Shown here: in pieces, positions 1 to 64,000 of the stretch
Position numbering within the stretch: the stretch's first letter is position 1
Layout of the letters: each line of letters starts with the position of its first letter
Translations under genes and position numbers: made by a program
The notes under the pieces: model-generated
What the model saw: the letters and a program-made list of their open reading frames with translations, nothing else
Databases searched by the model: none
Told to the model about the DNA's origin: nothing
Sequence record: PZ445534.1
DNA from: a phage
Strand: one strand, 5' to 3'
Length of the DNA stretch: 64,000 nucleotides

Positions 1-1602
1 ATGGACTTAAATGCTGTTAAGCAGAAGCGAGTGGAAGATGTTAGGAAAGTCCTAGCTGGAGAGTTGGGGCTTTCTGATGAAGTAAAAGAAATTATCAAAT
101 CATTCGGTAAAGACCCCTCTAAATTCCTTCCAACTCAAATTCTGACTTTATTAAGATACACACCAGACCAAGTTAGACTTATCTTCAAATTGATGACTGA
201 TAAGAATTATGTAGCCCCTCAGCCGGGTTCTCAAGAGGTCTTTTTAAATACTAATGCTGACTTGGTTCTCTATGGTGGTGCTGCTGGTGCTGGTAAAACT
301 GCTGCATTGTTAATGGATTCTTTAAGGTTTATTGAAGACCCTAACTATAATGCTGTATATTTCCGTCGAAATACAACACAGCTACAAGGTGGTTTATGGC
401 CTGCTGCAAAGAAACTATTTGGTAAGTTTGGTGGGGTTCCTCACGAGCAGAAAATGACCATCACATTCCCTTCTGGGGCAACTATCAAGTTTACCTACCT
501 AGAACTTGAAAAGCACGCTGAAGGTCATCAGGGTATTGAATACTCAGCTATTTACTTTGACGAAGGTACACACTTCTCTGCTTCACAGATTTCATACCTA
601 CAAACCCGTCTACGTTCTGGTGCTGAAGGTGATTCATACATGAAGATTTCCATGAACCCAGACAGAGACCACTTTATTTACGATTGGGTAGAGCCATTCT
701 TAGATGAAGAAGGCTATCCAGACCCTGAAAAATGTGGTCGTATTCGTTGGTATGTAATGAATGATGGTGTGATGGTTTCTGATTGGGAGAGAGACAAGAT
801 TCTTGAAATGTTCCCTCTTGAGATTCCTCAAACATACACCTTTATCTCTGGTACGATTGATGATAACCCAATCCTTGACTTCTTAGAACCTAAGTACCGT
901 GGTAAGTTGGAAAACAACACTCCTGTAAACGTTGCAAGACTTCGTTTCGGTAACTGGAAGGCTCGTGCAGAAGGTTCAAACTATTGGCAAAGACAATGGT
1001 GTGAAGTTGTTGATTCACTCCCAGAAGATGTATTTGATGTTAGAGCATGGGACTTAGCAGCAACTTTACCATCTGAGGTTAACCCTAATCCAGACTGGAC
1101 AGCAGGTGTTAAGATGGGTAAATCTAAAAAAGACGGTTGCTATTATATCATTGATGTAGTAAGATTTAGAGATAGACCCTCTGGAGTCGAAACACAAATT
1201 AATTTGACTGCTGAAAGTGACGGTAAGCGAACTGGTATTTTTATCCCTCAAGACCCAGGCGCTGCTGGTAAATCCTACGCAACATCCCTCATCAGGAAAC
1301 TTGCCGAGAAAGGTTATCGAGCAAGAGCCAAACCAACAAATAAAGATAAAGTTACCCGCTTTGCGGGATTTTCTGCTGCTTCTGAAGCTGGACTTGTAAA
1401 AGTCTTGAGAGGTAGTTGGAATGAAGCTTACTTTCAAGAGCTTGAAGGCTTTTGTGGTGATGGTAAAACTAAAGATGACCAAGTGGATGCTACCAGTGAT
1501 GCTTTCAACAGTCTTAACGAAGTTAAATTATTCAAGCCACCATCAATGGGTGCTCACACAGATTTAGTGAGAGGTAACCCGTATGAGGGGCTTAGACGTT
1601 GA
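1..1602 (+). CDS. terL: terminase large subunit; ORF begins at window position 1 so the true start may lie upstream
   Basis: 533 aa; Walker-A-like LYGGAAGAGKTAALL; sits directly upstream of portal gene. Confidence 0.75.
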   Translation: MDLNAVKQKRVEDVRKVLAGELGLSDEVKEIIKSFGKDPSKFLPTQILTLLRYTPDQVRLIFKLMTDKNYVAPQPGSQEVFLNTNADLVLYGGAAGAGKTAALLMDSLRFIEDPNYNAVYFRRNTTQLQGGLWPAAKKLFGKFGGVPHEQKMTITFPSGATIKFTYLELEKHAEGHQGIEYSAIYFDEGTHFSASQISYLQTRLRSGAEGDSYMKISMNPDRDHFIYDWVEPFLDEEGYPDPEKCGRIRWYVMNDGVMVSDWERDKILEMFPLEIPQTYTFISGTIDDNPILDFLEPKYRGKLENNTPVNVARLRFGNWKARAEGSNYWQRQWCEVVDSLPEDVFDVRAWDLAATLPSEVNPNPDWTAGVKMGKSKKDGCYYIIDVVRFRDRPSGVETQINLTAESDGKRTGIFIPQDPGAAGKSYATSLIRKLAEKGYRARAKPTNKDKVTRFAGFSAASEAGLVKVLRGSWNEAYFQELEGFCGDGKTKDDQVDATSDAFNSLNEVKLFKPPSMGAHTDLVRGNPYEGLRR

Positions 1603-1609
1603 TAGCTAG

Positions 1610-3085
1610 GTGAGAAGAATGGCAGATATTACAGAAACACAAGAAAGCTTACCACCATTTAGAATGGGTGAAGTAGGTTCTTTGGGTCTGAAGGTTAAGA
1701 ATGGAAGAATCTATGAAGAACCTCGTCAGGCACTAAGGTTCCCTGAAAGTATTAAAACTTTCCAATTAATGATGCGTGACCCTGCTGTAGCAGCATCTGT
1801 AAATATTATTAAGATGTTTGTCAGAAAAGTCAACTGGAGATTCGTACCTCCAAAGGGAAAAGAGCAAGACCCTAAAATGCTTGAAAGAGCAGACTTCTTT
1901 AATTCTTTAATGGATGACATGGAGCATGATTGGGCAGATTTTATTAATTCTGTAATGTCATTCTGCACTTATGGGTTCTGTGTTAACGAGAAAGTTTATA
2001 AGAAGCGTCAGGGTAAAAAAGGAAAGTACCAGTCTAAATTTGATGATGGTCTAATTGGATGGGCTAAATTACCAATCAGAAACCAATCAACACTTGATAA
2101 GTGGTATTTTGACGAAGACTTTAGAAAAGTTACAGGTGTTAGGCAGAATCTGAGAAATGTTTCACATATTGCTGGAGCAATTAATCTCGGAGAAAGACCA
2201 CTAACAAGAAAACTTCCACGAGCTAAATTCATGCTGTTCAAGTATGACGATGAATATGGAAATCCAGAAGGTCGTTCACCATTACTTAATGCTTATGTAC
2301 CGTGGAAGTATAAAGTACAGATTGAAGAGTATGAAGCTGTTGGTGTTTCAAGAGACTTGGTAGGTATGCCAAAGATTGGTTTACCACCAGATTATCTGGA
2401 TGAAAATGCAGAACCTGAAAAGAAAGCTTTCGTACAATACTGCAAAACTGTTGTCAACGATATGATTGCTAATGACAGAGCAGGCTTAATCTGGCCTAGA
2501 TATATCGACCCAGATACTAAAGAGGATATTTTCGAGTTCTCATTAGTTTCTAGACAGGGTGCTAAAGCATACGATACAGGTTCTATTATTGACAGATATT
2601 CCAAGCAGATTATGATGGCATTTATGTCAGATGTTCTTGCTATGGGTCAGTCAAAATATGGTTCATTCTCTCTTGCAGATTCTAAGACAAGCTTACTAGC
2701 AATGTCAGTAGATATTCTGCTGAAGCAAATTAAGAACGTAATTAACCGTGATTTAGTTGCACAGACTTATGCTCTTAATATGTGGGATGATGAAGAACAT
2801 GTACAAATCACATATGATGATATCGAAACTCCAGACCTTGAAGCAATTGGCTCTTATATTCAGAAGACTGTTGCAGTAGGTGCTTTGGAAGTTGACAAAG
2901 AGCTATCTAACAAGCTTAGAGAGCATATTGGTCTTCCTCCTGCTGATGAGTCTCAGCCAGTATCTGAAAAGCTTTCTCCAAATAGCCAAAGCCGCTCAGG
3001 AGATGGTTATAAGACCGCTGGAGAAGGTACTGCAAAGACACCTTCAGCGAAAGACCCAAGCACAGCAAATAAGGCAAATAAATAA
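1610..3085 (+). CDS. portal protein
   Basis: 491 aa; position after terminase and before prohead protease; acidic/basic C-terminus. Confidence 0.65.
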   Translation: MRRMADITETQESLPPFRMGEVGSLGLKVKNGRIYEEPRQALRFPESIKTFQLMMRDPAVAASVNIIKMFVRKVNWRFVPPKGKEQDPKMLERADFFNSLMDDMEHDWADFINSVMSFCTYGFCVNEKVYKKRQGKKGKYQSKFDDGLIGWAKLPIRNQSTLDKWYFDEDFRKVTGVRQNLRNVSHIAGAINLGERPLTRKLPRAKFMLFKYDDEYGNPEGRSPLLNAYVPWKYKVQIEEYEAVGVSRDLVGMPKIGLPPDYLDENAEPEKKAFVQYCKTVVNDMIANDRAGLIWPRYIDPDTKEDIFEFSLVSRQGAKAYDTGSIIDRYSKQIMMAFMSDVLAMGQSKYGSFSLADSKTSLLAMSVDILLKQIKNVINRDLVAQTYALNMWDDEEHVQITYDDIETPDLEAIGSYIQKTVAVGALEVDKELSNKLREHIGLPPADESQPVSEKLSPNSQSRSGDGYKTAGEGTAKTPSAKDPSTANKANK

Positions 3086-3585
3086 TGGCTGAAGTTATCT
3101 CTATTTCAAATGCTACACGAGTGCATTCGTATAGAGGTGTTCTTATTATCACTGACAAATTATCTGTAGAGGCTGGCTCAAGGGTCAGCCTTTCAGGTTA
3201 TGTAAGTGATGGTGGAACCTCTGACGTTTTCACTATTTGTAGGTTACTTGATGCACCAATGAGTGGAAAACCGTTTATTTCAGGAAATTGTAGTGAAATT
3301 GTTAAAATTCCATTTGACAGTTCATGCCTTTTGGGTGTAAAGTTATATAACTGCGAGAATAAACGTATCAATGTTAATAGCATTGAAGCCGCTTTCATTA
3401 CCCTCGATACTGCATTTCAATCTCCAATGACAGTTAATAAAGAAACAAACAGACTTGAATACATTTTTTCACAAAATGATTACAAAGTACTTGTCAAAGG
3501 TAAAGTATATGATATGATTGTAAATGTGGTAGATGAATCTGGTAACCATTCAACAGTCCTTAAACAAAAAGTAAGGTTTAATTAA
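3085..3585 (+). CDS. hypothetical head-module protein
   Basis: 166 aa ORF translationally coupled (ATGA overlap) to portal gene. Confidence 0.4.
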   Translation: MAEVISISNATRVHSYRGVLIITDKLSVEAGSRVSLSGYVSDGGTSDVFTICRLLDAPMSGKPFISGNCSEIVKIPFDSSCLLGVKLYNCENKRINVNSIEAAFITLDTAFQSPMTVNKETNRLEYIFSQNDYKVLVKGKVYDMIVNVVDESGNHSTVLKQKVRFN

Positions 3586-3917
3586 TGGGAACATTAACTA
3601 TTGATGGTAAGAACAAAATCCTCGCCACGCTAACCCCAACGACTATTATTTTACACAATGTAGACCCAACGGCAGACCCTACAGCAAATAAGGTTACTCA
3701 GCCAGTGGCTATTTATTTTTCTGAACCGGATAATGGCTTAATTGCCTCAGAAGACACAGTTAATATTACTGTTCCAGCTTCTGCAACGGTCTCACACTAT
3801 AGCTTGTGGGATGCTAACGATAAATGCGTGGCAACTGGTGCTCTTAGCAAACCTCAATTCTTTGCTGAAGAAGGTATCTATGTTATCTCTTCAGTCTCTG
3901 TAGATTTAAACAAATAG
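3585..3917 (+). CDS. hypothetical head-module protein
   Basis: 110 aa ORF coupled to upstream ORF. Confidence 0.4.
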   Translation: MGTLTIDGKNKILATLTPTTIILHNVDPTADPTANKVTQPVAIYFSEPDNGLIASEDTVNITVPASATVSHYSLWDANDKCVATGALSKPQFFAEEGIYVISSVSVDLNK

Positions 3918-3928
3918 GGTGAGTAAAA

Positions 3929-5275
3929 ATGAGTTCGAATATCTTCAGACTTGCTGATAGATTATTCAACCAACCTTTACTAGCCACTGAATCATTAGCT
4001 CACTCAGCAGCAACTTATGTGAATAACAGATTGCTGGGTGATGTCCAAGCAGCAGTAAACTTTGATAAACCCAAAGGTGACGCAAGAAGTCTTTTAAAAG
4101 TAAAAGATGACATTGCTATTATCCCTATTATGGGTGGTTTAACCCATCGTATGACATTCATTGATGCAATGTGTACAGGTGGATTAAGCTCTTATGAAGG
4201 TTTGCGTAGAGGCTTTGACGAAGCTTTAGCAGATGAGTCAATTAAGACTATCGTTCTGCACATTGATTCTGGTGGTGGTGAAGCTTCAGGTTGCTTTGAA
4301 TTAGCACGTCACATTATGGCTTCAAGAGGCCAAAAGAAAATTATTGCTTATGTAGATGAGTTCGCTTGTTCCGCTGCATACGCTCTTGCATCTTCTGCTG
4401 AAGAAATTATTGCATCACCAGATGCAGATGTTGGTTCTATTGGTGTAATTATGGTTCATCAGGAATTAACTAAAGCATTTGAAAAGAATGGCGTGACAAT
4501 TAACGTCATCAAAGCTGGTGAGTTTAAAGGTATGGGTTCACCATTCCAAGCACTTTCAGAAGAAAGCAAAGAAAGACTTCAAAAGAGAATTAATGATACC
4601 TACGCAACCTTTACAGGTTTTGTAGCCGAATCTCGTAATCTCTCTGAAGAAGCTGTAAAGAATACTGAGGCGAATGTTTATTCTGCTCAGGAAGCTCTTG
4701 AACTTGGTTTAATTAACTCAATCATGTCTCAAGATGATTTCTTAAATTACTTACAAGGTTCTGAAGAGGCTCCTGTAAGTTTAAACGTTAACAATTCAGG
4801 TGAAGAAATGACTGAACAAGAAAAGCAAGAACTAGAAGCTTTGCGTCTTCAGGTTGCTCAAATGAAAGCTAAAGAACAGGAAGCTGCTTTGTCAGATTTG
4901 ACTAATAAGATTTCTGCTTCTGCTGAAGCTTTTGGGTTTGATGCAAAAGAAGCTGCAACGGCTATTTTAGGTGCTGGTCTTGACAACCCTCTGAGTGTTC
5001 TGTTTATGAATGCTATGGAAGGTGCTAACCAGAAACTTAATGAAACTATCGCGTCCCATGCTTCTGCAATGGAAGAAAAAGAATCAGAAATTACCAAGCT
5101 GAAAGAAACTGCTGGTGCTGTTCTTGAACATTCCAACGCTATGGAAGAAGTGGGTAATGACGGCGAAGCTGATTTGGTTGAAGAAGAAAAAGAACCAGCT
5201 AAGAATGCTTCCGAAGACACCGCTGAACAACGCAAACTGGCTCTCCAGAATGCTCTAAAATCTCTTATCAAATAA
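3929..5275 (+). CDS. prohead serine protease (S49/ClpP-like, lambda gpC-like) fused to coiled-coil scaffold domain
   Basis: N-terminal half has S49 peptidase-like core (IPIMGGLTH...HIDSGGGEASGCFEL...EFACSAAYALASSAEEI); C-terminal 150 aa E/K/A-rich coiled coil typical of scaffold. Confidence 0.75.
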   Translation: MSSNIFRLADRLFNQPLLATESLAHSAATYVNNRLLGDVQAAVNFDKPKGDARSLLKVKDDIAIIPIMGGLTHRMTFIDAMCTGGLSSYEGLRRGFDEALADESIKTIVLHIDSGGGEASGCFELARHIMASRGQKKIIAYVDEFACSAAYALASSAEEIIASPDADVGSIGVIMVHQELTKAFEKNGVTINVIKAGEFKGMGSPFQALSEESKERLQKRINDTYATFTGFVAESRNLSEEAVKNTEANVYSAQEALELGLINSIMSQDDFLNYLQGSEEAPVSLNVNNSGEEMTEQEKQELEALRLQVAQMKAKEQEAALSDLTNKISASAEAFGFDAKEAATAILGAGLDNPLSVLFMNAMEGANQKLNETIASHASAMEEKESEITKLKETAGAVLEHSNAMEEVGNDGEADLVEEEKEPAKNASEDTAEQRKLALQNALKSLIK

Positions 5276-5286
5276 GGAACACAATA

Positions 5287-5664
5287 ATGGCATATCAAGG
5301 TTTTACTAAGTTAGGTAACAGAGAACCTCTGAATGATATCATTCTTTGGGAACAAATTACCCCAACAGGCCACTCTCGTAAAGAGTACACTCCAGTTGCT
5401 TCAACAGAATACCGTGTAGGTGAAGTTCTGAAAGCAGATGGTACTAAGGTACAAGCTGGAGAAGAAGCCCAAGCAGACTCTGTATGTATCGTTAATTTCT
5501 ACGCAGACCTGCAACTGTCTTATCATGGTCAGTTGAAAGTGGTAGGTATCTACCGTGATGCAGAACTAAAAGACATGCTTACTCTTGAAGCGAGCGTTGA
5601 TGCTGCTGCCGTCAAGACAGCTCTGGCTGCTAAAGGTATTGATTTCGTACCAACTGGCCTGTAA
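5287..5664 (+). CDS. putative head decoration protein (lambda gpD-like position)
   Basis: 125 aa ORF between protease/scaffold and major capsid gene; assignment by synteny. Confidence 0.45.
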   Translation: MAYQGFTKLGNREPLNDIILWEQITPTGHSRKEYTPVASTEYRVGEVLKADGTKVQAGEEAQADSVCIVNFYADLQLSYHGQLKVVGIYRDAELKDMLTLEASVDAAAVKTALAAKGIDFVPTGL

Positions 5665-5697
5665 TAACAATAATAAGACATTCTGGAGAATTTTACA

Positions 5698-6807
5698 ATG
5701 TTGACTAATTCTGAAAAAAGCAGATTTTTCCTTGCTGACCTGACTGGTGAAGTCCAGTCTATCCCAAATACTTATGGGTATATTTCCAACTTAGGTCTGT
5801 TCCGTTCAGCACCAATCACCCAAACTACTTTCCTTATGGACTTGACTGATTGGGATGTTAGCTTGCTTGATGCGGTAGACCGCGATAGCCGTAAAGCAGA
5901 GACTAGCGCACCTGAGCGTGTTCGTCAAATCAGCTTCCCAATGATGTACTTCAAAGAAGTTGAAAGCATTACTCCTGATGAGATTCAGGGTGTACGTCAG
6001 CCAGGCACTGCAAACGAACTTACTACTGAAGCTGTAGTACGTGCTAAGAAGCTGATGAAGATTCGTACCAAGTTCGATATTACTCGTGAGTTCCTGTTTA
6101 TGCAAGCTCTGAAGGGTAAAGTTGTTGACGCTCGTGGTACTCTGTACGCTGACCTGTACAAGCAGTTCGACGTTGAGAAGAAGACTATTTACTTCGACCT
6201 TGACAATCCTAATGCTGACATTGACGCTGCTATTGAAGAACTGCGTATGCACATGGAAGACGAAGCTAAGACTGGCACTGTAATCAACGGTGAAGAAATT
6301 CACGTAGTTGTTGACCGTGTATTCTTCAGCAAACTGGTTAAGCATCCTAAGATTCGTGACGCTTATCTTGCACAGCAGACTCCACTGGCTTGGCAACAGA
6401 TTACTGGTTCTCTGAGAACTGGTGGTGCTGACGGCGTTCAGGCTCATATGAACACCTTCTACTACGGTGGTGTTAAGTTTGTCCAGTACAACGGTAAGTT
6501 CAAAGACAAGCGTGGTAAGGTTCATACTCTGGTTAGTATTGATGGTGTTACTCAGGATGGAACTGTAGGTGTAGGTCATGCTTTCCCTAACGTTTCTATG
6601 CTGGGTGAAGCAAACAACATCTTCGAAGTGGCATATGGCCCATGTCCTAAGATGGGTTATGCAAATACTCTGGGTCAGGAACTGTACGTATTCGAATACG
6701 AAAAAGACCGTGACGAAGGTATTGACTTTGAAGCTCACTCTTACATGCTGCCATACTGCACACGCCCTCAGTTGCTGGTAGATGTTCGTTCTGACGCTCA
6801 AGAATAA
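5698..6807 (+). CDS. major capsid protein (lambda gpE-like)
   Basis: 369 aa; C-terminal region resembles lambda E family as recalled (DEGIDFEAHSY...PQLLVDV); strong RBS; position. Confidence 0.7.
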   Translation: MLTNSEKSRFFLADLTGEVQSIPNTYGYISNLGLFRSAPITQTTFLMDLTDWDVSLLDAVDRDSRKAETSAPERVRQISFPMMYFKEVESITPDEIQGVRQPGTANELTTEAVVRAKKLMKIRTKFDITREFLFMQALKGKVVDARGTLYADLYKQFDVEKKTIYFDLDNPNADIDAAIEELRMHMEDEAKTGTVINGEEIHVVVDRVFFSKLVKHPKIRDAYLAQQTPLAWQQITGSLRTGGADGVQAHMNTFYYGGVKFVQYNGKFKDKRGKVHTLVSIDGVTQDGTVGVGHAFPNVSMLGEANNIFEVAYGPCPKMGYANTLGQELYVFEYEKDRDEGIDFEAHSYMLPYCTRPQLLVDVRSDAQE

Positions 6808-6828
6808 TATTCTTAAGGAGGGTTATGA

Positions 6829-7278
6829 ATGTGTTATACAGGCGACCCAGCCAATAACCCTCTTGATAGAGTAAGAATCCTCTGCACAGACACTAATAAC
6901 GATGAAATTCTTATTGAGCAGTCTGTGCTAGAGTGGTTCTATCTAGAATCTGGAAAGGATGAAAAGAAAGCAGCCATCAAAGCTCTTAAATATTTACTCT
7001 TTCAAGTAGCCAAGATGGGAGATGAGAAGGTTGGTGGTGTTTATTTACGTAACTCTTCCAGATTCAAGTCTCTGAAAGCTGTTTATGACGACCTTGTTAA
7101 AAGCTCTGTTTCAGGACTACCCTATGCAGGTGGTATTAATCAGTGTGATATTGACATGCGTCGTCAGAATCCTTGCTCTGTCAAGAAATACACAGAATAT
7201 GGTGATGCTGCCAGATACGAAGGCAGGGATTACTGCAACCGTGTTAATGGCGTATTTATTATCGAGCGAGATGAATAA
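6829..7278 (+). CDS. hypothetical head-tail joining protein
   Basis: 149 aa ORF with GGAGG RBS after capsid gene. Confidence 0.4.
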   Translation: MCYTGDPANNPLDRVRILCTDTNNDEILIEQSVLEWFYLESGKDEKKAAIKALKYLLFQVAKMGDEKVGGVYLRNSSRFKSLKAVYDDLVKSSVSGLPYAGGINQCDIDMRRQNPCSVKKYTEYGDAARYEGRDYCNRVNGVFIIERDE

Positions 7279-7760
7279 TGGTTAAAAGGGTTATTCACCC
7301 CGCTAGAGCAAAATTAGTCGGGGCTATGAAGAACTTGCAAACGGCTAATGCTCAAGTTGGGTATTTTCAAGAACAAGGTCAACATAGCTCTGGTTTTTCT
7401 TATCCTGCTTTAATGTATTTACAAGAAGTTATTGGGGTTCCTTCAGCTTCTGGTAAAGTATATCGTAGGTTGTTTGAAATCACTATGATGCTAAACAAAC
7501 AGACCTTGTTAGAGCAGACTAAGAAGAATCTATATAAGCAACTTAGCAGTCTCAACACAGACCCTTCAAATACCTTAGAAGCATTTGCAAAGAATGCTCA
7601 AAAGGCAATTAAAAGGGGCTTTGGTAATTCTGCTATACTCCCTCCTAACGCACCTTCCACAGTCAAGAAAAAAGGCTTTAACGCACCTCTTGTTGAGACA
7701 GGTGACTTAAGAGATAACCTTGCTTATAAAATTTCTACTAAGAAGGGTATTAAGAAATGA
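7278..7760 (+). CDS. hypothetical head completion/connector protein
   Basis: 160 aa, coupled ORF in structural operon. Confidence 0.4.
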   Translation: MVKRVIHPARAKLVGAMKNLQTANAQVGYFQEQGQHSSGFSYPALMYLQEVIGVPSASGKVYRRLFEITMMLNKQTLLEQTKKNLYKQLSSLNTDPSNTLEAFAKNAQKAIKRGFGNSAILPPNAPSTVKKKGFNAPLVETGDLRDNLAYKISTKKGIKK

Positions 7761-8158
7761 GACTCTTAAACAGACACAGCTTTGTAGTAAAGCGTAAAGT
7801 CTCTGAAGACGGTTATTATAATGATGATGGTGATTGGGTAGCTTCACAAGATATTGTAGAGGTTAACTGTAAAGGTAATATCCAGCCATATATCAAAGGT
7901 TCTGTAAAGAATGGTACACAGATTGCTTTACCGGAAGGTATCAGGCTTACCGATACAAGAATCCTGTATACCACATATAAACTTAGAACTTCAGATGATG
8001 TAGAGTGGAATGAGTCTGATATTGTTATGATTGATGGTCATGAGTATGAAGTATTTATGACTATGGATTGGTCACAGCAATTAGCCCATACATCCCATTA
8101 TGAATATATCATTATTAGAAGGGATAAAATGAATGCAGTTAGAAACAGCAGAACTTGA
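7757..8158 (+). CDS. hypothetical head-tail connector protein
   Basis: 133 aa, overlapping-stop coupling. Confidence 0.4.
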   Translation: MRLLNRHSFVVKRKVSEDGYYNDDGDWVASQDIVEVNCKGNIQPYIKGSVKNGTQIALPEGIRLTDTRILYTTYKLRTSDDVEWNESDIVMIDGHEYEVFMTMDWSQQLAHTSHYEYIIIRRDKMNAVRNSRT

Positions 8159-8732
8159 AAAAGGTCTAGTTAGAACCTTAGTGGGTGTTATTGGTCACAG
8201 ACTAGCTCGTGATAAAAATAATAGACCAAATGTAATTAGAGCTTACCCTTCTGATAACTCAAATGACAAAGGTTTAAAACCTGACCAGCCATTTATTACC
8301 GTATATTGTCAAGATGCTGCAACACCTTATGGTTGGGTTCTTGATAAGTTTGTTGAGGATGATGTAGTTTGCTACAGAATTGCTTTTCAGATTCCAGTAT
8401 TAATTACGGTGAATGGTAAAGGTGCTCACAGTATTATGCTTGAGCTTAAACAACGATTAGAGATGAGTTCAGTCAGAGATTTAATCCTTGAAGAAACAGG
8501 AGCTACAGTACTAGACACTGGAGCTATCCCGAATGACTATACTTATCTCAATACAGATTTCGAAAATTCTGCACCTCTTGTTGTAACTCTTGTAAAAAAC
8601 TCAGTCCTGAAGGATGAACGTGGAAGTATTATTGAGCGTGTCATTGTTGATGGTGAGTTGGTTTATGAAGAAGGACAAGAGCCACCAGAATATACTATCC
8701 ATCTAGATGTAGACTCCAAAGGGGTAAAATAA
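8133..8732 (+). CDS. hypothetical tail completion protein
   Basis: 199 aa ORF preceding putative sheath. Confidence 0.4.
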   Translation: MQLETAELEKGLVRTLVGVIGHRLARDKNNRPNVIRAYPSDNSNDKGLKPDQPFITVYCQDAATPYGWVLDKFVEDDVVCYRIAFQIPVLITVNGKGAHSIMLELKQRLEMSSVRDLILEETGATVLDTGAIPNDYTYLNTDFENSAPLVVTLVKNSVLKDERGSIIERVIVDGELVYEEGQEPPEYTIHLDVDSKGVK

Positions 8733-10085
8733 ATGTGGAATCCAATTGTTAATGTAGATATTACATTGAACACCGCAGGAACTACAAGAGAAGGTTTTGG
8801 TTTGCCACTATTCTTAGCTTCAACAGATAACTTTGAAGAAAGAGTACGTGGTTACACTTCCTTAACTGAAGTTGCTGAAGATTTCGATGAGAATACTGCT
8901 GCATATAAGGCTGCTAAACAACTTTGGAGTCAGACTCCTAAAGTAACTCAGCTTTATATCGGTAGACGCGCTATGCAGTACACTGTATCAATTCCTGATG
9001 CCGTTACCGAAAGTACAGACTACTCAATTACTGTAGCTGTTGGCGGTGGAATTTCTCAACCATACCAGTACACAGCACAAGATTCAGACACTGCTGAGGT
9101 AGTGTTGCAACAGTTTAAAACACAGATTGAAGCTGACCCAACAATCAAAGATAAGGTTTCTGTGAATGTAACTGGTAGCAATGGCTCTGCCACAATGATT
9201 ATTACCAAAGCTGGTGATAATGACTTTGTGAAAGTAACAACCACAGCACAGACTGTATATATTGCAAGTACAACTGCTGATACAGCAGCAACTGCTCTGG
9301 CAGCTATCGAAGCTTACTCTACTGACTGGTATTTCATTGCAGCAGAAGACAGAACTCAACAGTTTGTCTTAGCAATGGCTTCTGAGATTCAGGCTCGTAA
9401 GAAAATCTTCTTTACGGCTAACTCCGATGTAACAGCCCTACAAGGTACAGAATTAGCCAGTGCAAATGATGTTCCAGCACAGCTTGCTAAGAATATGTAC
9501 ACTCGTACAGTTTGCTTGTGGCATCACGCAGCAGCAGAAGATTATCCAGAGATGGCATACATTGCTTATGGTGCTCCATATGATGCAGGCTCAATTGCTT
9601 GGGGTAATGCTCAGCTAACTGGCGTAGCAGCTTCTCTACAACCATCTAATCAGAGACCTCTGACAAGTATTCAGAAGTCTGCTTTAGATGTTCGTCACTG
9701 TAACTTTATTGACCTTGATGGTGGTGTTCCAGTGGTTCGTAGAGGGATTACTTCTGGTGGGGAATGGATTGATATCGTCCGTGGTGTTGACTGGTTAGAA
9801 TCAGACCTGAAAACTTCTCTGAGAGACTTGCTAATTAACCAGAAGGGTGGTAAGATTACTTATGATGATACTGGTATTACCCGTATTCGTCAAGTCATTG
9901 AAACCTCTCTGCAAAGAGCAGTCAACAGAAACTTCCTGTCATCTTACACAGTTAATGTTCCTAAAGCCTCTCAAGTTGCTTTAGCAGACAAGAAAGCACG
10001 TATCCTGAAAGATGTTACCTTCGCAGGTATCTTAGCAGGGGCTATCTTGGATGTTGACTTGAAAGGTACAGTGGCTTACGAATAA
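8733..10085 (+). CDS. putative tail sheath protein
   Basis: 450 aa ORF followed by 148 aa tube-sized ORF, chaperone pair and tape measure; synteny of contractile-tail modules. Confidence 0.45.
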   Translation: MWNPIVNVDITLNTAGTTREGFGLPLFLASTDNFEERVRGYTSLTEVAEDFDENTAAYKAAKQLWSQTPKVTQLYIGRRAMQYTVSIPDAVTESTDYSITVAVGGGISQPYQYTAQDSDTAEVVLQQFKTQIEADPTIKDKVSVNVTGSNGSATMIITKAGDNDFVKVTTTAQTVYIASTTADTAATALAAIEAYSTDWYFIAAEDRTQQFVLAMASEIQARKKIFFTANSDVTALQGTELASANDVPAQLAKNMYTRTVCLWHHAAAEDYPEMAYIAYGAPYDAGSIAWGNAQLTGVAASLQPSNQRPLTSIQKSALDVRHCNFIDLDGGVPVVRRGITSGGEWIDIVRGVDWLESDLKTSLRDLLINQKGGKITYDDTGITRIRQVIETSLQRAVNRNFLSSYTVNVPKASQVALADKKARILKDVTFAGILAGAILDVDLKGTVAYE

Positions 10086-10100
10086 TAGAGGTAAATTGGA

Positions 10101-10547
10101 ATGGCTATGTATCAGCAATATTCCCCTAAAGACGTTGTATGTAGCTGGAATGGTATTGCCATCGAAGGCTTTGCTCCAGACTCATTCTTACGTCTACAGA
10201 GAACTTCTCCACTTGTTACACCAGTTGTTGGTGCAGGTGGTCAGGTTGCTCTGACACGAAATGCAGACAAGACAGGTACTATTGAGATTGAGCTAATGCA
10301 GACTTCTCTCTCTAACCAGATGCTTTCTGCAATTCAAGCTAAACAAGACAATATGGAACTTGAAGAAGATATCTCTTCTAACTTCGTAATCTACGACCCA
10401 TCAGGCTCTGTTCTGGCAACTGGTATTAACGCTTGGTTGCAGGAGTTACCACAGATTGAACTTGGTCGTGACCAGAACTCTAAAACTTGGATTTTTGGTT
10501 GTGAGAAGTTAGACTACACTTCTACAATTCCAGCGTCAAGTGTTTAA
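10101..10547 (+). CDS. putative tail tube protein
   Basis: 148 aa, followed by strong terminator hairpin; synteny. Confidence 0.45.
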   Translation: MAMYQQYSPKDVVCSWNGIAIEGFAPDSFLRLQRTSPLVTPVVGAGGQVALTRNADKTGTIEIELMQTSLSNQMLSAIQAKQDNMELEEDISSNFVIYDPSGSVLATGINAWLQELPQIELGRDQNSKTWIFGCEKLDYTSTIPASSV

Positions 10548-10560
10548 TAAATCCTATAAG

Positions 10561-10591
10561 GGGGAGACTTTAAAAGGTCTTCCCCTTTTTT
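10561..10591 (+). terminator. rho-independent terminator (partial read-through expected)
   Basis: GGGGAGAC...GTCTTCCCC stem followed by TTTTTT. Confidence 0.55.
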
Positions 10592-10619
10592 GTTTCTTTT
10601 AAAGTATTAAGGAATCACA

Positions 10620-11018
10620 ATGAAAACAGAATCTAGAGTAATTAATGGTAAGAAAGTAAATATCGTTCTGCTTGGGGCAAGAGATGGTATTAAGATGTCT
10701 ATGAAGTTGGGTAAGATTGTTGTCCCAACCTTTGCACAGATGCTATCAAGTCTGACTGACAAGGGTAAGAAAGAAGCTCCAATGGTTCCATTTAAAGAAC
10801 TTGTTGAAGCTTGTTTTGACAGAATTGAAGAAATTAACCTTGAAGAGATGGCTACCCTGCTGTTTCAAGGGGCAACTGTTGATGACTTCCCACTTAATAT
10901 TGATACGTACTTCCAAGCAAACTACGGTGAGTTTATTGATTACTTAGCATTTGCGCTGGAGGCAAACTTCGGAAGTTTTTTCGAAGCAAGCATTTTCAAA
11001 AGCCTAACTTCTCAGTAA
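10620..11018 (+). CDS. tail assembly chaperone (G-like)
   Basis: 132 aa ORF immediately upstream of tape measure; contains slippery heptamer near 3' end. Confidence 0.55.
   Translation: MKTESRVINGKKVNIVLLGARDGIKMSMKLGKIVVPTFAQMLSSLTDKGKKEAPMVPFKELVEACFDRIEEINLEEMATLLFQGATVDDFPLNIDTYFQANYGEFIDYLAFALEANFGSFFEASIFKSLTSQ
10976..10982 (+). other. -1 programmed ribosomal frameshift slippery site T_TTT_TTC
   Basis: Heptamer TTTTTTC in X_XXY_YYZ register of the 10620 ORF; -1 frame is open from 10982 into ORF 11021..11260. Confidence 0.55.
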
Positions 11019-11020
11019 AC

Positions 11021-11259
11021 ATGGGTAACACTCTACAGACACCACTAACTGATGCTGCTGTAGAGGCAACCTATGAAGAAGCAGACGAGATGAAATTTGT
11101 GCTTGCTATTTATGGTATGGAAGGGTGTAAAGAAACACTTGACCAACTCTTTGCTATGACATTCTCTGATTTATTATCATTGAGACAATTTCTTGAGATT
11201 CAGAGGTCGTATAAAGAGGAAATTGCTTACAACGAACTTAGAAGAGCAGGAAAAATGTA

Positions 11260-11260
<1 letters not shown>
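11021..11260 (+). CDS. tail assembly chaperone frameshift extension (GT-like C-terminal part), probably expressed as a fusion via the -1 frameshift
   Basis: 79 aa ORF in -1 frame relative to 10620..11018, contiguous open frame from slippery site. Confidence 0.5.
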
Positions 11261-19276
<8,016 letters not shown>

Positions 19277-19278
19277 TA

Positions 19279-20427
19279 ATGGCAGTAGGTGAAATTCAAA
19301 TTAGTGCCTTGCCTCAAGCAGCCTTACCAATTGACCTTAGTGATATCTTCCATCTTAAACAGGGTATCGAGGATAAGAGATGCACTCTTGAGCAATTACT
19401 TGCTCCACACTCAAGCCTAAGAAATAACCCTCATGGTGTTACTAAGACACAAATTGGTTTAGATAACGTTATTAATGCTCTCCAGTTAGTTGCTGAAAAT
19501 AACTTATCAGACATTGTTAATGTAGCTGAGGCAAGAGCAAATCTACAGATTATGTCTTCAGAAGAGGTTAATAATCTTATTCAACAACATATTGATGATA
19601 AGAGCAACCCACACAATACCACTAAGGCACAGGTTGGGTTAAGTAATGTTCAGAACTGGGTGACATCTAACCTTTATAACGAGGATGCAGATAAGTATGC
19701 TACAGCAAGAGCAGTAAATAACTTGTACAAGGCTGTTCAGGCTTCTTATCCAGTAGGTACTATCCATCTCTCTATGAATCCTGCAAACCCTTCTACATAT
19801 TTAATTTGTGGAGGTACTTGGGAGTTAGTTTCAAAAGGAAGAGCACTTGTAGGTTATGATAGTGCTTCTAGGCCAGTTGGCTCAACGTTTGGTTCGCAGA
19901 CTACTGCACTGACAGTTAACAACATTCCTGCACATACTCACTCAGTATACATCACTGGTGGTGGTCACACACACGGTGCAACGGCCTCTGTCAGTGCTTT
20001 TGACTACGGTACTAAAGGGACTACAACGTTTGACTATGGAACAAAGACTGTATCTACTTATGACTATGGTAACAGAACAACCAGTGCTGCTGGTTTAACA
20101 CAAACAACATTCATTAATCGTGGTTATGCTGATGGTGGTTGGAGAGGTTTATCAGTTGAGGGGGCAAGCTATGACCCAAGAGCTACGCTGACAACAGCTA
20201 ACAACCACACTCACTCTGTAGCAATTGGTGCGCATAATCACACAGTTGGTATTGGTGCTCACAGTCATTCTGTTGCAATTGGCTCCCACAACCACTCAGC
20301 AACAGTAACAGTAACCGGAGCAGGTGAGCATTCGCACTCTGGCACAACTGGCACAACTGGTTCTGGTCAAGCATTTAGCGTTGAACAGCCATCCTTCGTA
20401 TTGTATGTATGGCAGAGAACAGCTTAA
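19279..20427 (+). CDS. tail fibre protein with His-x-His repeat C-terminal domain
   Basis: 382 aa; duplicated NPH(G/N)xTK(T/A)Q(I/V)GL motif; C-terminal HTHSV / [24 protein letters not shown] repeats. Confidence 0.7.
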   Translation: MAVGEIQISALPQAALPIDLSDIFHLKQGIEDKRCTLEQLLAPHSSLRNNPHGVTKTQIGLDNVINALQLVAENNLSDIVNVAEARANLQIMSSEEVNNLIQQHIDDKSNPHNTTKAQVGLSNVQNWVTSNLYNEDADKYATARAVNNLYKAVQASYPVGTIHLSMNPANPSTYLICGGTWELVSKGRALVGYDSASRPVGSTFGSQTTALTVNNIPAHTHSVYITGGGHTHGATASVSAFDYGTKGTTTFDYGTKTVSTYDYGNRTTSAAGLTQTTFINRGYADGGWRGLSVEGASYDPRATLTTANNHTHSVAIGAHNHTVGIGAHSHSVAIGSHNHSATVTVTGAGEHSHSGTTGTTGSGQAFSVEQPSFVLYVWQRTA

Positions 20428-20437
20428 TTTCTTTACA

Positions 20438-20457
20438 GGGGCTTTATAGCCCCTTTT
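20438..20457 (+). terminator. rho-independent terminator
   Basis: GGGGCT-ttat-AGCCCC hairpin followed by TTTT. Confidence 0.5.
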
Positions 20458-20473
20458 AAGAGGAAAATTTATA

Positions 20474-22816
20474 ATGGCAGATTACAAGTTGAGTGAATTA
20501 AACTCAATTGATACAATTCGTTCAGACGACCTTCTTCATGTCAGGGTTAAAAAGAGACCTGAAATGCTGGGTGATGAAGACCGTCGAATGACCTATCAAG
20601 ATTTCTTAGCATCTTTTAAACTAGAAAGGTTTGTTCAGATTGCTGGTAGCACTATGACTGGTGACTTAGGGATTGTTAAGTTACTTTATGGTGGTAAGGC
20701 AATCTTTGACCCAACAGGCTCTTCTGAGATTACTATTGGGGATGTTTTAAAGACTTTTAAAATCAACGCAAATGGCCTTAAACTAACTATTGCAGATGCT
20801 TCAAGGTCGGCAACTGTTTATCATACTCTGAATAAGCCAAGTCCTAATGAACTTGGGATGAGAACTAATGAAGAGAATGATGCAAGATACTCAAGATTAG
20901 CTGCAAATAACACCTTTAGAGGTACTCAAGCTATTCTCTCTGATAATGAAGCCCTCATTGTTAAGAATATTACACAAGGGATGCCACTCTATATTCGTGG
21001 TCAAGATGCAGATGGCACTAACAGATGGTATCTAGGCAATGATAATAAAGGCACAGACAACCTTGTTTTAAAAAACGTTAAATATGGTGCATACGTAGCG
21101 ATTTTAGCTAACCTAATCTCTGTGAATAAATCAATTCAAATCAATGGTCAAGTTCAACCTTCTGACTTCTCTAACTTAGATGCTAGATACTTTACTCAGA
21201 CAGCAGCTAATCAGAGATTTGCGCAGCTAGTTGGTAATAACACATTCAGTGGTTTAAACACATTCAACCAACTAAGTGTTTTCAAAAAAGATGGTGAAGC
21301 AATTAGGCTACAGAATGCCAATGCTGCACAACCATTGTACATTAAGGCGATTGATAGCACAGGTGTCAACAGATGGTACATTGGTAATAGTAACGAAGGT
21401 GATAACGTAGCTCTAGAAAACTACAAAACTAGTGGCAAGATTACTGTAGGGACAAGTGTTAATATCAATAAAACACTAACTGTAACTGGTCAAGTTCAAC
21501 CTTCTGACTGGACTAACATTGACTCTCGTTATGTTCTTATCGGTTCATACGCAAATCTTGCTAAGAAGAATGAAGCTAACACATTCACTTTACAGCAGAA
21601 TATTCAATCTGATGGTGAAGCATTAAGAATCTACAGCAAGGCTCAGAATAATTCTTCTTACATTGTTGGTAAGAATACTGATAACACAAATAAGTGGTTT
21701 ATCGGTTGTGGTACTAATGGTTCTGGTACGGCATCATTCCATAACTACTTGACTGGTGCAAGAATTGATTTAGCTGACGAAATTCTTCTGTCTAAATCTC
21801 TACAGATTACTGGACAGGTAAAACCTTCTGATTGGGGTAACTTGGATGCAAGGTACTTCACGCAGACAGCAGCTAACTCAAGATTCATGTTGGCATCAAA
21901 TACTGGTCAGTACACTGCTACAGACTGGAATGCTGTCCCTTGGGATGCTAAAACAGGGCTGTACAACATCATGAATGGTGGTGGTTCGCAGATGATTTTC
22001 CACATGTATCAAGCAGTTGGTTCATGTCGTTCTGCACAACTACGTTTTAACTACAAAAATGGTGGAATGTTTTACAGGTCGTCAAGGGATGGTTTTGGTT
22101 TTGAAGCAGATTGGTCTAAGATTTATACAGAAGCACAGAAACCAACCCCTTCAGAGCTTGGTGCATACACTAAAGCTGAAACTGACCAGAAGATTGCACA
22201 GGCAGTAAGTGACTCTACAGACCTTAACAAAATCTATCCAGTGGGTATTGTGACGTGGTTTAACAGTAATGTTAACCCTAATACAGCACTGCCTGGTCTA
22301 ACTTGGACGTATCTGAACAATGGTGTTGGTAGAACTATCAGAATTGCAGCAGCAAACGGTTCAGATGTTGCTACAACTGGTGGTTCAGACTCTGTGACGT
22401 TAGCTGTTGGGAACTTGCCTTCACACACTCACAGTTTTTCTGCGACTACCTCATCGTTTGACTACGGAACAAAAAACACTAACACGACTGGTGCTCACAC
22501 ACACTCTGTAAGTGGCTCTACTTCATCTGCTGGTAACCACAACCATTCCATTTCGTGGATTGGTCAGAACTCTACACACTACTCTGGTGGTGGTGGTGGT
22601 AAAATCGGTACAGGTCCGGGTTACACTGATGCTGCTGGTGCGCACACCCACTCTGTAAGTGGTACTGCTGGTTCTGCTGGTAACCACGCTCACAGTGTTG
22701 GTATTGGTGCTCACAGTCATACAGTTAGTGGTAACACTGGTGGTACAGGTTCTGGTTCCGCATTTAGTGTTACTAACCAGTTCTATAAGTTAATGGCTTG
22801 GGTAAGAACTGCTTAA
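20474..22816 (+). CDS. long tail fibre protein with three internal tandem repeats and His-x-His C-terminal domain
   Basis: 780 aa; three ~110 aa repeats each carrying GQV(Q/K)PSD(F/W)xN(L/I)D(A/S)RY; C-terminal GAHTHSVSG...NHNHS...[17 protein letters not shown]; C-terminus resembles that of 19279 ORF. Confidence 0.75.
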
Positions 22817-22895
22817 TCCCTTGTTGACTGATTGTTAAGATGGTGTTAATATTCTTTATGGGTATTCTCACCATCTTGGCTGATGAGGTGATTAA

Positions 22896-23093
22896 ATGCC
22901 TACAATCCTAGCAATTCTTCTAAAAAATCTAGGTAGCTTCTTCTGGAAACTCATTTTATCCCTTCTAAGTGAATACATGATTGAGAAAGTGTTCTTTAAG
23001 CTTGCAAGATACCTTGCGAGTAAAACAGACACACCTATTGATGATGAGTTCGTAGATAACTTAGAAAAAGCTTTTAAGGGGGAGAATAAATGA
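22896..23093 (+). CDS. small hydrophobic protein
   Basis: 65 aa, hydrophobic N-terminus. Confidence 0.3.
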   Translation: MPTILAILLKNLGSFFWKLILSLLSEYMIEKVFFKLARYLASKTDTPIDDEFVDNLEKAFKGENK

Positions 23094-23461
23094 AGTGGCT
23101 AGAGGAAGCTTTTAAAAACAATATTGGTGCAATTGTTGTTGGTATTTTTAGTGTTATTGGGATGTATACCACTATGCAAGTTTCAAGTGGTAAGCAAGAA
23201 GTGTCTGTCACAACAAAGTTACAGCAGCTAGATAATTATTCCAAAAGTAACTATTCAGCTATTCGTGATTTACAGTCTGACATGAGACTGATTCAGCTAG
23301 GGATGGAGAACCAGAAAGTTCAGTTAGAGAATGTTAAGGGTGAAAACGCAAAACTCACCAAAACTCTTGATAAATTCTCTGACAGTGTGAACAATCTGGC
23401 TCAATCAGTATCAGCCCTCCAAGCTATTACTGAAAAGAACACAAAGAATACTGAAAAATAA
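23090..23461 (+). CDS. membrane-anchored coiled-coil protein
   Basis: 123 aa; N-terminal TM helix (IGAIVVGIFSVIGMY) then coiled coil. Confidence 0.35.
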   Translation: MKWLEEAFKNNIGAIVVGIFSVIGMYTTMQVSSGKQEVSVTTKLQQLDNYSKSNYSAIRDLQSDMRLIQLGMENQKVQLENVKGENAKLTKTLDKFSDSVNNLAQSVSALQAITEKNTKNTEK

Positions 23462-23468
23462 AGTTTAA

Positions 23469-23494
23469 GGCTCCTTTTTACGGGAGCCTTTTTT
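23469..23494. terminator. bidirectional rho-independent terminator between convergent operons
   Basis: AGGCTCC-tttttac-GGGAGCCT hairpin flanked by T-run (plus) and A-run. Confidence 0.55.
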
Positions 23495-23497
23495 GTT

Positions 23498-24397
23498 TTA
23501 CTTACCTACTGACAAAGGTGCTTCAATCTTTCCTGCATGTTGGTAGTTGCTAATACCACCAATAAAATCACTTGCGGTAAGGTGTTTTAGGTCACTTAGT
23601 GTGTTAAGCTGCACACCAATCTCAAAAGTAGGTGCATGGAACTCTTTATTGTTCATCAGTTCATAAACCTGCTTCATATGGTTCTGATAAATCTGAGTAT
23701 CTCCAAAGACACCTATCAAGTATCGTGGAGTATACCCAGTCATCTTGCAAAGAACTTCCAGAATAAAGCCATAGGATGCAATGTTAAACGGAAGTCCTAA
23801 AAAGGTGTCTACAGAACGTTGATACCATTGTAAATCAACTTCACCCTCATTAGTAATGTAAATCTGAAACAGAACATGACAAGGTGCTAAAGCCATCGAG
23901 TTGGCTGCAATATCTGCTGCATTCCAAGCATTAACAAGCATGTAACGGTCTGTGATATCACCTTTCATCTTCGTTACTAAGGTCTCTAACTGGTCTACAA
24001 CACAACCATTATGACCTTCAAAGTTTCTCCACTGAACCCCGTAGATTCTTCCACCTGCATCTTCTAACCAGTCTTGCTCAGAGGAATAGCTAGAGCTTAA
24101 CCAGCGTTTAAAATCATCTGACCAGATAGTCCAACGTTCCCCATCATTTTCACCCCAAGTACGGTAACGGAGTTCACCAAGTTTATTCTCACCGTTCAGG
24201 AACCATAAAGCTTCCCCAATAACTTGCCGTGTAAACACCTGTTTAGATGTTAAGAGTGGGAAACCAGTACGCATATCAAAACGAAATTTTGGTGGAGCAA
24301 AAGCAGAGATAACATCTCCAGTTCGTGTAGTACGCAGTTCACCAACTGATAAAACATGGTTCAGGATATTTTTGTAGCTTGTATCTGCTTGTGACAT
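23498..24397 (-). CDS. thyA: thymidylate synthase
   Basis: 299 aa; overall resemblance to ThyA family as recalled; adjacent to DHFR as in T4 frd-td. Confidence 0.8.
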   Translation of the reverse strand: MSQADTSYKNILNHVLSVGELRTTRTGDVISAFAPPKFRFDMRTGFPLLTSKQVFTRQVIGEALWFLNGENKLGELRYRTWGENDGERWTIWSDDFKRWLSSSYSSEQDWLEDAGGRIYGVQWRNFEGHNGCVVDQLETLVTKMKGDITDRYMLVNAWNAADIAANSMALAPCHVLFQIYITNEGEVDLQWYQRSVDTFLGLPFNIASYGFILEVLCKMTGYTPRYLIGVFGDTQIYQNHMKQVYELMNNKEFHAPTFEIGVQLNTLSDLKHLTASDFIGGISNYQHAGKIEAPLSVGK

Positions 24398-24398
24398 A

Positions 24399-24944
24399 TT
24401 AAAAGTGCCCTTTTACTTGTGGAACATAAATTTCAAAGGTTGCTTTACCATCCTCTGATGGTTTTGACTGTACCTTTGTAAATACACGGTTATCATACAG
24501 CTTCTCAAAGAAGTTTTCAAAAGGTAAATGCACAGTGGCCTCTTCAGTAACTTTATGGAAAACAGTATGGAACACCACACTAGCATATGGTAAAGCGTTG
24601 ACAAGGATACCTGCACCACCAATTACAAAGATATCTTCATCAATAGAGCTATCAAGATACTTCAAAAATGCTCCAAATGACTCTTTACTGGCTTTAGCAT
24701 ACATTACATCATCTTTGCCAAAGTCTATGCCTAAGTATGGTACAGAATTTGTTAAGATGAGGTTTGCACGTTCTGGTAAAGGTTTACTACCCAGAGTCTT
24801 AAAAGTCTCATTACCCATGACTACTAAGTTATTTTTAGTGAGTCTCTTAAACTCTTGCATGTCCTGTTTATGTCGAGGCCACGGCATACCAGTCGGTGTA
24901 CCAAATTCACCGTTTTCACCACTTGCAAATATTAGTTTAATCAT
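24399..24944 (-). CDS. frd: dihydrofolate reductase
   Basis: 181 aa; N-terminal IFASGENGEFG...MPWP DHFR-like signature; coupled to thyA. Confidence 0.75.
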   Translation of the reverse strand: MIKLIFASGENGEFGTPTGMPWPRHKQDMQEFKRLTKNNLVVMGNETFKTLGSKPLPERANLILTNSVPYLGIDFGKDDVMYAKASKESFGAFLKYLDSSIDEDIFVIGGAGILVNALPYASVVFHTVFHKVTEEATVHLPFENFFEKLYDNRVFTKVQSKPSEDGKATFEIYVPQVKGHF

Positions 24945-25201
24945 TTTGTAAACCCTTTCTTAATGAACCAGTTGATGACACTCTTCACAAATTTACTACG
25001 ATGGTAGATAAAATGTGGAGAGGGTTGGTATGAACCATAAGCCCAGAAAGCGATAATTTCATTACACCCTGTGCATCGGGTACTTTCTTCAGCAATATGA
25101 CCGTTGACTATTTCATTTACCTCACCTTGTAAGTCTGTACACCCACAATGTGGACAACGGATAGGTGTTCCATCAGACTCATAGCAGTGTTCAATTTTCA
25201 T
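24941..25201 (-). CDS. zinc-ribbon protein
   Basis: 86 aa with CPHCGC...CTGC. Confidence 0.4.
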   Translation of the reverse strand: MKIEHCYESDGTPIRCPHCGCTDLQGEVNEIVNGHIAEESTRCTGCNEIIAFWAYGSYQPSPHFIYHRSKFVKSVINWFIKKGFTK

Positions 25202-25717
25202 CTATTTAACCTCAAAAACTGGCTCAAGAACCAATATAAAGTCTACACAGTCATCTTCTTCATCCAGAACACCATCAAAGTTCTTAGGAACGAAGTCGAA
25301 GAGGCTCATAACAAAACAGTCAGAAGTGACCCTGATAGTTCCTCCCATGTTCTCTACAGTTAACACTGTACGACTTTCTTTTACCTCCCTCAGAAGATTA
25401 CCCACAAAGTCATCCAAGAAGTGCTTCATCAGTGACTTAAAACCTTTAGGGTAATCTGTACCAGAGTATGTTTCAATCTGGGGAACAAGCTTAACATTTA
25501 TACTAGTCTTTGTTAAGAATGTATTAGAGAACATACTATCAGGTAACTTACAAACAGTCTTTCCAGTACCTTCATGTTCAATCTCAACAAAACCAGCTTC
25601 ATCGCCACATGTAACTATTTTAAAAGATGCTTCATTCTCATACTGTGAAGCCATAAACTTTTTAAGCATCACTTTAAGGAAGTCTGCATGAGCATCTTGT
25701 AAGAAGATATCAATCAT
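25202..25717 (-). CDS. hypothetical protein
   Basis: 171 aa ORF. Confidence 0.4.
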   Translation of the reverse strand: MIDIFLQDAHADFLKVMLKKFMASQYENEASFKIVTCGDEAGFVEIEHEGTGKTVCKLPDSMFSNTFLTKTSINVKLVPQIETYSGTDYPKGFKSLMKHFLDDFVGNLLREVKESRTVLTVENMGGTIRVTSDCFVMSLFDFVPKNFDGVLDEEDDCVDFILVLEPVFEVK

Positions 25718-25730
25718 AGTTAATCACCTA

Positions 25731-26090
25731 TTATGGGAACAAGCACTTAATGTCATCGTTTTTGAAAACAAAACTTGTGTAGTTATGACCATCAACATCC
25801 AGCCAAACAGCCTGAACATCTACACCATCAAGATTCTGGTAAAGTTCTTTGATGAAGTGGTCTTTCACAATCTGACTGCTAGTTGTTTCCAGCTTAATGT
25901 TCGAGATTGCTGAACCTACAGCCATATAGCCCATGACACGTTTCTTCTCAGTATGCTTAATCTTACCATCTTTGTAAGCCATAATGAGATTGGAAAGAAT
26001 CTTTACACCATAATACTTTTCAAGGTGAGTAGGTACACCATAAAAGCCTAATGCGAAGTTTTCAGAGTGGATAATGTTTTCACGTTTCAT
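25731..26090 (-). CDS. hypothetical protein
   Basis: 119 aa ORF. Confidence 0.4.
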   Translation of the reverse strand: MKRENIIHSENFALGFYGVPTHLEKYYGVKILSNLIMAYKDGKIKHTEKKRVMGYMAVGSAISNIKLETTSSQIVKDHFIKELYQNLDGVDVQAVWLDVDGHNYTSFVFKNDDIKCLFP

Positions 26091-26091
26091 A

Positions 26092-26421
26092 TTAATCTGC
26101 CAGCCTTAAATTAAAATTAACACCAAATTTTTCGCATACTTCCAACATATACTCAAGCGAGACATTACCAGTGAGGTGGACTATGTTGGATACACGAGCT
26201 TGAGAGATACCACAAATTTTAGCAACTTGCTCTTGAGAAAGACCTCTGGATTTAATCTCTCTCTTAAAACGATGTGCAACGAAATCTCTCATTTCGTCTA
26301 CATCCATTGGACAAATATAACTCTCCATTTCAGCCTCTCTGTCAGCCTCCCAATCATCTTGTGGAGCATAAGGGTCAAAAACCTCATTCATCTTTCTTCT
26401 TCCGTTTGCGTGAAGTGTCAA
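26092..26421 (-). CDS. helix-turn-helix DNA-binding protein
   Basis: 109 aa; HTH-like segment LSQEQVAKICGISQARVSNI. Confidence 0.45.
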   Translation of the reverse strand: MTLHANGRRKMNEVFDPYAPQDDWEADREAEMESYICPMDVDEMRDFVAHRFKREIKSRGLSQEQVAKICGISQARVSNIVHLTGNVSLEYMLEVCEKFGVNFNLRLAD

Positions 26422-26596
26422 TCAATGAATCTATGTTTGTAGCCCTAACCTTTTCACGTTCATCATTAAGATAATCGTCAAGAGCCTTTTCAATCTGTGA
26501 ATCATCTTGACAGATAACTGTAAAGACTGTAAAGCCATCTGTATCGTCAATTATCTTGCCATAACCACTTCTGGGATGTAACTTTTTAAGAGCCAT
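26384..26596 (-). CDS. hypothetical protein
   Basis: 70 aa ORF; overlaps downstream ORF so true start may be internal. Confidence 0.25.
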   Translation of the reverse strand: MALKKLHPRSGYGKIIDDTDGFTVFTVICQDDSQIEKALDDYLNDEREKVRATNIDSLIDTSRKRKKKDE

Positions 26597-26597
26597 A

Positions 26598-26981
26598 TCA
26601 AATACCTGTGCAGCTTCTGTTTTCTAAGAAATACTCAACACCATACATAGCTTTTTGCATCAAATCCTCTTTAAACTGGATACGATGATTTAGCATAGCC
26701 TGTACATCAATATTATCAGGGTGCTTCTCTTTAATGTTTGCAGATTGCAAGAAATACTCTGCAAGAACACGATACTGATAGTCAGTTACTTTATCAGTCA
26801 TCTCTGTTAAAGACTCTTCAGAGATTGGTTTAAGTAACTCACCATTAGCCAGAGCAACACCTTTAACAATCTGACAAGTATCTTCTGGAACACCTGATAA
26901 GTCCACATTTGGGAGTTCTGTTGCATTGACTGGTAAATTCATTGCCATAACCATTGCAGCAGCTAATAAAATCTTTTTCAT
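26598..26981 (-). CDS. secreted protein with signal peptide
   Basis: 127 aa; MKKILLAAAMVMAMNLPVNA signal peptide; first gene after long non-coding region. Confidence 0.45.
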   Translation of the reverse strand: MKKILLAAAMVMAMNLPVNATELPNVDLSGVPEDTCQIVKGVALANGELLKPISEESLTEMTDKVTDYQYRVLAEYFLQSANIKEKHPDNIDVQAMLNHRIQFKEDLMQKAMYGVEYFLENRSCTGI

Positions 26982-27025
26982 AATGACCTCAAAGTTATAT
27001 TAAATTTTGTATTACATTGAGTATA

Positions 27026-27054
27026 AAAATAAGCTATAATACCTGACTTGTCAA
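27026..27054 (-). promoter_or_regulatory. sigma70-like promoter (TTGACA-17-TATTTT) for leftward gene at 26981
   Basis: Reverse strand TTGACA at 27054-27049, 17 nt spacer, TATTTT at 27031-27026. Confidence 0.35.
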
Positions 27055-27414
27055 CAGATTTTATAGCTTATTTGGCAGATTTTTTATAAGGCTACTGCCA
27101 TCCTTCCATACCAGACCACACCATGCCAAACCAGACTTCACATCACCTTACCGTGCAATACATTACTTAAAAACCCTCTTAAAAGGGTCTTAAGTGATGC
27201 TGGTGAGTACCCGTTGGTTTATGCTGCTCAGTATACTCACCAAATTTTCTATGTCAACAACTTTTTATATAAAAGTCCTGATAGCTATATGTGTTACAAA
27301 ACAGAAGATTGTGAACAAGACACCCATTGCAAAGGATGTGTTCAAAAGCTTACTTGTGATGTAAGACAACACAAAGATAACTAATGCAAATAGTATGATT
27401 ATGCTTAGCATAGT

Positions 27415-28518
27415 TTACTCATAATCCCTAATAACTAGCCCGACAGGGAACTGTAAAGAACCCTTACGAGTCATCTTCTGGAACTGAACCGTTAGAGGCT
27501 TCCCGATAAACTCTTCAGGATGCTCAGCAAGATACTGTTTCTTCTCATGAGTAGTCTTCCATGAGACATCTACAAAGACGTTAGGAAGAGTCTCTACAAC
27601 GAACTTACCATGACCACGTTTATCAGTCTTTACACCAGTAACTTTAAACTCTTCAGTGTGCATCTTCTTGTGCTTAATCAAGAAGTATGAACGGTGACCA
27701 CACTCATAGAAAGATTCTTCAGAGATTGAACGGTACATTGCACCTTCAAACTTAGCTTCAACCCACTTATCATGAGCTTCATCAAATTCTTCCCAAGAAT
27801 TTACACGACGAGACTTAACAGGAACAACTTTACAGCCATCTCTAAAGTCATTCAATGGTGAAGTCTCAATAATATCTCTACGCTCAGGCCACGTCTTAGT
27901 GCTGTCACAGATATCGTACCAGTAAAACTTGAGTAAATGTCGGTCAGGATTGTCTTCATTTTTAATCATGGAGACAATATCTTCTAAGTCCCACCCATGA
28001 GCATAAATCTCACCATCAAATTCATCAACATCTTTATGGAGCCTCAACATTGCCATAATGTCAGGTATTAGCTCAGTAGGAATTTTATAAATAGTGTTCT
28101 CACGAGAATATGCTGTAAATACACTGCCAATACTCAAGTGTCTTGAAATTCTACAACGGACACCATCAAGTTTTGGTTGAGCATCAGCAGGGAACTTCAG
28201 ATACTTTGCATGGCTAACCTTTGCAGCATCATGAGCAAGCTGTACACCTACCTTCTCAGTATTCTGTGCAGACTCTTTTGTGTAAGCATAACCTTTGCGG
28301 TCTACTTGCTTTTTATACTTAGCAGCAACTTCAAAGAGAGCTTGCTGTTCAGCATTACGCTCATTCTTTTTACCGATGTTCTTAGGCTCTGCTGTGTACT
28401 CTTCAAACATCATCTTGCCATTTTCTTTACCATAGGTTGTAATAACTTTGTTACCTATAGCACCGCATGACCAGATGTTGAAGGAACCGTCTTTATTTTG
28501 TTTGTATAGTGTTGTCAT
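27415..28518 (-). CDS. ATP-dependent DNA ligase
   Basis: 367 aa; adenylation motif I KLDGVR (PKLDGVRC). Confidence 0.8.
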   Translation of the reverse strand: MTTLYKQNKDGSFNIWSCGAIGNKVITTYGKENGKMMFEEYTAEPKNIGKKNERNAEQQALFEVAAKYKKQVDRKGYAYTKESAQNTEKVGVQLAHDAAKVSHAKYLKFPADAQPKLDGVRCRISRHLSIGSVFTAYSRENTIYKIPTELIPDIMAMLRLHKDVDEFDGEIYAHGWDLEDIVSMIKNEDNPDRHLLKFYWYDICDSTKTWPERRDIIETSPLNDFRDGCKVVPVKSRRVNSWEEFDEAHDKWVEAKFEGAMYRSISEESFYECGHRSYFLIKHKKMHTEEFKVTGVKTDKRGHGKFVVETLPNVFVDVSWKTTHEKKQYLAEHPEEFIGKPLTVQFQKMTRKGSLQFPVGLVIRDYE

Positions 28519-28820
28519 TTTCTCTTACCACCAATCTCTACGTCGATAACCTGAACATCACCAGCAACATCAAACTTATGAATGATGCTTTCCACAGTGT
28601 AAGTCCAACCATCAATGCGAACCAACTCACCTTCTCGTGGGACGATTGGATTACGTTGAGCTATGGTTGTAGTGGAGTGAACAACATCATAACGATAGAT
28701 ATAGTTTACTAATACTTCCATCGTGAAAACCTCACTCAATAACCGTAGTATGTGATTGACCATTTTTGCCATAGCTATAAGATGTTGTTGTTTGAGAGTT
28801 TGGGCATCTGACAACAACAA
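28515..28820 (-). CDS. hypothetical protein
   Basis: 101 aa ORF; overlaps next ORF by ~90 nt, start likely internal. Confidence 0.3.
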   Translation of the reverse strand: MLLSDAQTLKQQHLIAMAKMVNHILRLLSEVFTMEVLVNYIYRYDVVHSTTTIAQRNPIVPREGELVRIDGWTYTVESIIHKFDVAGDVQVIDVEIGGKRK

Positions 28821-28989
28821 TATCTCTGCTTATAGCATCACCATTGAGTTTGTAGATTTTGCAGTCTTGCATCTCTGGAGGGAGGCTGTAAGAAGCATCT
28901 TTGTTTTCATAAGATGGGTTGCAGCCAGCCAGAAAAATTACTCCAAGTGCAACCATTGCTTTCACACAACTCTTAACCTTATTGTTCAC
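28732..28989 (-). CDS. putative lipoprotein
   Basis: 85 aa; lipobox LAGC after signal peptide. Confidence 0.4.
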   Translation of the reverse strand: MNNKVKSCVKAMVALGVIFLAGCNPSYENKDASYSLPPEMQDCKIYKLNGDAISRDIVVVRCPNSQTTTSYSYGKNGQSHTTVIE

Positions 28990-29121
28990 GATAGTCTACC
29001 TCTCTGTATGTTTTTAAATAGTGAGTGATGAGTTCTGGTAATTCACTACGTTTAACGTTTGAACGAAGAAGTGTCCAGTCAAAACCCTTACCAACCCTTC
29101 CCCAGAGACTGTACATTTTCT

Positions 29122-29355
29122 TCATAGCAACTCCAGAATATCAATACGTTCGCCTTTGAGTACTCCAGTACGGTCTTTTGCAATCTTACCGTCAACGATA
29201 AGGATGTGTGTAGACCTTAAAGCGTCGTTGTTAAAGGTTTTTACGAACTTGCTAGGCATGACTACAATGGACATCTCCTGAATTAACTCTGGAGTGTAGC
29301 AGTTATCATGAAGTTGCTGAATAACGTCTGCAAGTGTCATTTTTGATGTCTCCAA
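29122..29355 (-). CDS. hypothetical protein
   Basis: 77 aa ORF. Confidence 0.3.
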   Translation of the reverse strand: METSKMTLADVIQQLHDNCYTPELIQEMSIVVMPSKFVKTFNNDALRSTHILIVDGKIAKDRTGVLKGERIDILELL

Positions 29356-29546
29356 TATTCAATATCTACAAGTTCTTGTGCAATGCTTTTCAGATTACCT
29401 TTCAAGAAAACCTTCTCAGAACCTGAAAGAGATGAATTGTCAATTAACCTGTTCATTCTCTCAAACAACTTCTGCTTACGATTTTTGATAGTCTCCTTTG
29501 AAGCACCTTTCATCATCGCTGCATGGGTTCTTCCACGATGGCTCAT
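29337..29546 (-). CDS. hypothetical basic protein
   Basis: 69 aa ORF. Confidence 0.3.
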   Translation of the reverse strand: MSHRGRTHAAMMKGASKETIKNRKQKLFERMNRLIDNSSLSGSEKVFLKGNLKSIAQELVDIEYWRHQK

Positions 29547-29597
29547 AAGCCCTCCTATATAAGATATAGTATAAGGTACTCTTCCATGAGCACCTTG

Positions 29598-30131
29598 TCA
29601 ACTTAGTTTTGCAAACTCTCCGTGGAGTTTAATAGCAGCTTCACAGTAAGCTTTATGGGCTTCTTCAGGTGTGTCATGGTGACCTAAAAACATCTTCTTA
29701 CCTTTATAACTTATCTGTGCGACCCACTTACCAGACTTCTTCTTAAGACTTACACCCTTGTACCCAGATTTATTGGTGACCGGTTTACCTTTATTCCAAG
29801 CACTTTGAAAATCATCTGCTTCCCTTAAGTTTACAATCCTGTTGTCAAGTGAGTCTCCGTTGATATGGTCAATGATACCTTTTGGCATCTTGCCATACAC
29901 GTAAAGCCATGCGAGTCTGTGTGCTTTATGTGCTTTCTTGTCAAAATAGATACTAACCTGTTTATGACCACTTGAATCAGTCTGGATATTACCTGCCACC
30001 TTTCCTGCATAATTACTGTTAAAAACACTAACAGCTCTTGATTTACCTTCTCTACGAAGCCAAGTAAAGACCCCTGTTTCGGGGTCATAGTGCAGCAGCT
30101 CCTTTAAACGTTTTTGTAAAATTAAATCCAT
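29598..30131 (-). CDS. free-standing HNH homing endonuclease with AP2-type DNA-binding domain
   Basis: 177 aa; HNH motif IDHINGDSLDNRIVNLR; AP2-like YKGVS...GKWVAQI...GHHDTPEEAHKAY; immediately downstream of split polymerase. Confidence 0.8.
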   Translation of the reverse strand: MDLILQKRLKELLHYDPETGVFTWLRREGKSRAVSVFNSNYAGKVAGNIQTDSSGHKQVSIYFDKKAHKAHRLAWLYVYGKMPKGIIDHINGDSLDNRIVNLREADDFQSAWNKGKPVTNKSGYKGVSLKKKSGKWVAQISYKGKKMFLGHHDTPEEAHKAYCEAAIKLHGEFAKLS

Positions 30132-30134
30132 TAA

Positions 30135-30689
30135 TCAATGTACCTCATACCAGCTCTTACCAACCTTTGCTGTACCAGTTACAAGTGTTTCTTTCCTCAA
30201 ACCTAAGTTTTTTGAAGCTTGTCCATACATCCAGTCAGCAATTGCTTTCATATCATGTGTCATACCCTCTGGACATTCCCAACTATTTTCATCGTGATAT
30301 GCCAGAAGTAACCTTGCTCCGATAGCTGGTTTTCGAGCATTCAGTTTTGTCAGGCCATCTTCACAGGCTTTTCTTGCTGCTAGGTTGATGGCCTCATTCT
30401 GAATCTGTGCTTCCGAACTCATCAGGAGGTAGTTCAGTAGTTTATGTGGAGATTTGCACCATATCCATGCTCCAGCGACCCTGATATAACCACCTTTAGC
30501 AATTGAAGAATTCTTCCCAAAAACCTCTTCCAGAGCCTTTTTAGACGCCTTAAAATCGGCTTCTAAGCTATCAAGTAACTTCTTAATCTTTGGCAGACGC
30601 ATATAGTAAGTTTGTTTAGTCAATGCACCTTCTTCCGTAGATGATGCCTTGATAGTTTTTGCAAACTTCTCGTCTCCAGCCCCGAACAA
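30135..30689 (-). CDS. DNA polymerase (family A) 3' exon / C-terminal part; ORF-track start is an in-frame TTG, true exon start is the intron 3' splice site
   Basis: Contains motif-B continuation LFGAGDEK (T7 gp5 has YGAGDEK) and motif C LLLAYHDE. Confidence 0.75.
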   Translation of the reverse strand: MFGAGDEKFAKTIKASSTEEGALTKQTYYMRLPKIKKLLDSLEADFKASKKALEEVFGKNSSIAKGGYIRVAGAWIWCKSPHKLLNYLLMSSEAQIQNEAINLAARKACEDGLTKLNARKPAIGARLLLAYHDENSWECPEGMTHDMKAIADWMYGQASKNLGLRKETLVTGTAKVGKSWYEVH

Positions 30690-30962
30690 TACATCTGGTC
30701 AATACACTCGCAAGGTGTACCAGTTCTCTTATGAACTTCTCCGCATTTCTACGGAGTGTCGGACTATATCACGTAGCAGTGGTGCTACCGTTGCACTTGG
30801 GATGGTCATTAGCTTACCACCCTACTCTACTCAGTTCATACGTTAAGTATGCTTTTCGATAGTCTCTGAACGTTCCTCTTAAGAGGCTTCGCTGCTGATT
30901 ACCATATCTTTACAGACTTAGGCTTCCAGCAATTCACAACGTTTTACATGCGCCACTGACGC
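30687..30962 (-). ncRNA. putative ORF-less group I self-splicing intron in DNA polymerase gene (boundaries approximate, +/-10 nt)
   Basis: Separates polymerase motif A/B from motif C; minus strand carries group I P7-like elements AGACTATCG and GATATAGTCCGAC; in-frame TAA just inside 5' end. Confidence 0.6.
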
Positions 30963-33131
30963 ATAAATGCCATTTTTGGCTTTCTTACGACCTTTTGTAA
31001 TCTCGTGGAGAAGTTCCTCATCCTGTGTCTCCCTACAACGAACAATGTCTTCTTCCTTGTTCAGACCAAAGTAAATACTATTCAGTGTATGTGCATCAGT
31101 ACCTGTGTAGACTTCATAGAGGTCATTCTCAGCATCATAACGCAGATACTTGTCAGTTTCTGGGTTAAGATACTTGTCAAGATGCTTGCAGTAGTATCTA
31201 CCATCATCTTGCTTAGTGAACTCAACTGACTCTTTACCCTCAGTTACCGCTTTAGTGAAGTCTTCATCACCCATAAAGTTACAAAGAAGAACTAGCTGGG
31301 CTGAGTTTTGGTCTACAGAGACAACGTTAGTACCTTCTTCACAAATCCACACCTCCCTCATAGGTGCTCCATAGACAGCAGCACCAGACGGTACGTTTAC
31401 AATACCATATTGTGTCATACGTCCAGTTGAAGTACCAAACACCATTGCACCAGCACTAAGGCGACCATCAGGACGAATCTGGTTCAACCAACCTTTTTCA
31501 TCATCTTTTGAGTTCTCAATAGTTCTACGTCGGTGCATCAAAGTATAGTACTTAGCAATCTTCTGTCCAAGCTCACCTTCAATCGTATCATAAGATGATT
31601 CAGTAAGTTTTGGTGAAGTACGGATTAAGCAAGGCTCAAGCAAATCTGTGTATTTCTTCACAGACCAGTTATGCTCAATGTACTGGACACCTTCATGCTC
31701 AACATAGCTCAAACCACACCGCTCAACCATTTCCTGCCACTTAGGATGCTTTGTAATCATCTTTTTATTGTCTTTGAAACGACAAACTTTGATAGGGCGA
31801 CCATCTGAGTCTTTCTTGTAATTCCAGTCATCTGGAATCCAACCAACTGATTTCAAGTAGTCTTTAACAACTGCTACCTGAGTCATACGAGAAACTTCAA
31901 ACTCAATTGGTGTATATGGTGCATCAATCAAACCTGTGTAGCGACTTGACTCAAGTTCAAAGTGGTTAACAACGTGGCTGTTATAGTACTTCACAGTTTT
32001 GACTGTTTTTACTGGCTTCCAGTCTTTGCATTTCTTACCAATCTTTGCGTTCAACTCATTGCAAATTGCACGAGCATCCTTCATTGCTACAAAACCTTCC
32101 TTGTACTCTTCACCAGTTACAGAGTTGGTTGGTGTATAGCAATTCCTTTTTTCAATGTTAAAAATCTTTGTAGTTGGCTTACCAAATGGTTTGATTTCGT
32201 ATGTCTGCATCTCACCATTACGTACCTGCTGACGATACTTTGTCTTAGGGTACTTGGTAATTCTTTTCAGTCCATCTGCATGACCAAATGTTTCAACATA
32301 CTCATTCCAAGCTTTTGCAAACTCTTCTCCAGTGACTTTACCTTTGGTCTTAATAGTTGGAGGAAGATGTGGTTCAACCTCTGAAGCAAGCTCATTAGTC
32401 AACTTGTCAAGTTCCTTTACATGGAACTCCATAAGCTCTTTATCAGCTTTCCAACCATTAATAGCTTGTTGACTCATCCAGAAAGATGTTTCTTTAGCTC
32501 GCATGTAGGTTTCATAAGTGTCTATGCCACACTTCTTAAGCTTGAGATACTCATTATCAAGTGCCCGTTTAGTTTTGGCGTTAATACGGATATCTTCTAC
32601 AACACGAGTGAAGATTTCTGCATTCCACACACCCCAATGTTCAATCTCTGGTTTACGAACACCAACACGAGCACCCCATGCAGCCAAGCCATGAGCACCT
32701 TTATAACCCTTTGGAGTTGGTCTATCCATCCACTGAACACGAGACTGGATAAGAGAATCCTGAAAGAAATTACTCCACGGCTTACACTTTGGATTATCAA
32801 AGTTCCATAAATCCGGTGCAATGTGATTGAAAACCCACCAGTCATAACCTAGACCATTATGAATGCAAAGACGTTTTGCCTTTAACGCAAACTCAACACC
32901 TTCACGTAAGCCACCCTTAATGTACTTGGTATACTTGTGACCGAGGATAGGCTCATCTGTAAAGACCCATACAGGCGGCTCTTTATCGTCAGATTTATAG
33001 TCTGCGAAAGCCATTACGTGCACTTTAGTGAACTCAAGGAGTAAACCATCAGTTTCTGTATCACCAACTAAATGTAAGTTTTTAAAATCTACGTTTTCCA
33101 TTTTTACTCCCTCTAAAATCATTAACCTCAT
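30918..33131 (-). CDS. DNA polymerase (family A) 5' exon: 3'-5' exonuclease domain and N-terminal polymerase domain; last ~14 codons of ORF are intron read-through
   Basis: Exo I motif DTETDGL; motif A VDQNSAQLVLL (cf. DYSQIELR); motif B start RKKAKNGIY. Confidence 0.8.
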   Translation of the reverse strand: MRLMILEGVKMENVDFKNLHLVGDTETDGLLLEFTKVHVMAFADYKSDDKEPPVWVFTDEPILGHKYTKYIKGGLREGVEFALKAKRLCIHNGLGYDWWVFNHIAPDLWNFDNPKCKPWSNFFQDSLIQSRVQWMDRPTPKGYKGAHGLAAWGARVGVRKPEIEHWGVWNAEIFTRVVEDIRINAKTKRALDNEYLKLKKCGIDTYETYMRAKETSFWMSQQAINGWKADKELMEFHVKELDKLTNELASEVEPHLPPTIKTKGKVTGEEFAKAWNEYVETFGHADGLKRITKYPKTKYRQQVRNGEMQTYEIKPFGKPTTKIFNIEKRNCYTPTNSVTGEEYKEGFVAMKDARAICNELNAKIGKKCKDWKPVKTVKTVKYYNSHVVNHFELESSRYTGLIDAPYTPIEFEVSRMTQVAVVKDYLKSVGWIPDDWNYKKDSDGRPIKVCRFKDNKKMITKHPKWQEMVERCGLSYVEHEGVQYIEHNWSVKKYTDLLEPCLIRTSPKLTESSYDTIEGELGQKIAKYYTLMHRRRTIENSKDDEKGWLNQIRPDGRLSAGAMVFGTSTGRMTQYGIVNVPSGAAVYGAPMREVWICEEGTNVVSVDQNSAQLVLLCNFMGDEDFTKAVTEGKESVEFTKQDDGRYYCKHLDKYLNPETDKYLRYDAENDLYEVYTGTDAHTLNSIYFGLNKEEDIVRCRETQDEELLHEITKGRKKAKNGIYASVAHVKRCELLEA

Positions 33132-33161
33132 ACATTACTGCAAAAAATTATAAAAAGCAAG

Positions 33162-33190
33162 TTGACAATGCACTTGACAAGGTGTTAATC
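33162..33190 (+). promoter_or_regulatory. candidate promoter region with tandem TTGACA hexamers in divergent intergenic region
   Basis: TTGACA at 33162 and 33174 in AT-rich 227 bp region between divergent polymerase and rightward operon; -10 element weak. Confidence 0.25.
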
Positions 33191-33358
33191 TTTGCGAAGT
33201 GGGTTTTTACTTAAAAGGTTACTTAACAGTTTAACTATACAGATACTTTAAAACTCTTAAAAGATTATTTAATAGCTTTTAAAAAGCTTTAAAATATAAC
33301 GTATAGAATACGTTAAGATAAAAGATTAAAACTTAATAGTTACTTAAAAGAGGCTTAC

Positions 33359-33781
33359 ATGCAGAAAATGTTTGTTCACCCAGACATAGCTGACTTTGTT
33401 AGAGCTTTGCAGAAGTTGGAAGAACTTGACATTGCTGCTCAACGGGAATATGCTCACCATCACAGGAGAATGGTTGATATACAACATGAAATAGAGTTGT
33501 CTGAAAACTATGAAGATGACTTAAAATGCTCTGTATTTGAGCATATGAAAGATGTTGCTACAGCTAGACGTAAAGCTAAAGACACAGTTGCTTTACTAGA
33601 TTCTCTTAAAAAGAGGTTGCAAAGTGGTACAGACCTGTGTAATCTAGCGTCACTGATTAACGATGTTGAAACTTCTTGGGATAGGCACTATTATCCACGT
33701 TCTGAAAAGACACTTGACTTTTCTTCATCAGAAAACTTAAAATGTTCTAGAAAGAAACTTAACCAACTGAGAGAGAAATAA
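33359..33781 (+). CDS. hypothetical protein
   Basis: 140 aa ORF, first gene of rightward operon. Confidence 0.4.
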   Translation: MQKMFVHPDIADFVRALQKLEELDIAAQREYAHHHRRMVDIQHEIELSENYEDDLKCSVFEHMKDVATARRKAKDTVALLDSLKKRLQSGTDLCNLASLINDVETSWDRHYYPRSEKTLDFSSSENLKCSRKKLNQLREK

Positions 33782-33782
33782 T

Positions 33783-34583
33783 ATGAATATCGATGTAGAA
33801 AAGATGCTTGAAGAGAAAGGTATTGATGAAGCATTTTTAATCAATGCCGTAGAAAGCATGGCTATGATTCTTCGTGGCAACAACTACACAGAAAAGTTTA
33901 TGCCTGCAAGCTATAACTTGCCTGAAGACAAGTCTGATAACGGTGCTTTTGCAGAACAGGTTAATATGATGTTGACAGACACTACACTTGCTCTGGCATC
34001 TATTGCGGTTGGTGTTGATGCACTTGCTGAGTTCATTTTTTATGAAATGCAAAAGAATGACTATATCAGGATGTCAGACGAAGATAAGGAACTGTTGCTG
34101 ACTAAGGACACTGATTTCATTATTGATACGCTTATCTCATCAACGAGTGCTGTTATGGCTGTTCTTGAGAAGCGTATGGAAGAGAAACTTTCACGATATG
34201 AAAAACTTGATTGGGGCGTAGAAGAATTAAACCCACGAATCAAAGAGATTATCCAGCAAACTAAAGAGTCTTTGGAAGAAGCTGTTGAAAATGACTCTGT
34301 AGCTGACATTGAACCACTTCAGGTGAAAGTTGCACTGATGATTCCAGCTATATCTACGATGATGAATATCGTTGCACTAATCCAACTGTCACAGATGATG
34401 GGTGTGAGTATTGAGTTCATTGAGGAAATGACTGGTGGCGTTAGTATGCAAGCAATCAATGATGTTTTGGTGAACATTGGTGCTTCAATCATTGAAGAGA
34501 AACTACGCATTAACTTCGGTGATGATTTTGTGAAGCAAATCTCAGCTATGGCTGAAAAAGAGTCTGCTGAGCAACTGCACTAA
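33783..34583 (+). CDS. hypothetical acidic protein
   Basis: 266 aa ORF. Confidence 0.4.
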   Translation: MNIDVEKMLEEKGIDEAFLINAVESMAMILRGNNYTEKFMPASYNLPEDKSDNGAFAEQVNMMLTDTTLALASIAVGVDALAEFIFYEMQKNDYIRMSDEDKELLLTKDTDFIIDTLISSTSAVMAVLEKRMEEKLSRYEKLDWGVEELNPRIKEIIQQTKESLEEAVENDSVADIEPLQVKVALMIPAISTMMNIVALIQLSQMMGVSIEFIEEMTGGVSMQAINDVLVNIGASIIEEKLRINFGDDFVKQISAMAEKESAEQLH

Positions 34584-34602
34584 GTCTTTATAAATCTTAC
34601 AA

Positions 34603-34626
34603 GCCTCCTTAGTTGGGGGCTTTTTA
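34603..34626 (+). terminator. rho-independent terminator
   Basis: GCCTCC-ttagtt-GGGGGC hairpin + TTTTT. Confidence 0.45.
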
Positions 34627-34644
34627 GTAATTAAGGGAGATAAA

Positions 34645-35388
34645 ATGAGTAATATTATCGCATTTACTGGAAAGGCACGTTCTGGAAAAGACACCTCATG
34701 TTCTATTGTGAAGAACATCTTAGAGGATGAGTATGGCTACAATGTTGCTGTAATGGCCTTTGCAGACAACCTTAAACTATCTGCATCAAAGATATTTGAC
34801 TTGACTTGGAATGACCTGTACGGTGAAACTAAAGAGACTCCGCAGGTATTTGACTTATCATATCATGAACTGATGTTTAAAGTTACGGAAGCTATGGAGT
34901 TCACCTTCAGGGATGAACGTTACCATATGGACTTCAAGCTTATGTCAGAGTTAACCGGACGATTAATCATGGAGCTTAAGAAGGTTGCTAAACCGACTCT
35001 ATTGACACGTCTGGGGTTTAGTAAAAAGTATAAATTCTCATCAAGACAAATTCAACAGATTTGGGGTACTGAAGTTGTCCGTAAAGTAATGGGCGACAAG
35101 TTCTGGTCTAAAGACCTTGAAAAAAGAATGGTTAGATTCCATGAAATGTGCTCACTTAGAAACCAATATGGTTTTGTCTTAATCAGTGATTTAAGATTTG
35201 ACTCTGAAGCTGAATGGCTGAGTAGATTTGCACACCAAACTATTGAAGTAAAAAGAGACAATGTGGACAAAGTTTCATCACATGTTTCAGAAAATGGGAT
35301 TTCTACAAAATATGAGCGTGACATTATTCATAATAATGGTACTCTTGCAGACCTTGAGAACAAGCTAAGAGCCATCATTAAAGTTTAA
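34645..35388 (+). CDS. deoxynucleoside monophosphate kinase (T4 gp1-like)
   Basis: 247 aa; P-loop FTGKARSGKDT; resembles T4 gene 1 product as recalled. Confidence 0.65.
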   Translation: MSNIIAFTGKARSGKDTSCSIVKNILEDEYGYNVAVMAFADNLKLSASKIFDLTWNDLYGETKETPQVFDLSYHELMFKVTEAMEFTFRDERYHMDFKLMSELTGRLIMELKKVAKPTLLTRLGFSKKYKFSSRQIQQIWGTEVVRKVMGDKFWSKDLEKRMVRFHEMCSLRNQYGFVLISDLRFDSEAEWLSRFAHQTIEVKRDNVDKVSSHVSENGISTKYERDIIHNNGTLADLENKLRAIIKV

Positions 35389-35396
35389 AAGAGAGA

Positions 35397-35597
35397 ATGA
35401 AGATGAGAGTAAAAGACAATTTTAAAGTTATTGACCACCGTTTAGTGGAACTCTCATCTCTTTCCAATGAGGTAATGATTGAACGTCTTAAGAGAGTTGA
35501 ATCACGAAGGAAAGAGATTGCAGATGAAATTCATGAACTGGACAAGATTGAAAATGGATTGAAGGCAGAACTACAACGAAGAGGTGCTAATGTCTAA
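35397..35597 (+). CDS. hypothetical coiled-coil protein
   Basis: 66 aa ORF. Confidence 0.3.
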   Translation: MKMRVKDNFKVIDHRLVELSSLSNEVMIERLKRVESRRKEIADEIHELDKIENGLKAELQRRGANV

Positions 35598-37575
35598 AGG
35601 TCGTAAATTGAAAGAGGCTGGTCAGTTTGTTGGTCATTGCGCATGTCCACGTTGTGGTTCATCAGATGCTGGTTCAATCTATCATCATGACGATGATTCT
35701 TATTCAATGACTTGCTTTAGTTGTAACAAAGGTTTCCCAGAGTGGGATTTTGATAAAGGACAAATCGTGAGCACTTATTCTACTGGTTCAGACAATAAAA
35801 ACCGTACTTTCCGTGGAATGGATTTAGACGATGTAAAAGAAAACCTTGAAGCAATGGACTTAAAGGATAGGAAGATTCCTGCAAAAGTCCTTGAACGCTT
35901 AGGTATCAAGGTTGACATTGACAGTGACGGTGAAATTGATGCGCACTTCTATCCAACTTACAAACGTAATGAAGATGGTAAGCTAGAACATGTTGGCTAC
36001 CGTGTTCGTCACCGTTACCCAGAAGACCATCCAAAAGAGCACCTACGTGGTAAGCTAAAAGACTTTTCTGGTGGTGTTGGAGACATTAAAGGTGAACTAG
36101 CAATGTTCGGTTCATGGATTGCTCCAGAAGGTGGTAACCGTCTATTCATCTGGGAAGGTGAGATGGAATGTGCGACAGCAATCTATATGACTTCTCTTGC
36201 GATTAAGGACAAGTCTCGTCGTAAGAATTACTGTCACGTATCTGTTCCATCAGGTGCAAACATTAAGTCTATCAAAGACAACTATCAGTACATCACATCA
36301 TTTGATGAGATTTACTTGTGCTTTGATAACGATGAAGCAGGTGCTAAAGCTACCAAAGAGGCTGCTGGTATCCTACCTATTGAGAAGGTTCGCTTATTCC
36401 AGTATCCAGAAGGCGTAAAAGACCTTAACGAGTGGTGGACAAAGTTCTATAAAGAGAAAGATACAGTTCTGGAAGGATTTAAGCAGCGTATCTACAATGC
36501 ACCTCGTTACTGTCCTGCTGGTATCAAGAACTTTGCAGATGGTTTTGAGGCAATGAAGAATCGTGGTCAGATTCCATTGATTCCTTTCCCAGAATCTTTC
36601 GGAGATTTGAACAGGCTGACTTATGGTGGTTATGGTCTAGGTGAGATTACAACTATTGCAGCCCCATCTTCAGTAGGTAAGTCAGCTTACACTCGTGAGA
36701 TGATTTACTCAGCTTGGAAAGAAACTGATTATAATATCGGTGTAATTCCTGTAGAAGATACCTATGAAGAGTTGATGGAGATGCTCTGTGCAATCCACTT
36801 AAGCAAGCAGATTTCTGAGATTCCTTATGATGAACGAGATTGGGATGAATTAAAGGGAGCACACGCCGAGCTTTCAAAAGGTCGTCGCATCAATATCGTT
36901 GACCATCAAGGGGCAATTGACCAAGATAACCTGCTGGAGTTTGTTGACTATCTTGTTAATAGCTTAGACTGTAAGATTATCATTCTTGACCCTATTACGT
37001 TGGCTCTGTCACGTTCAGATACGGATGAAGAGGAAGTTTTATCTGAGCTATTGCGTCGTTGCAAACGCTACCAGTATGCACAGGTAAACGTCTGTCACGT
37101 TCGTAAGAGTGCAGGTGGTCAGAAAGCTAACTCTGAAGGTGGAGATATCTCTGAAGAGGACATTAAAGGTTCTGGTGCGTATTTCCAGATTTCCATGAAC
37201 AACATTCTGTTAATGCGTAACAAGGTTGACCCAGACCCTGTTAAGAAAAACTTGACAAAAATTAAGTTAACTAAGTGTCGTCGTCATGGCAAGTCAACAG
37301 GTATTGCTGGTCATACTTGGTACAATCCAGACACAGGACGTCTTATCAAAGCTTCTGGATGTGGTGTTGACATTGATGGTGCAGCAGAAAATATTCGTCA
37401 ACAGTTTGGTATTGGTGAAGCCGAAGACCATTATGACGACTCTTTGCCTCATTATGAGGATGAAGTGTTTGACCGTGAGACTGGTGAAGTCTATACTGAA
37501 GAACAGCGTCAAAGCTCAACGATTCCACCTGTATTAAGTGAGGATGCAGATGACTGCCCGTTTGAAACTGAGTGA
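35584..37575 (+). CDS. bifunctional DNA primase-helicase (T7 gp4-like)
   Basis: 663 aa; N-terminal zinc ribbon CPRCG...CFSCN; central primase-like region; helicase Walker A APSSVGKS. Confidence 0.8.
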   Translation: MLMSKGRKLKEAGQFVGHCACPRCGSSDAGSIYHHDDDSYSMTCFSCNKGFPEWDFDKGQIVSTYSTGSDNKNRTFRGMDLDDVKENLEAMDLKDRKIPAKVLERLGIKVDIDSDGEIDAHFYPTYKRNEDGKLEHVGYRVRHRYPEDHPKEHLRGKLKDFSGGVGDIKGELAMFGSWIAPEGGNRLFIWEGEMECATAIYMTSLAIKDKSRRKNYCHVSVPSGANIKSIKDNYQYITSFDEIYLCFDNDEAGAKATKEAAGILPIEKVRLFQYPEGVKDLNEWWTKFYKEKDTVLEGFKQRIYNAPRYCPAGIKNFADGFEAMKNRGQIPLIPFPESFGDLNRLTYGGYGLGEITTIAAPSSVGKSAYTREMIYSAWKETDYNIGVIPVEDTYEELMEMLCAIHLSKQISEIPYDERDWDELKGAHAELSKGRRINIVDHQGAIDQDNLLEFVDYLVNSLDCKIIILDPITLALSRSDTDEEEVLSELLRRCKRYQYAQVNVCHVRKSAGGQKANSEGGDISEEDIKGSGAYFQISMNNILLMRNKVDPDPVKKNLTKIKLTKCRRHGKSTGIAGHTWYNPDTGRLIKASGCGVDIDGAAENIRQQFGIGEAEDHYDDSLPHYEDEVFDRETGEVYTEEQRQSSTIPPVLSEDADDCPFETE

Positions 37576-37984
37576 TAGTTATAAAAGAGAGGGATTCATA
37601 CCCTTCTTTCAAGAAAAAAGTTTAAATGAATTTCAGGAAGAGTGTTTGACAAAGATTGATAGGTTCTATAGAATGCTCTACATGAAATGTGATGGAGGTG
37701 TTGAGGTAGAAGAAAAGTTCCATCATAGTATTATCACAGTCACTATTACTATACCTGAACATAATATTGGTTGGCTGTTTATAATGAAAGAAAATGTGTT
37801 TGAATATCAAGTATATCGGAGAATATCATGAAACACTCTAAAGCATTTGAAAAAGTTTTTGGGGATTCCTTAAAAGCCACTGCTGGAAAACCAGCAAAAT
37901 ACTATGAAGAGAAGCGTGTAAGAACTGGAAAAACTGCACGTAAAGCAGCTTCTAAAGATAAGCACAACTTCCAGTAATTAGTAT

Positions 37985-38013
37985 TTGACAATAGAGTATC
38001 AACAAATTAGAAT
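37985..38013 (+). promoter_or_regulatory. sigma70-like promoter TTGACA-17-TAGAAT upstream of SSB gene
   Basis: TTGACA 37985-37990, 17 nt spacer, TAGAAT 38008-38013. Confidence 0.4.
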
Positions 38014-38049
38014 TGGTACTCTTCATAAATTGAGATAGAGGTTTAAATA

Positions 38050-38907
38050 ATGTCTAAAGTTGTTAAAATGAAAGCTCCGGTAGAGAAGTACAACGGTACT
38101 GAACGTCAAACTCTGCGTTACCTGCTGAAAGATGTCTGGTTTTATTACCTGAACACTTCACCACGTCCGGGAAAAGGTAAGTCTATTGATAAGAAATTCC
38201 CAGGAAAAGATTGTAACTACAGCGTATCAATTCTGGCAGAAGACGGTAACAAACTGTTTAAAGAGTTTACTAAGTCTAAGAAAAATCCAGAAGGCTGGGA
38301 TAAAGTTACTACTGAAGCAGTTGATGCAGATGACTTCGAAGAGAAGTTTGGTTGTAAACCACCTTTTGAAGCAGACACTTACTACATCTTGAAAGTAAGT
38401 CGTGCAGCAGCTTATAAAGATGGTGCTGTATGGACAGCTAAACAGTCATTCCCTGTAATGCTGATTGAAGAAGTAAATGGTAAGCGTGTAGCTGTTAAGC
38501 AGCCGATGAAGAAAATCAAAGCTCAAGCATCTGATAAACATGAAGATGACAAGAACTATGATGTAATTCATCCAGATATTGCAGTTGGCAACGGTTCTTT
38601 TGGTAGTGTGATTCTTTCTACTCACTTCTACACTTTTGAGAACAATGTTCTGACAAAACCTATTCAGGAACAGTTTATCATTGACACTCTTGTACCTTAC
38701 ACTGGTGGTAACGGTGCTAATGGTGAGCCTGAACTGGATGAAGATGAACTGGCTATGCTTGGTCTTGATGGTGTTGAAGATAACGGTGAAATCACTGAAG
38801 AAGACGCAACAGACCATAAACCTTCGAATGCTTCTGATGATGGTGATGATGAAGATTTACCAGACCCAGATGACGAAGAAGATGAAGACTTCGATACAGA
38901 AGACTAA
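38050..38907 (+). CDS. single-stranded DNA-binding protein (T7 gp2.5-like) with acidic C-terminal tail
   Basis: 285 aa; C-terminus DDGDDEDLPDPDDEEDEDFDTED; position between primase-helicase and exonuclease. Confidence 0.55.
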   Translation: MSKVVKMKAPVEKYNGTERQTLRYLLKDVWFYYLNTSPRPGKGKSIDKKFPGKDCNYSVSILAEDGNKLFKEFTKSKKNPEGWDKVTTEAVDADDFEEKFGCKPPFEADTYYILKVSRAAAYKDGAVWTAKQSFPVMLIEEVNGKRVAVKQPMKKIKAQASDKHEDDKNYDVIHPDIAVGNGSFGSVILSTHFYTFENNVLTKPIQEQFIIDTLVPYTGGNGANGEPELDEDELAMLGLDGVEDNGEITEEDATDHKPSNASDDGDDEDLPDPDDEEDEDFDTED

Positions 38908-38926
38908 TCTCTAAAAGTTACTTTAA

Positions 38927-38953
38927 AGCCCTGTACTTAGTATGGGGCTTTTT
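38927..38953 (+). terminator. rho-independent terminator
   Basis: AGCCC...GGGGCT hairpin + TTTTT. Confidence 0.4.
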
Positions 38954-38969
38954 CATATGGAGAGCCATA

Positions 38970-40016
38970 ATGGAGAAGTACACATTAACAAAACTTCCCG
39001 ATTCAGTTACACATGTTTTTATTGACTCTGACAGTATTGCCTATAAAGGTGCTTGTGTAGTTGAGAAAGCAAAGTATAAATATGTCAATAAACTCACAGC
39101 AGAAGAATCTGAACCATTTGATAATGCGAAAGATGCTGCAAGATGGTTAGCAGACCAGAGAATCCTTGTGGAAGAACTTGGCCTGACATTTGATGAAGAT
39201 GAATGGGAAAGACAGACTTGGAAAGAAGCTAAGAGTGAAAAAGAAGCTATCATGGCTACTCAACAGGTTCTTCAGGAATGGCTTAAGGTTGTTGGTAAAG
39301 AGAGAATTTGGGTAGGTTATCTAACAGAGAAAGGTGTGCATAAGCATAAAGACATTAAAGGTCTTGAGCACCAATATCAAGGTAACCGTAAAGATGCTGT
39401 CACACCAACACACTTAGTTGCTTGTCGTGAGTATCTTCTGTCAAGACCAGAGTTCAAACTAATTCTTGATGGATTTGAAGCCGATTCTATCGTTATTGCT
39501 AAAGCTGAAAAGATGGGTAAAAAGGCTGCCTTGATGAGTATTGATAAAGACCTTCGTCAAGCTGAAGGGACTTACTGCATTGATATGACCTATGAAAAGT
39601 CACCTTTGATTTTCATTGCTGACAACAACGTAGGTGAAATTTGGGATTGCCCAATAAAATCGACACCAAAAGCTAAGAAGACAGTTGGGGTAGGTTTTAA
39701 ATTTCTTTGTTACCAAGCTGTGGCTGGTGATAATGCTGATAATTATTTTGGTTTAAAGGGCGTTGGTAAGGCTACTGTAATGAAAGCACTTGAAGGTAAA
39801 ACCACCTACAAAGAGTGTCTTGATGCAATTTATGAGCTTTATGCTAAGAAAGAGTCATACACTTATGTCTCGTGGGATGGTCAAACAATTACCAGAACAC
39901 CTTTAGAGTTAATGCAGCAACACTTTTTCTTAGCTTATCAGGAAAGAAACAAGAAAGACGATTTTACTTTTGATAAGTATGGGTGGACACCAAATGTTAA
40001 CTCAACAAACTCTTAA
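38970..40016 (+). CDS. 5'-3' exonuclease / flap endonuclease (T7 gp6-like)
   Basis: 348 aa; H3TH-like motif AGDNADNYFGLKGVGKATVMKAL; N-terminal FIDSDSIAYK. Confidence 0.65.
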   Translation: MEKYTLTKLPDSVTHVFIDSDSIAYKGACVVEKAKYKYVNKLTAEESEPFDNAKDAARWLADQRILVEELGLTFDEDEWERQTWKEAKSEKEAIMATQQVLQEWLKVVGKERIWVGYLTEKGVHKHKDIKGLEHQYQGNRKDAVTPTHLVACREYLLSRPEFKLILDGFEADSIVIAKAEKMGKKAALMSIDKDLRQAEGTYCIDMTYEKSPLIFIADNNVGEIWDCPIKSTPKAKKTVGVGFKFLCYQAVAGDNADNYFGLKGVGKATVMKALEGKTTYKECLDAIYELYAKKESYTYVSWDGQTITRTPLELMQQHFFLAYQERNKKDDFTFDKYGWTPNVNSTNS

Positions 40017-40485
40017 AGAGTACCTACATTATGACCCCGAAACAGGGGTCTTTACTTGGATTAAGAAATCTGCTAGACACACAAAAATTGGCTCTGTTGC
40101 AGGTACAAACTTAAGAGGGTATACCAGAATTTATTTGTTTGGTAAGGGCTATTATGCACATACCCTAGCCGTTCTGTATATGGATGGATACCTACCTGAG
40201 TGTGTTGACCATAAAAATCATGTAACACTAGACAATCGCTGGGTAAATCTTAGGGCATGTACGTTATCAGAGAACCAATGTAATAGGTTGCTCAATAAGA
40301 ACAATAAATCAGGTGTTAAAGGTGTGTACTACAAAAAACAGTATGGTAAGTGGTCTACACAGATAACTTTTAAGAAGAGGGTTTACTTCTTCGGCAACTA
40401 TGACACTATTGATGAAGCAGCAGAGGTTGTAAATAGGGAACGTCAACGTTTACACAAAGAGTTTGCTAATAAAGGTGATGAATGA
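39970..40485 (+). CDS. free-standing HNH homing endonuclease with AP2 domain (paralog of 29598..30131)
   Basis: 171 aa; HNH motif VDHKNHVTLDNRWVNLR; AP2-like GVKGVYYKKQYGKWSTQI; shares N-terminal LHYDPETGVFTW with the other HNH. Confidence 0.75.
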   Translation: MISMGGHQMLTQQTLKEYLHYDPETGVFTWIKKSARHTKIGSVAGTNLRGYTRIYLFGKGYYAHTLAVLYMDGYLPECVDHKNHVTLDNRWVNLRACTLSENQCNRLLNKNNKSGVKGVYYKKQYGKWSTQITFKKRVYFFGNYDTIDEAAEVVNRERQRLHKEFANKGDE

Positions 40486-40982
40486 GAAAAATAAAAGGTT
40501 TTGGCAATTGCCCTGAATATGGACATTGGGTTTCACTATGTGGTGAAGTTGACCCAGCAAAGCACTTTGGTTTTGTCTACCTAGTGTACTGCAAAAAGAC
40601 TGGACAGTACTATTTGGGTAAAAAACAGCTTAACAGTGTGACCAAAAGAAAAGTTGCTGGGAAGACTCGGAAGAAGATAGTCACTAAGGAAAGTGATTGG
40701 ATGACTTATGAGACTTCTTCTGAGTATATTAAAAAAGATATTGAAAGCTTTGGAAAAGAATTTTTTGACTTTTACATTATTCAGACCTACTACACAAAAG
40801 GTGGCCTAGTCTATGGTGAAGCAAACCTTCAACATAAATTCGATGTAATGACAAAAAGGATTGACTCGAAGCTCAGACTCTTCTACAATGCCAATATTGC
40901 AGCAATTAAGTTTATTACTAAAGAAACTTATGAAGATGCTGAAAAAAGAATCCATAAGGTAATGAAAGCAAACTGTGCTTGA
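40482..40982 (+). CDS. putative GIY-YIG family endonuclease
   Basis: 166 aa; GIY-YIG-like N-terminus GFVYLVYCKKTGQYYLGKK. Confidence 0.5.
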   Translation: MRKIKGFGNCPEYGHWVSLCGEVDPAKHFGFVYLVYCKKTGQYYLGKKQLNSVTKRKVAGKTRKKIVTKESDWMTYETSSEYIKKDIESFGKEFFDFYIIQTYYTKGGLVYGEANLQHKFDVMTKRIDSKLRLFYNANIAAIKFITKETYEDAEKRIHKVMKANCA

Positions 40983-40988
40983 TAACTA

Positions 40989-41234
40989 TTGAGAGAGAAT
41001 AAAATGTTTAACAAAAGTAAAGCTGTGAGTCATGTAGCAAAGGTTGACAGCAAGATTGAAGAACTTGAGCGCATTCTTGCAAATGCCAGAGAGTCAATAA
41101 TTAAAGAAGTTGAAGCTGTTGAATCTCAAATGCAACACCTAATGCTTAAACGTCAAGAGTTACGTGAGCATCTGGAATATATTGAAACACGAGAGCTAAA
41201 GGTTAACAGATTTTTAAGGAGTCCAAATGTTTAA
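40989..41234 (+). CDS. hypothetical coiled-coil protein
   Basis: 81 aa ORF. Confidence 0.3.
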   Translation: MRENKMFNKSKAVSHVAKVDSKIEELERILANARESIIKEVEAVESQMQHLMLKRQELREHLEYIETRELKVNRFLRSPNV

Positions 41235-41982
41235 CTCAAGAGAAGCAGTAAAAAACTGGAATCTTCGTTGTGGAAACACTCAAAAGCAACCTTACAGTGA
41301 TGAGTATTGGGAATCTTTAAAATCCCAGTCTCTGTGTATGCTTGAAGAAGCAAAAGAGCTTGTAAAAGCAATTGAAGAGAAAGACCCCATTGAGACACTG
41401 GATGCTCAGGCAGATTTGCAATATGTTCTTGATGGTCTGATTTATCTGTCACAACATGACCATAACGGTGCTATGAAAGCTGTTTGCCATAATAATGACC
41501 TGAAATACACAGATAACTATGAAGAAGCTTTAAAACGTCTTGCAGATATTGAAAAGCGTACTGGTCAAGAGTGTATTATCAGAATGTCAGTAGTTGATGG
41601 TAAAGAGTGGTATGCAATTGTTCGTGCAGCAGATGGGAAGATTATGAAGCAATCAAATCTCCCTAAAGTACAGCTTGGTGAATACATTGTAGAACTTGAA
41701 AGCCAAGAACTTTTTGTGGTAGTATCTGAGACATGCGTTATCTGCAAAGGTATTGTATGTAGCTTAAAGGATTTGGGTGTAGATGGTTTTGTAGAAGTTA
41801 ATCCAATTACCTCTAAAGCAGATAAAGATTTCTGTAAAGAGAATGGACTATGGATTGCAGATATTGTCTACTATGATGGTGAGCAGTTCCATGTAACCTC
41901 ATACCCGAAACTGAATTATGATGCTAATAACCTGAAGTGCTGGTTAAAAGGGGTTGGTTATAATGGATTCACAGAACATTAA
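41227..41982 (+). CDS. hypothetical protein, possible MazG-like nucleotide pyrophosphohydrolase N-domain
   Basis: 251 aa; N-terminal EEAKELVKAIEEKD...DLQYVLDGLIYL loosely MazG-like. Confidence 0.3.
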   Translation: MFNSREAVKNWNLRCGNTQKQPYSDEYWESLKSQSLCMLEEAKELVKAIEEKDPIETLDAQADLQYVLDGLIYLSQHDHNGAMKAVCHNNDLKYTDNYEEALKRLADIEKRTGQECIIRMSVVDGKEWYAIVRAADGKIMKQSNLPKVQLGEYIVELESQELFVVVSETCVICKGIVCSLKDLGVDGFVEVNPITSKADKDFCKENGLWIADIVYYDGEQFHVTSYPKLNYDANNLKCWLKGVGYNGFTEH

Positions 41983-42286
41983 TAAAGAGGGTGTGGCTCA
42001 GAAGAGCCACTTCTCAAACTACAATATTTCTATGACGGTGTTTATGAATGACCCGTTACTAGAAAAATATGGTGAGACTCCAGATACACTTCTGGACAAT
42101 GAACAAGTTTTAAAAGCAGTCCTGTACAAATATGGGATTGATATTGAGAAAGAGTATTCTTTTGAAATCTGCCAACACAGAAATACTTTTGGGAAAGTTG
42201 TAATGGCTCCACTCTTCATGGGTGTAGAAAGGACTGACTATGGTTGGTTATATCTAAAAAGAAACTTGGAGAAATACCGTGTCTAA
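41954..42286 (+). CDS. hypothetical protein
   Basis: 110 aa ORF. Confidence 0.3.
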   Translation: MVIMDSQNINKEGVAQKSHFSNYNISMTVFMNDPLLEKYGETPDTLLDNEQVLKAVLYKYGIDIEKEYSFEICQHRNTFGKVVMAPLFMGVERTDYGWLYLKRNLEKYRV

Positions 42287-42614
42287 AACAAAAAAGCTAT
42301 CTTATGATGACATTATCTCAGGTGCTAAGTTAGGTGTTGACAGTATCGGACAAGATATCAAGCACGGAGACACAGTCATGTACTGTGATGACCGAAGAGG
42401 AAGAAGTGCAATCTTGTTTGGAAGGATTGTTTGCAAGATGCGAGGTAATTACGTTGTTGCAGACATGGATGTGAACGTTACACAAAAACTTGAAACAATT
42501 ATGGATGATAATACACCATCATGGTTCCTAAATTGTATGCACACCTCGTCAGTCACAAAAGTAAGTGATAAGTTTTACGATATGTGGCAGAATGAGCAAA
42601 TTTTCAAGATTTAA
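42279..42614 (+). CDS. hypothetical protein
   Basis: 111 aa ORF. Confidence 0.3.
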   Translation: MSKTKKLSYDDIISGAKLGVDSIGQDIKHGDTVMYCDDRRGRSAILFGRIVCKMRGNYVVADMDVNVTQKLETIMDDNTPSWFLNCMHTSSVTKVSDKFYDMWQNEQIFKI

Positions 42615-42619
42615 ACTAT

Positions 42620-42644
42620 GGAGCCTCTTCGGAGGCTCTTTTCA
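42620..42644 (+). terminator. rho-independent terminator
   Basis: GGAGCCTC-ttcg-GAGGCTC + TTTTC. Confidence 0.55.
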
Positions 42645-42660
42645 TCTGTAGGATTCAAAA

Positions 42661-44895
42661 ATGATTAAGACAATTAAAAAATCAAACGGTACAGTAGTAA
42701 GCTTTGACCCAGAAAGACTGAATAAGTGGGCATCATGGGCAGATAAACGTGGGATTATCTGGTCAGAAGTCACTATGGAAGCCATGAAACGTGTCTATGA
42801 GGGTTGCACTACAAAAGAGATGCACCAAGCCATGATTGATGTTTGTGTTGATAAACAAACTCAAGAGTACTCAGATATGGCTGGACGACTGCTTTTGGGT
42901 ATTATCTACAAAGAAGCCTTTGGAGGCTTTACTAAGGTTCCTACGCTGGTTACCTTCGTTAAAAATATGGAGAGAGCAGGACTTTGGGAGAAGATGGACT
43001 ATTCACAGGAAGAGCTTGAATATCTGCAAGGTTACATCGTACACTCAAAAGATATCTCTTACGGCTATGCAGTCTTGAAACAGTTCAGAGACAAGTATGG
43101 TATCCGTGATATTAAAACTGGAAGACTTTTTGAGTCACCACAATTTATGTTTATGGGTATGGCTATGAAAGCCTTTGAGAAGCAACCAAAGCACCGTAGA
43201 CTGCAAGATGTTATCAAGCTGTACACTTACCTATCCGACCTGAAGATTAACGCTCCTACGCCTTATTTAAATGGTTTAAGAGCAACTAAATCAGGTTATG
43301 CGTCATGCTGTTTGATTAAGGCAAATGATACTGCTGAGTCTCTCGGTATTGCTGCAAAGGTTGCTTATGATATGACCACAAAGCAAGCTGGTATTGGTAT
43401 GCTGATGGAGACACGTACTATTGGTGATGGTATCCGTCAAAACACTATTGAGCACATGGGTAAACTACCTTATTACAAGCTTGTACGTTCATCTGTAGAG
43501 GCAAACAAACAGAAGAGCCGTGGTGGTTCAGCTAATAACTTCTACACCGCTCTAGACCCGCAGATTGAAGACTTACTGCGTTTGAAGCACCCTACAACGG
43601 TTCCTTCTAAACGTATTAATGAGATGGACTACTCATTCGGCACAAACGATTATTTCTGGCAGTGTGTTCAGTATGATACAGATTGGTTGCTATTCTCGTA
43701 CAAAGATGCACCAAAACTCTATGACATGTTCTACACAGCATCTGCTGATGAGTTTGCTATGGCAGTTGGTCACGCAGTACACTCAGGAGTTAAGCACAGA
43801 CGAGTTAAGGCTCGTGAAATTGCTAAGCTGTTTATTCAACAGCGTTATGCTACAGGACGTGTGTATCCATTCTTCACTAACAATGCAAACACACATACAC
43901 CATTTAAAGAGCCTTTGAAGATGTCAAATCTTTGTATGGAAATTGTGTTGCCAGTGTATGGTTTTGAGAAAGAGACAGACCTTTACAGAGACGATGCTGT
44001 GAAAGAGGATGGTGAGGTGGCTCTTTGCTTCCTAGCTAGTTTGGTTGCAGGGAGAATTTCAGAAGATGAATACGCTGACGTTGCTTATTATGCTCTTGCA
44101 ATGGTTGACTCCGTTATTGACCTTATGGATTATCCGTATCCGTCGATGCGTAACCATGTTCAGAAGCGTCGTTCTGTTGGGATTGGCCTTACAAATGTGG
44201 CTCATTACCTTGCGAAGAACTACGTGAACTACTCTTCACGAGCAGGTAAAACGAAACTTCATGAACTTGCAGAGATGCACTCTTACTATCTGCATGAAGC
44301 TTCTCTGAGACTTGCTAAAGAGCGTGGTGTTCCAGAGTACATGAAGTTCACTAAGTATCCTGAAGGCTGGGTTCCTCCAAAGACAGCTAACAAGAAGATT
44401 GATGAAAAGCATGATGCAAAACTACGATATGATTGGGATGACTTAGCACAACGTATCAAAGAAAATGGTGGAATCCGAAACTCTGTATTAGAAGCTTACA
44501 TGCCTAATGAGAGTTCTTCACTAGCAACTAATACGACAAACGGCTTGTACCCAATTCGTGACTTTATTTTAACTAAAAAGTCTGCAACTGGTAACGTACT
44601 GTTTATTGTTCCAGATTATGAAGAGTTGAAGTATGTCTATGAAATTGCTTGGAATATTGACACCTTTGATATGATTGATTGTTATGCAATTGTTCAAAAG
44701 TTCACTGGTCAAGCTATCTCTTCAGACTTCTATGTTGACTATGCAAAGTCTAAGAAGGTATCATTGGCTCAAGCTCTGAAGTACATGATTTATGCCAACT
44801 CGGTAGGTATGAAAACAATGTACTACCTTAACAGTCGCATTGGTGTAGGTAAATCTGCACTGCAAGATGCTTATTGCGAGGGTTGTGGTGTTTAG
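42661..44895 (+). CDS. nrdA: ribonucleoside-diphosphate reductase large subunit (class I)
   Basis: 744 aa; N-terminal ATP-cone; active-site motif SNLCMEIVLP. Confidence 0.9.
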   Translation: MIKTIKKSNGTVVSFDPERLNKWASWADKRGIIWSEVTMEAMKRVYEGCTTKEMHQAMIDVCVDKQTQEYSDMAGRLLLGIIYKEAFGGFTKVPTLVTFVKNMERAGLWEKMDYSQEELEYLQGYIVHSKDISYGYAVLKQFRDKYGIRDIKTGRLFESPQFMFMGMAMKAFEKQPKHRRLQDVIKLYTYLSDLKINAPTPYLNGLRATKSGYASCCLIKANDTAESLGIAAKVAYDMTTKQAGIGMLMETRTIGDGIRQNTIEHMGKLPYYKLVRSSVEANKQKSRGGSANNFYTALDPQIEDLLRLKHPTTVPSKRINEMDYSFGTNDYFWQCVQYDTDWLLFSYKDAPKLYDMFYTASADEFAMAVGHAVHSGVKHRRVKAREIAKLFIQQRYATGRVYPFFTNNANTHTPFKEPLKMSNLCMEIVLPVYGFEKETDLYRDDAVKEDGEVALCFLASLVAGRISEDEYADVAYYALAMVDSVIDLMDYPYPSMRNHVQKRRSVGIGLTNVAHYLAKNYVNYSSRAGKTKLHELAEMHSYYLHEASLRLAKERGVPEYMKFTKYPEGWVPPKTANKKIDEKHDAKLRYDWDDLAQRIKENGGIRNSVLEAYMPNESSSLATNTTNGLYPIRDFILTKKSATGNVLFIVPDYEELKYVYEIAWNIDTFDMIDCYAIVQKFTGQAISSDFYVDYAKSKKVSLAQALKYMIYANSVGMKTMYYLNSRIGVGKSALQDAYCEGCGV

Positions 44896-45208
44896 TTTTA
44901 ACAACTATGAGGGTCGTAAAAGACCCTCTAAAAATAACTTTGGAGAGACCATGAAAGATTTAATAGAAAAACATGAGCGACCTATATACTTGCTCCACAA
45001 GCCTCGGAAAACGATGTACTATGTGAGTAGCACAGACATGATGATAAAACAAAATGATGACTCATGGGTTGCTGGTATCTCTTACATCTCTACAGCAGAT
45101 GGTAAAATCTATGCAAGACCTTATGAGATGTTTAACAAAGAAAATTGGGAAGTTTTAGACAGAAAACAAGCCTTAGAAATGATAAAGAAAGGAGAAATCA
45201 CACTATGA
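44867..45208 (+). CDS. hypothetical protein (true start probably internal, near 44949)
   Basis: 113 aa ORF bridging nrdA and nrdB. Confidence 0.25.
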   Translation: MLIARVVVFSFNNYEGRKRPSKNNFGETMKDLIEKHERPIYLLHKPRKTMYYVSSTDMMIKQNDDSWVAGISYISTADGKIYARPYEMFNKENWEVLDRKQALEMIKKGEITL

Positions 45209-46278
45209 TTAACCAGCACCCAATCTTTTTAGGTGGTGAGAGAAAAACTTTTGACTCACTTAATAAACACTACCCAAAAATCTTTGAGCTTTATAAGCAA
45301 CAAAAAGCACAAGACTGGTCAGAAGATGAGTTCCCTTTTGAACAATCACGTCTTGATTTTGAGAGTGTCCCAGCATCAATGTCAGGTGTAATGCTTGAGA
45401 TTCTTAAGTGGCAGTGGGAAGCAGATACCCAAGTTGCTAAGAGCTTGGCATTTGCCTTTGCACCATTTATCTCTGATGACATCTATGCAACTGCAATTAT
45501 GAAGCAGTCTGAGATTGAAAACCTACATGCTCTTACTTACTCAGAGATTGTAAGGCAATGTATTAAAAACCCTGAAACAATCTTAGATGAGATTAACCAG
45601 AATGTTGCTGTGCAAGACCGATTAAAAACTGTGAATCGTGTTCTTGAAGAATTACTGGATGAAGGTATAAACTATCGTCTGAATTATGTTCGTGATTCAC
45701 TTCTGGACAAAGACCCTTTACACTTCCATAAAGTGATTCTGAAAGGGCTGTTTGCAGTGACTGCACTTGAAGGTATATCTTTTATGGCATCATTTGCATG
45801 TACTTTTGCACTTGATGCTCAAGATAAATTTCAGGGTATTGCTCAAGCTGTCCAGAAAATTATGCTTGATGAAATCCTTCACACTAAAATTGATATTGAA
45901 GTTTTAAAAGAAACTTTAAGAGATGATGAGTGGCAGAAAGCTTTTCAACAGATTCTTCCAGAGATTAAAGTAATCTTAGATGAAGTAGTTGAAAGTGAAG
46001 AGAAATGGTCGTATTATATCTTCTCCGAAGGACGTGCTGTAGTTGGCTTAAATACAAAGCTTCTTCATGAGTGGGTTTACTATAATGCTGCCCCACTGTA
46101 TGATATGTTTGGCATTCCCAGAGATTTTGTAGCTCCTAAAGAACCACCTTTGAAGTACATGATTAAGAAGATGGAAATTGATAAAGAGCAGAATGCTAAT
46201 CAGGAGCAACAGAACGGTGCGTACCTATTGAATACTGTTGTAGATGATTTGAATAGTGGATTTTTAGAGGTTCCTTAA
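45205..46278 (+). CDS. nrdB: ribonucleoside-diphosphate reductase small subunit (start set at ATG 45205 rather than ORF-track TTG 45145)
   Basis: Follows nrdA; ExxH-type motif (DEILH); RBS AAAGGAG upstream of ATG 45205. Confidence 0.75.
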   Translation: MINQHPIFLGGERKTFDSLNKHYPKIFELYKQQKAQDWSEDEFPFEQSRLDFESVPASMSGVMLEILKWQWEADTQVAKSLAFAFAPFISDDIYATAIMKQSEIENLHALTYSEIVRQCIKNPETILDEINQNVAVQDRLKTVNRVLEELLDEGINYRLNYVRDSLLDKDPLHFHKVILKGLFAVTALEGISFMASFACTFALDAQDKFQGIAQAVQKIMLDEILHTKIDIEVLKETLRDDEWQKAFQQILPEIKVILDEVVESEEKWSYYIFSEGRAVVGLNTKLLHEWVYYNAAPLYDMFGIPRDFVAPKEPPLKYMIKKMEIDKEQNANQEQQNGAYLLNTVVDDLNSGFLEVP

Positions 46279-46520
46279 TGACTTATGTAATTTACTCCAA
46301 AACTGGATGCCCTCAGTGTGAGACTGCAAAGAATTTTGCAAAAGCTCGTGGTATTGACCATGTTGTGAGAATGTTAGGGCAGGATTATGAACTGTCAGAC
46401 CTGATGGATATTGCACAGATGCCAGTCCGTCAGATGCCATTCATCATGAAAACCGATGGACAAAACCTAAAACCTGTTGGGACGCTACAGAATTTTATGG
46501 CAGAGGTGAATAATGCTTAA
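46278..46520 (+). CDS. glutaredoxin-like protein (NrdH/NrdC-like)
   Basis: 80 aa; CPQC redox motif near N-terminus; coupled to nrdB. Confidence 0.65.
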   Translation: MTYVIYSKTGCPQCETAKNFAKARGIDHVVRMLGQDYELSDLMDIAQMPVRQMPFIMKTDGQNLKPVGTLQNFMAEVNNA

Positions 46521-46719
46521 ACGCATTTGGGAAGGTTTGGTTGTTGATGCACCAGCTATTGTGATTGGTATGCTTATTGTTAACCTATTTACTGACTTTG
46601 AACAAGGTTCATTGTTTGGAGCCATGTTACTATGGGTTATCTTCGAAATATTAGAGATACAGCTAGGCATCACTGAAAAACTAAGAGAAATCTTTGCGAA
46701 GTTTTCTAAAAAGATTTAA
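46513..46719 (+). CDS. small membrane protein
   Basis: 68 aa, two hydrophobic segments. Confidence 0.3.
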   Translation: MLKRIWEGLVVDAPAIVIGMLIVNLFTDFEQGSLFGAMLLWVIFEILEIQLGITEKLREIFAKFSKKI

Positions 46720-46724
46720 AATGA

Positions 46725-46748
46725 AAGGGTCTCTTCGGAGACCTTTTT
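46725..46748 (+). terminator. rho-independent terminator
   Basis: GGGTCTC-ttcg-GAGACC + TTTTT. Confidence 0.5.
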
Positions 46749-46767
46749 AGCATGTAAAGGGGCAATA

Positions 46768-47964
46768 ATGAACAAAGTACAGATTATTAAAAAGAATGGC
46801 TCACTTGAAGAACCTGATATCAAAAAAGTTTTAGCAGCAGTCACAAAGTCAGCTAACAGAGTTGGTTATAAAGAGCTTCCACCAGATGTTACTCAAGCTC
46901 TTGAGTCAGCATTTATGAGGATTCTGGTAAAGTCCACTAAGCAGAATAATTTGCTAATTTCGGTAAATGATATTCACAGTATTGTTGAGGGTGCTTTGGC
47001 AGAAGTCAATCACGAGATTTATGAGTCTTACTCAACATATAGAAATTACCGTAAAGAGGTTGCTCAAAATTGGGATGAACTCTACCAGAAGACCAAAGAT
47101 ACACTCTTCTTAGGCGACCGAGAAAACGCTAATTTTGACAGCAGTTTAATTTCTACAAAAGGCTCAATTATTCGTGGTTACCTGACTAAAGAAATCTTTA
47201 AACAGTACCATTTAACACCAGAGGAACTTGAAGCCATTGAAAAAGGATTTATCTATATCCATGATTTAAGAGACCTAATTTTTGGTGGTATCAACTGTTG
47301 CCTGTTTGACATTGGTAAAGTCCTGAAAGGTGGCTTTGAAATGTCTGGCATTGAATATTGTGAACCGAAGTCTGTGCTGTCAGCCTTACAGGTTATTGGT
47401 GATGTAGTTCTTTCAGCAACTGCACAGCAATTTGGTGGCTTTACTTTAGCAGAGATTGATAAGGTACTTGTACCGTATGCTAAGAAGTCTCTACGTTACC
47501 ATGCTGAAAAAGCAACAGCTTATGGTATTCCTAAAGAACATTACCACAACTATGTCATGGAGCAGCTACAGATTGAATTAACTCAAGGTTTTCAGTCTCT
47601 TGAAATGAAGCTCAATACTGTGCCTTGTAGCCGTGGTGATTTTGCATTCACAACTTTGACATTCGGGTTACTTGACTCAGATATGTCTAATGAAGATAAC
47701 CGACTGCAATACATGATTGCGAGCACTCTCCTAGATGTTCGTATGAATGGACAAGGTAAGAGCAAGAAACCTGTTGTATTCCCTAAACTGGTTTATATTT
47801 ATGACCAGAAGAGACACAATGAGAATATCTGTCAAGGCCACCTGTACAGTAAAGCTATTGAGTGTTGCTCTAAAGCTATGTATCCAGATTTCTTAAGTGT
47901 ATCTGGACATGGTGCTGTAGCAGAGGCTTTTGAGCGTTCTGGCAAGGTAATTTCCCCGATGGGT
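46768..47964 (+). CDS. nrdD: anaerobic ribonucleoside-triphosphate reductase, exon 1
   Basis: N-terminal ATP-cone; exon ends ...ISPMG before intron that begins with in-frame TAA. Confidence 0.85.
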
Positions 47965-48280
47965 TAACAAGCTCTATAGCTCATCTAAAACGTGCCTAAA
48001 CAGGGAAACTCTACAGATGTAGACAATCCTGTGCTAAATGATGTACGATGTAAGAAACTATACAACATAGGAGTCTTACATGCCAAATAACTTCGAATAT
48101 GAGTTTGAATACATCTAAATGCCGAACGACTAACCGTGATGAATGTAGCGGTGTAGGGTCAAGCGACTCGAAATGGTACGCTACTTAGAAATAAGTAGAA
48201 GATATAGTCTGGACTTACTGGCGACAGTAAGCAGCTTGAATAAAGCGGGGTAAGCTTAGCGAACTTACTTGAACAACAAG
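47965..48280 (+). ncRNA. group I self-splicing intron (ORF-less, td/nrdD-like) in nrdD
   Basis: 316 nt; strongly resembles T4 td intron core as recalled (CCTAAACAGGGAAACTCTACAGATGTAGACAATCCTGTGCTAAATG; GTAGGGTCAAGCGACTCGAAATGG; AGATATAGTCTGGAC); exon 1 ends in T, intron ends in G, spliced frame preserved. Confidence 0.8.
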
Positions 48281-49228
48281 TGTAGAGCATTTTTATCACC
48301 ATACCATAACGAACATGGTGAAGAGTTTTATGTAGGTCGTGCTAACATTGGTGCTGTATCTTTGAACTTACCAATGATTTATCAGTACACCAAAGAGAAT
48401 GGCTTAGATTTCTGGAAAGAGCTTGATAAGTACCTAGAAATGATTCGCAGCTTCCACAAGAAACGTTACGAAATGATTGCTAATATGCCAGCAAGTTCTA
48501 ACCCTCTTGCATTCACACAGGGTGGTCTGTACAAAGGGAATAAGAAACCTACTGACAAGGTTGGCTGGGATATCGTGAAGTCCTTCACAGCTTCTTTTGG
48601 GGTTACTGCGCTTGATGAGCTATCTGTTCTTGCTGAAGGTAAACGACTCCATGAAGTTGGAAGCTGTAGTTTTGCATATGATGTTCTGGCATACATTAAC
48701 ATGAAAACTGAAGAGTTTAAGAACGAAGATGGCTTCTTGTATGCGGTATATGGCACTCCAGCAGAATCACTTTGTGGAACTCAGTTAAAACAGTTCAGAG
48801 ATATGTTTGGCGTTATTAAAGGTGTCTCTGACAAGGAATACTTTACAAACAGTTTCCATATGAATGTTGCAGCAGACATCTCACCATTTGAGAAGCAGGA
48901 CTTAGAAGAGCCATTCTTCCATATCTGTAGAGGTGGTAGAATCCAGTATGTAAGGGTAGCTAACCCAGAAAACTTAACAGCACTTAAAAGTTGTATTACA
49001 AGAGGGATGTTGAAAGGTTTCTATCAGGGGCTTAACTTTGACTTAGCAATCTGTGAACATTGTGGTAACAGACCAAAGGCTGATGTTGAAGAATGTGAGG
49101 TTTGCCATTCACATGATATCTCTGTGATTAACAGGGTGTGCGGGTACTTGTCATTCACAAAAATTAAAGGTCAGTCTCGAATGAATGACGCTAAGATGGC
49201 AGAAATTAAGGATAGGGTTTCTATGTAA
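48281..49228 (+). CDS. nrdD: anaerobic ribonucleoside-triphosphate reductase, exon 2 (glycyl radical domain)
   Basis: Begins CRAFLS...; C-terminal zinc site CEHCG...CEVCH and glycyl-radical motif RVCGYL. Confidence 0.85.
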   Translation, partial: CRAFLSPYHNEHGEEFYVGRANIGAVSLNLPMIYQYTKENGLDFWKELDKYLEMIRSFHKKRYEMIANMPASSNPLAFTQGGLYKGNKKPTDKVGWDIVKSFTASFGVTALDELSVLAEGKRLHEVGSCSFAYDVLAYINMKTEEFKNEDGFLYAVYGTPAESLCGTQLKQFRDMFGVIKGVSDKEYFTNSFHMNVAADISPFEKQDLEEPFFHICRGGRIQYVRVANPENLTALKSCITRGMLKGFYQGLNFDLAICEHCGNRPKADVEECEVCHSHDISVINRVCGYLSFTKIKGQSRMNDAKMAEIKDRVSM

Positions 49229-49239
49229 AACTTGACAAG

Positions 49240-49626
49240 GTGGTGTGGGTCTTGATAGGCTTACATCACCTTTTTATTTGGAGTTACATTATGGACTTGT
49301 GGCTTTATGTAGCAGTTTGTGGGATTGTATGTCTGATAATCTTATTTATTCTTGGAATAATGCGATTTAGAGACATCATACAGTCAGATTTTTTGCCTGA
49401 GTTTACCATGATAGTTGGAGTTATTACACTTTGTGTCTTGGCTGTGTTCTATTCATACAAAACTGTGATATGGATGGAGGCAAACAATTGTGTAAAAACT
49501 CATCAGCATCGTGAGGTTACTCATTCTGTGAGTGTACTTAGTGGTAGCACCACTATACTTGTCCCACAAACTTCTGTAGAGTATCTTTACACATGTGATA
49601 ATGGTAAAACTATATGGTGGAATTAA
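49240..49626 (+). CDS. membrane protein
   Basis: 128 aa, multiple hydrophobic helices. Confidence 0.3.
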   Translation: MVWVLIGLHHLFIWSYIMDLWLYVAVCGIVCLIILFILGIMRFRDIIQSDFLPEFTMIVGVITLCVLAVFYSYKTVIWMEANNCVKTHQHREVTHSVSVLSGSTTILVPQTSVEYLYTCDNGKTIWWN

Positions 49627-49829
49627 CAATGACAACACTCTTAAAAGTATTGATACCCATACTACATATAGCAGTCTTCTTTTTTGGTGTTAGTGTTATG
49701 GTATGGGGATTTTCAGACCCACAATGGAGTTTCTCATATCATGGTCAGATGGATTTATGGTCATGCTTCAAACCATTTTTAGGGTTAGCTATAGCATTCA
49801 GTGCATTACCAACTAAGGTGAAATTATGA
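49614..49829 (+). CDS. small membrane protein
   Basis: 71 aa, two hydrophobic helices. Confidence 0.3.
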   Translation: MVELTMTTLLKVLIPILHIAVFFFGVSVMVWGFSDPQWSFSYHGQMDLWSCFKPFLGLAIAFSALPTKVKL

Positions 49830-50221
49830 TTAAGTTGAACCAAAAACAGTTAGAGTGGCTTAAAGATTACGCCTCAGAGTGTGGCTCTTGCGAAAAGAAT
49901 CACGTAAAATACTCAACATTCCATACAACCTTCACATTGTATATTGGCGACAACGTTCTAAGTGATTCCGTAGAAGATGGTGTACCGTTGCCTAATGAAT
50001 TGCTTGACAAATTAGCTGTAGTCACTGGAACTTGGTCTGAAGAAGACGGTCATGAATTATCTGACAATGTTGTCTTCTACAGTCTTGAAAATATTATGAA
50101 TCCAGAGTACATTATGCTAATGACTTGTGCACAAGATTGTGTGCCATTGCAAAACTTCATTAAAGAGCACTGTGAAGAATTTATTACTAAACAGGTTCCC
50201 TGTCAGGTAGTGTTTGAATGA
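49826..50221 (+). CDS. hypothetical protein
   Basis: 131 aa ORF. Confidence 0.35.
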   Translation: MIKLNQKQLEWLKDYASECGSCEKNHVKYSTFHTTFTLYIGDNVLSDSVEDGVPLPNELLDKLAVVTGTWSEEDGHELSDNVVFYSLENIMNPEYIMLMTCAQDCVPLQNFIKEHCEEFITKQVPCQVVFE

Positions 50222-50280
50222 GTAAAACAATTCGAAGAAAAGGTTTAAAGAGCGATTAAATAAATTGGTGAGGTAACTAG

Positions 50281-50766
50281 ATGAATTACATGGAGATTAG
50301 ACCATTCGATACATCTAATGGTGAAGGGGTTCGTGTAAGCCTCTTCGTAGCTGGTTGTAAGCATCACTGTGAAGGCTGCTTTAACAGGGAGTCTTGGAAG
50401 TTTAATGCTGGTAAAGTATTTACTTATGCAAACTTCTACGGCATCATTAAGTTAATGGATGATGATGCTGTCAGTGGGCTGTCAATACTTGGTGGAGAAC
50501 CTCTGGATGATAGAAATATTCAAGAGGTTACCAACATATGCAAACGTATTAAAACCGTTTACCCAGAAAAATCTATCTGGCTCTGGACAGGTTTTCAGTT
50601 ACACGAAAAAATTCACCTAGATGTGATGAAATATGTTGACGTGGTGATTGATGGTAAGTATGATTCATCTAAACCAACAGTTAAACCATATCGTGGTTCT
50701 GATAACCAAAACCTCTGGAGAAAAGAGTATGGATGGCAAGGCGATTGTCAATGGCGAGCAGAGTGA
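50281..50766 (+). CDS. nrdG: anaerobic ribonucleotide reductase activating protein (radical SAM)
   Basis: 161 aa; CxxxCxxC cluster motif GCKHHCEGC. Confidence 0.8.
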   Translation: MNYMEIRPFDTSNGEGVRVSLFVAGCKHHCEGCFNRESWKFNAGKVFTYANFYGIIKLMDDDAVSGLSILGGEPLDDRNIQEVTNICKRIKTVYPEKSIWLWTGFQLHEKIHLDVMKYVDVVIDGKYDSSKPTVKPYRGSDNQNLWRKEYGWQGDCQWRAE

Positions 50767-51004
50767 TTATTCTGGCAAATGGACTTACGACATCAACAAG
50801 TTAGATGCTTGGATGATTTATACGAGAGAAAAATTTGGTGCAAGTTCATTATGTGCTCTTGCAACGATGGTGAAGAACGTTACCTTTGACATTCATGACT
50901 CAGATAAGTTTGGAGACTTCTACAGGATTCAAAACATCAGAGAAGGCATGACTCCAATTGGTATCACTGAAGAAGAACTTCATAAGTTCTGTATTAAACT
51001 TTAA
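50648..51004 (+). CDS. hypothetical protein (start probably internal)
   Basis: 118 aa ORF overlapping nrdG 3' end in another frame. Confidence 0.25.
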   Translation: MMVSMIHLNQQLNHIVVLITKTSGEKSMDGKAIVNGEQSDYSGKWTYDINKLDAWMIYTREKFGASSLCALATMVKNVTFDIHDSDKFGDFYRIQNIREGMTPIGITEEELHKFCIKL

Positions 51005-51285
51005 TGAGAGAGACTAAAATGGGAATTTTAGGTAATATGAAAGCTGGCTTCTTGAAGGCACTGGCAAAAGCAGCAGCAATCATTTCTATGACTGGAAAGC
51101 AGGTTGGTGTAGATGCTTCAGCAGTTGCACAAGTTCTTACAAGCCAAATTGAACAGCAACCTTACATCTACGTAGGCCGTGGCAAAGGTGGTAAAAAACA
51201 AGCACATCGACCAACTGGTGCAGCAGCAATTAAACGTGCAGCTAAAAAAGCTCGTAACCGTAAACGTAATAAGAAGGCTAAATAA
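51004..51285 (+). CDS. small basic protein
   Basis: 93 aa; Lys/Arg-rich C-terminus. Confidence 0.35.
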   Translation: MRETKMGILGNMKAGFLKALAKAAAIISMTGKQVGVDASAVAQVLTSQIEQQPYIYVGRGKGGKKQAHRPTGAAAIKRAAKKARNRKRNKKAK

Positions 51286-51287
51286 TC

Positions 51288-51608
51288 ATGAGCAAAGTTT
51301 ATAACACTCGCAAATTACAGATTTTCGTACTGTGCCAGTTTATGGCTAAAGAATACAACTTCTACTATTGCGGCACAGGTTTTATTAGCGACGATGATGG
51401 TTCATACCTACCATTCAAAGAAGCTGTAAAACTCTTTAATGAAGAGAAAAGCTCTAAGAAAGATATTGAAAAGGTTAAGCTAACTTACAGTAAGAAAGAT
51501 AAGAAGATTATCTGCCTAGATAACTTTGTAAAAGTTACTGGAGAAGCAAAAGAGTTTATGGATGAGAGTGAGATTTCATTCACAAGCATCTTGAAAGTAG
51601 CTCAGTAA
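51288..51608 (+). CDS. hypothetical protein
   Basis: 106 aa ORF. Confidence 0.35.
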   Translation: MSKVYNTRKLQIFVLCQFMAKEYNFYYCGTGFISDDDGSYLPFKEAVKLFNEEKSSKKDIEKVKLTYSKKDKKIICLDNFVKVTGEAKEFMDESEISFTSILKVAQ

Positions 51609-51619
51609 ACAGATACTAT

Positions 51620-51650
51620 AAGGGAACTGTAAAGGTTCCCTTTTTATTTT
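51620..51650 (+). terminator. rho-independent terminator
   Basis: GGGAAC-tgtaaag-GTTCCC + TTTTT. Confidence 0.55.
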
Positions 51651-51772
51651 GGAGATGATATGTATCTGTCAAACCTAAAACGTTCTGCTGCAATGTCAGT
51701 GTTAAGACTTAGCTTTGAGGAACGTCAAGAGTTCATTGACTCCACCAATACGACCCCTCAAACTCCAATCAC

Positions 51773-52045
51773 ATGATTCTCTGGAATCGTGAAAGTACTC
51801 GTGAAAGAGTACTATTCCGTTATTACCCACACTACACTATAGATAACCTGTATGAATGTTTTGTTGTGAAGAACACCATTGCAGTGCTCAATAAGCTTTG
51901 TAGATACACAGGTAGTCAATCCTTCACATTAGGCCACCACAAACCTGTTACAAAAGGTGGTGAACATCACTGTGCAAACTGGTTTATTCAGACTAAAGCT
52001 GATAACCAGAAGCAAGGAGATAACCTTTTAAGTGCCCTAAGATGA
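51773..52045 (+). CDS. small HNH endonuclease
   Basis: 90 aa; HNH-like LGHHKPVTKGGEHHCANWFIQTKADNQKQGDN. Confidence 0.45.
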   Translation: MILWNRESTRERVLFRYYPHYTIDNLYECFVVKNTIAVLNKLCRYTGSQSFTLGHHKPVTKGGEHHCANWFIQTKADNQKQGDNLLSALR

Positions 52046-52165
52046 CCTATGAAGAGCAAGAGAGATATATCAAAAATAATATGCCAGATGTGCTTGACAA
52101 CAACTATACAGATTTGGCAATATCTCTCCTGTTGAAGTTCGAGACAGTTTATAGGGCAACTTATA

Positions 52166-52444
52166 ATGGCTAAAGAAAAGTGGGAGATTTTACCATTAGT
52201 CAGTGAAGGAGGTAATGGTTGTGAAATGTACATGATACGTGGTCATGTTCCAGAGCCAATTGCACTTGAGATGGTAAACAACTTTACAGATGGTTCTTAC
52301 AAAGACTTAGGCGAACCAACTGTCAAGCAACAATGGGTTAAACCTGTACCAGACAGCACAGGTAACTGTAGTGTACTTTATCACGTTGTAGACCCTGCAA
52401 AATGCAAATCTGCAATGGCAGTAACAAACGTAACTTTTGATTGA
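52166..52444 (+). CDS. hypothetical protein
   Basis: 92 aa ORF. Confidence 0.3.
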   Translation: MAKEKWEILPLVSEGGNGCEMYMIRGHVPEPIALEMVNNFTDGSYKDLGEPTVKQQWVKPVPDSTGNCSVLYHVVDPAKCKSAMAVTNVTFD

Positions 52445-53337
52445 GAGAGAAAACTATGAAAACTGTTATTGAAGCCGTCATCACCGCTCAAGAGAAATTC
52501 TTCCACACAGAAAAATTTAATATCATTCAATTCCCATCTGGAGAAATTGGTGGAAACTTCTCTGAAGATTTTGTTAAGTTTACTGAGCGTAATGCCGGTA
52601 AGATTGATAATGTTATAATTACTGTACAGGGATATGACAAAGATACACTGTTTGCATTAGCTTTGGCTAAGGATGCCGTTGACAGTCTTGTTCCCCAGAA
52701 ATCAGCGATGAAAACCGTTGTTTTCGGGTTCTTACCAAATGCTCGATATGACCGCCACATGTTCAAAGGTGATGCAGCAGCACTGAAAGTCTTTGCCAAC
52801 CTAGTTAATGCAATGGGTTTTGATGCAGTATGTGCTCTTGACCCTCATAGTAATGTTGCAGAAAACTTATTTAAGTGCTTTCAAAGCATGAAGCAAAAAG
52901 ATGTGGCAGTACACTTTGCAAGTGACCCACGCATTGATTTCTTGGTAGCCCCAGATGCAGGTGCAGCTAAGAAGACTGAAGATACCGCTAAAGAGGTGGA
53001 TAAACCGTATATCACAATGTCTAAGGTGCGCAATCTTAAGACTGGAGAAATCACTGGTATGCGAATCCTAGACGATGTTGATTTGACCGATAAAACTGTC
53101 ATGATTCTTGATGATATCTGTGATGGTGGTCGAACCTTCGTAGAGGCAGCTAAACACCTACGTGAAGCAGGTGCAAAACGTGTGGAACTCTATGTAACTC
53201 ATGGTATTTTCTCTAAAGGTGTTGAAAACTTACTTGACAACGGTATTGACCATATCTACACTACAAACACCTTAGGTGAAGCTAAAGACCGTGGCTTAAC
53301 ACATTACGCCCAAGTTACTGTAGCAACCATTGATTGA
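52441..53337 (+). CDS. prs: ribose-phosphate pyrophosphokinase (PRPP synthetase)
   Basis: 298 aa; PRPP-binding motif MILDDICDGGRTFVEAAKHLREAGAKRV and overall resemblance to E. coli Prs as recalled. Confidence 0.8.
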   Translation: MREKTMKTVIEAVITAQEKFFHTEKFNIIQFPSGEIGGNFSEDFVKFTERNAGKIDNVIITVQGYDKDTLFALALAKDAVDSLVPQKSAMKTVVFGFLPNARYDRHMFKGDAAALKVFANLVNAMGFDAVCALDPHSNVAENLFKCFQSMKQKDVAVHFASDPRIDFLVAPDAGAAKKTEDTAKEVDKPYITMSKVRNLKTGEITGMRILDDVDLTDKTVMILDDICDGGRTFVEAAKHLREAGAKRVELYVTHGIFSKGVENLLDNGIDHIYTTNTLGEAKDRGLTHYAQVTVATID

Positions 53338-53386
53338 AACTTTATATGGGCTTGAAAGCCCCACTTTGAGAGAGAGAGATTAAAAG

Positions 53387-55168
53387 ATGACTAAATCACT
53401 TTACGCAGTACCAGCAGGTCTTAATGCAGATGCTTACAAGGCATCACATATATATCAGTATCCAGATGCTACGCAATATCTTATGTTGAACCTGACACCA
53501 CGTAGTGATAAATGGTTTAACAGCCCTTTGGCAATTGACGGTGTAGTGGCTTTTGGTATTCAACGTTTCGTTAAAGATTACTTGATAGACCACTGGAACG
53601 CCACTTTCTTTGAACGTGATAAAAAAGAAGCCATTGATGAAATCTTAGAAGTCATGAATGGTGTTCTGGGTAAAGATGCTATCGGTCGAGAGCACTGGGA
53701 AGCACTTCACGACTTAGGTTATCTACCAGTTGAAGTATACGCTGTAGAAGAAGGTACAGTTGTCCCTATGCGCGTCCCAATGATTGTCTTCCAGAACACT
53801 GTTTCAGGCTTCCATTGGGTAGCGGGGTATCTGGAAGATGCTTTCTCTGCTGAGATTTGGAAGGCTTGTACCATTGCAACTATTGCATTGCACTACAAAC
53901 GTATCTGTAAGAAGTGGGCTGACCTTACTTGTGACAACGACTTGCATTTGCCTTATCAGTGCCATGACTTTGCTATGCGTGGTATGTCCGGCTTTACTGA
54001 TGACGCATTTAACGCTGTAGGCCACTTAACCAGCTTTAAAGGAACTGATAGCTTCCCTGCTGTGTATACGGCTAAACGAATCTATGGACAGTCCTACCCA
54101 ATCTCTGATATTGGTAGCTCTGTACCAGCCACTGAGCACTCTGTAATGTGTGCAAACATTGCTTGGGAAGGTGGTAATGAGTTGATTGAAGAAGAAAGAC
54201 GCTTTAAAGGTGAGTTACAAACCTTCCGTCGTTTCTTAACAGAAACTTACCCAACTGGTATTGCAAGTGTTGTTTCAGACACTTATAACTTCTGGAGAAC
54301 TGTGTCAGAAATTTTACCAGCACTTCGTAAAGAAATTATGGAACGTGATGGCAAACTGGTAATTCGTCCTGACTCTGGAGACCCTGTACATATTGTCACA
54401 GGTTATAAAGCAATCCACTTAGAATGTGCTAAAAAGGCTTATTACGAGCACCTAAGCAAGCTGGAAGCCAGTGACACAATGTTGAATGCTGTTCTGAACA
54501 TGAAGCTTGAAAATATCAACTATGGTATTGCTGGATGGCTACTGTCAGAAGGCTACGAAATGGTTGTTGACAGAGAAGACTTTGAAGTTGCTGATACAGT
54601 GATGTTGAAAAATGCTTATATGGTTGGTTCTGCAAACGTTGTAACACGTCCTGTAGCTGAGATTGATGGAGCTATTAAGACACTGTACAACATCTTCGGA
54701 GGGACTATTAACTCTAAAGGGTTTAAGGTACTGGATGAGCACATCGGCCTTATCTATGGTGACTCTATCACGCTGGAACGTGCAAACGAAATCCTGAAGC
54801 GTCTGTATGAAATGGGTTTTGCAAGCTCTAACGTAGTGTTTGGTGTAGGCTCTTACACTTACCAGTACATGACTCGTGACACCTTTGCATTTGCTGTCAA
54901 AGCAACTCTTGCAAGCATTGGTGGTAAAGAGATTATGCTTGCAAAAGACCCTAAAACAGATAGTGGTGTTAAGAAATCTGCCTTTGGTGGTGTAGCACCT
55001 ATGTGGGATGGTGATAAGCTGAAAGCTGTAGATGGCTATGGATTCCAGAGTTTTGCAGATGTACTTGACCACCAAGCTTGTGCTTTACGTTTAGTCTTTA
55101 GCGACTCTGAGCAGTTCGGTTATACAACTCTTGGAGATATTCGAAATAATATTGACAAGCAGCTTTAA
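53387..55168 (+). CDS. nadV: nicotinamide phosphoribosyltransferase (NadV/NAMPT-like)
   Basis: 593 aa; N-terminal DAYKASHIYQYP matches NAMPT signature DSYKVTHYKQYP as recalled; adjacent to prs. Confidence 0.75.
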   Translation: MTKSLYAVPAGLNADAYKASHIYQYPDATQYLMLNLTPRSDKWFNSPLAIDGVVAFGIQRFVKDYLIDHWNATFFERDKKEAIDEILEVMNGVLGKDAIGREHWEALHDLGYLPVEVYAVEEGTVVPMRVPMIVFQNTVSGFHWVAGYLEDAFSAEIWKACTIATIALHYKRICKKWADLTCDNDLHLPYQCHDFAMRGMSGFTDDAFNAVGHLTSFKGTDSFPAVYTAKRIYGQSYPISDIGSSVPATEHSVMCANIAWEGGNELIEEERRFKGELQTFRRFLTETYPTGIASVVSDTYNFWRTVSEILPALRKEIMERDGKLVIRPDSGDPVHIVTGYKAIHLECAKKAYYEHLSKLEASDTMLNAVLNMKLENINYGIAGWLLSEGYEMVVDREDFEVADTVMLKNAYMVGSANVVTRPVAEIDGAIKTLYNIFGGTINSKGFKVLDEHIGLIYGDSITLERANEILKRLYEMGFASSNVVFGVGSYTYQYMTRDTFAFAVKATLASIGGKEIMLAKDPKTDSGVKKSAFGGVAPMWDGDKLKAVDGYGFQSFADVLDHQACALRLVFSDSEQFGYTTLGDIRNNIDKQL

Positions 55169-55181
55169 AAGTATATGATAA

Positions 55182-55206
55182 GAGGCTCCTACGGGAGCCT
55201 TTTTAA
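55182..55206 (+). terminator. rho-independent terminator
   Basis: GAGGCTCC-tacg-GGAGCCT + TTTT. Confidence 0.55.
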
Positions 55207-55221
55207 TTTCTGGAGAAGACT

Positions 55222-55557
55222 ATGAAAATCAAAGAAATGAACATCAACATTGTCTTAGAAGAACGTTGGGAGAACATCAAGAAGCCTGAAGATGGTAAAA
55301 AGTTCCTTAACAAAATTTTAGTAGCAGCTAAAGAAGAACTGACTGGCAAGATTGCAGCAGCAATCACAATAAAAATCTGTGTAAAAGGTCTTCCACAACA
55401 TCACCAATTTGCACTTGACGAGTTTAAAGAAAGCTTCTACAATCCAAACAAACAGATGCTTGAAAGTAACTTTGCAGTGTCTACAAGTATCGTCCATGAC
55501 AGAAGCTTTATCCTTTACAAGAATATGAGAGGTGAGTCATGCAAGCATATTGGATAG
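55222..55557 (+). CDS. hypothetical protein
   Basis: 111 aa ORF. Confidence 0.35.
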   Translation: MKIKEMNINIVLEERWENIKKPEDGKKFLNKILVAAKEELTGKIAAAITIKICVKGLPQHHQFALDEFKESFYNPNKQMLESNFAVSTSIVHDRSFILYKNMRGESCKHIG

Positions 55558-55715
55558 AAATTTTACTGTCACTTGGTAGTGTAGCAGTATTTGTTTACCT
55601 TCTTTGCAAGTACTATGCAGAGCACAAGAAGTGTGATTACTGCAACGGGGAAGGGTACACAAGAGCAGGCTGTTGCCCTATGTGTGGTGGTTCTGGTAAA
55701 ATGTTTAATAAGTAA
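55539..55715 (+). CDS. small membrane-anchored Cys-rich (CxxCxGxG-type) protein, not in ORF track
   Basis: 58 aa from ATG 55539; N-terminal TM helix then CDYCNGEG...CCPMCGGSG zinc-finger-like repeats. Confidence 0.3.
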   Translation: MQAYWIEILLSLGSVAVFVYLLCKYYAEHKKCDYCNGEGYTRAGCCPMCGGSGKMFNK

Positions 55716-55743
55716 TTTAACAGTAAACTAAGAGGAAAGTATT

Positions 55744-58110
55744 ATGCGCATGGTAAATGACCACGCAGAAGTGATTAAGAGTTCAACTTCTTTAGAGACG
55801 TCTCAAGCACAGATTACAATGACACCTGAGATGTTCAGCCTTTTGAGTTCTGGTGTATACACCTTTAAAGAAAGGGCAGTGATTCGCGAACTGTCATGTA
55901 ACGCAGTAGATGCTCAGAAAGAAGCTGGAAAAGAGAACATCCCATTCCATGTGCATTTACCTACTCGTTTTGAGCCTTACTTCGAAGTTCGTGATTTTGG
56001 AACTGGATTGACTCATGATAAAGTTATGAGTTTGTACCTAAACTATGGAGCTTCTACGAAGAATGACTCTAATGACTACATTGGTGCAATGGGTATCGGC
56101 TCAAAGTCACCATTTGCAATTGCTCAGTCATTCACAGTATCTAGCTATGTTGACGGTGTTGTTAATAAATACTCTGTTTATCTTGAGAATGGTATCCCTC
56201 AAGTAACTAAGCTGACAACTAACCCAACAAAAGAACCTAATGGTTTGGCTGTACGTGTGGCAGTTGCTGACCACCGTATCTCAAAGTTCTTTGAAGAAGC
56301 TGGAAATGTGTACTCATACTTCACTGTAAAACCAGAAAGTAATATTGAGTACGACGATGTATTAGCAGATATGAACGTCATTGCCCGTGAAGAAGGTGTT
56401 TATGATGCCATGATTCATAAGCAAAGCTGGCGTTCTAGTGGTAACAGGACAGAGTTTAATGTGGTGATGGGTAATATTGCCTATCCAGTGAACATGGAAG
56501 CATTACTTGGTGATGATTTCTTCAAAGTCTTGCCAGAGTTTTTCCGTAGGAGCGTAGACCTTGTAAACATCTACATGCCTATTGGTTCAGTTGCTATAGC
56601 AGCTTCTCGTGAAGCATTGCAGATGAATGATACGACAAAAAATGTTATCATCGAGGCTACCAAAAAGATAACTGAAGCAATTACAAAGGATGTTATCAAG
56701 AAAGTTAATAGTCAACCTACACTTATGGATGCTGCACAGGCTTATGCTGAGTTACGTTTGAACTCACGAGAGATGTTTAATGCTGTGTGTCCAAAGCTAG
56801 AGTGGGGAGGCGTTAAGCTTGATTCTCTGGAAGAAGAATTACTAAACATTCGTCGTGGAATTATCTACGCAGAAGACGGCTCAGTCATTTATGAACGTGA
56901 CGGCAAAGGTAATATTAAGGTTGATAGGAATGGGAACAATATCCCTAAAGTAGATTATCTTTATGACCCAGTTGCTTATGTCAAGTTCAACTCTTTAGAG
57001 AGTAAGATTCGTGCAACATCACTTTCCTACACTCAAGAGGCAAGTATGTTCAATATCTTTGGCGCAATGCGTAAAAGCCAAATTGAACAGTTTTTGTTTG
57101 TTATAAATGACCGTCGAAATAAAAACGGTACTGAGAAGACTGTAGGACGCAACCAAATCTTGCGTGGTGCATGTCGAGACTATGCCAGTGAATCAAGTCT
57201 GTTTCACAGATACAATGGTATTGTCTTTGTATTCTCTACAGAGAAAGAGCTAGACGACTTAATCAATCTGCACAAACTTGATAAAAGCTTGTTAAAGATT
57301 GTGAAGATGTCTGATAAGGAACATCATTATCAGCGTAAAGAAGCTGTAAGAGGCGTTGTAAAACTTTGGAAAGCTGTTCCAGCAGAAGGTGTAGCTTCCT
57401 ATAAAGAGGTTTCAGAGGACTTTGATACAATTGAAGAACCTCAGCTTTACATTAAGGCAGTCGGTGACACAGTTGATGGTGAATGTTTTTGCTCATCTCC
57501 AGAAGATGTAGCTAAGTCAGTTGCTAATGTTACAGGTAAGACAGTCTATGTTTTCCGAAAAGCAAATTGGAAAAAGATACCAGAAGACTGGATTGAAGTA
57601 GATGAGAAACTCTTGAACGACAGCTTAACTGATGTTCATTGGATTAATCATAACAGGTATATGACACGTATCTATATGAATGGTGTCCTCGACCTTACAA
57701 GCAGTTGGATTATTGCCAGAAACTTTACGTTCAATAACAGGAAGATTTCTCGTGGCTATTGTTATTCACGGGATACAAACAAAACTATCTTCTTAGAAGG
57801 TAATGAAGATGCTGTAGAGGCAATGTTTGGTAAAATCCAATACGTTGCTGCGCCTTTTGCATACACTTACACTATTAGTGTGTTGCAAGATTTAAAAAGC
57901 TGTCTTGATAATGATACAAAGCTGTACAAGAAAATTAAGAAAGCTGGTGACCGTATGGTCATCAAGGTGACAAACTACCTTTCAAAAAGAAAACAAGAAA
58001 ACTTCTTGCTTTCTCATTTAGATTGGAATAAAGTGTCACCCATCGAAGTGAGTAAGTTCTTAGGCTTTGATGTGAAGTGTGTTCCAGAAGGGACTACAAT
58101 TTACGATTAA
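55744..58110 (+). CDS. rIIA: rIIA-like protein with N-terminal GHKL (histidine-kinase-like) ATPase domain
   Basis: 788 aa; GHKL N-box RELSCNAVDA, G1 box DFGTGL, G2 box GAMGIGSKS; followed by rIIB homolog. Confidence 0.7.
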   Translation: MRMVNDHAEVIKSSTSLETSQAQITMTPEMFSLLSSGVYTFKERAVIRELSCNAVDAQKEAGKENIPFHVHLPTRFEPYFEVRDFGTGLTHDKVMSLYLNYGASTKNDSNDYIGAMGIGSKSPFAIAQSFTVSSYVDGVVNKYSVYLENGIPQVTKLTTNPTKEPNGLAVRVAVADHRISKFFEEAGNVYSYFTVKPESNIEYDDVLADMNVIAREEGVYDAMIHKQSWRSSGNRTEFNVVMGNIAYPVNMEALLGDDFFKVLPEFFRRSVDLVNIYMPIGSVAIAASREALQMNDTTKNVIIEATKKITEAITKDVIKKVNSQPTLMDAAQAYAELRLNSREMFNAVCPKLEWGGVKLDSLEEELLNIRRGIIYAEDGSVIYERDGKGNIKVDRNGNNIPKVDYLYDPVAYVKFNSLESKIRATSLSYTQEASMFNIFGAMRKSQIEQFLFVINDRRNKNGTEKTVGRNQILRGACRDYASESSLFHRYNGIVFVFSTEKELDDLINLHKLDKSLLKIVKMSDKEHHYQRKEAVRGVVKLWKAVPAEGVASYKEVSEDFDTIEEPQLYIKAVGDTVDGECFCSSPEDVAKSVANVTGKTVYVFRKANWKKIPEDWIEVDEKLLNDSLTDVHWINHNRYMTRIYMNGVLDLTSSWIIARNFTFNNRKISRGYCYSRDTNKTIFLEGNEDAVEAMFGKIQYVAAPFAYTYTISVLQDLKSCLDNDTKLYKKIKKAGDRMVIKVTNYLSKRKQENFLLSHLDWNKVSPIEVSKFLGFDVKCVPEGTTIYD

Positions 58111-58121
58111 AGTGTTTGACA

Positions 58122-58139
58122 AGGGGCTTCAAAGCCCCT
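58122..58139 (+). other. stem-loop without T-run between rIIA and rIIB
   Basis: AGGGGCTT-caa-AAGCCCCT inverted repeat. Confidence 0.35.
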
Positions 58140-58189
58140 TAGAATAGCCTTACAAAATGATTTATTAACTAACAAGAGAGAGTAATAAG

Positions 58190-59299
58190 ATGACTACTAA
58201 AACTAAAGCACAGATTGACGCAGAAATTTACGAACTGGTTAAAGAAGGTAAGCTGACTAAAACAGCTATTGCACAGAAGTTCAATACTTCAACCCGTTCA
58301 GTTGGTCGTGCTGTAGAGCGTCATGAAGCAACCTTAAAAGGTAAGAAGAAGGTGACTTCTACACCAGCTAAGAAGACCCTAAAGCAAGTTGCTAAGTCAG
58401 TTAAAAAGAAAGCTGGCAAACCAGTTGAAAAGGCCGTTAAAGATGCTGTACAGAAAGCCCCAGTAAATAAACTGCATGAAGCTATGCAGAAAGATGACAA
58501 GATTGAGTACATGATTACTGGTGACTCTGTAATTATGACTTACGGTTCAGAATCTGAAATTGTTGAGTCTACTCATCCGAACTATCAAGAAATTGTAGTC
58601 CATGTTGTGAAAGGTGAGTTCAAGAAAGCATTTGAACTAATGAACATTCGTAAGTCTATCGAAAACTTCACTCAGGGTGCTATCACAATCAAAGGCGATA
58701 AGCTCTTCTACGGTGCTGTTGAGATGCGTTCTACTCTGGTTGACCGTATTCTTCACATGATGAAGACTGGAGATAAGGGTTTTGAACGCCTTGTGATGTT
58801 CTTCGAAAAACTGATGGAAAACCCATCTAAAGATTCTGTAGAACAACTTTGGGGATTCGTATCTCACCTTGATGTTGAAATTGATGAAGAAGGCTACATC
58901 ATTGGTTGGAAGAAAGTCTCTACTCATGAAGGCAAGCTGGTTGACTCCCACACCTACAGAGTACCTAATGATTTGGGTAACATTGTAGAAATGCCACGTT
59001 GGATGGTTGATAATAACCGTAACGTGACTTGCTCTCAGGGTCTTCACGTTGGTGCTTGGGATTATGTTCGTTGCTTCTCAGGTGATACAATCCTGAAGGT
59101 TCGTGTCCATCCACGAGATGTTGTATCTGTTCCAACTGATTACAACGATATGAAGATGCGTTCGTCTCGTTATGAAGTTGCAGCAATCGTTGATAATCAA
59201 CGTAAAGTGCTGAAAGAATGGGATGGCAAGACTGAAGCTTTGCATGTCATCGTTGGCACTGCTGGTGAACTAATCTCCCAACGTAAACGTGAAATCTAA
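58190..59299 (+). CDS. rIIB: rIIB-like protein
   Basis: 369 aa; blocks resembling T4 rIIB as recalled (LFYGAVEMRSTLVDRIL; ENPSKDSV; TCSQGLHVGAWDYVR; KVRVHPRDVVSVPTDYNDMKMRSSRYEV). Confidence 0.75.
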   Translation: MTTKTKAQIDAEIYELVKEGKLTKTAIAQKFNTSTRSVGRAVERHEATLKGKKKVTSTPAKKTLKQVAKSVKKKAGKPVEKAVKDAVQKAPVNKLHEAMQKDDKIEYMITGDSVIMTYGSESEIVESTHPNYQEIVVHVVKGEFKKAFELMNIRKSIENFTQGAITIKGDKLFYGAVEMRSTLVDRILHMMKTGDKGFERLVMFFEKLMENPSKDSVEQLWGFVSHLDVEIDEEGYIIGWKKVSTHEGKLVDSHTYRVPNDLGNIVEMPRWMVDNNRNVTCSQGLHVGAWDYVRCFSGDTILKVRVHPRDVVSVPTDYNDMKMRSSRYEVAAIVDNQRKVLKEWDGKTEALHVIVGTAGELISQRKREI

Positions 59300-59314
59300 T
59301 AAGTAATTTCTTAA

Positions 59315-59340
59315 AAGGCTGCTTCGGCGGCCTTTTTTAT
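59315..59340 (+). terminator. rho-independent terminator
   Basis: AGGCTGC-ttcg-GCGGCCT + TTTTTT. Confidence 0.55.
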
Positions 59341-59399
59341 TTGTATTTTGTGCAGAGTGCTGTATAATTGTTGTCACGATAAACTAAACAGGAGAACCA

Positions 59400-59948
59400 A
59401 TGAAGAAATTGATTCTAGGTTTGTGCTTAATGTTTACAGCACACTTATCTTATGCAGTTGACTGCCCAGAGCTATCAATTAGCCAAAAAGTAAACATGTT
59501 AAAAGCTTACCAGTATGGTGAGAATAACATGGGTAAAGGTTGGGGTATCACTCTAGCTGCTATAGCCTTACAAGAGTCAGAGTTAGGTCTGAAGGTAGAG
59601 AATAAAAAGACACATGACTATGGTATTTTCCAGAATCACTTGAAGACTGTTGTAAAGCGTAACAAAATCAGTCCTAATGTGGCTAAAAAGAAACTCTTAA
59701 AAGATTTTGATTATGCTGCGAAGGAAACGCACAAAGAACTTGAGTTTTGGACAAAGGTGCATGGTCAGCCAAAGTCAAAGAAGGCTTTACAAAAAGTTTT
59801 AGCATCTTATAATGCTGGGTATTCGTACAGAATCCCTAAAGCTAAGAAATATTCTCAAGATGTCTATAACAATATGAAAGTAATTGCTCAATGTGAATTT
59901 GCAACAAACATTTCTAAGGTAAACCATGAAAAAATTAAGAAAGTCTGA
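59400..59948 (+). CDS. secreted lytic transglycosylase-like protein (candidate endolysin)
   Basis: 182 aa; signal peptide; SLT-like catalytic region ALQESELG...YGIFQN. Confidence 0.55.
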   Translation: MKKLILGLCLMFTAHLSYAVDCPELSISQKVNMLKAYQYGENNMGKGWGITLAAIALQESELGLKVENKKTHDYGIFQNHLKTVVKRNKISPNVAKKKLLKDFDYAAKETHKELEFWTKVHGQPKSKKALQKVLASYNAGYSYRIPKAKKYSQDVYNNMKVIAQCEFATNISKVNHEKIKKV

Positions 59949-60621
59949 TGAAGTACTGTGTCATGCTTATGACTTACATCCTCATGAGTTGGGTCTTGAT
60001 TCCTGTGTATGGACTCCAGAACAGTGTAGAGACTTTGAAGACACCGCAAGAGAAGTTGTATGTTCACTTGAAGAGTTCCACACATCAGAACCAATTGTGA
60101 ACGTTGTGGACAAAGAGACTGGGCAATCCATAGGTGTAAAACGTGATAGCTTAGTCATAGTCAACAAAGACCTTGTAGAGAAAGGTAATCTTATCTTAGC
60201 AGATATTGATGGAGTTCTTACAAATTTTAATCACGAAGATTGTTCAACGGAATTGACTGATGGTTCATTTTCACAGTACACTAATCTTCTTGATTCTGTA
60301 AGAGCAAAACCAACGTATGTTTTCAATATCATTGATGCAATTGCTAATCATGCTGCCGTTGGACTCTTGACAGCGAGAGGCGAATCTCAGAGAATACCCA
60401 CTGAGATGTTTTTAAGGCATAACACAGAGCATAACTACATGCTTTTTATGCGTGGTTTTGGTACTAACTCTATAAGTGCAGAAAGTTTGAAAGTGAGGAT
60501 GATTCAGTCTTGCATTCTGCCTTACTTTAATATAGTATGTTTTATAGAAGATACAGAGAAGAATGTGCAGAAGGTGAACAGAATCCTTCCACACATCAAA
60601 ACCATGTTAGTTAAACATTGA
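59926..60621 (+). CDS. HAD-superfamily hydrolase-like protein
   Basis: 231 aa; HAD motif I-like LADIDGVLT. Confidence 0.35.
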   Translation: MKKLRKSDEVLCHAYDLHPHELGLDSCVWTPEQCRDFEDTAREVVCSLEEFHTSEPIVNVVDKETGQSIGVKRDSLVIVNKDLVEKGNLILADIDGVLTNFNHEDCSTELTDGSFSQYTNLLDSVRAKPTYVFNIIDAIANHAAVGLLTARGESQRIPTEMFLRHNTEHNYMLFMRGFGTNSISAESLKVRMIQSCILPYFNIVCFIEDTEKNVQKVNRILPHIKTMLVKH

Positions 60622-60631
60622 GAGAAAACTT

Positions 60632-61096
60632 ATGAACAATATCATTACGGTAGCACTGGACGTTACGGCAAACAAATCTGAAGTAGTTCGTAACATTATC
60701 AAGAGCAACTTTGAGGGTAAAATCTTCCGTGCTGTCAATGTAAAAGCAGACGGCAACATCCGAGAGTATCGTGCTCTTTTGAATGTTAAGAAACACGTAA
60801 AAGGTTCTGGTTCAACGACAGCACACAAAGAAAACCTGATGACCATCTATGATATGGGGATGGCTTCAGAATTAGGTGCTGAAGGTATCGTTAAAGAAGG
60901 TGCTCCGTATCGCTCTTTCAATCTGGAAACTGCTCTCATGCTTTCCTTTACAAGTGGTTCTAAAACAACTACTTATCTCTTTACTGATGCTGCAACGGTA
61001 TCTGCTATCAAGGATAGCACTGTCAAAGCTGGGGTAGCTGCTGCTGCAAAAGCTTCTTCGATGGCTGCAAATGTCCTTGCTAAAGTCCTCGGTTAA
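60632..61096 (+). CDS. hypothetical protein
   Basis: 154 aa ORF with RBS. Confidence 0.35.
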   Translation: MNNIITVALDVTANKSEVVRNIIKSNFEGKIFRAVNVKADGNIREYRALLNVKKHVKGSGSTTAHKENLMTIYDMGMASELGAEGIVKEGAPYRSFNLETALMLSFTSGSKTTTYLFTDAATVSAIKDSTVKAGVAAAAKASSMAANVLAKVLG

Positions 61097-61106
61097 GGTT
61101 AAGATA

Positions 61107-61129
61107 CAGGCTCCTTCGGGAGCCTTTTT
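61107..61129 (+). terminator. rho-independent terminator
   Basis: GGCTCC-ttcg-GGAGCC + TTTTT. Confidence 0.55.
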
Positions 61130-61148
61130 CATTTCAGGAGATTGTTAA

Positions 61149-61496
61149 ATGACATTTAAAGAGTTCTGTCAAGCTACTTTCATAATTGTTTTCTTAGTTG
61201 GGGCAGGTGTCTGGGGAGGATACTCTTACAGAGACTACCAAGTTGCTGAAGCTGAGTTAAGCAATGAGAAACTAATAAGTGTTGCTAAAGATGCTTATCA
61301 GGAAGGTTTAGCCACACTCAGCACCAATTACAAAAATGATTTGAAAGATGTGCTTGCTAAGAATAAGCATACAAAAGAGGTACTAACATATGAAAAAACT
61401 AAGCCAGAGTTTTATAATGTTTGTGTTACTGATAATTATGTCAGGGTGTTCAACCAACAAAGTGAACAGTACATTCAAAAACTCCCAAGTAAGTGA
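61149..61496 (+). CDS. i-spanin (Rz-like)
   Basis: 115 aa; N-terminal TM helix then coiled-coil periplasmic domain; overlaps lipoprotein ORF in another frame. Confidence 0.5.
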   Translation: MTFKEFCQATFIIVFLVGAGVWGGYSYRDYQVAEAELSNEKLISVAKDAYQEGLATLSTNYKNDLKDVLAKNKHTKEVLTYEKTKPEFYNVCVTDNYVRVFNQQSEQYIQKLPSK

Positions 61497-61659
61497 GAGT
61501 GACAAGTACACTCAAGATGAGTCAAGATTCACTGTCAAAGGTAATACCGGTAGTGATGTGGCAGCAGCCCTTGAGTTTTACCGTGATGGATTCTACCAGT
61601 GTACAATCAAAGCTAATAACCTTATTGATATGATTTTATTAGGAAACAAACAGCAATGA
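61390..61659 (+). CDS. o-spanin (Rz1-like outer-membrane lipoprotein)
   Basis: 89 aa; signal peptide with lipobox MSGC; start embedded in 3' end of i-spanin gene. Confidence 0.5.
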   Translation: MKKLSQSFIMFVLLIIMSGCSTNKVNSTFKNSQVSESDKYTQDESRFTVKGNTGSDVAAALEFYRDGFYQCTIKANNLIDMILLGNKQQ

Positions 61660-61925
61660 CAGAGAATGAAGATACTTTTTACGTAGAAGGTTACTTACTG
61701 TTACCACGACCAAAAGAAACTTATATGCGGGTTGATTTCTCACCAACCATTATGGATAACGTGATGTGTCATATCTTTATGCAAGGTGTCACAGCACAGC
61801 TTAAGCACGTTGATAAAGAGTGCAAAATAAAGGTTGACACTCATCCAGAAATCAAAGAGAATCACTACACATGGTTCTTACCAGACTCTAAAGAAATCTT
61901 AGCAGTTCTTAAAACGAGGAAGTAA
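61656..61925 (+). CDS. hypothetical protein
   Basis: 89 aa coupled ORF. Confidence 0.3.
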   Translation: MTENEDTFYVEGYLLLPRPKETYMRVDFSPTIMDNVMCHIFMQGVTAQLKHVDKECKIKVDTHPEIKENHYTWFLPDSKEILAVLKTRK

Positions 61926-61927
61926 CT

Positions 61928-62254
61928 ATGCAGATTAATGGAAGAGATTTTGTAGCCGTTTACTACGAGAAAGATAAAGAGGTTGGTGTAGCACAAGTAA
62001 CTTACGGCAATGGTAAGTGGCTATATGGAACAATCGCAGTAGTAGGAACAAGAAGTGATACAAAAACTTTTAAAGATTGTGTTGACCTTCTTGAAGAATC
62101 CATCCACAATCATTGGTGTCTGATATGGATGACTGACAATGAAGTGATGGAACGTTTCAAAAAGATTGATATCAACATAGACAGCATTGAGCATGTTGAC
62201 TTGTATGAACTGACTGAGAAGGTAAATTATGAAAGTAATTCTAGCCAGAGATAA
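61928..62254 (+). CDS. hypothetical protein
   Basis: 108 aa ORF. Confidence 0.3.
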   Translation: MQINGRDFVAVYYEKDKEVGVAQVTYGNGKWLYGTIAVVGTRSDTKTFKDCVDLLEESIHNHWCLIWMTDNEVMERFKKIDINIDSIEHVDLYELTEKVNYESNSSQR

Positions 62255-62456
62255 AAAGACACGGAAAATTATCCGGTCAGCAGTATTTATTGGAAGAAAT
62301 GAAGTGATTCCTTTTACAGCAAATGATGTGATAGTCTACAGGAAAAAATTAGCATTCAGTTATTGCTTACGTGGCTTTATCTCCCAGCCATTAGAAGATT
62401 TTAAAAATCGTTGTGGTAAAGGCATCATCATTCAAGAGGCAATTATTCATGGCTGA
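62229..62456 (+). CDS. hypothetical protein
   Basis: 75 aa ORF. Confidence 0.25.
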   Translation: MKVILARDKKTRKIIRSAVFIGRNEVIPFTANDVIVYRKKLAFSYCLRGFISQPLEDFKNRCGKGIIIQEAIIHG

Positions 62457-62649
62457 CTTCTGTAAAGATTGTTCTATCGAAATGTTCGGACGTGATACAG
62501 GTGACTTAAAAGGTCTTATCACTGAAGATGACTTTAAAGCTGGTTATGCAATGCCAGTAATCTGTGAAGGTTGTGGGTGCATCTGGGTAGACCACGAAGG
62601 GCAGCGTGTAAAACCTTCAGAAGATAAAGAATCTTGGGAGAGATGTTAA
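62413..62649 (+). CDS. Cys-rich small protein (probable zinc-binding)
   Basis: 78 aa; CKDC...CEGCGC. Confidence 0.3.
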   Translation: MVKASSFKRQLFMADFCKDCSIEMFGRDTGDLKGLITEDDFKAGYAMPVICEGCGCIWVDHEGQRVKPSEDKESWERC

Positions 62650-63435
62650 ATGGGTATTGTAAAAATCATCAATGGCGATATCTTTGCCGCATTTGATAAA
62701 GGTAAGTTTGACATTATTGGTCACGGTTGCAACTGTATGAATTTAATGGGTGCAGGTATCGCTGACAAGATTTCTAAACTTTACCCAAAAGCATATGAGA
62801 CAGATACAGAAGTCTATCTATATGCAGGTGGCATAGGTCACAAACCCTGTGAAAATTTACTGGGTAATTTCTCTGTAGCACGTTTAAAACAAGGTCGTAT
62901 AGCTAACCTTTACACTCAGCTTAAGACTGGTAAAGATGCCCGATACAGTGCTTTAGAGTCATCTTTGAAGCAACTTAACAGATACTGTGAAGTTAATCAG
63001 TTGAAGAAAGTTGGTTTACCTATGATTGGTGCAGGTATCGGTGGACTTGACCCTCAAGCCGTCACAGTTATCATCAATCAGGTGATGAAGAGCGTAGATG
63101 TTTATCTATATGTCTATGAAGGAGAGATGTACCATAAGTTACTCTCAGGTTGGAAGAACTACTGTGAACCAGAATACTTTGCAGGTGTAGCAGTGTTCAC
63201 AGATAACGCAGTTACCCTCTTCAGACGAAGAAAAGGTAAGATACATCAAAGTAACCCTCCGGTTGAAAAGATGTCTCTAAGTAACGCTCTAGTTACCCAC
63301 CTGTCAAAGAGCAATCACAGAATTGCTGTAACATTTGGTAGTGATGCAGAAGCTTATATCTATGCAAGAACTGATGAGGATATTGAGGCAATCTTCTCTT
63401 CACCAGAAGTTACCTTCTTAGACGCAAAGAACTAA
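62650..63435 (+). CDS. macro-domain (ADP-ribose binding/processing) protein
   Basis: 261 aa; macro-domain-like blocks IINGDIF...IIGHGCNCMNLMGAGIADKI and VGLPMIGAGIGGLD (cf. YmdB-type GDIT...NAAN...GGGGV and FPAISTGVYG). Confidence 0.5.
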   Translation: MGIVKIINGDIFAAFDKGKFDIIGHGCNCMNLMGAGIADKISKLYPKAYETDTEVYLYAGGIGHKPCENLLGNFSVARLKQGRIANLYTQLKTGKDARYSALESSLKQLNRYCEVNQLKKVGLPMIGAGIGGLDPQAVTVIINQVMKSVDVYLYVYEGEMYHKLLSGWKNYCEPEYFAGVAVFTDNAVTLFRRRKGKIHQSNPPVEKMSLSNALVTHLSKSNHRIAVTFGSDAEAYIYARTDEDIEAIFSSPEVTFLDAKN

Positions 63436-63508
63436 GAAACTCTGTAGGATATTCACAATAGACTAAGCCTTTCTTATCTGGTAAATTTTTCAGGTAAGGA
63501 GGGCTTTT

Positions 63509-63687
63509 TCATTTCAGATTTGTGCAGGTAGAGTTCTGTAGAGAAATCTATAGAGAAAATTTTGAACTCCAAAGAGAAAATTCATTCTCAAACTGTGCAG
63601 GTAATCTCCAAAGAGCTTTTTCATTTTCAAAACGTGCAGACCCCGCTCAGGTCGGGCAAGAAAAATCATTTTAGAATTGTGCAGGTA
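63509..63687 (+). repeat. four imperfect direct repeats (~22 nt, TTCATTTTCAAANTGTGCAGGTA) in non-coding region
   Basis: Copies at 63509-63530, 63581-63603, 63620-63640, 63665-63687; spacing 72/39/45 nt. Confidence 0.6.
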
Positions 63688-63706
63688 GGTTTTTATAGAC
63701 AGCCAG

Positions 63707-63742
63707 CCCAACCCCTCTCCCCCTCTTACTCCCCCTCTCCCC
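63707..63742. repeat. polypyrimidine C-tract; opposite strand has G-quadruplex-forming potential
   Basis: CCCAACCCCTCTCCCCCTCTTACTCCCCCTCTCCCC; complement has five G3+ runs with short loops. Confidence 0.6.
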
Positions 63743-63863
63743 AAAAGTCAAGAGAAAAATTTGTAGCGGATTGAAAAATAATTCTTGATTTGCGTTCTGT
63801 TTTGTGGTAGTCGTGCGCACCCGTTTCATTACAGTTTTGCCAAAAATATTTTTAAAATTTTTA

Positions 63864-63892
63864 TTGACTCTTTGAACGTGGTTATCTAATAT
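63864..63892 (+). promoter_or_regulatory. sigma70-like promoter TTGACT-17-TAATAT
   Basis: TTGACT 63864-63869, 17 nt spacer, TAATAT 63887-63892, ~65 nt upstream of ATG 63959. Confidence 0.4.
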
Positions 63893-63958
63893 TTGCATCA
63901 ACGGAGAGGGAATAACCTTCCCCACTAAATAACTAACCTTAAACTAGGAGACTCTAAA

Positions 63959-64000
63959 ATGGCATATCGTGCACCTAAATTCATCAATAAAGACAACTTT
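63959..64000 (+). CDS. 5' end of a CDS truncated by window edge
   Basis: ATG with upstream AGGAG RBS; open to window end (MAYRAPKFINKDNF). Confidence 0.3.
   Translation, partial: MAYRAPKFINKDNF

Follow-up and report, generated by a model that had tools for sequence, protein, structure and literature searches.

Adjacent Adps and Namat genes in a Felixounavirus very likely form an NAD+ reconstitution pathway 1 (NARP1) operon

Background

NARP1 (NAD+ reconstitution pathway 1) was discovered at the operon formed by genes 79-80 of Bas63, Escherichia phage JohannRWettstein (Osterman et al. 2024, bioRxiv 10.1101/2024.02.11.579819). Deletion of this operon (Δ79-80) makes Bas63 sensitive to SIR2-HerA, and ADPR-PP (m/z 720.010) was seen only when the infecting phage was wild type; Bas63_0079 was also among the query sequences that defined the Adps clade (bioRxiv 10.1101/2024.02.11.579819). 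Bas63 Adps "did not purify well", and so the biochemistry comes from more distant homologues, with in-vitro reactions and structures obtained for the proteins of Bacillus phage SPβL1 and Vibrio phage ICP1. Both SPβL1 enzymes, Adps and Namat, have been biochemically characterised, with crystal structures of Namat (9W5W/9W5X; PMC12774641), and ICP1 Adps has been solved in apo, substrate-bound and product-bound forms (PMC13586617), these NARP1 enzyme structures having followed in 2025-2026.

In the published mechanism, a host defence NADase (SIR2, TIR, SEFIR and similar) splits NAD+ into ADP-ribose and nicotinamide. Adps, an enzyme of Prs-like fold, then moves the β,γ-pyrophosphate of ATP to position 1'' on the distal ribose of ADP-ribose, giving ADPR-PP, and Namat, of NAMPT-like fold, lets nicotinamide displace the pyrophosphate of ADPR-PP, so that a single step yields NAD+. 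As the ADPR-PP substrate brings the adenylate with it, this route has no NMN intermediate and requires no NMN adenylyltransferase. The NARP1 work of Osterman et al. was reportedly later published in Nature.

Three related systems serve as comparisons. NARP2 of Vibrio phage KVP40 likewise uses a NAMPT-fold enzyme to restore NAD+ against NAD+-depleting defences, but it consists of Nampt and a bifunctional Nmnat, starts from PRPP, proceeds via NMN, needs Nmnat and has no Adps. NARP3 is defined by PnuC and NadR (PMC13464706). NARP1-AP, of Vibrio phages Gary and Pontus, has the gene order Adps-Adpp-Namat, Adpp being a Macro-domain phosphatase of ADPR-1''-phosphate (bioRxiv 10.64898/2026.01.28.702374).

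Results

The locus and its neighbours

The source phage is a Felixounavirus; Bas63, momo and related phages match it at 95.9-98.8% nucleotide identity. The window that we analysed, a stretch of 64,000 nucleotides, covers about three quarters of a genome of ~87 kb, and the collinear Bas63 genome was used as a proxy for the remainder. The features at the locus are as follows.

52139..52167, + strand: sigma-70-like promoter candidate (TCGAGA-17-TATAAT), 10/12 matches in a consensus scan, a pattern match only
52166..52444, + strand: 92-aa ORF from the ORF list, homologue of bas63_0078; phrog_4726 (unknown function)
52456..53337, + strand: adps, ADP-ribose pyrophosphate synthetase (Prs-like), 293 aa, 290/293 identical to Bas63_0079
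53387..55168, + strand: namat, nicotinamide ADP-ribose transferase (NAMPT-like), 593 aa, 581/593 identical to Bas63_0080
55180..55203, + strand: intrinsic-terminator-like hairpin from the consensus scan, a 10-bp stem and then a T run, a pattern match only

The locus is the same as in Bas63, a phage of the same genus, with nrdG upstream and rIIA/rIIB downstream in both. Adps and Namat are 99% and 98% identical to the products of Bas63 genes 79-80 and have the same lengths, insertion included. The differences from Bas63 are a few substitutions, the absence from the window of bas63_0081 (downstream of namat), and a truncated 90-aa HNH-like ORF in place of bas63_0077. The two genes adjoin on the same strand with 49 nt between them; a NARP1 locus is recognised by a Namat within 10 genes of an Adps, and here they are direct neighbours. 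On this evidence we regard the pair, with high confidence, as the NARP1 operon of a Felix O1-like phage.

The first gene probably starts at ATG 52456 rather than at TTG 52441, the start chosen by the ORF finder, as GAGAGAG (52443-52449) precedes this ATG and the resulting 293 aa match the Bas63 annotation. The promoter candidate lies just 5' of the 92-aa ORF upstream of adps, the stop codon of that ORF stands 11 nt ahead of the adps ATG, and the terminator-like hairpin begins 12 nt past the namat stop codon. The 92-aa ORF has no Pfam match and is tied to NARP1 by adjacency only; its homologues are confined to Felix O1-like phages, and its co-occurrence with NARP1 is therefore uninformative. 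A Pfam search of the small ORFs flanking adps-namat gave no Macro, RyR or other ADPR-handling domain.

The first gene product resembles Adps more closely than Prs

The initial annotation had described two adjacent ORFs, a PRPP synthetase with a "PRPP-binding motif" followed by a NAMPT-like protein, and both ORFs are indeed present. ORF 52441-53337 carries DDICDGGRTF and matches Pfam Pribosyltran and Pribosyl_synth, as well as the broad NCBIfam ribose-phosphate diphosphokinase subfamily TIGR01251 (1.7e-40, 138.9 bits against a cut-off of 113). It falls below the cut-off of every NCBIfam Prs equivalog, the best score being 113.9 bits where 296 are required. In BLASTP it scores higher against Adps of Pontus (129 bits), ICP1 (120) and SPβL1 (95) than against E. 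coli Prs (66). Judged from these scores and from its 99% identity to Bas63_0079, the product is a member of the phage Adps clade. Two of its sites can be located by alignment.

53023..53025, + strand: codon of Adps Lys190, the catalytic β-hairpin lysine, aligned with ICP1 K185 and SPβL1 K162
53110..53139, + strand: Adps PP loop DDICDGGRTF, residues 219-228, the motif singled out in the initial annotation

Both ICP1 K185 and SPβL1 K162 are essential according to published work. The PP loop, which in Adps binds the ATP-derived pyrophosphate (PMC13586617), resembles DDICDGAASF of ICP1 and DDISDGGASF of Pontus and not the canonical DDMIDTGGTL of Prs. R97, H131, D167, D219, D220 and D223 are all conserved in the alignment. 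Aligned with E. coli Prs (315 aa), the 293-aa protein shows a gap opposite the C-terminal segment, and from this alignment it appears to be without the α11-α12 regulatory/filament module of Prs, like other Adps proteins. With ICP1 Adps it has in common the catalytic Lys, the acceptor-site Arg/His/Asp, DDICDG in the PP loop and a C-terminus that is shortened, but the two are only 31-37% identical, ICP1 F223 is replaced by Glu230, and the adenine-contact residue F92 is Met102 in this phage, a point against the NARP1 assignment.

The second gene product carries the Namat selectivity clamp

ORF 53387-55168, which carries DAYKASHIYQYP, belongs to the NAMPT family, as the initial annotation had held, with matches to NF006629 (2.8e-141), NAPRTase and NAMPT_N of Pfam. 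Its best sequence matches in the PDB are the Namat entries 9W5W/9W5X (5e-129), with human NAMPT at ~1e-41, and the AF2 model (pLDDT 93.1) has the same crystal structures as its best fold matches (TM 0.95, predicted model against crystal). The following sites were placed in the protein.

53498..53527, + strand: selectivity-clamp loop (SCL) PRSDKWFNSP with K42-W43, residues ~38-47, from alignment to SPβL1 R40
54137..54139, + strand: codon of His251, the catalytic histidine of the NAMPT core, aligned with SPβL1 H245
54404..54661, + strand: lineage-specific insertion domain, residues ~340-425
54848..54880, + strand: selectivity-clamp helix (SCH) motif GSYTYQYMTRD, residues 488-498, matching the published Namat consensus

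The motif GSYTYQYMTRD fits the consensus specific to Namats, GS-X-Φ-X-Φ-X-Φ-TRD, and its third and seventh residues are aromatic. According to the published SCL rule, when position 3 is Lys the residue that follows it stacks on the adenine, as in Bas63, and the K42-W43 pair matches this rule and would supply the adenine-stacking residue. The conserved catalytic His has been noted for Namat (PMC12774641), and D15, Y17, F195, R198, D221, H251, R327, D329 and G458-D459 are all conserved in the alignment.

The SPβL1 system has the same two-gene order, catalytic residues, clamp-helix motif and fold, but identity is only ~28-32% for Adps and ~38-45% for Namat, its Namat (491 aa) is without the ~85-aa insertion and the 258-275 loop, and its clamp loop uses Arg40 where this phage has Lys42-Trp43. 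Overall, the biochemically studied homologues share only 28-39% (Adps) and ~38-45% (Namat) identity with the proteins of this phage and are without the ~85-aa insertion. From the shared features we infer that the window's own proteins would perform the ADPR to ADPR-PP to NAD+ reactions. The core pair is also common to this phage and NARP1-AP.

The additional length of Namat is an internal insertion

The initial annotation was correct that Namat has about 100 additional residues, but not in placing them at the C-terminus, a position that is ruled out: the extra residues are internal, chiefly an insertion of ~85 aa at ~340-425, plus a variable loop at ~258-275. In the predicted model the ~340-425 insertion is confidently folded as an autonomous small α/β domain; searches found no recognisable relative or known fold for it. 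Only a few residues separate it from the preceding catalytic RPDSGD strand. Candidate roles are the docking of Adps for channelling of ADPR-PP, gating of the adenine-side entrance, or evasion of a host inhibitor.

No NMN adenylyltransferase among the window's genes or elsewhere in Bas63

A greedy gene set of 97 genes spanning the whole window was searched with Pfam profiles, and none matched CTP_transf_like, NUDIX, NadR or PnuC. This extends to the profile level the motif-based observation, made in the initial annotation, that the window encodes no NMNAT; the only two (H/T)xGH strings in the window lie inside the DNA polymerase and the 90-aa HNH-like remnant. The remaining ~23 kb of collinear Bas63, which consists of tRNAs and small ORFs, likewise gave no Pfam match to these four families. 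Neither the window nor the rest of Bas63 therefore shows the NMN adenylyltransferase of NARP2, or the PnuC-like transporter and NadR-like bifunctional enzyme of NARP3. NARP2 is also marked by a PRPP-preferring Nampt without the adenine clamp, and Namat here bears the aromatic clamp; the corresponding segment of the NARP2-type Nampt of the KVP40-like phage D482 is GGGLLQQSDRD, without it. In the D482 locus no Nmnat is annotated within 5 kb of Nampt.

A distal Macro-domain gene

One further gene in the window may bear on the pathway.

62650..63435, + strand: Macro-domain protein, 261 aa, bas63_0095 "putative phosphatase"; Pfam Macro 1e-07, phrog_335 "phosphatase"

This is the sole Macro gene in the window. 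Its alignment with Adpp, the NARP1-AP phosphatase of Pontus, spans the whole of Adpp at 27% identity (E 4e-13), and it has a C-terminal extension of ~100 aa relative to Adpp; its match to Poa1p is weak (E ~0.01-0.02), and members of the family are common in T4-like phages too. NARP1-AP is recognised by a Macro phosphatase within ±2 genes of the NARP1 operon, and Pfam searches of the flanking ORFs found none. In NARP1-AP the Macro gene lies between adps and namat, whereas here it is ~7.5 kb downstream of namat. The similarity to Adpp is consistent with a possible unlinked accessory of the NARP1 pathway.

Discussion

The operon, its mechanism, its role against NAD+ depletion and the reason for the absent NMNAT are already known, having been published in 2024 on the near-identical Bas63. 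The view of the locus as a phage NAD+-restoring counter-defence module, taken in the initial annotation, was right on the biology. The enzymology assigned to it, a PRPP synthetase and a NAMPT feeding an NMNAT, is to be replaced by Adps and Namat acting from ADPR through ADPR-PP to NAD+ (bioRxiv 10.1101/2024.02.11.579819), and the comparison with KVP40-like phages is misplaced, KVP40 carrying the different NARP2 pathway.

Classical salvage, in which PRPP would lead to NMN and the host would finish the pathway through NadR, or through PncC and then NadD/NadE, agrees with the family-level Pfam/NCBIfam annotation and the GenBank labels of all relatives, and without ADPR-PP, SPβL1 Namat is able to form NMN from PRPP. 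We nevertheless consider it very improbable and already largely refuted. Bas63 still defeats SIR2-HerA in a ΔpncC ΔnadR host, which speaks against the use of a host enzyme, and the purified SPβL1 gp79 homologue gave no measurable product in the Prs-activity control but pyrophosphorylated ADPR (bioRxiv 10.1101/2024.02.11.579819). When PRPP and ADPR-PP compete, Namat yields NAD+ only. Moreover, Namat of this phage has the ADPR-PP selectivity clamp that true Nampts are without, and Adps scores far under every Prs equivalog cut-off. In vitro, homologues of Namat still make some NMN from PRPP, and so classical salvage may make a minor contribution beside NARP1.

An even smaller probability attaches to a bifunctional enzyme, in which the ~100 extra residues of the NAMPT-like protein would conceal a second catalytic activity such as an adenylyltransferase, the initial annotation having raised a novel activity of its supposed extension as one option. 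The predicted autonomous fold of the insertion and its retention in Ounavirinae-like phages, down to ~46% overall protein identity, are what such an activity would lead one to expect. However, neither (H/T)xGH nor any other nucleotidyltransferase motif occurs in the insertion, its rate of evolution is twice that of the core with only about six positions ≥80% conserved, and in other lineages the same loop bears inserts that are unrelated and differ in size. We see in it a fast-evolving internal domain without catalytic-looking conservation. SPβL1 Namat already makes NAD+ without the insertion, and NARP1 chemistry requires no extra step.

That an NMNAT partner lies beyond the 64-kb window, which would make the pathway NARP2-like, is scarcely credible: the window spans only about three quarters of the genome, but the other ~23 kb of collinear Bas63 gave no CTP_transf_like or NUDIX match, Namat is of the NARP1 clamp type and not the NARP2 Nampt type, and Adps-linked Namats form a clade apart from Nmnat-linked Nampts (Osterman et al.).

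The assignment to NARP1 shows that a pathway rebuilt from family names alone comes out wrong, and the standard labels "ribose-phosphate pyrophosphokinase" and "nicotinamide phosphoribosyltransferase" still mislead in hundreds of phage records. The details of the Felix O1-type system that remain undescribed are the Namat insertion domain and the distal Macro-domain gene. It is conceivable, although we think it rather unlikely, that Felix O1-like phages run an elaborated NARP1 in which the Namat insertion has a specific role and the Macro protein at 62650-63435 acts as Adpp. If so, the Macro protein would give Felix O1-like phages NARP1-AP-type resistance to aRES, and the published ±2-gene search would have missed these phages as carriers of NARP1-AP.

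Identity of the two genes

Both open reading frames (ORFs) of the salvage pair lie where the initial annotation had placed them, as an ORF listing of the window confirms. For the first, adps, ATG 52456 is most likely the true start; it is preceded by GAGAGAG and gives 293 aa, in agreement with the annotation of the closest curated relative. The TTG start at 52441 given by the ORF finder overlaps the stop codon of the upstream ORF.

Features of the operon
52139-52167: promoter-like site (pattern match only), 5' of a 92-aa ORF
between this site and adps: 92-aa ORF of unassigned function, restricted to Felix O1-like phages
52456-53337 (+): adps, 293 aa, Prs-like
53387-55168 (+): namat, 593 aa, NAMPT-like
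55180-55203: terminator-like hairpin with a 10-bp stem (pattern match only), starting 12 nt past the namat stop codon

The gene order is the 92-aa ORF, adps and then namat, with a gap of 49 nt between the last two. In a nucleotide comparison, over 200 Felix O1-like phages match the region at 95-99% identity, among them Escherichia phage JohannRWettstein (Bas63), with which the window is collinear from the large terminase through ~64 kb. Adps is identical to Bas63_0079 at 290 of 293 positions and Namat to Bas63_0080 at 581 of 593, both ungapped. Together they make up NARP1 (Adps and Namat, from ADPR via ADPR-PP to NAD+), an operon already known and published, here in the same phage lineage as its discovery.

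Adps carries DDICDGGRTF and matches Pfam Pribosyltran and Pribosyl_synth, as well as TIGR01251, a broad NCBIfam subfamily of ribose-phosphate diphosphokinases (1.7e-40), and it falls far below all Prs equivalog cut-offs (for example, 113.9 bits vs 296). Structures of ICP1 Adps define as determinants a catalytic lysine in a β-hairpin, conserved Arg, His and Asp residues of the acceptor site, a remodelled PP loop and the lack of the C-terminal α11-α12 module (PMC13586617). In the window Adps, K190 aligns with ICP1 K185 and SPβL1 K162, residues R97, H131, D167, D219, D220 and D223 are present, and the C-terminus is shortened in the alignment. The PP loop, DDICDGGRTF, resembles that of ICP1 (DDICDGAASF) and is unlike that of Prs (DDMIDTGGTL). 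One adenine contact differs, F92 of ICP1 being Met102 here.

Namat carries DAYKASHIYQYP and is matched by the NAMPT-type model NF006629 at 2.8e-141, which upholds the family membership initially proposed for 53387-55168. Namat keeps the NAMPT catalytic core (crystal structures 9W5W/9W5X) and adds an adenine "selectivity clamp", formed by a variable loop together with a helix of consensus GS-X-Φ-X-Φ-X-Φ-TRD, X being aromatic (PMC12774641). Residues 488-498 of the window protein read GSYTYQYMTRD, where the Nampt of a KVP40-like phage reads GGGLLQQSDRD; the clamp loop is K42-W43, the configuration described for Bas63 (PMC12774641), and all listed contacts are kept (D15, Y17, F195, R198, D221, H251, R327, D329, G458 and D459). 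The best PDB sequence matches are the Namat crystals (5e-129, vs ~1e-41 for human NAMPT), and these (9W5W/9W5X) are also the closest fold to the high-confidence AF2 model (pLDDT 93.1; TM 0.95).

Pathway chemistry and the missing NMNAT

Osterman et al. began with this very Bas63 two-gene operon, and their initial expectation, like that of the initial annotation, was that Prs and Nampt would yield NMN, which their results overturned (bioRxiv 10.1101/2024.02.11.579819). With genes 79-80 deleted, Bas63 was sensitised to SIR2-HerA, a system that depletes NAD+; NAD+ was partly restored by the wild-type phage, and ADPR-pyrophosphate appeared as a new metabolite exclusive to cells infected with wild-type phage. 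Bas63 Adps did not purify well; purified SPβL1 Adps pyrophosphorylated ADP-ribose with ATP and gave no measurable product in a Prs-activity control reaction, while SPβL1 Namat converted ADPR-PP and nicotinamide directly to NAD+ and favoured ADPR-PP over PRPP when both were supplied. NARP1 is reported in 4.3% of sequenced phages. The proposed counter-defence role stands, but the proposed chemistry does not, since Adps and Namat give NAD+ via ADPR-PP; nor does the likeness to KVP40, whose system is the distinct NARP2 pathway (Nampt and Nmnat).

The absence of an NMNAT had been read correctly. All 97 non-overlapping ORFs spanning the window were scanned against Pfam, which recovered terminase, capsid, tail and baseplate proteins, thymidylate synthase, DHFR, ligase, dNMP kinase, primase-helicase, aerobic and anaerobic ribonucleotide reductases, glutaredoxin, homing endonucleases and a Macro domain, and no CTP_transf_like, NUDIX, NadR-type or PnuC domain. 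Just two (H/T)xGH strings occur in the window: the first is deep within DNA polymerase, the second in an HNH-like remnant of 90 aa. None of the three explanations offered for this absence (a partner elsewhere, a host enzyme, or a novel activity hidden in Namat) holds. Use of the host enzyme is contradicted by the Bas63 effect being kept in a ΔpncC ΔnadR host (bioRxiv 10.1101/2024.02.11.579819), so that host NMN-to-NAD+ routes are dispensable.

An insertion domain in Namat

The ~100 additional residues are real, but they are internal and not a C-terminal extension as first described, since residues 12-590 align to merely ~454 profile positions of NF006629. Alignment of 43 homologues, with the 491-496-aa forms as reference, places three lineage-specific additions: a main insertion (~340-425), a variable loop (~258-275) and a short C-terminal insert.

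54404-54661 (+): main insertion domain of Namat, residues ~340-425, ~85 aa, α/β

The main insertion starts ~10 residues past the catalytic RPDSGD strand and is predicted with high confidence to form a small β-α-α-α-β-β-α-β-α domain (pLDDT 93-96 within Namat; 92.4 alone, with pTM 0.82), which the models indicate is autonomously folding. No relatives were detected by sequence or fold. It is present in Namats of 590-610 aa down to ~46% overall identity, including those of phiSUSP1, Yersinia P778, Pectobacterium Arno162 and Salmonella SB18, and its rate of evolution is twice that of the core (mean pairwise identity 30% vs 60%), with only ~6 positions reaching ≥80% conservation. In other phage lineages the same loop holds unrelated inserts of 28-98 residues, marking the site as an insertion hotspot. 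Such a pattern is consistent with a peripheral module, of structural or interaction type, at a site that tolerates insertions, and not with a hidden second enzyme. No discussion of the domain turned up in the papers searched, and all in-vitro NARP1 biochemistry was done with Namats that are without it.

Variable surroundings, introns and NARP1 elsewhere

The operon surroundings are a variable spot. At window 55169-55221, bas63_0081 (345 nt), which in Bas63 follows namat and precedes the next conserved ORF, is missing, and LinBro, ekra and ECML-1 have an HNH endonuclease gene instead within the compared stretch 52166-55600. The 90-aa ORF at 51773-52045 (+) matches phrog_3500 at profile positions 39-125 of 170 only and, weakly, an HNH endonuclease family; a 171-aa bas63_0077-type gene appears to have been truncated to this remnant.

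The DNA polymerase gene, unsplit in Bas63 (909 aa), is broken here into two ORFs (30918-33131 and 30135-30689) by a group I intron (30739-31021, -; Rfam RF00028, 61.7 bits); an HNH/AP2 homing-endonuclease ORF (29598-30131, -) lies just downstream. A second group I intron (47850-48231, +; RF00028, 54.6 bits) splits nrdD into 46768-47967 and 48269-49228 and has no ORF big enough for a homing endonuclease, whereas the corresponding Bas63 intron carries such a gene. Two adjoining homing-endonuclease-like ORFs, HNH_3 and SegE-type GIY-YIG (39970-40982, +), lie within the replication/nucleotide-metabolism module, with a weak MazG-like (PRA-PH) match nearby.

Adps matches positions 32-224 and Namat positions 236-534 of phrog_12872 (547 positions), a profile suggesting that some phages may encode a single fused Adps-Namat polypeptide. 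The nearest 496-aa Namat relatives (P0068, P0069, P0086 and P0106 among them) lie on chromosomal contigs, megabases in size, from Klebsiella, Cronobacter, Kluyvera, Kosakonia and Phytobacter, which fits the reported bacterial NARP1 homologues.

A distal Macro-domain gene

62650-63435 (+): Macro-domain protein (Pfam Macro match), 261 aa, bas63_0095 "putative phosphatase"

Some NARP1 operons include Adpp, a Macro-domain ADPR-1''-phosphate phosphatase that lets NARP1 counter aRES, which otherwise beats it (10.64898/2026.01.28.702374). The operon of Vibrio phage Pontus is ordered Adps-Macro-Namat, whereas the Macro gene of the window is unlinked, ~7.5 kb from the NARP1 operon. Its product is 27% identical to Pontus Adpp (E 4e-13, the entire Adpp aligned) and shares the loops H.CNC..MG.GIA and GLP.IG.G..G. 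Counting against such a role, the family (phrog_335) is also common across T4-like phages, the product has an additional ~100-aa C-terminal region, and Poa1p matches it only weakly. A pathway accessory is a possible lead and not a result.

The insertion domain of Namat and this distal gene are the unexplored details left, both minor. With the Macro protein, Felix O1-like phages could have NARP1-AP (Adps, Adpp and Namat) in unlinked form, which, if true, would escape the published survey, as that covered only ±2 genes of NARP1 (10.64898/2026.01.28.702374).

What the first reader, a model, noticed from the sequence alone, without database searches (positions are those of the whole stretch)
55744..59299. 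rIIA/rIIB locus in a phage with lambda-like head and T7-like replisome
The 788 aa ORF has a clear GHKL ATPase N-domain (RELSCNAVDA; DFGTGL; GAMGIGSKS) as in T4 rIIA. The following 369 aa ORF has several blocks resembling T4 rIIB as recalled. In T4 the rII genes counter Rex-type prophage exclusion, but their biochemical mechanism is still poorly understood. A stem-loop without a T-run (58122-58139) separates the two genes and may set their stoichiometry.
Basis: partly seen in the sequence, partly recalled or inferred. Interest (0 to 1): 0.5.

Follow-up and report, generated by a model that had tools for sequence, protein, structure and literature searches.

The report
Known rIIA-rIIB genes, Felix O1-like phage
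The two genes are true relatives of the phage T4 rIIA and rIIB genes, sitting in a Felix O1-type phage where they have been annotated since 2010 and already shown by knockouts to protect the phage from bacterial suicide-type defences, so the finding is correct but ordinary.

Summary
The window is a Felixounavirus (97.6% identical to Salmonella phage SeKF_63). ORF 55744-58110 (788 aa) is rIIA: full-length match to the same PHROG as T4 rIIA, and 32% identity to T4 over the N-terminal ~300 aa. Its three quoted motifs are the GHKL N, G1 and G2 boxes. ORF 58190-59299 (369 aa) is rIIB: 36% identity to T4 rIIB over its whole length, E 1e-60.

None of this is new. Felix O1 gene 1/gene 2 are rIIA/rIIB (2010). 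rIIB homologues occur in 2,911 of 50,697 phage records. Deleting the Bas63 orthologues (98%/84% identical) lowers plating 10^4-10^5-fold on QatABCD hosts. Knockdown in SUSP1 (63%/80% identical) sensitises it to lambda RexAB.

The hairpin at 58122-58139 is real and conserved. T-run-less hairpins with different stems follow the rIIA stop in three other Ounavirinae lineages, so an RNA-level role is plausible but untested. Biochemical mechanism remains unknown, as for all rII proteins.

Side findings: two group I introns (DNA polymerase, nrdD).

The parts
55152..55179 (+). Promoter-like site TTGACA-N16-TATGAT at the start of the rII transcription unit. It abuts the nadV terminator.
   Evidence: 11/12 consensus match. 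The equivalent site was predicted by BPROM in UAB_Phi87 at 30,949 (TTGACA / GTATATGAT), Table S1 of PMC4837284. No start site has been mapped.
55180..55204 (+). Intrinsic terminator after nadV (10-bp stem, UACG loop, T-run). It forms the upstream boundary of the unit.
   Evidence: The nadV ORF ends at 55168.
55222..55557 (+). 111-aa ORF of unknown function, first gene of the unit.
   Evidence: phrog_4262, E = 8.8e-68, unknown function. Syntenic in SeKF_63 and Bas63.
55539..55715 (+). 58-aa predicted membrane protein (one hydrophobic helix plus two CxxCxGxG zinc-finger-like motifs) immediately upstream of rIIA.
   Evidence: Translation. phrog_3931, E = 9e-34. The same type of protein sits in the same position in SUSP1 and Yersinia phage P778. 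T4 rIIA.1 is unrelated. Annotated 'putative membrane protein' in Bas63.
55744..58110 (+). rIIA, 788 aa.
   Evidence: phrog_612 E = 1.2e-189, aa 1-770 on profile 1-716/725. T4 rIIA has the same best family. 98% identical to Bas63 g84, 63% to SUSP1 rIIA. Annotated RIIA in SeKF_63 and hundreds of records.
55813..56694 (+). rIIA N-terminal region shared with T4 rIIA (aa 24-317). It contains the GHKL/Bergerat ATP-binding motifs: N box R48-A57 (55885-55914), G1 box D84-L89 (55993-56010), G2 box G114-S122 (56083-56109).
   Evidence: BLASTP to T4 rIIA: 32% identity, E = 9e-37. Motif residues are invariant. Profile against the PDB hits Hsp90/TRAP1/Grp94/HtpG N-domains only, best E = 7.9e-5. NCBIfam HSP90 2.6e-11 and sacsin ATP-binding domain 4.8e-7.
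58116..58145 (+). Sigma-70-type promoter-like site TTGACA-N18-TAGAAT between rIIA and rIIB. The inferred start is near 58152, giving rIIB its own transcript.
   Evidence: 11/12 match. Hexamers are conserved in 22 unique sequences of three genera while the flanks vary: 4/24 against 39/55 variable columns, Fisher p = 1.5e-5. The only -10 change is G to A at position 3. Predicted by BPROM in UAB_Phi87 at 27,984. Felix O1 RT-PCR shows ORF2 (rIIB) maximal at 10 min and ORF1 (rIIA) at 25 min.
58121..58140 (+). Hairpin AAGGGGCU-UCAA-AGCCCCUU (8 bp), 11 nt after the rIIA stop codon, with no T-run. It fills the promoter spacer.
   Evidence: The GGGGC/GCCCC stem is invariant apart from one G to A in 2 sequences, while the loop is variable. 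Hairpins with different stems occupy the same position in IMG/VR locus L039, Yersinia P778 and Erwinia phiEa21-4, z = -3.0 to -4.9. No Rfam family matches.
58190..59299 (+). rIIB, 369 aa. It has an N-terminal helix-turn-helix-like segment (aa ~10-45, nt 58217-58324), a Lys/Ala-rich linker (aa ~46-100) and a conserved core (aa ~100-339).
   Evidence: BLASTP to T4 rIIB: 36% identity over aa 11-339, which is the whole T4 protein, E = 1e-60. phrog_609 E = 4.9e-89. HTH only sub-threshold (HTH_Tnp_ISL3 E = 8e-4). 84% identical to Bas63 g85 and 80% to SUSP1 rIIB.
59313..59340 (+). Intrinsic terminator (10-bp stem, UUCG loop, T-run) closing the unit 14 nt after the rIIB stop.
   Evidence: It equals terminator t2 of Felix O1 (ggctgcttcggcggccttttttatttgtatttt) in Table 2 of PMC3185647. 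Annotated as a terminator in phage Barry.

Best explanation
This is the rIIA-rIIB counter-defence module of a Felix O1-like myovirus (genus Felixounavirus). rIIA is an N-terminal GHKL (Hsp90-like) ATP-binding domain joined to a lineage-variable C-terminal half. rIIB is a small HTH-like N-terminus, a basic linker and a conserved C-terminal core.

By homology and by experiments on near-identical and related phages, the pair is dispensable on naive hosts. It is needed to stop membrane-depolarising or abortive-infection defences (lambda RexAB; QatABCD) from aborting the infection. Both proteins are required, so they most likely act together, with ATP binding and hydrolysis by rIIA driving a conformational cycle (inferred; the biochemical target is unknown).

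The genes lie in a unit bracketed by two canonical terminators. The unit reads: promoter-like site, two small ORFs, rIIA, a 79-nt spacer, rIIB. The spacer carries a conserved sigma-70-type promoter (TTGACA-N18-TAGAAT) whose spacer is a GC-rich hairpin. I infer two consequences. rIIB gets its own, earlier transcript that lacks the hairpin. Read-through transcripts from upstream carry the hairpin just 3' of rIIA, where it may pause or weakly terminate RNA polymerase or protect the rIIA segment from 3' exonucleases. Together these would uncouple the amounts and timing of the two proteins.
For: Identity of the phage: 97.6% nt identity to SeKF_63, 215 records at >=90%, Ounavirinae/Felixounavirus taxonomy.

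Identity of the genes: PHROG hits to the same families as the T4 prototypes; BLASTP to T4; GHKL motifs and Hsp90-only PDB hits; NCBIfam.

Function (from papers): Bas63 g84/g85 deletions drop plating 1e4-1e5 on qatABCD hosts and are complemented (PMC11482910), and the window's proteins are 98%/84% identical with an identical intergenic element. SUSP1 rIIA/rIIB knockdown lowers EOP on RexAB hosts (PMC11879866), at 63%/80% identity. T4 rIIA/B insertions are depleted on RexAB hosts.

Transcription unit: terminators and promoter-like sites. Hexamers and stem are conserved against variable flanks, p = 1.5e-5. It is the only one of 35 strong promoter-like sites with a stable spacer hairpin. Same promoter predicted in UAB_Phi87. 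rIIB and rIIA peak at different times in Felix O1 RT-PCR. Hairpins with four different stem sequences occur after the rIIA stop in four lineages.
Against: No experiment was done on this exact phage.

The C-terminal half of rIIA shows no pairwise similarity to T4. Only the profile spans it.

The Bergerat fold was not confirmed structurally: the single-sequence model failed at pLDDT 33, and Pfam HATPase_c is only E = 0.12.

No transcription start or 3' end has been mapped at the junction. The promoter spacer is 18 nt in Felixounavirus, one more than optimal, and GC-rich.

Within the alignable group the stem is invariant, so there is no true covariation. Erwinia phiEa21-4 has the hairpin but no TTGACA/-10 pair, and a Hafnia phage has neither. 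The two elements are therefore separable and neither is universal.

The RT-PCR timing in Felix O1 is end-point and semi-quantitative.
Confidence: 0.85

Rival explanations
1. The hairpin is purely an RNA element of a single rIIA-rIIB polycistronic mRNA: an intercistronic stabiliser or leaky terminator that sets the rIIA:rIIB ratio. On this reading the promoter-like hexamers are incidental.
For: Hairpins without a T-run follow the rIIA stop codon in four lineages with different stem sequences. One of them, Erwinia phiEa21-4, has no TTGACA/-10 pair. The stem resembles the stems of genuine terminators of this genome.
Against: TTGACA and TA[G/A]AAT are as conserved as the stem across three genera, while the neighbouring intergenic bases vary. 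TTGACA also precedes the hairpin in the divergent L039 and P778 loci. rIIB peaks earlier than rIIA in Felix O1, which read-through alone cannot produce. With only UU after the stem, termination should be weak.
Confidence: 0.25
2. The GGGGC-N6-GCCCC palindrome is a DNA operator lying in the promoter spacer. It is bound by a dimeric regulator, possibly the HTH-bearing rIIB itself, giving autoregulation or temporal shut-off.
For: The site has perfect dyad symmetry exactly between -35 and -10. rIIB has an N-terminal HTH-like segment and has been called a transcription factor (PMC7824862). This is the only promoter-like site in the window with such a spacer.
Against: The loop exists as TTCAAA and as its reverse complement TTTGAA, and the stem sequence is entirely different in L039, P778 and phiEa21-4. 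That pattern is typical of a selected structure and not of a specific binding sequence. T4 rIIB keeps the HTH-like N-terminus although T4 has only an 11-nt rIIA-rIIB gap with no palindrome. The HTH match is below Pfam threshold.
Confidence: 0.07
3. The proteins are 'lysis inhibitors', as most database records name them. On this reading they regulate lysis timing and have no counter-defence role.
For: PHROG and GenBank product names read 'RIIA/RIIB lysis inhibitor'. The historical r (rapid lysis) phenotype of T4 mutants points the same way (established knowledge).
Against: Knockdown or deletion in T4, SUSP1, N4 and Bas63 gives no defect on hosts without the defence system but a strong defect with RexAB or QatABCD. 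The name reflects plaque morphology, not a demonstrated mechanism.
Confidence: 0.05

Closest known systems
Bas63 (Escherichia phage JohannRWettstein, MZ501086) g84/g85 = rIIA/rIIB
   Same: Same genus, same gene order (prs, nadV, small ORFs, rIIA, rIIB, polynucleotide kinase). rIIA is 98% identical (774/788) and the intergenic promoter/hairpin is base-for-base identical. Both genes have been shown by deletion and complementation to counter QatABCD.
   Different: rIIB is only 84% identical, with the differences concentrated in the C-terminal third. Bas63 has one extra small ORF upstream.
Felix O1 gene 1 / gene 2 (rIIA/rIIB), Whichard et al. 2010
   Same: The type phage of the genus. Its genome is conventionally opened just upstream of rIIA, and terminator t2 after rIIB matches window 59313-59340.
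   Different: That paper lists five candidate promoters but none between rIIA and rIIB. It reports different RT-PCR maxima for ORF1 and ORF2.
SUSP1 (Suspvirus, Ounavirinae) rIIA/rIIB
   Same: Same architecture and lengths (790 and 373 aa) and the same promoter-hairpin element. Knockdown sensitises the phage to lambda RexAB.
   Different: 63% (rIIA) and 80% (rIIB) identity. The promoter spacer is 17 nt, not 18, and the loop is TGAAAA.
Phage T4 rIIA (725 aa) and rIIB (312 aa)
   Same: Same PHROG families. The rIIA N-terminal GHKL region is 32% identical. rIIB is 36% identical over the whole T4 protein, including the HTH-like N-terminus. rIIA lies immediately upstream of rIIB on the same strand.
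   Different: The rIIA C-terminal half is not alignable pairwise. The window's rIIB has a longer basic linker and a 30-aa C-terminal extension. T4 has an 11-nt intercistronic gap with no hairpin or intergenic promoter. The small upstream gene differs: T4 rIIA.1 is soluble and the window's is a TM + zinc-finger protein.
GHKL ATPases, Hsp90 branch (Hsp90, TRAP1, Grp94, HtpG N-domains)
   Same: The N box (E49, N53, D56), G1 box (D84xGxG88) and G2 box (G114xxGxG119) align to Hsp90-family chains.
   Different: The similarity is confined to about 130 residues at E about 1e-4. There is no Hsp90 middle or C-terminal domain. It is not a chaperone family member by any curated cutoff (NCBIfam 42.7 bits against a cutoff of 455).

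Membership tests
rIIA (T4 rIIA family, PHROG 612) | Full-length profile match to the family that contains T4 rIIA | tested here: met
   Window: phrog_612 E = 1.2e-189, aa 1-770 on profile 1-716/725. T4 rIIA: phrog_612 E = 9e-250.
rIIA (T4 rIIA family, PHROG 612) | Direct pairwise similarity to T4 rIIA | tested here: met
   32% identity over aa 24-317, E = 9e-37. The C-terminal half has no significant pairwise match, consistent with the published 'highly variable C-terminal domain'.
rIIA (T4 rIIA family, PHROG 612) | Encoded immediately upstream of an rIIB gene on the same strand | tested here: met
   rIIA 55744-58110 and rIIB 58190-59299, both on the + strand.
rIIB (T4 rIIB family, PHROG 609) | Profile and pairwise similarity to T4 rIIB over its whole length | tested here: met
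   BLASTP: 36% identity, aa 11-339 against T4 13-312, E = 1e-60. phrog_609 E = 4.9e-89, which is also the best family for T4 rIIB.
rII counter-defence function | Dispensable on naive hosts but required on hosts with RexAB or similar abortive-infection systems | not testable with these tools
   Shown in papers for Bas63 (QatABCD), SUSP1 (RexAB) and T4. Sequence identity of the window's proteins to those tested: 98%/84% and 63%/80%.
GHKL (Bergerat-fold) ATPase | Motif I (ExxxNxxD), motif II (DxGxG) and motif III (GxxGxG) in order | tested here: met
   E49/N53/D56, D84-G86-G88 and G114-G117-G119 are invariant among the window, SUSP1 and T4 and are aligned to the same motifs of Hsp90/TRAP1.
GHKL (Bergerat-fold) ATPase | Significant sequence-profile match to solved GHKL domains | tested here: met
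   32 PDB sequences hit, all Hsp90-family N-domains, best E = 7.9e-5. NCBIfam HSP90 E = 2.6e-11. Pfam HATPase_c alone is sub-threshold at E = 0.12.
GHKL (Bergerat-fold) ATPase | Bergerat alpha/beta sandwich fold in a 3D model or structure | tested here: inconclusive
   The single-sequence AlphaFold2 model of aa 1-330 had mean pLDDT 33.2 and is unusable. No rII structure is found in the PDB by sequence.
GHKL (Bergerat-fold) ATPase | ATP binding and hydrolysis | not testable with these tools
   Needs a biochemical assay.
Sigma-70 promoter (site 58116-58145) | -35 and -10 hexamers near consensus with 16-18 nt spacing, conserved in relatives | tested here: met
   TTGACA-N18-TAGAAT, 11/12. Spacer is 17 nt in Susp/Moogle-type loci. 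Hexamers are invariant except G to A at -10 position 3 and A to T at -35 position 6 in one locus.
Sigma-70 promoter (site 58116-58145) | Mapped transcription start | not testable with these tools
   No start-site data for Felix O1-like phages were found. The only indirect support is the RT-PCR timing.
Intrinsic (Rho-independent) terminator (hairpin 58121-58140) | GC-rich stem-loop | tested here: met
   8-bp stem with 5 G-C pairs.
Intrinsic (Rho-independent) terminator (hairpin 58121-58140) | Run of T immediately after the stem | tested here: not met
   The stem is followed by TTAGAATAGCC. The terminator scan did not call it, while it did call 55180-55203 and 59313-59336.

The most novel reading that the evidence does not exclude
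The 30-bp composite at the rIIA/rIIB junction, a consensus-like promoter whose spacer is a conserved hairpin, could be a dedicated regulatory device of Ounavirinae. In that reading the hairpin insulates or stabilises the incoming rIIA message while the promoter fires through it, or the palindrome is bound by the HTH of rIIB. The phage would then tune the rIIA:rIIB ratio, which could matter because rIIB alone is toxic and is sensed by CARD/gasdermin defence systems (PMC10312443). Nothing here excludes this reading, but nothing beyond conservation supports it.
Probability: 0.12. Interest if true: 0.3.

Novelty: already known. Interest (0 to 1): 0.1.

Why it matters
As a discovery it does not matter much. 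rIIA/rIIB are annotated in every Felix O1-like genome, are found in thousands of phages, and have already been tested genetically in a 98%-identical orthologue.

But this locus offers no special handle on it beyond what T4, Bas63 or SUSP1 already provide.

Two points have modest practical value. First, the locus sits next to the NAD-salvage genes (prs, nadV) that counter Sir2-HerA in Bas63, so this part of the genome is an anti-defence neighbourhood. Second, the conserved promoter-in-hairpin junction is a concrete, easily mutated element for asking whether the rIIA:rIIB ratio matters.

Tried and rejected
1. Pfam has no rII family. Only sub-threshold hits came back (HATPase_c 0.12, HTH_Tnp_ISL3 8e-4), so it is uninformative on its own.

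2. phmmer of either protein against the PDB found nothing usable.

3. The single-sequence AlphaFold2 model of rIIA aa 1-330 had pLDDT 33.2, so it was discarded and no fold search was run.

4. Rfam has no family for the junction hairpin.

5. PADLOC gave only a weak TmtA match to the GHKL region (1e-8) and nothing for rIIB or the small ORFs.

6. The idea that hairpin-in-spacer is a general promoter style of this phage is rejected: only 1 of 35 strong promoter-like sites has one.

7. The idea that the hairpin is a normal terminator is rejected because there is no T-run.

8. The idea that the 58-aa ORF upstream of rIIA equals T4 rIIA.1 is rejected, since the sequences are unrelated.

9. True covariation in the stem cannot be shown. 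The stem is invariant in the alignable group, and the other lineages are not alignable.

10. A literature search for start-site mapping in Felixounavirus returned nothing relevant. The first 'rIIA rIIB' search returned Fc-gamma receptor papers.

11. The PhageMaP preprint says Bas63 g84/g85 share '>80%' homology with T4 RIIA/B. Direct BLASTP of the 98%-identical window proteins gives 32% and 36% identity to T4, so that figure cannot be identity to T4.

Full report
**What is there.** The two ORFs are exactly as described: 55744..58110 (+, 788 aa) and 58190..59299 (+, 369 aa), separated by 79 nt. The 5-kb region around them is 97.6% identical to Salmonella phage SeKF_63. It is at least 90% identical to 215 records of Felix O1-like phages of Escherichia, Salmonella and Shigella. 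SeKF_63 is classified Ounavirinae, Felixounavirus, and annotates the two genes as RIIA and RIIB. The window is therefore a Felixounavirus genome segment.

**Testing the rII assignment.** Pfam has no rII model and gave only sub-threshold hits. PHROGs gave a full-length match of the 788-aa protein to phrog_612 'RIIA' (E = 1.2e-189, aa 1-770 on profile 1-716/725). The 369-aa protein matched phrog_609 'RIIB' (E = 4.9e-89). I fetched the T4 genes. They fall in the same best families. Direct BLASTP gives 32% identity to T4 rIIA over aa 24-317 (E = 9e-37), with no pairwise similarity in the C-terminal half. For rIIB it gives 36% identity over aa 11-339, covering the whole 312-aa T4 protein (E = 1e-60).

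**Testing the GHKL claim.** The three quoted strings are aa 48-57, 84-89 and 114-122. Their key residues (E49, N53, D56; D84, G86, G88; G114, G117, G119) are invariant among the window, SUSP1 and T4. A profile of those three N-domains searched against all PDB sequences returned 32 hits, every one an Hsp90-family N-terminal ATPase domain (Hsp90, TRAP1, Grp94, HtpG). The best E was 7.9e-5, and the alignment runs through all three motifs. NCBIfam adds HSP90 (2.6e-11) and the sacsin ATP-binding domain (4.8e-7), both far below their full-length cutoffs. [quoted passage not shown] A single-sequence AlphaFold2 model was unusable (pLDDT 33), so the fold itself is not confirmed structurally here. No rII structure exists in the PDB by sequence.

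**What is already known about function.**
- Felix O1's genome paper opens the genome at rIIA, so gene 1 is rIIA and gene 2 is rIIB (PMC3185647).
- rIIB homologues are found by tblastn in 2,911 of 50,697 phage records, across T4-like, N4-like, Vequintavirus, Streptomyces, Caulobacter and other phages. An rII locus outside the T-even phages is ordinary.
- In Bas63, a Felixounavirus, deleting g84 or g85 lowers plating 10^4-10^5-fold on a qatABCD host, and the defect is complemented (PMC11482910).
- I located Bas63 (MZ501086). Its rIIA is 98% identical to the window's, its rIIB is 84% identical, and the intergenic region is identical. SUSP1's proteins are 63% and 80% identical.
- T6 rIIB also triggers CARD/gasdermin defence and is toxic on its own (PMC10312443).
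- The biochemical mechanism is unknown for the whole family.

**The intergenic hairpin.** It is real: A58121-U58140, 8 bp with a UCAA loop. The 50-nt context folds at -15.0 kcal/mol, z = -2.6. It has no T-run. Of 35 promoter-like sites of that strength in the window, this is the only one whose spacer folds stably (-11.6 kcal/mol; the next best is -5.1).

**Conservation of the junction element.**
- In 37 loci (22 unique sequences) of Felixounavirus, Suspvirus and Mooglevirus, the -35, both stem arms and the -10 have 4 variable columns of 24. One of those is a 1-nt indel that makes the spacer 17 nt.
- By contrast, 39 of 55 flanking intergenic columns vary (Fisher p = 1.5e-5), and 3 of 6 loop columns vary.
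- The only -10 change is G to A at its third position, which keeps the critical A2 and T6.
- The promoter is not new either. BPROM predicted it in UAB_Phi87 at 27,984 (TTGACA / CCTTAGAAT) (Table S1 of PMC4837284).
- In Felix O1 RT-PCR, ORF2 (rIIB) is maximal at 10 min and ORF1 (rIIA) at 25 min. That fits an independent rIIB promoter, though the assay is crude.

**Is the hairpin more than a spacer?** More distant relatives suggest that it is.
- An uncultured IMG/VR phage (L039, 59% rIIB identity) has TTGACA followed by a different 9-bp hairpin (z = -3.3).
- Yersinia phage P778 (50% identity) has TTGACA directly followed by a 15-bp hairpin (z = -4.9).
- Erwinia phage phiEa21-4 has GGGCUG-GAAA-CAGCCC (z = -3.0) with no promoter hexamers.
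- None of these has a T-run. A Hafnia phage has only a 20-nt gap and no hairpin.

So there are four different stem sequences at the same place, which argues for selection on structure. This is not formal covariation, because these lineages cannot be aligned and the stem is invariant within the alignable group.

My reading (inference): transcripts arriving from upstream carry the hairpin 11 nt after the rIIA stop, where it may pause or weakly terminate polymerase or block 3' exonucleases. Transcripts that start at the internal promoter lack it.

**The unit as a whole.** A canonical terminator follows nadV (55180-55204). It is abutted by another promoter-like site (TTGACA-16-TATGAT, 55152-55179; also predicted in UAB_Phi87). 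Transcripts starting at that site would lack the terminator's 5' arm. Two small ORFs follow. The second (55539-55715) is a 58-aa predicted membrane protein with two CxxCxGxG motifs, and it is syntenic in SUSP1 and P778 but unrelated to T4 rIIA.1. A strong UUCG-loop terminator, Felix O1's t2, closes the unit after rIIB.

**Title descriptors.** The capsid protein belongs to Pfam Phage_cap_E (1e-77) and the protease is S49, as in lambda. The primase-helicase is a Toprim+DnaB fusion, as in T7 gp4. The polymerase is Pol I-like by PHROG only. The phage has a contractile tail. The description is fair but simply describes Felix O1-like phages.

**Verdict.** The only elements not explicitly described in the papers I read are the hairpin-as-promoter-spacer arrangement and its structural recurrence in other Ounavirinae. 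Both are small regulatory details. Interest is low (0.1).

Noticed in passing
window 30739-31021 (- strand); exons about 33122-30960 and 30692-30135: A group I intron (Rfam RF00028, 61.7 bits, E = 3e-13) interrupts the DNA polymerase gene. Residues 1-721 and 722-907 of the SeKF_63 polymerase map in the same frame either side of about 267 nt that contain a stop codon. The downstream exon is only 80% identical to SeKF_63, against 96% for the upstream one. The region is present in about 100 Felix O1-like records, where it is annotated as two 'DNA polymerase' CDSs.
   Followed up: partly
window 47850-48231 (+ strand); insertion about 47977-48280: A second group I intron (RF00028, 54.6 bits, E = 4e-11) interrupts the anaerobic ribonucleotide reductase gene nrdD. 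It is absent from SeKF_63. Bas63 annotates nrdD as a joined CDS with a homing endonuclease inside. This parallels the T4 nrdD (sunY) intron.
   Followed up: partly
window 58128-58133 and the same position in loci L003-L038: Within Felixounavirus the hairpin loop exists in just two forms, TTCAAA (11 loci) and TTTGAA (15 loci). They are exact reverse complements with no intermediates, and both occur on otherwise identical flanks. This looks like recurrent flip inversion of the loop through the inverted repeat.
   Followed up: partly
window 55539-55715 (+): A 58-aa predicted membrane protein with two CxxCxGxG (DnaJ-type zinc-finger-like) motifs lies immediately upstream of rIIA. The same kind of protein is in the same position in SUSP1 and the distant Yersinia phage P778. 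It could be a third, lineage-specific partner of the rII pair. T4 rIIA.1 is unrelated.
   Followed up: partly
window 55152-55204 (+): A promoter-like site (TTGACA-16-TATGAT) ends exactly where the nadV terminator hairpin begins. A transcript starting there would lack the 5' arm and escape termination, which makes a compact terminator/promoter insulator.
   Followed up: no
window 58190-59299 compared with Bas63 L047:20827-21930: rIIB is much more mosaic than rIIA within the genus: 84% against 98% identity to Bas63, with the differences clustered after about aa 240. rIIB is a known trigger of CARD/gasdermin defence, so diversifying selection or allele exchange is conceivable.
   Followed up: no
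window 53387-55168 (nadV) and the prs gene upstream: The rII unit lies directly downstream of the ribose-phosphate pyrophosphokinase and nicotinamide phosphoribosyltransferase genes. Their Bas63 orthologues (g79, g80) were reported to counter Sir2-HerA. This region is an anti-defence neighbourhood.
   Followed up: no
PHROG profile phrog_609 (no window coordinates): The 1055-position 'RIIB' profile matches rIIA N-domains at positions about 19-310 and rIIB proteins at about 751-1049, for both the window and T4. The family therefore seems to include fused rIIA-N/rIIB proteins, a hint that the two parts act together.
   Followed up: no
window 20432-20460 (+): This is the only other GGGGC...GCCCC palindrome in the window (TTTACA-GGGGCTTTATAGCCCC-TTTT). 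It sits between a late gene and the tail-fibre gene and does carry a short T-run, so it looks like a leaky terminator. The stem is nearly the same as at the rII junction.
   Followed up: no
window 37646-37674 and 37985-38013 (+): Two more sites share the exact hexamer pair of the rIIB promoter (TTGACA-17-TAGAAT). The second lies in the gap before the 285-aa gene at 38050. They may be further promoters of the same class.
   Followed up: no

Follow-up and report, generated by a model that had tools for sequence, protein, structure and literature searches.

The window analysed here, the whole stretch of 64,000 nucleotides, is assigned by its sequence to a Felix O1-like myovirus of the genus Felixounavirus, subfamily Ounavirinae, and dozens of phages of E. 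coli and Salmonella match its final 2 kb at 94-96% nucleotide identity. At positions 62650..63435, on the + strand, lies a complete ORF of 261 aa plus stop, running from ATG to TAA (63433-63435) and preceded by a Shine-Dalgarno sequence, GGAGAG, 7 nt 5' of the start codon. Its translation holds two macro motif blocks, NGDIF...IIGHGCNCMNLMGAGIA and VGLPMIGAGIGGLD, and the first-pass annotation had given both the ORF and the blocks exactly. The product is a two-domain protein, in which a macro domain (residues 1-157; 62650..63120, + strand) is followed by an orphan C-terminal domain (residues 158-261; 63121..63432, + strand). The latter had been described as an extension of ~80 aa, which proved too short, since it spans ~104 aa.

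How common is such a gene? The protein is 100% identical to a protein of Felixounavirus LF82P3, matches spanning 80% or more of its length occur in 257 phage records, and it matches PHROG 335 ('phosphatase') over residues 1-260 (E=5e-113). In GenBank the gene goes under the names 'putative phosphatase', 'macro domain-containing protein', 'O-acetyl-ADP-ribose deacetylase' and 'hypothetical protein'; the phosphatase annotation stems from similarity to yeast Poa1p. Felixounavirus, Mooglevirus, Suspvirus, Kolesnikvirus and remoter metagenomic relatives all have the gene, again where the rII block ends, and it is a core gene of the Ounavirinae. Few accessory genes are commoner in large phages than macro-domain genes, which occur in 41% of myoviruses (PMC9503650). 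The family is an ordinary one, well populated in phages and already annotated, and it occurs here in a two-domain variant.

Gene neighbourhood

The macro gene is the final gene of a co-directional block. As read from the 95%-identical phage humlepung together with the ORFs of the window, the order is Adps, Namat, a hypothetical gene, rIIA, rIIB, an SLT-like gene, a HAD/PNK-phosphatase-like gene, another hypothetical gene, a terminator (61108-61125), the Rz/Rz1 spanins, four small ORFs, the macro gene, a terminator, a 520-bp non-coding gap and a small promoter-led gene array. The terminator behind the macro gene is a terminator-like hairpin (63465-63506) with a T tract (together 63465..63516, + strand), at the same place as an annotated terminator of phage ASO1A. 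A structured RNA in the 520-bp gap was considered and dropped, as no Rfam match falls there; between 61000 and 64000 the sole match is found upstream (61060-61141) and scores well under the threshold of its family. The gene had been placed at the right end of a late-transcribed block. The position stands, but the word 'late' is unsupported, as the block mixes nrd genes, NARP1, rIIA/rIIB (early/middle-type functions) and promoters of the sigma-70 type close to consensus (11/12 matches, at 55152, 58116 and 59786) with the spanins. A literature search on Felixounavirus and DarTG/DarTG2 sensitivity or expression timing found nothing usable.

Immediately upstream, the TAA of a 66-aa ORF with a CxxC...CxxC, zinc-ribbon-like pattern (62449..62649, + strand; PHROG 2210) directly adjoins the ATG of the macro gene. 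It was rejected as a conserved partner, since L008 has a non-homologous zinc-ribbon ORF at this place and L007 has none, and it is given for context only. None of the four ORFs upstream of the macro gene has a Pfam match, so there is no adjacent DarT (DUF4433), the downstream side being the non-coding gap. At the level of annotation, the 95%-identical humlepung genome carries no ADP-ribosyltransferase.

The claim that the phage encodes NAD+ salvage enzymes is borne out. A Prs-like gene at 52441..53337 (+ strand; Pfam Pribosyltran/Pribosyl_synth), the candidate Adps, and a Nampt-like gene at 53387..55168 (+ strand; Pfam NAPRTase and NAMPT_N), the candidate Namat, reproduce the domain pair of genes 79-80 of phage Bas63, i.e. 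NARP1. NARP1 (Adps plus Namat) was discovered in Bas63, itself a Felixounavirus. Why would a macro protein matter to a phage with NARP1? Work of Osterman et al. described aRES, a RES-domain NAD+ phosphorylase making ADPR-1''-phosphate, which NARP1 cannot use, and Adpp, a macro protein resembling Poa1p whose gene sits between those of Adps and Namat. Adpp, once purified, turns ADPR-1''P into ADPR and makes NARP1 functional again, and the H24A mutant of Adpp from Vibrio phage Gary served as the inactivated control (bioRxiv 10.64898/2026.01.28.702374).

Does the neighbourhood make the macro gene an Adpp? The defining paper takes as Adpp a macro protein within 2 genes of the Adps-Namat operon; here 7.5 kb and ~14 genes separate Namat from the start of the macro gene, which lies downstream and outside the operon, though on the same strand and with Adps and Namat in the same genome. 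Table S1 of Osterman et al. includes no Escherichia or Salmonella phage among its NARP1-associated macro proteins, and the protein studied here is absent from it. Both observations argue against an Adpp-type role. On the other side, NARP1 and the macro gene are co-inherited across the Ounavirinae, including Kolesnikvirus, where the layout from Adps to the macro gene is the same, and the unrelated Vibrio phage K460 groups rIIA-rIIB-...-Adps-macro-Namat in one neighbourhood. From rIIA onward, the stretch covered, the layout is also shared by two metagenomic relatives, with macro proteins only 33-36% identical overall.

The macro domain and its active site

Profiles and the predicted fold both identify residues 1-157 as a genuine macro domain, in agreement with the first reading of the gene. 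The HMM search that had been proposed as a check returns Pfam Macro (PF01661) over residues 25-141 (E=1e-7; score 32.4 bits, cut-off 22), and AlphaFold2 predicts a three-layer alpha/beta/alpha macro fold (mean pLDDT 90, pTM 0.88). Foldseek gives 242 PDB macro-domain matches at E<=1e-3, with TARG1, Thermus and Mycobacterium DarG and yeast Poa1p in the top ranks (target TM 0.76-0.87). A profile of 31 homologues compared with the PDB ranks the same proteins highest (TARG1 4e-17, Mtb DarG 5e-16, Poa1p 2e-15). PADLOC and NCBIfam DarG models match the macro part only, the NCBIfam DarG equivalog with 47.5 bits, short of its cut-off of 250. In hhalign, the macro domain aligns with 99.2% probability to a DarG profile made from four genuine DarT-adjacent DarG proteins, taken from plasmids. 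The class ranked next consists of viral Mac1-type macro domains, such as that of SARS-CoV-2 nsp3, and no chain named MacroD or YmdB appears among the listed sequence matches or the 50 listed fold matches. Sequence and model thus assign the domain to the TARG1/DarG/Poa1p kind and not to the MacroD/YmdB kind. Of the three proteins earlier put forward for comparison, DarG is of this kind, YmdB and MacroD are not.

The motifs are HGCNC (25-29), MGAGIA (33-38), NLYTQ (86-90) and PMIGAGIGG (124-132). Across the 31 homologues, H25, G26, N28, C29, M33, G36, A38, P46, G72, N86, L87, T89, Q90, P124, G127 and G129 are invariant, and G34 is invariant or nearly so. The two glycine-rich loops, MGAGIA and IGAGIGG (126-132), are predicted to hold the ADP-ribose diphosphate. 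What kind of chemistry could such a site support? Asn28 aligns with Asn22 of DarG (hhalign), and His25 corresponds by alignment to His23 of Poa1p and His24 of Gary Adpp. The catalytic Lys80 of DarG (FPTK motif) is absent, however, its place being taken by Gln90 (NLYTQ); K78 of PhiKZ gp104 also aligns with Gln90, and the K84/D125 catalytic dyad of TARG1 with Gln90/Gly131. We call this arrangement, as read from the alignments, a 'Gln-type' macro domain. With Gln90 in place of Lys, the lysine-based chemistry of TARG1 and DarG would not be usable. Purifying selection on the domain is very strong (dN/dS ~0.01 within Felixounavirus). A Kolesnikvirus orthologue has Gln instead of His25, and its phage keeps NARP1 nonetheless.

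The C-terminal domain

The C-terminal domain is predicted to consist of one linker helix, ~7 beta strands and a terminal helix, with pLDDT of 77-92 in the full-length model (the final residue excepted) and 74.5 when modelled alone. It has no Pfam match and no fold match. A 14-sequence profile searched with HMMER against 1.84 billion representative proteins matched only fusions of the macro clade and ORF fragments, once the matches to very long repetitive proteins had been set aside as repeat-inflated noise. Three candidate identities were rejected. In hhalign, the tail reaches a probability of 0.2% as a DarT-binding domain like that of DarG, and of 0.1% as an aRES inhibitor of the aRad1 type. 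The third was a nucleic-acid binder or DNA mimic, the net charge ranging from -6 to +4 across homologues without trend.

The two halves of the protein evolve in different ways. At the protein level the C-terminal domain diverges ~2x faster than the macro domain. Within Felixounavirus its dN/dS is ~0.31, against the ~0.01 given above, and in the comparison with Mooglevirus the values are 0.44 for the C-terminal domain and 0.20 for the macro domain. In the Kolesnikvirus orthologue the tail is equally long, but similarity to it is undetectable. The domain is maintained, then, under a much looser or diversifying regime. This fast evolution suggests, and does not prove, a surface that binds a variable partner.

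Relationship to Tk.4 and Adpp

In a transposon screen of T4, tk.4 emerged as the one gene that the phage requires on a host with DarTG2, and a clean tk.4 deletion sensitises T4 to DarTG2; the gene was named AdfM, for anti-DarT factor Macrodomain (bioRxiv 10.1101/2025.11.20.689424; a preprint, with genetic evidence). Tk.4 is the best-scoring characterised relative of the macro protein (34% identity across the whole domain, E=3e-24). Gary Adpp follows with 27% identity (E=2e-13), and it is 35% identical to Tk.4. These pairwise identities put all three proteins in one family, and sequence places the macro domain in PHROG 335, the Poa1p-like family of phages.

Is the protein closer to Tk.4 or to Adpp? 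A neighbour-joining tree with 200 bootstraps recovers the two-domain clade of the Ounavirinae (99%), the main Adpp clade (100%) and Tk.4 with Erwinia phage FBB1 (84%), while PhiKZ gp104 and DarG form a separate Lys-type clade. The tree does not resolve the order of the first three clades, and it was given up as a means of choosing between the two affinities. Residue signatures are more informative. They were drawn from 8 NARP1-embedded Adpp proteins of Table S1 of Osterman et al., all of which have an insertion of 4-8 residues directly after the Gln and Leu (Arg in one) at the Ile130 position; in most of them, Gln additionally follows the catalytic His (HQxNC). The macro protein, T4 Tk.4 and other short phage homologues instead have a short loop after Gln90, Ile130 and HGCNC. 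By sequence, the three active-site signatures group the macro protein with Tk.4, against the 8 sampled Adpp. Together with the His-to-Gln change in Kolesnikvirus, they lead us to rank a Tk.4/AdfM-like role first and an Adpp-like role second.

Proposed function and alternatives

What might the gene do, then? The reading we prefer, tentatively and at a little under an even chance, is that it encodes a counter-defence ADP-ribose hydrolase of the Poa1p-like macro family, whose main substrate is the thymidine-linked ADP-ribose that DarT2-type toxins put on single-stranded DNA. The two glycine-rich loops of the macro domain would bind the ADP-ribose moiety, and the His25/Asn28/Gln90 site, in place of the lysine of DarG and TARG1, would hydrolyse the C1'' attachment of the distal ribose. 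Removal of ADP-ribose from thymidine of the single-stranded phage DNA would let replication go on, as has been inferred for T4 Tk.4. The freed ADP-ribose could pass to the NARP1 enzymes of the phage, Adps and Namat, by which NAD+ would be rebuilt. The same site may additionally dephosphorylate ADPR-1''-phosphate, and the 104-aa C-terminal domain would be an accessory module, perhaps contacting a variable partner.

This anti-DarT2 reading draws on several lines of evidence: a macro domain by profile and fold that is matched by DarG profiles, with Asn22 of DarG at Asn28; the kinship with Tk.4, whose loss sensitises T4 to DarTG2; the Tk.4-type signatures (Gly after His, short loop after Gln90, Ile130), which differ from those of all 8 Adpp; strong purifying selection on the macro domain; conservation of the gene and its position; and NARP1 genes in the window. 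Against it stands the lysine held to be catalytic in DarG (K80), TARG1 (K84) and PhiKZ AdfM (K78), which is Gln here; the replacement leaves hydrolysis of the N-glycosidic thymidine-ADP-ribose bond at this site unproven. Moreover, the only biochemically tested Gln-type member is an ADPR-1''P phosphatase, whose essential His24 is His25 here, the support from T4 Tk.4 is genetic and comes from a preprint, and the tree leaves the affinity to Tk.4 or Adpp undecided. The first-pass annotation had suggested, with hedging, reversal of ADP-ribosylation or degradation of an ADP-ribose-derived signal; by analogy with Tk.4/AdfM, which acts against DarTG2, and Gary Adpp, which acts on ADPR-1''P, this suggestion is supported.

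Possible, with a clearly smaller probability, is that the macro domain is an ADPR-1''-phosphate phosphatase of the Adpp type, the third gene of NARP1-AP acting in trans from 7.5 kb downstream. RES-domain NAD+ phosphorylases like aRES turn NAD+ into nicotinamide and ADPR-1''P, which Adps cannot use, and removal of the phosphate would let NARP1 rebuild NAD+. Homology to Gary Adpp, the demonstrated activity of purified Adpp and the mapping of the inactivating H24A onto the conserved His25 (Poa1p His23) all argue for this, as do the high rank of Poa1p in both the fold and the sequence comparisons, the NARP1 genes on the same strand, the K460 arrangement and the presence of aRES in E. coli, Klebsiella and Enterobacter. 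The distance from the operon and the lack of Escherichia and Salmonella phages in the table of Osterman et al. count against it. So does the fact that, among the features of the sampled Adpp (n=8), the insertion after Gln, Leu130 and HQxNC are found neither in the macro protein nor in Tk.4. A phosphatase role across the clade is hard to reconcile with a Kolesnikvirus orthologue that has Gln for the Adpp-essential His while NARP1 is still there, and it is not obvious why a metabolite phosphatase should carry an additional domain that evolves fast. The Tk.4-like and Adpp-like roles are compatible; both reactions cleave the C1'' substituent of ADP-ribose and free ADPR.

A bolder scheme, which we consider unlikely, is a two-part counter-defence factor convergent with DarG: the Gln-type hydrolase would erase either the DarT2 mark on DNA or the ADPR-1''P made by aRES and feed NARP1, while the tail, a rapidly diverging fold with no earlier description, would directly bind and block the defence protein.

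Could the protein be a general eraser? A housekeeping enzyme that takes ADP-ribose off protein or RNA which ADP-ribosyltransferases of the host or the phage have modified, or that hydrolyses O-acetyl-ADP-ribose, with no tie to DarT2 or aRES, seems improbable to us. TARG1/OARD1 ranks first in the comparisons of both sequence and fold, some GenBank records carry the deacetylase name, and macro domains are broadly promiscuous (PMC9503650). Yet the TARG1 dyad is replaced by Gln90/Gly131, humlepung has no annotated ADP-ribosyltransferase (the annotation-level check mentioned above), and both characterised close relatives work in counter-defence. Very improbable is a non-catalytic binder that sequesters an ADP-ribose-derived immune signal (e.g. 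the cADPR isomers of Thoeris) or binds a defence protein, with the tail as effector: the classical catalytic lysine is missing and the C-terminal domain evolves fast, like an arms-race interaction surface, but the invariance of His25, Asn28 and Gln90 in 31 aligned members and the low dN/dS of the macro domain are an enzyme-typical pattern, Gln-type relatives are active or functional, and the tail resembles neither aRad1 nor the DarT-binding domain of DarG.

Significance

Two Gln-type members of the family were tied to specific defences (DarTG2 and aRES) only in 2025-2026. Felix O1-like phages, which include widely used typing and therapy phages of Salmonella and E. coli and the BASEL phage Bas63, carry a distinct two-domain version of the macro protein in a genome that also holds NARP1. 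What is new here is the two-domain form of the Ounavirinae, a Gln-type site in a NARP1 genome outside the NARP1 operon, and contrasting selection on the two halves of the protein. Which substrate is used, and which partner the tail contacts, would tell whether one enzyme family covers both defences, whether NARP1 phages that have no operon-embedded phosphatase are truly exposed to aRES, and whether the C-terminal domain is a new kind of inhibitor domain. If the two-part scheme were true, the tail would be a new protein-binding anti-defence domain, and the protein would be the first case joining reversal of DNA ADP-ribosylation to NAD+ reconstitution by a phage.

Comparison with known systems

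How does the protein compare with systems already described? DarG and PhiKZ gp104 have a homologous macro domain, with N22 of DarG and N23 of the PhiKZ protein at Asn28, and differ in the catalytic Lys (K80/K78). DarG is also a two-domain protein, macro plus C-terminal domain, but it has an adjacent DarT and a DarT-binding C-terminal domain, both of which are missing here. PhiKZ gp104 strips DarT2 ADP-ribose from DNA in vitro (Cell Rep 2026, PMC13309987); it is Lys-type and DarG-like, only 23% identical to the macro protein, and groups with DarG in the tree. There is a naming clash in this field, since PhiKZ gp104 and T4 Tk.4, which belong to non-orthologous macro families, are both called AdfM.

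Human TARG1/OARD1 (PDB 4J5S) is the best PDB match (profile E=4e-17, fold E=3e-10, target TM 0.84-0.87), and the difference lies in its catalytic dyad. Yeast Poa1p (PDB 6LFQ), an ADP-ribose 1''-phosphate phosphatase, has the H-x-C-N-C motif in common with the macro protein at a target TM of ~0.76. It is ~23% identical, with its Ser30 replaced by Leu32 here, and it is a eukaryotic, single-domain enzyme for a by-product of tRNA splicing.

Among phage proteins, Gary Adpp shares the catalytic His (H24 at His25) and a Gln at the Lys position, and both phages encode Adps and Namat; the Gary gene sits between those two, however, and its product has no C-terminal domain. T4 Tk.4 is a single domain of 155 aa, whereas the protein studied here has the extra 104-aa C-terminal domain, and tk.4 sits in the tk-vs region and not at the end of the rII block. 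We know of no NARP1 in T4. Like the phage studied here, T4 is a lytic myovirus of E. coli, and Tk.4 falls in the same Gln-type, Poa1p-like subfamily, with HGCNC, MG(A/S)G(I/V)A, NLYTQ followed by a short loop, and IGAGIG.

Relation of phage macro proteins to Adpp

The name AdfM is borne by two phage macro proteins that are not orthologous, PhiKZ gp104 and T4 Tk.4. PhiKZ gp104 is a Lys-type, DarG-like protein that acts in vitro on DarT2-modified DNA (PMC13309987). T4 Tk.4 is of the Gln-type (Gln at the position of the DarG/TARG1 Lys) and Poa1p-like, and the evidence for its role is genetic only (bioRxiv 10.1101/2025.11.20.689424). T4 Tk.4 shares 35% identity with the Adpp of phage Gary, an ADPR-1''P phosphatase, so more than one mechanism against DarTG2 is conceivable for it.

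An alignment of family members (window residues 82-104) showed that all eight sampled Adpp proteins embedded in NARP1 operons carry a Tyr/Gly/Arg-rich insertion of 4-8 residues directly after the conserved Gln. This insertion is mostly missing in the sampled macro proteins from outside the NARP1-operon table (T4 Tk.4, the Ounavirinae proteins and the short homologues); one homologue from outside the table, P0030, has a 3-residue insertion after the Gln. Judging from the alignment, the insertion of Adpp may be a specificity determinant for the 1''-phosphate. Another variation is found in the orthologue of the Kolesnikvirus Erwinia phage vEam_W_25 (L014:12998-13777), where GQGCNC replaces GHGCNC; the His on which Gary Adpp depends is therefore missing from it. 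The C-terminal tail of this orthologue is equal in length to the Felixounavirus tail, with no detectable similarity between the two.

Surroundings of the macro gene

The macro gene is adjoined on its 5' side by a 66-aa CxxC...CxxC ORF (62449-62649) belonging to PHROG 2210, of unknown function. The same slot is occupied in two distant relatives by other genes, a different, non-homologous Zn-ribbon ORF in L008 (L008:7810-8001) and an unrelated 103-aa ORF in L007. Further upstream, an SLT-like ORF with a weak Pfam match (59400..59948) shares 23 nt with a 231-aa ORF (59926..60621). The latter matches phage polynucleotide kinase families in their 3'-phosphatase (HAD) part only, and this pair is kept in the distant relatives L007, L008 and Kolesnikvirus.

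Directly 3' of the macro gene lies a non-coding gap of 520 bp (63436-63958), for which an Rfam search returned no matches. It contains a terminator-like hairpin (63465-63506), followed by three to four copies, packed into 170 bp, of a ~30-nt motif (63509-63699) ending in TGTGCAGGTA(G/A), a 12-mer that is not enriched in the rest of the window. A promoter (TTGACT-17-TAATAT, 63864-63892) precedes the ATG at 63959. The gap also holds a C-rich tract (about 63700-63745), atypical against the AT-rich genome. In several Felixounavirus records (LF82P1, NRG857CP1, ekra and LF110P1), the match to the 2 kb of window 62000-64000 is split into two segments with a total span of about 2482 bp; they therefore have roughly 480 additional bases there, which we would guess are placed in the gap. 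Michonne has a small minus-strand CDS inside this gap.

NARP1 genes and comparison with an unrelated phage

The Prs-like and Nampt-like genes (52441-55168), which lie side by side, are labelled ribose-phosphate pyrophosphokinase and nicotinamide phosphoribosyltransferase in GenBank records of relatives. Vibrio phage K460 carries, in a single neighbourhood (L013:1-6122), co-directional rIIA, rIIB and an Adps-macro-Namat operon of the NARP1-AP type, a gene layout resembling the Ounavirinae rII/NARP1/macro neighbourhood, although the phages are unrelated.

Follow-up and report, generated by a model that had tools for sequence, protein, structure and literature searches.

A conserved array of direct repeats downstream of the macro-domain gene of Felix O1-like phages, most likely head-to-tail binding sites for one DNA-binding factor

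The DNA analysed (the window) is a 64,000-nucleotide stretch of sequence record PZ445534.1, read on one strand, and comes from a Felixounavirus, that is, a Felix O1-like myophage of the subfamily Ounavirinae. Felix O1 is a classical phage for the typing and biocontrol of Salmonella, and therapy collections make wide use of its relatives. A 1.6-kb stretch around the repeats described here matched 242 phage records at 60–99% identity, almost all of them Felix O1-like myophages of Escherichia, Salmonella, Shigella and Citrobacter. The gene to the left of the repeats (62650..63435, + strand, 261 codons, from the list of open reading frames) encodes a macro-domain protein (Pfam Macro, E=1e-7; PHROG 335); it is annotated 'phosphatase' in relatives and lies upstream of the array in every one of them, with protein identities of 37–100%. 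Behind it a first-pass annotation had placed a non-coding region of about 520 bp. The gap exists, and its exact extent is 63436–63959 (524 bp). Its left part holds a Rho-independent terminator (63465..63511, + strand; a 17-pair stem, then a T-run), which is annotated in ASO1A and corresponds to t13 (dG −21.8) of the Felix O1 genome paper (PMC3185647).

Sequence reading and a repeat search located four + strand copies of a ~22-base motif, TCATTTT-N6-GTGCAGGTA, at 63509–63687 of the window, confirming the four direct repeats of the first-pass annotation together with their coordinates and consensus. The cores lie at 63509–63530 (copy 1, c1; TCATTTCAGATTTGTGCAGGTA), 63582–63603 (copy 2, c2; TCATTCTCAAACTGTGCAGGTA), 63621–63642 (copy 3, c3; TCATTTTCAAAACGTGCAGACC, with a degenerate 3′ end) and 63666–63687 (copy 4, c4; TCATTTTAGAATTGTGCAGGTA). 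The conserved unit is longer than the ~22 nt originally given for it: it spans ~38–40 bp and consists of a left flank, five consecutive A/T bases and the core. The four + strand units are 63490..63530 (TCAGGTAAGGAGGGCTTTTT followed by the c1 core), 63563..63603 (TGAACTCCAAAGAGAAAAT followed by the c2 core), 63602..63642 (TAATCTCCAAAGAGCTTTTT followed by the c3 core) and 63647..63687 (TCAGGTCGGGCAAGAAAAA followed by the c4 core). An AAAGAG-like prefix, which had been ascribed to each copy, is present before c2 and c3 (CTCCAAAGAG); the corresponding place is taken by a terminator arm, GGTAAGGAGGGC, at c1 and by GGTCGGGCAAG at c4. The T-run of the terminator overlaps the start of c1, and the c1 and c3 units resemble the terminator's 3′ half plus the sequence that comes after it.

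Start-to-start distances from c1 to c4 are 73, 39 and 45 bp, which puts c1, c2 and c4 roughly in helical phase and c3 out of phase. Pairwise identity among the four cores is 13–20/22 (59–91%), and a T-to-C change in c2 (TCATTC) is private to this window. Within each core, TCATTTT and GTGCAG(GTA) form the two parts of an asymmetric site, with centres ~12–13 bp apart, and in several copies GTGCAGG is directly followed by a TAnnnT hexamer (TAGAGT, TAATCT, TAGGTT). As a check for further copies, the whole 64-kb window was searched with up to three mismatches, which returned the array copies only (expected number 0.00 from 100 shuffles); in two complete relatives (88.8 and 89.4 kb, both strands) the pattern TCATTT-N7-GTGCA had four matches, all inside the array. 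Tandem Repeats Finder reported no regular tandem array in the window.

To the right of c4 lies a C-rich, G-poor tract of 43 nt (63703..63745, + strand) with its G-runs on the − strand. No other duplex of the region is as stable as this tract (<1st percentile in a nearest-neighbour profile), and many other Felixounaviruses have G-rich sequence on the + strand in its place. The tract is followed by a non-coding block (63746..63813, + strand; AAAAGTCAAGAGAAAAATTTGTAGCGGATTGAAAAATAATTCTTGATT...) that is nearly invariant in alignments between genera. The block includes a weak candidate promoter, P1, read by eye on the + strand (TTGATT at 63785–63790, a 17-nt spacer, TAGTCG at 63808–63813); its −35 element is placed as in the Kolesnikvirus promoter, relative to the common GTCAAGNGA motif, and it was not called by the sigma70 consensus scan. 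A degenerate fifth half-copy of the repeat, TCATTACAGTTTTGCCA (63826..63842, + strand; 88% to c1 by repeat search), lies ~66 bp upstream of the predicted start of the next promoter and is conserved in Felixounavirus and Suspvirus and not in Sf17. That promoter, P2 (63864..63892, + strand; TTGACT, 17 nt, TAATAT), is a strong sigma70-type promoter, annotated as a promoter in ASO1A, with an upstream A/T tract in the 99th percentile of low duplex stability. It fires rightward, away from the array and into small early-type genes, the next of which begins at 63960. The array thus does sit between the macro-domain gene and the next promoter, as first described, with the terminator on one side of it and a strong sigma70 promoter on the other. 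P2 is the only good promoter of the region, and the array copies lie 176–355 bp upstream of its −35 element.

The place of the array in the genome was read from relatives with defined ends. For Pr103Blw, 581-bp direct terminal repeats were reported by PhageTerm analysis (PMC8303462) and are annotated in the record; in the independent isolate I14.1 the exact 581-bp repeat was found with identical boundaries. The array lies inside the right end by 6.7 kb in Pr103Blw and by 7.3 kb in I14.1, or 7.6–8.1% of the genome. The proposed comparison with the physical termini therefore places it well away from an end, and the suggestion that it belongs to a pac/cos site near a genome end is not supported; identity with a genome terminus or pac site was rejected on the distance to the verified repeats. 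Assembly breaks seen at 63640–63770 may stem from a nick, a fragile site or sequence composition alone. The terminal repeat has a dense repeat system of its own, unlike the array motif. On the left of the array a long + strand block runs from replication and nucleotide-metabolism genes through rIIA/B, polynucleotide kinase, spanins and the macro gene to the terminator. On the right, ~14 small + strand genes extend to the genome end, most of them behind a promoter-like site, and the promoter-like sites of some ten further genes in this terminal block are without the array motif. No product of the block matched a Pfam family, and four of its proteins, when scanned against PHROGs, matched families of unknown function only, which is typical of early host-takeover blocks. 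Since the long + strand block ends on the left and the block of small early-type genes begins on the right, the array marks a module boundary.

Loci for comparison were gathered from GenBank phages, IMG/VR and metagenomes. The array was found at the same position and in the same order in every relative, with 3–5 copies, so that it is not missing from close relatives and is kept across the subfamily. The lineages with the array are Felixounavirus, Mooglevirus, Suspvirus and Kolesnikvirus, together with the divergent relatives L063 and L135. Four copies are present in Felixounavirus (spacing 73/39/45), in Mooglevirus and Suspvirus (75/41/45), and in the Erwinia phages of Kolesnikvirus, where the spacing of 37/37/39 makes a near-regular tandem with a period of 37; the divergent 88-kb phage contig L063 has five copies, and arrays of three copies occur in L135 and with a replaced macro allele. 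The TCATTTT-N6-GTGCA core is kept even at 37–42% macro-protein identity. In all Kolesnikvirus copies and most L063 copies the tail GCAGGTA is changed to GCATAGG, and c3 is without the GGTA tail in three genera (Felixounavirus, Mooglevirus and Suspvirus).

The genes on both sides of the array are less constant. In genomes that are otherwise 90–100% identical the macro gene is swapped for a 41%-identical allele and the array persists, and the first gene downstream of the array region differs between phages; the terminator, array, G/C-rich tract, conserved block and promoter stay together while these flanking genes change. Unrelated phages with macro-domain genes (L040, L041) have no array. Pattern scans of viral and metagenome sequences found the array in relatives of this subfamily only, apart from a single two-copy repeat (L050/L171) that matched the scan; the other matches were coding repeats in tail fibres and further unrelated repeats. 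Among 185,579 bacterial genomes there were 37 pattern matches, none of them enterobacterial, and by their titles these were unrelated MAGs and non-enteric species.

Nucleotide diversity was calculated for 16 distinct Felixounavirus sequences. It was 0.014 in the TCATTT and GTGCA blocks and 0.013 in the left flanks, 0.057 in the seven middle bases of the core, 0.078 in the spacer between c1 and c2 and 0.259 in that between c3 and c4. In the macro gene the values were 0.018 at second codon positions and 0.140 at third codon positions, so that the motif blocks are about ten times less variable than neighbouring third codon positions. The low diversity of the units indicates purifying selection close to that on amino-acid-determining positions, and the array units are under purifying selection within Felixounavirus.

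Several known kinds of element were compared with the array and set aside. Small ORFs are annotated over the repeats in several records; coding function was nevertheless rejected, since the spacing differs by 2 nt between genera (39 versus 41 bp) and no reading frame holds. A structured or known RNA was rejected as well: no Rfam family matched, even with E up to 10, the folding energy gave z = +0.48 relative to shuffled sequences, and compensatory pairs or covariation were not detected. The absence of any likeness to sigma70 hexamers, stated from the start, was upheld by a scan for −35/−10 pairs at 16–18 bp spacing, which matched P2 only and called no promoter inside the array on either strand. 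A genome-wide promoter motif was rejected for want of copies elsewhere in the window or in the two complete relatives, and a phage-specific promoter family was rejected likewise, as the motif does not recur ahead of many genes that share a temporal class. Nor is the array a CRISPR array, in agreement with the first-pass annotation: the copies are imperfect (59–91%) and irregularly spaced (73/39/45), the 'spacers' are conserved between phages, and there are always 3–5 copies at the same position. By-eye comparison with the host-factor consensus sequences of DnaA, IHF, Fis, Fur, CRP and OmpR, and with the MarA box, sigmaE, sigma54, Chi and KOPS, gave none that fits all copies. In the same comparison c2 was partly like an OmpR site or a sigmaE −35. 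The array is thus neither coding, nor a structured RNA, nor a set of sigma70 promoters, nor a genome end.

In the searchable literature, no description of the repeats and no Felix O1-like transcriptome or origin mapping was found, nor anything on binding, transcription or replication at the array; the Felix O1 genome paper, which gives the t13 terminator and further direct repeats, does not list the array (PMC3185647). Within the literature searched, the array is a real, strongly conserved and previously undescribed cis-element of a familiar general kind, and few non-coding features found in the family are conserved as strongly.

The array is most likely iteron-like, a series of head-to-tail binding sites for one sequence-specific DNA-binding factor, as judged from its sequence and conservation, and the repeats are probably bound by a protein. 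The two parts of the site could be read by one protein, or by a pair of domains, in two successive major grooves, because their centres lie ~12–13 bp apart, about one helical turn. Filling of the 3–5 sites would build a larger protein–DNA complex over ~180 bp. The terminator would halt incoming RNA polymerase at c1, and P2 fires away from the array, so that such a complex would lie in DNA shielded from transcription. As the unit stays intact while neighbouring genes are swapped, we infer a genome-level role in cis and not the control of a single gene. The identity of the binder would probably point either to the origin or to a master control of the early programme, and if it is a host protein it would be a host dependency common to phages of E. 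coli, Salmonella, Citrobacter, Shigella and Erwinia. The four ~22-bp sites are also a compact, mutable target for engineering or attenuating these phages.

As the process served by such binding, replication initiation is put forward tentatively. The array would be an origin or a replisome-loading site, possibly acting with transcription from the adjacent promoters. An origin is favoured because a direct-repeat array occurs at a single non-coding locus beside promoters and independently of the flanking genes. Single-locus, non-coding direct-repeat arrays beside promoters are the classical origin signature of lambda, iteron plasmids and lactococcal phages: the lambda origin has four O-protein sites, iterons make up the origins of plasmids F, P1, pSC101 and R6K, and lactococcal phages have direct-repeat origins. 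Like iteron origins, the array has several asymmetric sites of ~18–22 bp in the same direction at one non-coding locus per genome, with at least three one-orientation direct repeats in the ~17–22 bp range (the core here being 18–22 bp), and its sites are kept while the spacers drift, with a promoter nearby.

The evidence against an origin is substantial. Unlike iteron origins, the array stands beside a very stable G/C tract and not an easily melted AT-rich segment: in the nearest-neighbour profile no easily melted AT-rich element adjoins it, and the flank at 63680–63759 (<1st percentile) is the most stable. The only unstable segment near the array is the tract upstream of P2, ~170 bp away. The least stable DNA of the window is the divergent intergenic region by the DNA polymerase gene, at ~33.3 kb, which is a more conventional place for an origin. 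There is also no adjacent initiator gene, and Pfam and PHROG searches of the neighbouring genes gave no Rep-like, O-type or other DNA-binding assignment; no DnaA boxes were seen by eye. The irregular spacing, without a constant helical register, counts against an origin too, and so does the unusual stability of the core between genera, since iterons usually diverge fast. Of the roles first proposed, iterons and operators are both viable: they fit the pattern of conservation and lack support from easily melted DNA or a neighbouring initiator gene. Among known systems an iteron or operator array is closest in its working, yet the array was filed under neither class, because it lacks two defining features of iterons and the main one of operators.

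The replisome of the phage is T7-like, with a primase-helicase and a PolA-type polymerase (PMC3185647). The array shares with the primary origin of T7 (promoters 1.1A/1.1B plus an AT-rich segment) this kind of replisome, a non-coding location ~8% from an end, and repeated units combined with outward promoters. The T7 origin consists of promoters and not of iterons, which is a further point against an origin of the iteron kind here. In T7 the repeated units are promoters read by the RNA polymerase of the phage itself and recur across its whole genome, whereas the phage described here has no known polymerase of this kind, its repeats are not promoter-like, and they are confined to one locus.

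A regulatory role is nearly as likely as a replication origin. A phage or host transcription factor on the four sites could switch P1 or P2 by looping or cooperativity, and the weak fifth site next to P2 would perhaps also be bound. The conserved promoter block always accompanies the array, which lies 176–230 bp upstream of the −35 element in three lineages, and a degenerate fifth copy stands at about −66 of P2; the conserved copy-specific differences suggest graded affinities. In these respects it is like the site arrays of response regulators and AraC-type proteins, in which asymmetric two-part sites stand head to tail upstream of a promoter and a weaker site lies close to it. The temporal regulation of Felix O1 was not understood at the time of the 2010 genome paper (PMC3185647), which leaves room for a regulator of this kind. 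Unlike in those arrays, all four good sites lie far upstream (176–355 bp from the −35 element of P2, with 176 bp between the array end and that element), none overlaps a promoter, and the gene directly downstream, which would be the one served, is not conserved. Control at the array could not govern the whole terminal block, because the promoter-like sites of about ten of its other genes are without the motif.

The phage does encode an HTH_3 protein, its only recognisable regulator, which could in principle be the binder; a host factor or a protein not recognised as a regulator may serve instead. It was found in 261 records of Felixounavirus, Mooglevirus and Suspvirus and in 0 Erwinia phages; its candidacy as the binder is weakened in that it was not detected in the array-bearing Kolesnikvirus phages. 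Cro/CI-type proteins usually bind palindromes, and the sites of the array are direct repeats.

It is unlikely that the repeats are four tandem promoters, from which host RNA polymerase would drive a rightward burst of transcription with the help of an alternative specificity factor or one supplied by the phage. Precedents are N4, which has a few special early promoters, and T7, whose origin has tandem promoters. The ~38–40 bp unit has the length of one promoter, every copy is oriented like the downstream genes, and several copies have the TAnnnT hexamer after GTGCAGG. That hexamer, with its TA start, is missing in c3, and between genera both its place and its sequence shift. The scan gave no sigma70-type match in the array, and the bases that are conserved best would lie in the spacer and the start region instead of the −35 and −10 elements. 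A general middle or late promoter can be dismissed, as no copy of the motif occurs elsewhere in the genome. The family has no known RNA polymerase or sigma factor of phage origin (PMC3185647). Restriction of the motif to one locus and loss of the TA-start hexamer between genera thus weaken the earlier proposal of promoters for a phage-specific factor.

Still less probable, and resting on analogy with T5, is a DNA-entry boundary, at which a bound factor would pause entry after the right-terminal ~7 kb so that its small genes are expressed first; the rest of the genome may then be held back until early products have acted. The first-step segment of T5, 7.9% of its genome, has a conserved, untranslated region of repeats at its end (bioRxiv 10.1101/866236), and the array lies at 7.6–8.1% from the right end. 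The stretch between array and end consists of small orphan genes with promoter-like sites of their own only, so that the array, ~8% from the end, borders a terminal block of small early genes on its inner side, as the T5 injection stop does (Repeat Region 3 in the left terminal repeat). Like that stop, the array is untranslated, bears repeats and is better conserved than the adjacent coding sequence, as reported for the T5 region. The T5 stop region itself is ~1.2 kb long, is rich in inverted repeats, palindromes and paired DnaA boxes and forms part of a 10-kb terminal repeat; unlike it, the array consists of simple direct repeats over 180 bp and lies outside the 581-bp terminal repeat. DnaA boxes and large inverted repeats of the T5 type were not seen by eye in the array region, no A1/A2-like protein was recognised, as the block proteins match no family of known function, and the agreement in percentage may be coincidence. 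To our knowledge, a two-step entry stop occurs only in T5-like siphophages, and we know of no two-step injection or right-end-first entry in Felix O1-like phages. If the array did act in this way, a mechanism of T5-like siphophages would also operate in an unrelated family of myophages, where its signal is far simpler. The significance of the element would rise sharply if it proved to be a DNA-entry stop or revealed a host factor common to these phages.

It is very unlikely that the array serves packaging recognition (a terminase site of the pac/cos type) or is left over, without function, from a duplication of the terminator region. The cosB site of lambda has repeated R sites, which the layout of the array loosely recalls. 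A point in favour of packaging is that no small terminase subunit has been identified in the family (PMC3185647); the distance of 6.7–7.3 kb to the termini and the different repeats of the terminal repeat speak against it. The likeness of the c1 and c3 units to the terminator's 3′ half and the sequence behind it would suit a relic; a neutral relic is ruled out, because conservation at the level of second codon positions extends across genera with ~40% macro-protein identity.

The least probable reading is an RNA-level element, in which the transcribed repeats would serve as a type III antitoxin mimic, a sponge or a small RNA: ToxI-like type III antitoxins have ~36-nt tandem repeats, and the unit of 37–40 nt in 3–5 same-direction copies is within their range, resembling the ToxI/CptI/TenpI arrays and the pseudo-ToxI mimics of phages, and the Kolesnikvirus array is a near-regular tandem (period 37), whereas the array of the window is no regular tandem, has irregular spacing and copies of 59–91% identity, follows a strong terminator directly and has none downstream, has no promoter called before or inside it and no toxin gene, and gave the negative Rfam, folding and covariation results described above, on which a type III antitoxin RNA array was rejected. 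Among the records that cover the locus, that of Andreotti starts inside the region and has inverted-duplication artefacts at both ends.

The repeat array is followed on the + strand, after copy 4, by a C-rich, G-poor tract of 43 nt (63703-63745; CCCAACCCCTCTCCCCCTCTTACTCCCCCTCTCCCC). The tract forms a local maximum of duplex stability, and its − strand, which carries at least four runs of G, is by its sequence prone to G-quadruplex formation. The C-rich version is retained in Mooglevirus, Suspvirus and Kolesnikvirus, and in many Felixounaviruses, VpaE1 among them, it is replaced by a sequence that is G-rich on the + strand (GGTAGGTGGGTGCAGGTGGGG...). The non-coding block at 63746-63813 (AAAAGTCAAGAGAAAAATTTGTAG...TTCTTGATT; approximately 1760-1835 in the related sequence L007) varies less from genus to genus than the coding sequence on either side of it. 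In both Felixounavirus and Kolesnikvirus, GTCAAGNGA and a run of A/T are followed after 38-39 nt by a −35-like TTGAYT, which belongs to the weak promoter P1 (−10 TAGTCG) in Felixounavirus and to the main promoter in Kolesnikvirus.

In related phages, assembly breaks at the equivalent of window positions ~63640-63770 are far too frequent to be due to chance. Breaks were recorded in four contigs of IMG/VR sample 3300045988 (L013, L014, L017 and L035) and in MN850610.1 (L005); 4 of the 14 related contigs of that sample end 350 nt or less past the macro-domain gene. One has a Nextera adapter directly after CTCTTACTCC, one is a chimera with E. coli mukB/mukE, and an inverted-duplication artefact opens the Andreotti record, whose start falls at the same place. 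The breaks could stem from a hole in coverage at the C-tract, from mixed strains whose assembly branches at the variable tract, or from nicked or fragile DNA.

The macro-domain gene was compared between alleles (L048 3561-4334, L079 7165-7938 and L135 12037-12810, all sequences of relatives). Two alleles, only ~41% identical, occur in genomes whose neighboring genes are 90-100% identical. The exchanged stretch takes in the terminator, the first repeat copy and the spacer between it and copy 2; copy 2 is lost in the swap, in which the conserved repeats seem to act as recombination junctions. In the window, the same spacer contains a small tandem duplication (two units of TCTATAGAGAAA, 63535-63558).

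Some close relatives have an extra cassette of ~480 bp, with a 62-codon gene inside (L001 4557-4745, L002 3557-3745), between P2 and the gene that comes after P2 in the window (63960); the early-type block is assembled from shuffled promoter-gene-terminator cassettes. In several public records, small protein-coding genes are annotated over the array itself: FO1a gp14 (L010 1627-1839), Pr103Blw_00144 (L012 2715-2873) and I14.1 CDS0132-0134 (L083 36922-37289). These gene calls are probably spurious, because their reading frames are not kept between genera.

The DNA polymerase gene (− strand) and the + strand block are separated by a divergent intergenic region (33102-33358) that contains the 60-bp duplex with the lowest stability in the window, together with many CTTAAAAG/CTTTAAAA repeats. 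This region is a candidate alternative origin; it could instead hold divergent promoters.

The 581-bp direct terminal repeat of Pr103Blw (L011 1-581 and L012 8842-9422), also found at the ends of I14.1 (L082/L083), is densely filled with direct repeats of TGTTA(A/G) spaced 11 bp apart, and its leftmost part carries inverted copies (TTAACA). This architecture, which resembles that of ArcA-type response-regulator site arrays, may be a signal for the terminase or for end binding. The sequence ATATTTTAAAATTTTGCA (4 mismatches in 18), ~40 bp away from the genome's right end, matches the array core weakly. In L063, a divergent phage contig, the five-copy array is directly followed (− strand, ~770-600) by an AT-rich stretch with ~10 TTAACA/TTAACC repeats, the same motif that fills the Felixounavirus terminal repeat.

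In GenBank, the taxonomy line assigns phage I14.1 (PP892526.1) to Demerecviridae; Tequintavirus (T5-like). Since the sequence and gene order of the genome are those of a Felixounavirus, the record appears to be mislabelled in the database. Two direct repeats of ~50 nt containing TCATTTTAACATAGTGCA were also seen in an apparently unrelated 10,229-bp contig (Ga0180433_10011929; L050/L171), on the − strand at ~3909-3980, just 5′ of a promoter-like site and the beginning of a gene; they may be due to chance or be a distant analogue of the array motif.

Follow-up and report, generated by a model that had tools for sequence, protein, structure and literature searches.

A C-rich tract with quadruplex and triplex potential in the non-coding early control region of Felix O1-like phages

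What kind of element is a stretch of 36 nt with 25 C, 8 T, 3 A and no G at all, set in an AT-leaning phage genome (GC content 37-42%)? The tract, CCCAACCCCTCTCCCCCTCTTACTCCCCCTCTCCCC, occupies positions 63707-63742 of the window, by which we mean the whole stretch of 64,000 nucleotides of record PZ445534.1 analysed here, and both its location and its letters are as given in a preliminary description of this DNA. The term polypyrimidine used there is slightly generous, given that 33 of the 36 positions are pyrimidines and the run is not a pure one. The judgement that the tract is atypical of its surroundings stands: its 25 C per 36 nt are the maximum of the 64 kb, against a mean of 6.6 (sd 2.4). 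No second copy with up to three mismatches occurs in the window, the tract appeared in none of 100 dinucleotide-preserving shuffles, and repeated CCCCCTCT units make it up. The tract is real, statistically extreme, and unannotated in genomes sequenced since 2003.

Sequence comparison identifies the window as a Felixounavirus genome, that of a Felix O1-like myovirus of the Ounavirinae, and 225 phage records match the 600 nt surrounding the tract. To our knowledge, the early control region, the replication origin and the temporal regulation of Felix O1-like phages are undescribed. The tract lies within a 524-nt non-coding region, and the order of elements is macro-domain gene, terminator, four iterons, tract, conserved box and strong early promoter, as follows:

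62650-63435, plus strand: macro-domain ('phosphatase') gene, upstream of the tract
63465-63506, plus strand: intrinsic terminator-like hairpin followed by a T-run, closing the macro-domain operon; a terminator is annotated in wV8 and ASO1A
63509-63700, plus strand: four direct repeats of iteron type, TTCATTTTCAAAnTGTGCAGGTA, found nowhere else in the window and conserved out to Erwinia phage phiEa21-4
63688-63742: allelic segment of 52-55 nt, either type A (C-rich) or type B (GGGTGCAGGTGGGGATGTCGCCATTTCTCACAAGGCTACCACATCTGGAAAT), of the same length and with identical flanks
63707-63742, plus strand: C-rich tract with C-runs of 3, 4, 5, 5 and 4, its minus strand forming a five-run quadruplex (G4) motif
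63710-63744: perfect mirror repeat, 16+3+16, AACCCCTCTCCCCCTC-TTA-CTCCCCCTCTCCCCAA, a layout of the H-DNA/triplex type
63743-63766: conserved box, AAAAGTCAAGAGAAAAATTTGTAG, directly 3' of the tract; a 30-nt bin that includes the box shares 93% identity with Mooglevirus Mordin
63864-63892, plus strand: strong sigma-70-type promoter, TTGACT-17-TAATAT, with an A/T-rich upstream region

The tract had been described as lying just after a direct-repeat array and about 120 nt before a promoter, and so it does, with the array ending at about 63700 and the promoter starting 122 nt after the tract. This promoter, annotated as such in ASO1A and labelled repeat DR_6 in wV8, drives the first in a row of small genes that each have a promoter, and the genes examined downstream of the tract (in wV8, ekra and Felix O1) are all on the plus strand, reading toward the right end. 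In the closest relatives (ekra, LF82P1/P3, NRG857CP1 and LF110P1) about 480 extra bp that the window does not have follow right after the promoter. They comprise a small gene and a duplicated RBS region (positions 2040-2560 of the ekra locus, L002, relative to window 63960), and this apparent insertion in the best BLAST matches was rejected as related to the tract, being an extra small gene beyond the promoter. A hairpin-capable segment at 63640-63657 of the window, GACCCCGCTCAGGTCGGG, alternates with GA(T/G)AAAAATCAGGTCGGG in relatives, independently of the tract allele.

The first question is whether the tract has the structural potential attributed to it. The preliminary description had read a G4-forming pattern on the opposite strand, and the letters bear this out, with G-runs of 4, 5, 5, 4 and 3 separated by loops of 3, 7, 3 and 2 nt. 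No other G3+N1-7 quadruplex motif occurs on the two strands of the 64 kb, and prediction agrees, the G4Hunter score being -2.36 and the next strongest in the window about |1.6|. A G4-aware fold of the G-strand reaches -27 kcal/mol, compared with -15 when G4 is disallowed, and neither strand of the tract, as DNA, has any Watson-Crick fold (0 kcal/mol), which rules out a hairpin or cruciform. The tract thus shows each canonical mark of a quadruplex sequence: at least four runs of at least three G, loops of 1-7 nt, a high score and no competing duplex. To this we add a feature absent from the preliminary description, the mirror repeat at 63710-63744, the only one in the window with arms of at least 10 nt. 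Each arm comprises 14 nt of pure pyrimidine, or 16 nt with the flanking AA, and the spacer is TTA, which is the homopurine/homopyrimidine mirror with arms of at least 10 nt and a short spacer expected of H-DNA. The suggestion that the C-strand could form an i-motif or triplex is likewise upheld in silico, by i-motif-capable C-runs and by the perfect mirror symmetry. By virtue of its motif, C-runs, mirror symmetry and lack of an ordinary hairpin, the tract therefore qualifies formally as a G4, i-motif and H-DNA sequence. Its predicted structural potential is supported in silico and better founded than when first proposed, and it is the window's only strong quadruplex- or triplex-prone sequence.

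Comparison with known sequences of this kind shows both likeness and difference. As in H-DNA mirror repeats, the tract is a perfect mirror with pure-pyrimidine arms and a 3-nt spacer upstream of a strong promoter; unlike in those, relatives tolerate purine interruptions in one arm. Since the arms are C-rich, a pyrimidine-motif triplex would require cytosine protonation. The surveys in PMC8036883 offer another parallel, in that the tract has a canonical G3+N1-7 x4 motif with a G4Hunter magnitude above 2 and is intergenic, near a promoter and rare in an AT-rich genome, although those surveys are statistical. In a literature search we found no description of the tract, its mirror symmetry, its fixed post-iteron position across the subfamily or its allelic replacement. 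The tract is a new, well-delimited example of a known sequence-motif type.

Another possibility is that the tract encodes something. On the minus strand, a 76-codon ORF at 63514-63744 spans the iterons and is carried as 'hypothetical protein' in mistaenkt, Bas63 and Mordin, so that the G-rich strand might provide the Shine-Dalgarno sequence, which it does resemble, and the N-terminus of a small gene. A frame of 65-110 codons is indeed open in many relatives. However, two of the three minus frames are open because the repeat unit contains no stop codons, and the substitutions (10 synonymous and 23 non-synonymous) show no excess of synonymous changes, the synonymous fraction of 0.30 falling within the 0.18-0.36 of the other five frames. 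One variant gains a stop, wV8 has a frameshift, Mooglevirus has a truncated or switched frame, and there is no PHROG match. A small minus-strand gene is therefore highly improbable, and protein coding by the tract on either strand was rejected given the missing PHROG match, the missing synonymous bias and the frame broken in relatives. Rfam covariance models run against both strands of 63300-64000 gave no match at E<=1.

The preliminary description had also entertained a terminus-associated structure, and this part of it fails. UAB_Phi87, which carries the tract, was shown by Bal31 digestion and run-off sequencing to have direct terminal repeats of 608 bp (PMC4837284), and Pr103Blw, also a carrier, has 581-bp repeats determined by PhageTerm (PMC8303462). 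The Pr103Blw record annotates these repeats at both ends, 6.1 kb downstream of the tract, which puts its tract about 6.1 kb (6.9%) from the right physical end. The Pr103Blw terminal-repeat sequence is absent from the window. In other records this sequence is found 3.8-6.6 kb past the tract, and in five of them the first position of the record coincides with the repeat. Given the mapped terminal repeats, the tract is internal, about 7% of the genome length from the right physical end, and the ends lie outside the window in repeats of 581-608 bp. The genus terminal repeat (positions 1-581 of locus L038, about 3.8-6.6 kb past 63742 in relatives) is packed with short repeats of the CTTGTTAA/CTGTTAAGA type. 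A terminal-repeat homolog from Felixounavirus is also contained in GU169904.1 (135884-136463), labelled 'Staphylococcus phage SA1', and the intergenic region of the tract is contained in MG065664.1 (69858-70361), labelled 'Campylobacter phage A132'; both records are probably chimeric or mislabelled.

What may have lent appeal to a genome terminus, packaging site or terminal-repeat boundary at the tract is that several contigs and two GenBank records end inside it. At least five sources contributed assemblies that stop within the tract or next to it, and two Nextera indexes could be identified among them. IMG/VR contig 003641 ends in ...CTCTTACTCC, and its other end consists of Nextera adapter and then CCCCAAAAG, with about 6 nt missing between its ends; contig 009833 has the same end point and runs into the same i7 index (N718). 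Contig 004180 (i7 N705) starts with adapter followed by CTCTTACTCCCCC. A side observation is that this contig is chimeric (about 3500-3698 of locus L007), joining phage to GC-rich non-phage DNA at the equivalent of window position 63656. Contig 001525, which is Mooglevirus-like, was assembled as a circle and opened at the tract, its ends overlapping by 55 nt. Of the two GenBank records, EC106 ends in ...CTTACTCCCC, about 215 bp after this being missing, and Andreotti stops where the tract starts, with a snap-back artefact. The contig ends that fall at the tract are adapter-capped, k-mer-overlapped, snap-back or chimeric assembly artefacts, and with the ends of two carriers mapped downstream, the published end determinations and the terminal-repeat mapping refute a terminus or packaging site at the tract, a reading whose chance we put close to nil.

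The breaks deserve attention in their own right. If an 87-kb circle were opened at random, about 0.2 breaks at the tract would be expected among the approximately 125 tract-bearing assemblies, and type-B contigs in the same dataset are never broken at the equivalent place. Three contig ends are capped with Nextera adapter, and the capped fragments keep at most three C-runs each. This suggests an in vitro polymerase or tagmentation problem, the simplest reading being that fragments with the whole tract are lost in PCR-based tagmentation libraries, through polymerase blockage or a Tn5 insertion hotspot. A Tn5 insertion hotspot, or assembly trouble with low-complexity sequence, could produce the breaks with no folded structure involved. 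They are circumstantial signs of unusual behaviour of the tract in vitro and say nothing on function. In practice, the tract is an apparent recurrent break point in Nextera-based assemblies of Felix O1-like phages; some 'incomplete' or oddly opened genomes are so because of breaks at the tract, which should not be taken for genome ends.

Whether the tract is conserved has a two-sided answer. It is kept in three genera, type A being carried by part of Felixounavirus, including Felix O1 itself, and by Suspvirus and Mooglevirus. On the other side, type B replaces it in about 145 of 256 GenBank records (about 55% of Felixounavirus records), type A accounting for about 110 of the 256, where alleles were assigned by identity bands. 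Type B, found in most Felixounaviruses including Bas63, is unrelated to type A and not C-rich; in content on the other strand it offers only a weak two-tetrad G-rich stretch with a G4Hunter score of +1.52. In Bas63 (about 1250-1303 of locus L042) it shows a duplicated GTGCAGGT alongside this weak plus-strand G-rich stretch. Both alleles sit between the same invariant flanks, …GTGCAGGTAGGT and AAAAGTCAA…, and they occur interspersed among phages whose flanking macro proteins share 95-99% identity with that of the window, which argues for cassette-like recombination. Given that more than half of the genus has type B, no essential function can depend on the tract.

Among type-A carriers, what persists is composition and run structure rather than exact sequence. 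All 15 distinct type-A variants from Felixounavirus, Suspvirus and Mooglevirus have at least four C-runs with loops of at most 7 nt, and in none of the 15 is there a G between the outermost C-runs. Under random substitution at Mooglevirus divergence (10 of 36 positions) the motif survives in only 6-9% of trials. In the more distant phiEa21-4, which shares the layout of the region and whose macro gene is only 47% identical to that of the window at the nucleotide level, a block with 14 C in 20 nt stands 24 nt past the last iteron, compared with 23 nt in the window (corrected p ~5e-4); this block has three C-runs only. Mirror scores are 13-16 of 16 in Felixounavirus and Suspvirus and 11-13 of 16 in Mooglevirus, where A interrupts one arm, and the changes in the wV8 tract are asymmetric across the mirror arms. 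The tract is 72% identical to that of Mooglevirus Mordin, near the 65% of 4-fold sites in the neighbouring gene, whereas the surrounding non-coding core (iterons and box) is 77-97% identical, above that 65%. Outside Ounavirinae, the core 15-mer CCCCTCTTACTCCCC recurs in many IMG/VR contigs (L043-L162), mostly of 50-120 kb, in a different conserved context, ACCCCTCTTACTCCCCATATAACGTCT, that has no C-tract. These contigs are probably crAss-like, and a spread of the core beyond the subfamily was rejected, the matches being due to chance or to this crAss-like context.

A regulatory role, as raised in the preliminary description, is possible. We tentatively favour the view that the tract is a dispensable non-coding DNA-structure element of the early control region that insulates against read-through. 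The control region separates the macro-domain operon from the block of small genes, each of which has a strong promoter to itself. According to the twin-domain model of supercoiling, negative supercoils gather upstream of a strong promoter. Negative supercoiling behind the early promoter 122 nt downstream could thereby drive the tract out of the B-form, into a bottom-strand quadruplex, a top-strand i-motif or an intramolecular triplex. Since the G-rich strand is the template for rightward transcription, the folded tract would act as a local barrier and supercoil sink, and may in this way shield the iterons and early promoters against transcription that runs on from the upstream operon. We infer both the folding in vivo and the insulating effect. 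The element is both modular and dispensable, more than half of the genus carrying an allele of equal length that is not C-rich. In favour of a structure element we count the unique and extreme motif with its perfect mirror, the lack of a competing hairpin, the C-runs kept in all type-A variants, the C-rich block of phiEa21-4, the well-conserved surroundings and the assembly breaks at the tract. Several points count against it. Type B replaces the tract in more than half of the genus, and the block of phiEa21-4 has three C-runs only. The identity to Mooglevirus is close to the neutral level, and the A interruptions in the Mooglevirus arms weaken the triplex potential. In addition, the upstream intrinsic terminator may already stop most read-through, which would leave little for a barrier at the tract to do.

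The near-neutral identity is equally what one would expect if only length mattered. The tract could be a length-constrained spacer, in which the distance of about 52 nt from the last iteron to the box and promoters is what counts, and the C-richness arose by expansion of CCCCCTCT and was kept by descent. That the tract is built of such repeated units fits this explanation, as does the fact that type A and type B are of exactly equal length between identical flanks but wholly different in composition. The region also tolerates disruption: in the S17 sheet of the PhageMaP data for Bas63, a type-B phage, fitness scores are positive for insertion mutants of 'gene 96', located over the iteron array, and no row is given for 'gene 97', located over the type-B segment. 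However, a mere spacer does not readily account for at least four C-runs in 15 of 15 variants across three genera when random outcomes would retain them so rarely, nor for a C-rich block at the same offset in phiEa21-4 despite the divergence of its macro gene. The mirror symmetry, moreover, reaches the flanking AA on both sides, beyond the repeat unit. We regard the spacer explanation as possible but doubtful.

Conservation of composition more than of sequence would also suit a site that acts as RNA. All flanking genes have the C-rich strand as their sense strand, so read-through RNA from the tract would be G-free, C-rich and untranslated, and might recruit host Rho at a loading (rut) site, with transcription ended before the early promoters. 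The 36-nt core is 69% C and lacks G, 24 YC dinucleotides fall within the 81-nt region, and a predicted fold of the read-through RNA leaves most of the tract unpaired (0.63 compared with 0.48 overall). Like the rut/nutR boxA region of lambda tR1, it would give C-rich, G-poor untranslated RNA downstream of a gene. The central CCCCCTCTTAC presumably resembles the rutA/boxA segment of lambda tR1, and we take the core CCCTCTTAC to resemble lambda boxA, CGCTCTTAC. The likeness to a lambda nut site ends there, as there is no boxB-like hairpin in or after the tract, which speaks against a nut site of the lambda type, and the segment is short; nor do we know of any N-like antiterminator in Felix O1-like phages. 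Furthermore, with a core of only 36 nt the tract is not outstanding in the window by the usual 78-nt C/G measure and is not among its top sites, a good intrinsic terminator precedes it by 200 nt, nothing C-rich takes its place in type-B phages, and the block of phiEa21-4 is only 20 nt long. A literature search found no transcript map for a Felix O1-like phage. On balance we consider Rho loading unlikely.

The neighbouring iterons raise a different possibility, namely that tract and iterons belong to an origin of replication or a DNA-entry control module, for example as an R-loop or priming zone in the event that the G-rich strand is transcribed leftward from a promoter in the box. The iterons are the single such cluster in the window and stand next to A/T-rich DNA and promoters. 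On the minus strand, the conserved box (AAAAGTCAAGAG; window 63743-63754) carries TTGACT in Felixounavirus, Suspvirus and Mooglevirus and TTGACG in phiEa21-4. At 17 nt past the minus-strand TTGACT there follows TAAGAG in type A or TG-n-TAGCCT in type B, and the corresponding sequence of phiEa21-4 is TTGACG-18-TATACT. On these motifs the box may hold a leftward promoter that a consensus scan would miss. Against it, the scan for a minus-strand sigma-70 promoter near the tract was negative, and the arrangement found by hand in type A, TTGACT-17-TAAGAG, has a poor -10.

The same question extends to the iterons as binding sites and to the position of the locus. We know of no work on two-step injection or replication origins in Ounavirinae. 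The injection-stop (iss) region of phage T5 has conserved untranslated repeats and DnaA boxes about 8% from the genome end (10.1101/866236). Both loci are conserved, non-coding and repeat-dense, a few percent from a physical end and beside small early genes, and the iterons of phiEa21-4 (TGTGCATAG/A; 1470-1610 of locus L040) are near-DnaA boxes, agreeing at 8/9 positions with the DnaA-box consensus that 10.1101/866236 quotes. The Pr103Blw locus is about 6.1 kb (6.9%) short of the right end, with the examined downstream genes on the plus strand toward that end, and this layout recalls the first-step-transfer region of T5. In contrast, the iterons of the window match the DnaA box at only 6/9 positions, and the likeness to the T5 region is a resemblance only; there are no DnaA boxes in the window's intergenic region and no enrichment of them across the window. 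The term 'C-rich' does not occur in the T5 paper (10.1101/866236). The viability and positive fitness of insertion mutants in the iteron-array gene of Bas63, in the part of the data available, also speak against an origin or entry site, as does the description of positions of about 46-66 kb in that phage by its authors as uniformly non-essential. An origin or entry role is therefore quite unlikely. The fuller proposal, that iterons and tract form one cis-acting module for replication initiation or T5-iss-like DNA entry about 7% from the right end, in which the G4 or H-DNA would work as a primer, R-loop, unwinding zone or protein-independent barrier, strikes us as an equally long shot.

Seen as a whole, the tract is a modest curiosity, since it lies in a control region that is non-coding and conserved, does not mark a genome end and gives way to a different sequence in more than half of the relatives. 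Nevertheless, it marks a non-coding module conserved across the subfamily, consisting of terminator, iterons, C-tract, box and promoter, in phages that are widely used in Salmonella and E. coli typing, biocontrol and therapy. The two natural alleles provide a ready-made comparison for whether non-B DNA matters in a lytic phage. If the module of iterons and tract, with its folded structure as the working part, were indeed real, it would, as far as we know, be the first case of a conserved non-B DNA element with a function to be described in a virulent enterobacterial myovirus, and type B would represent a natural loss- or change-of-function variant of it.
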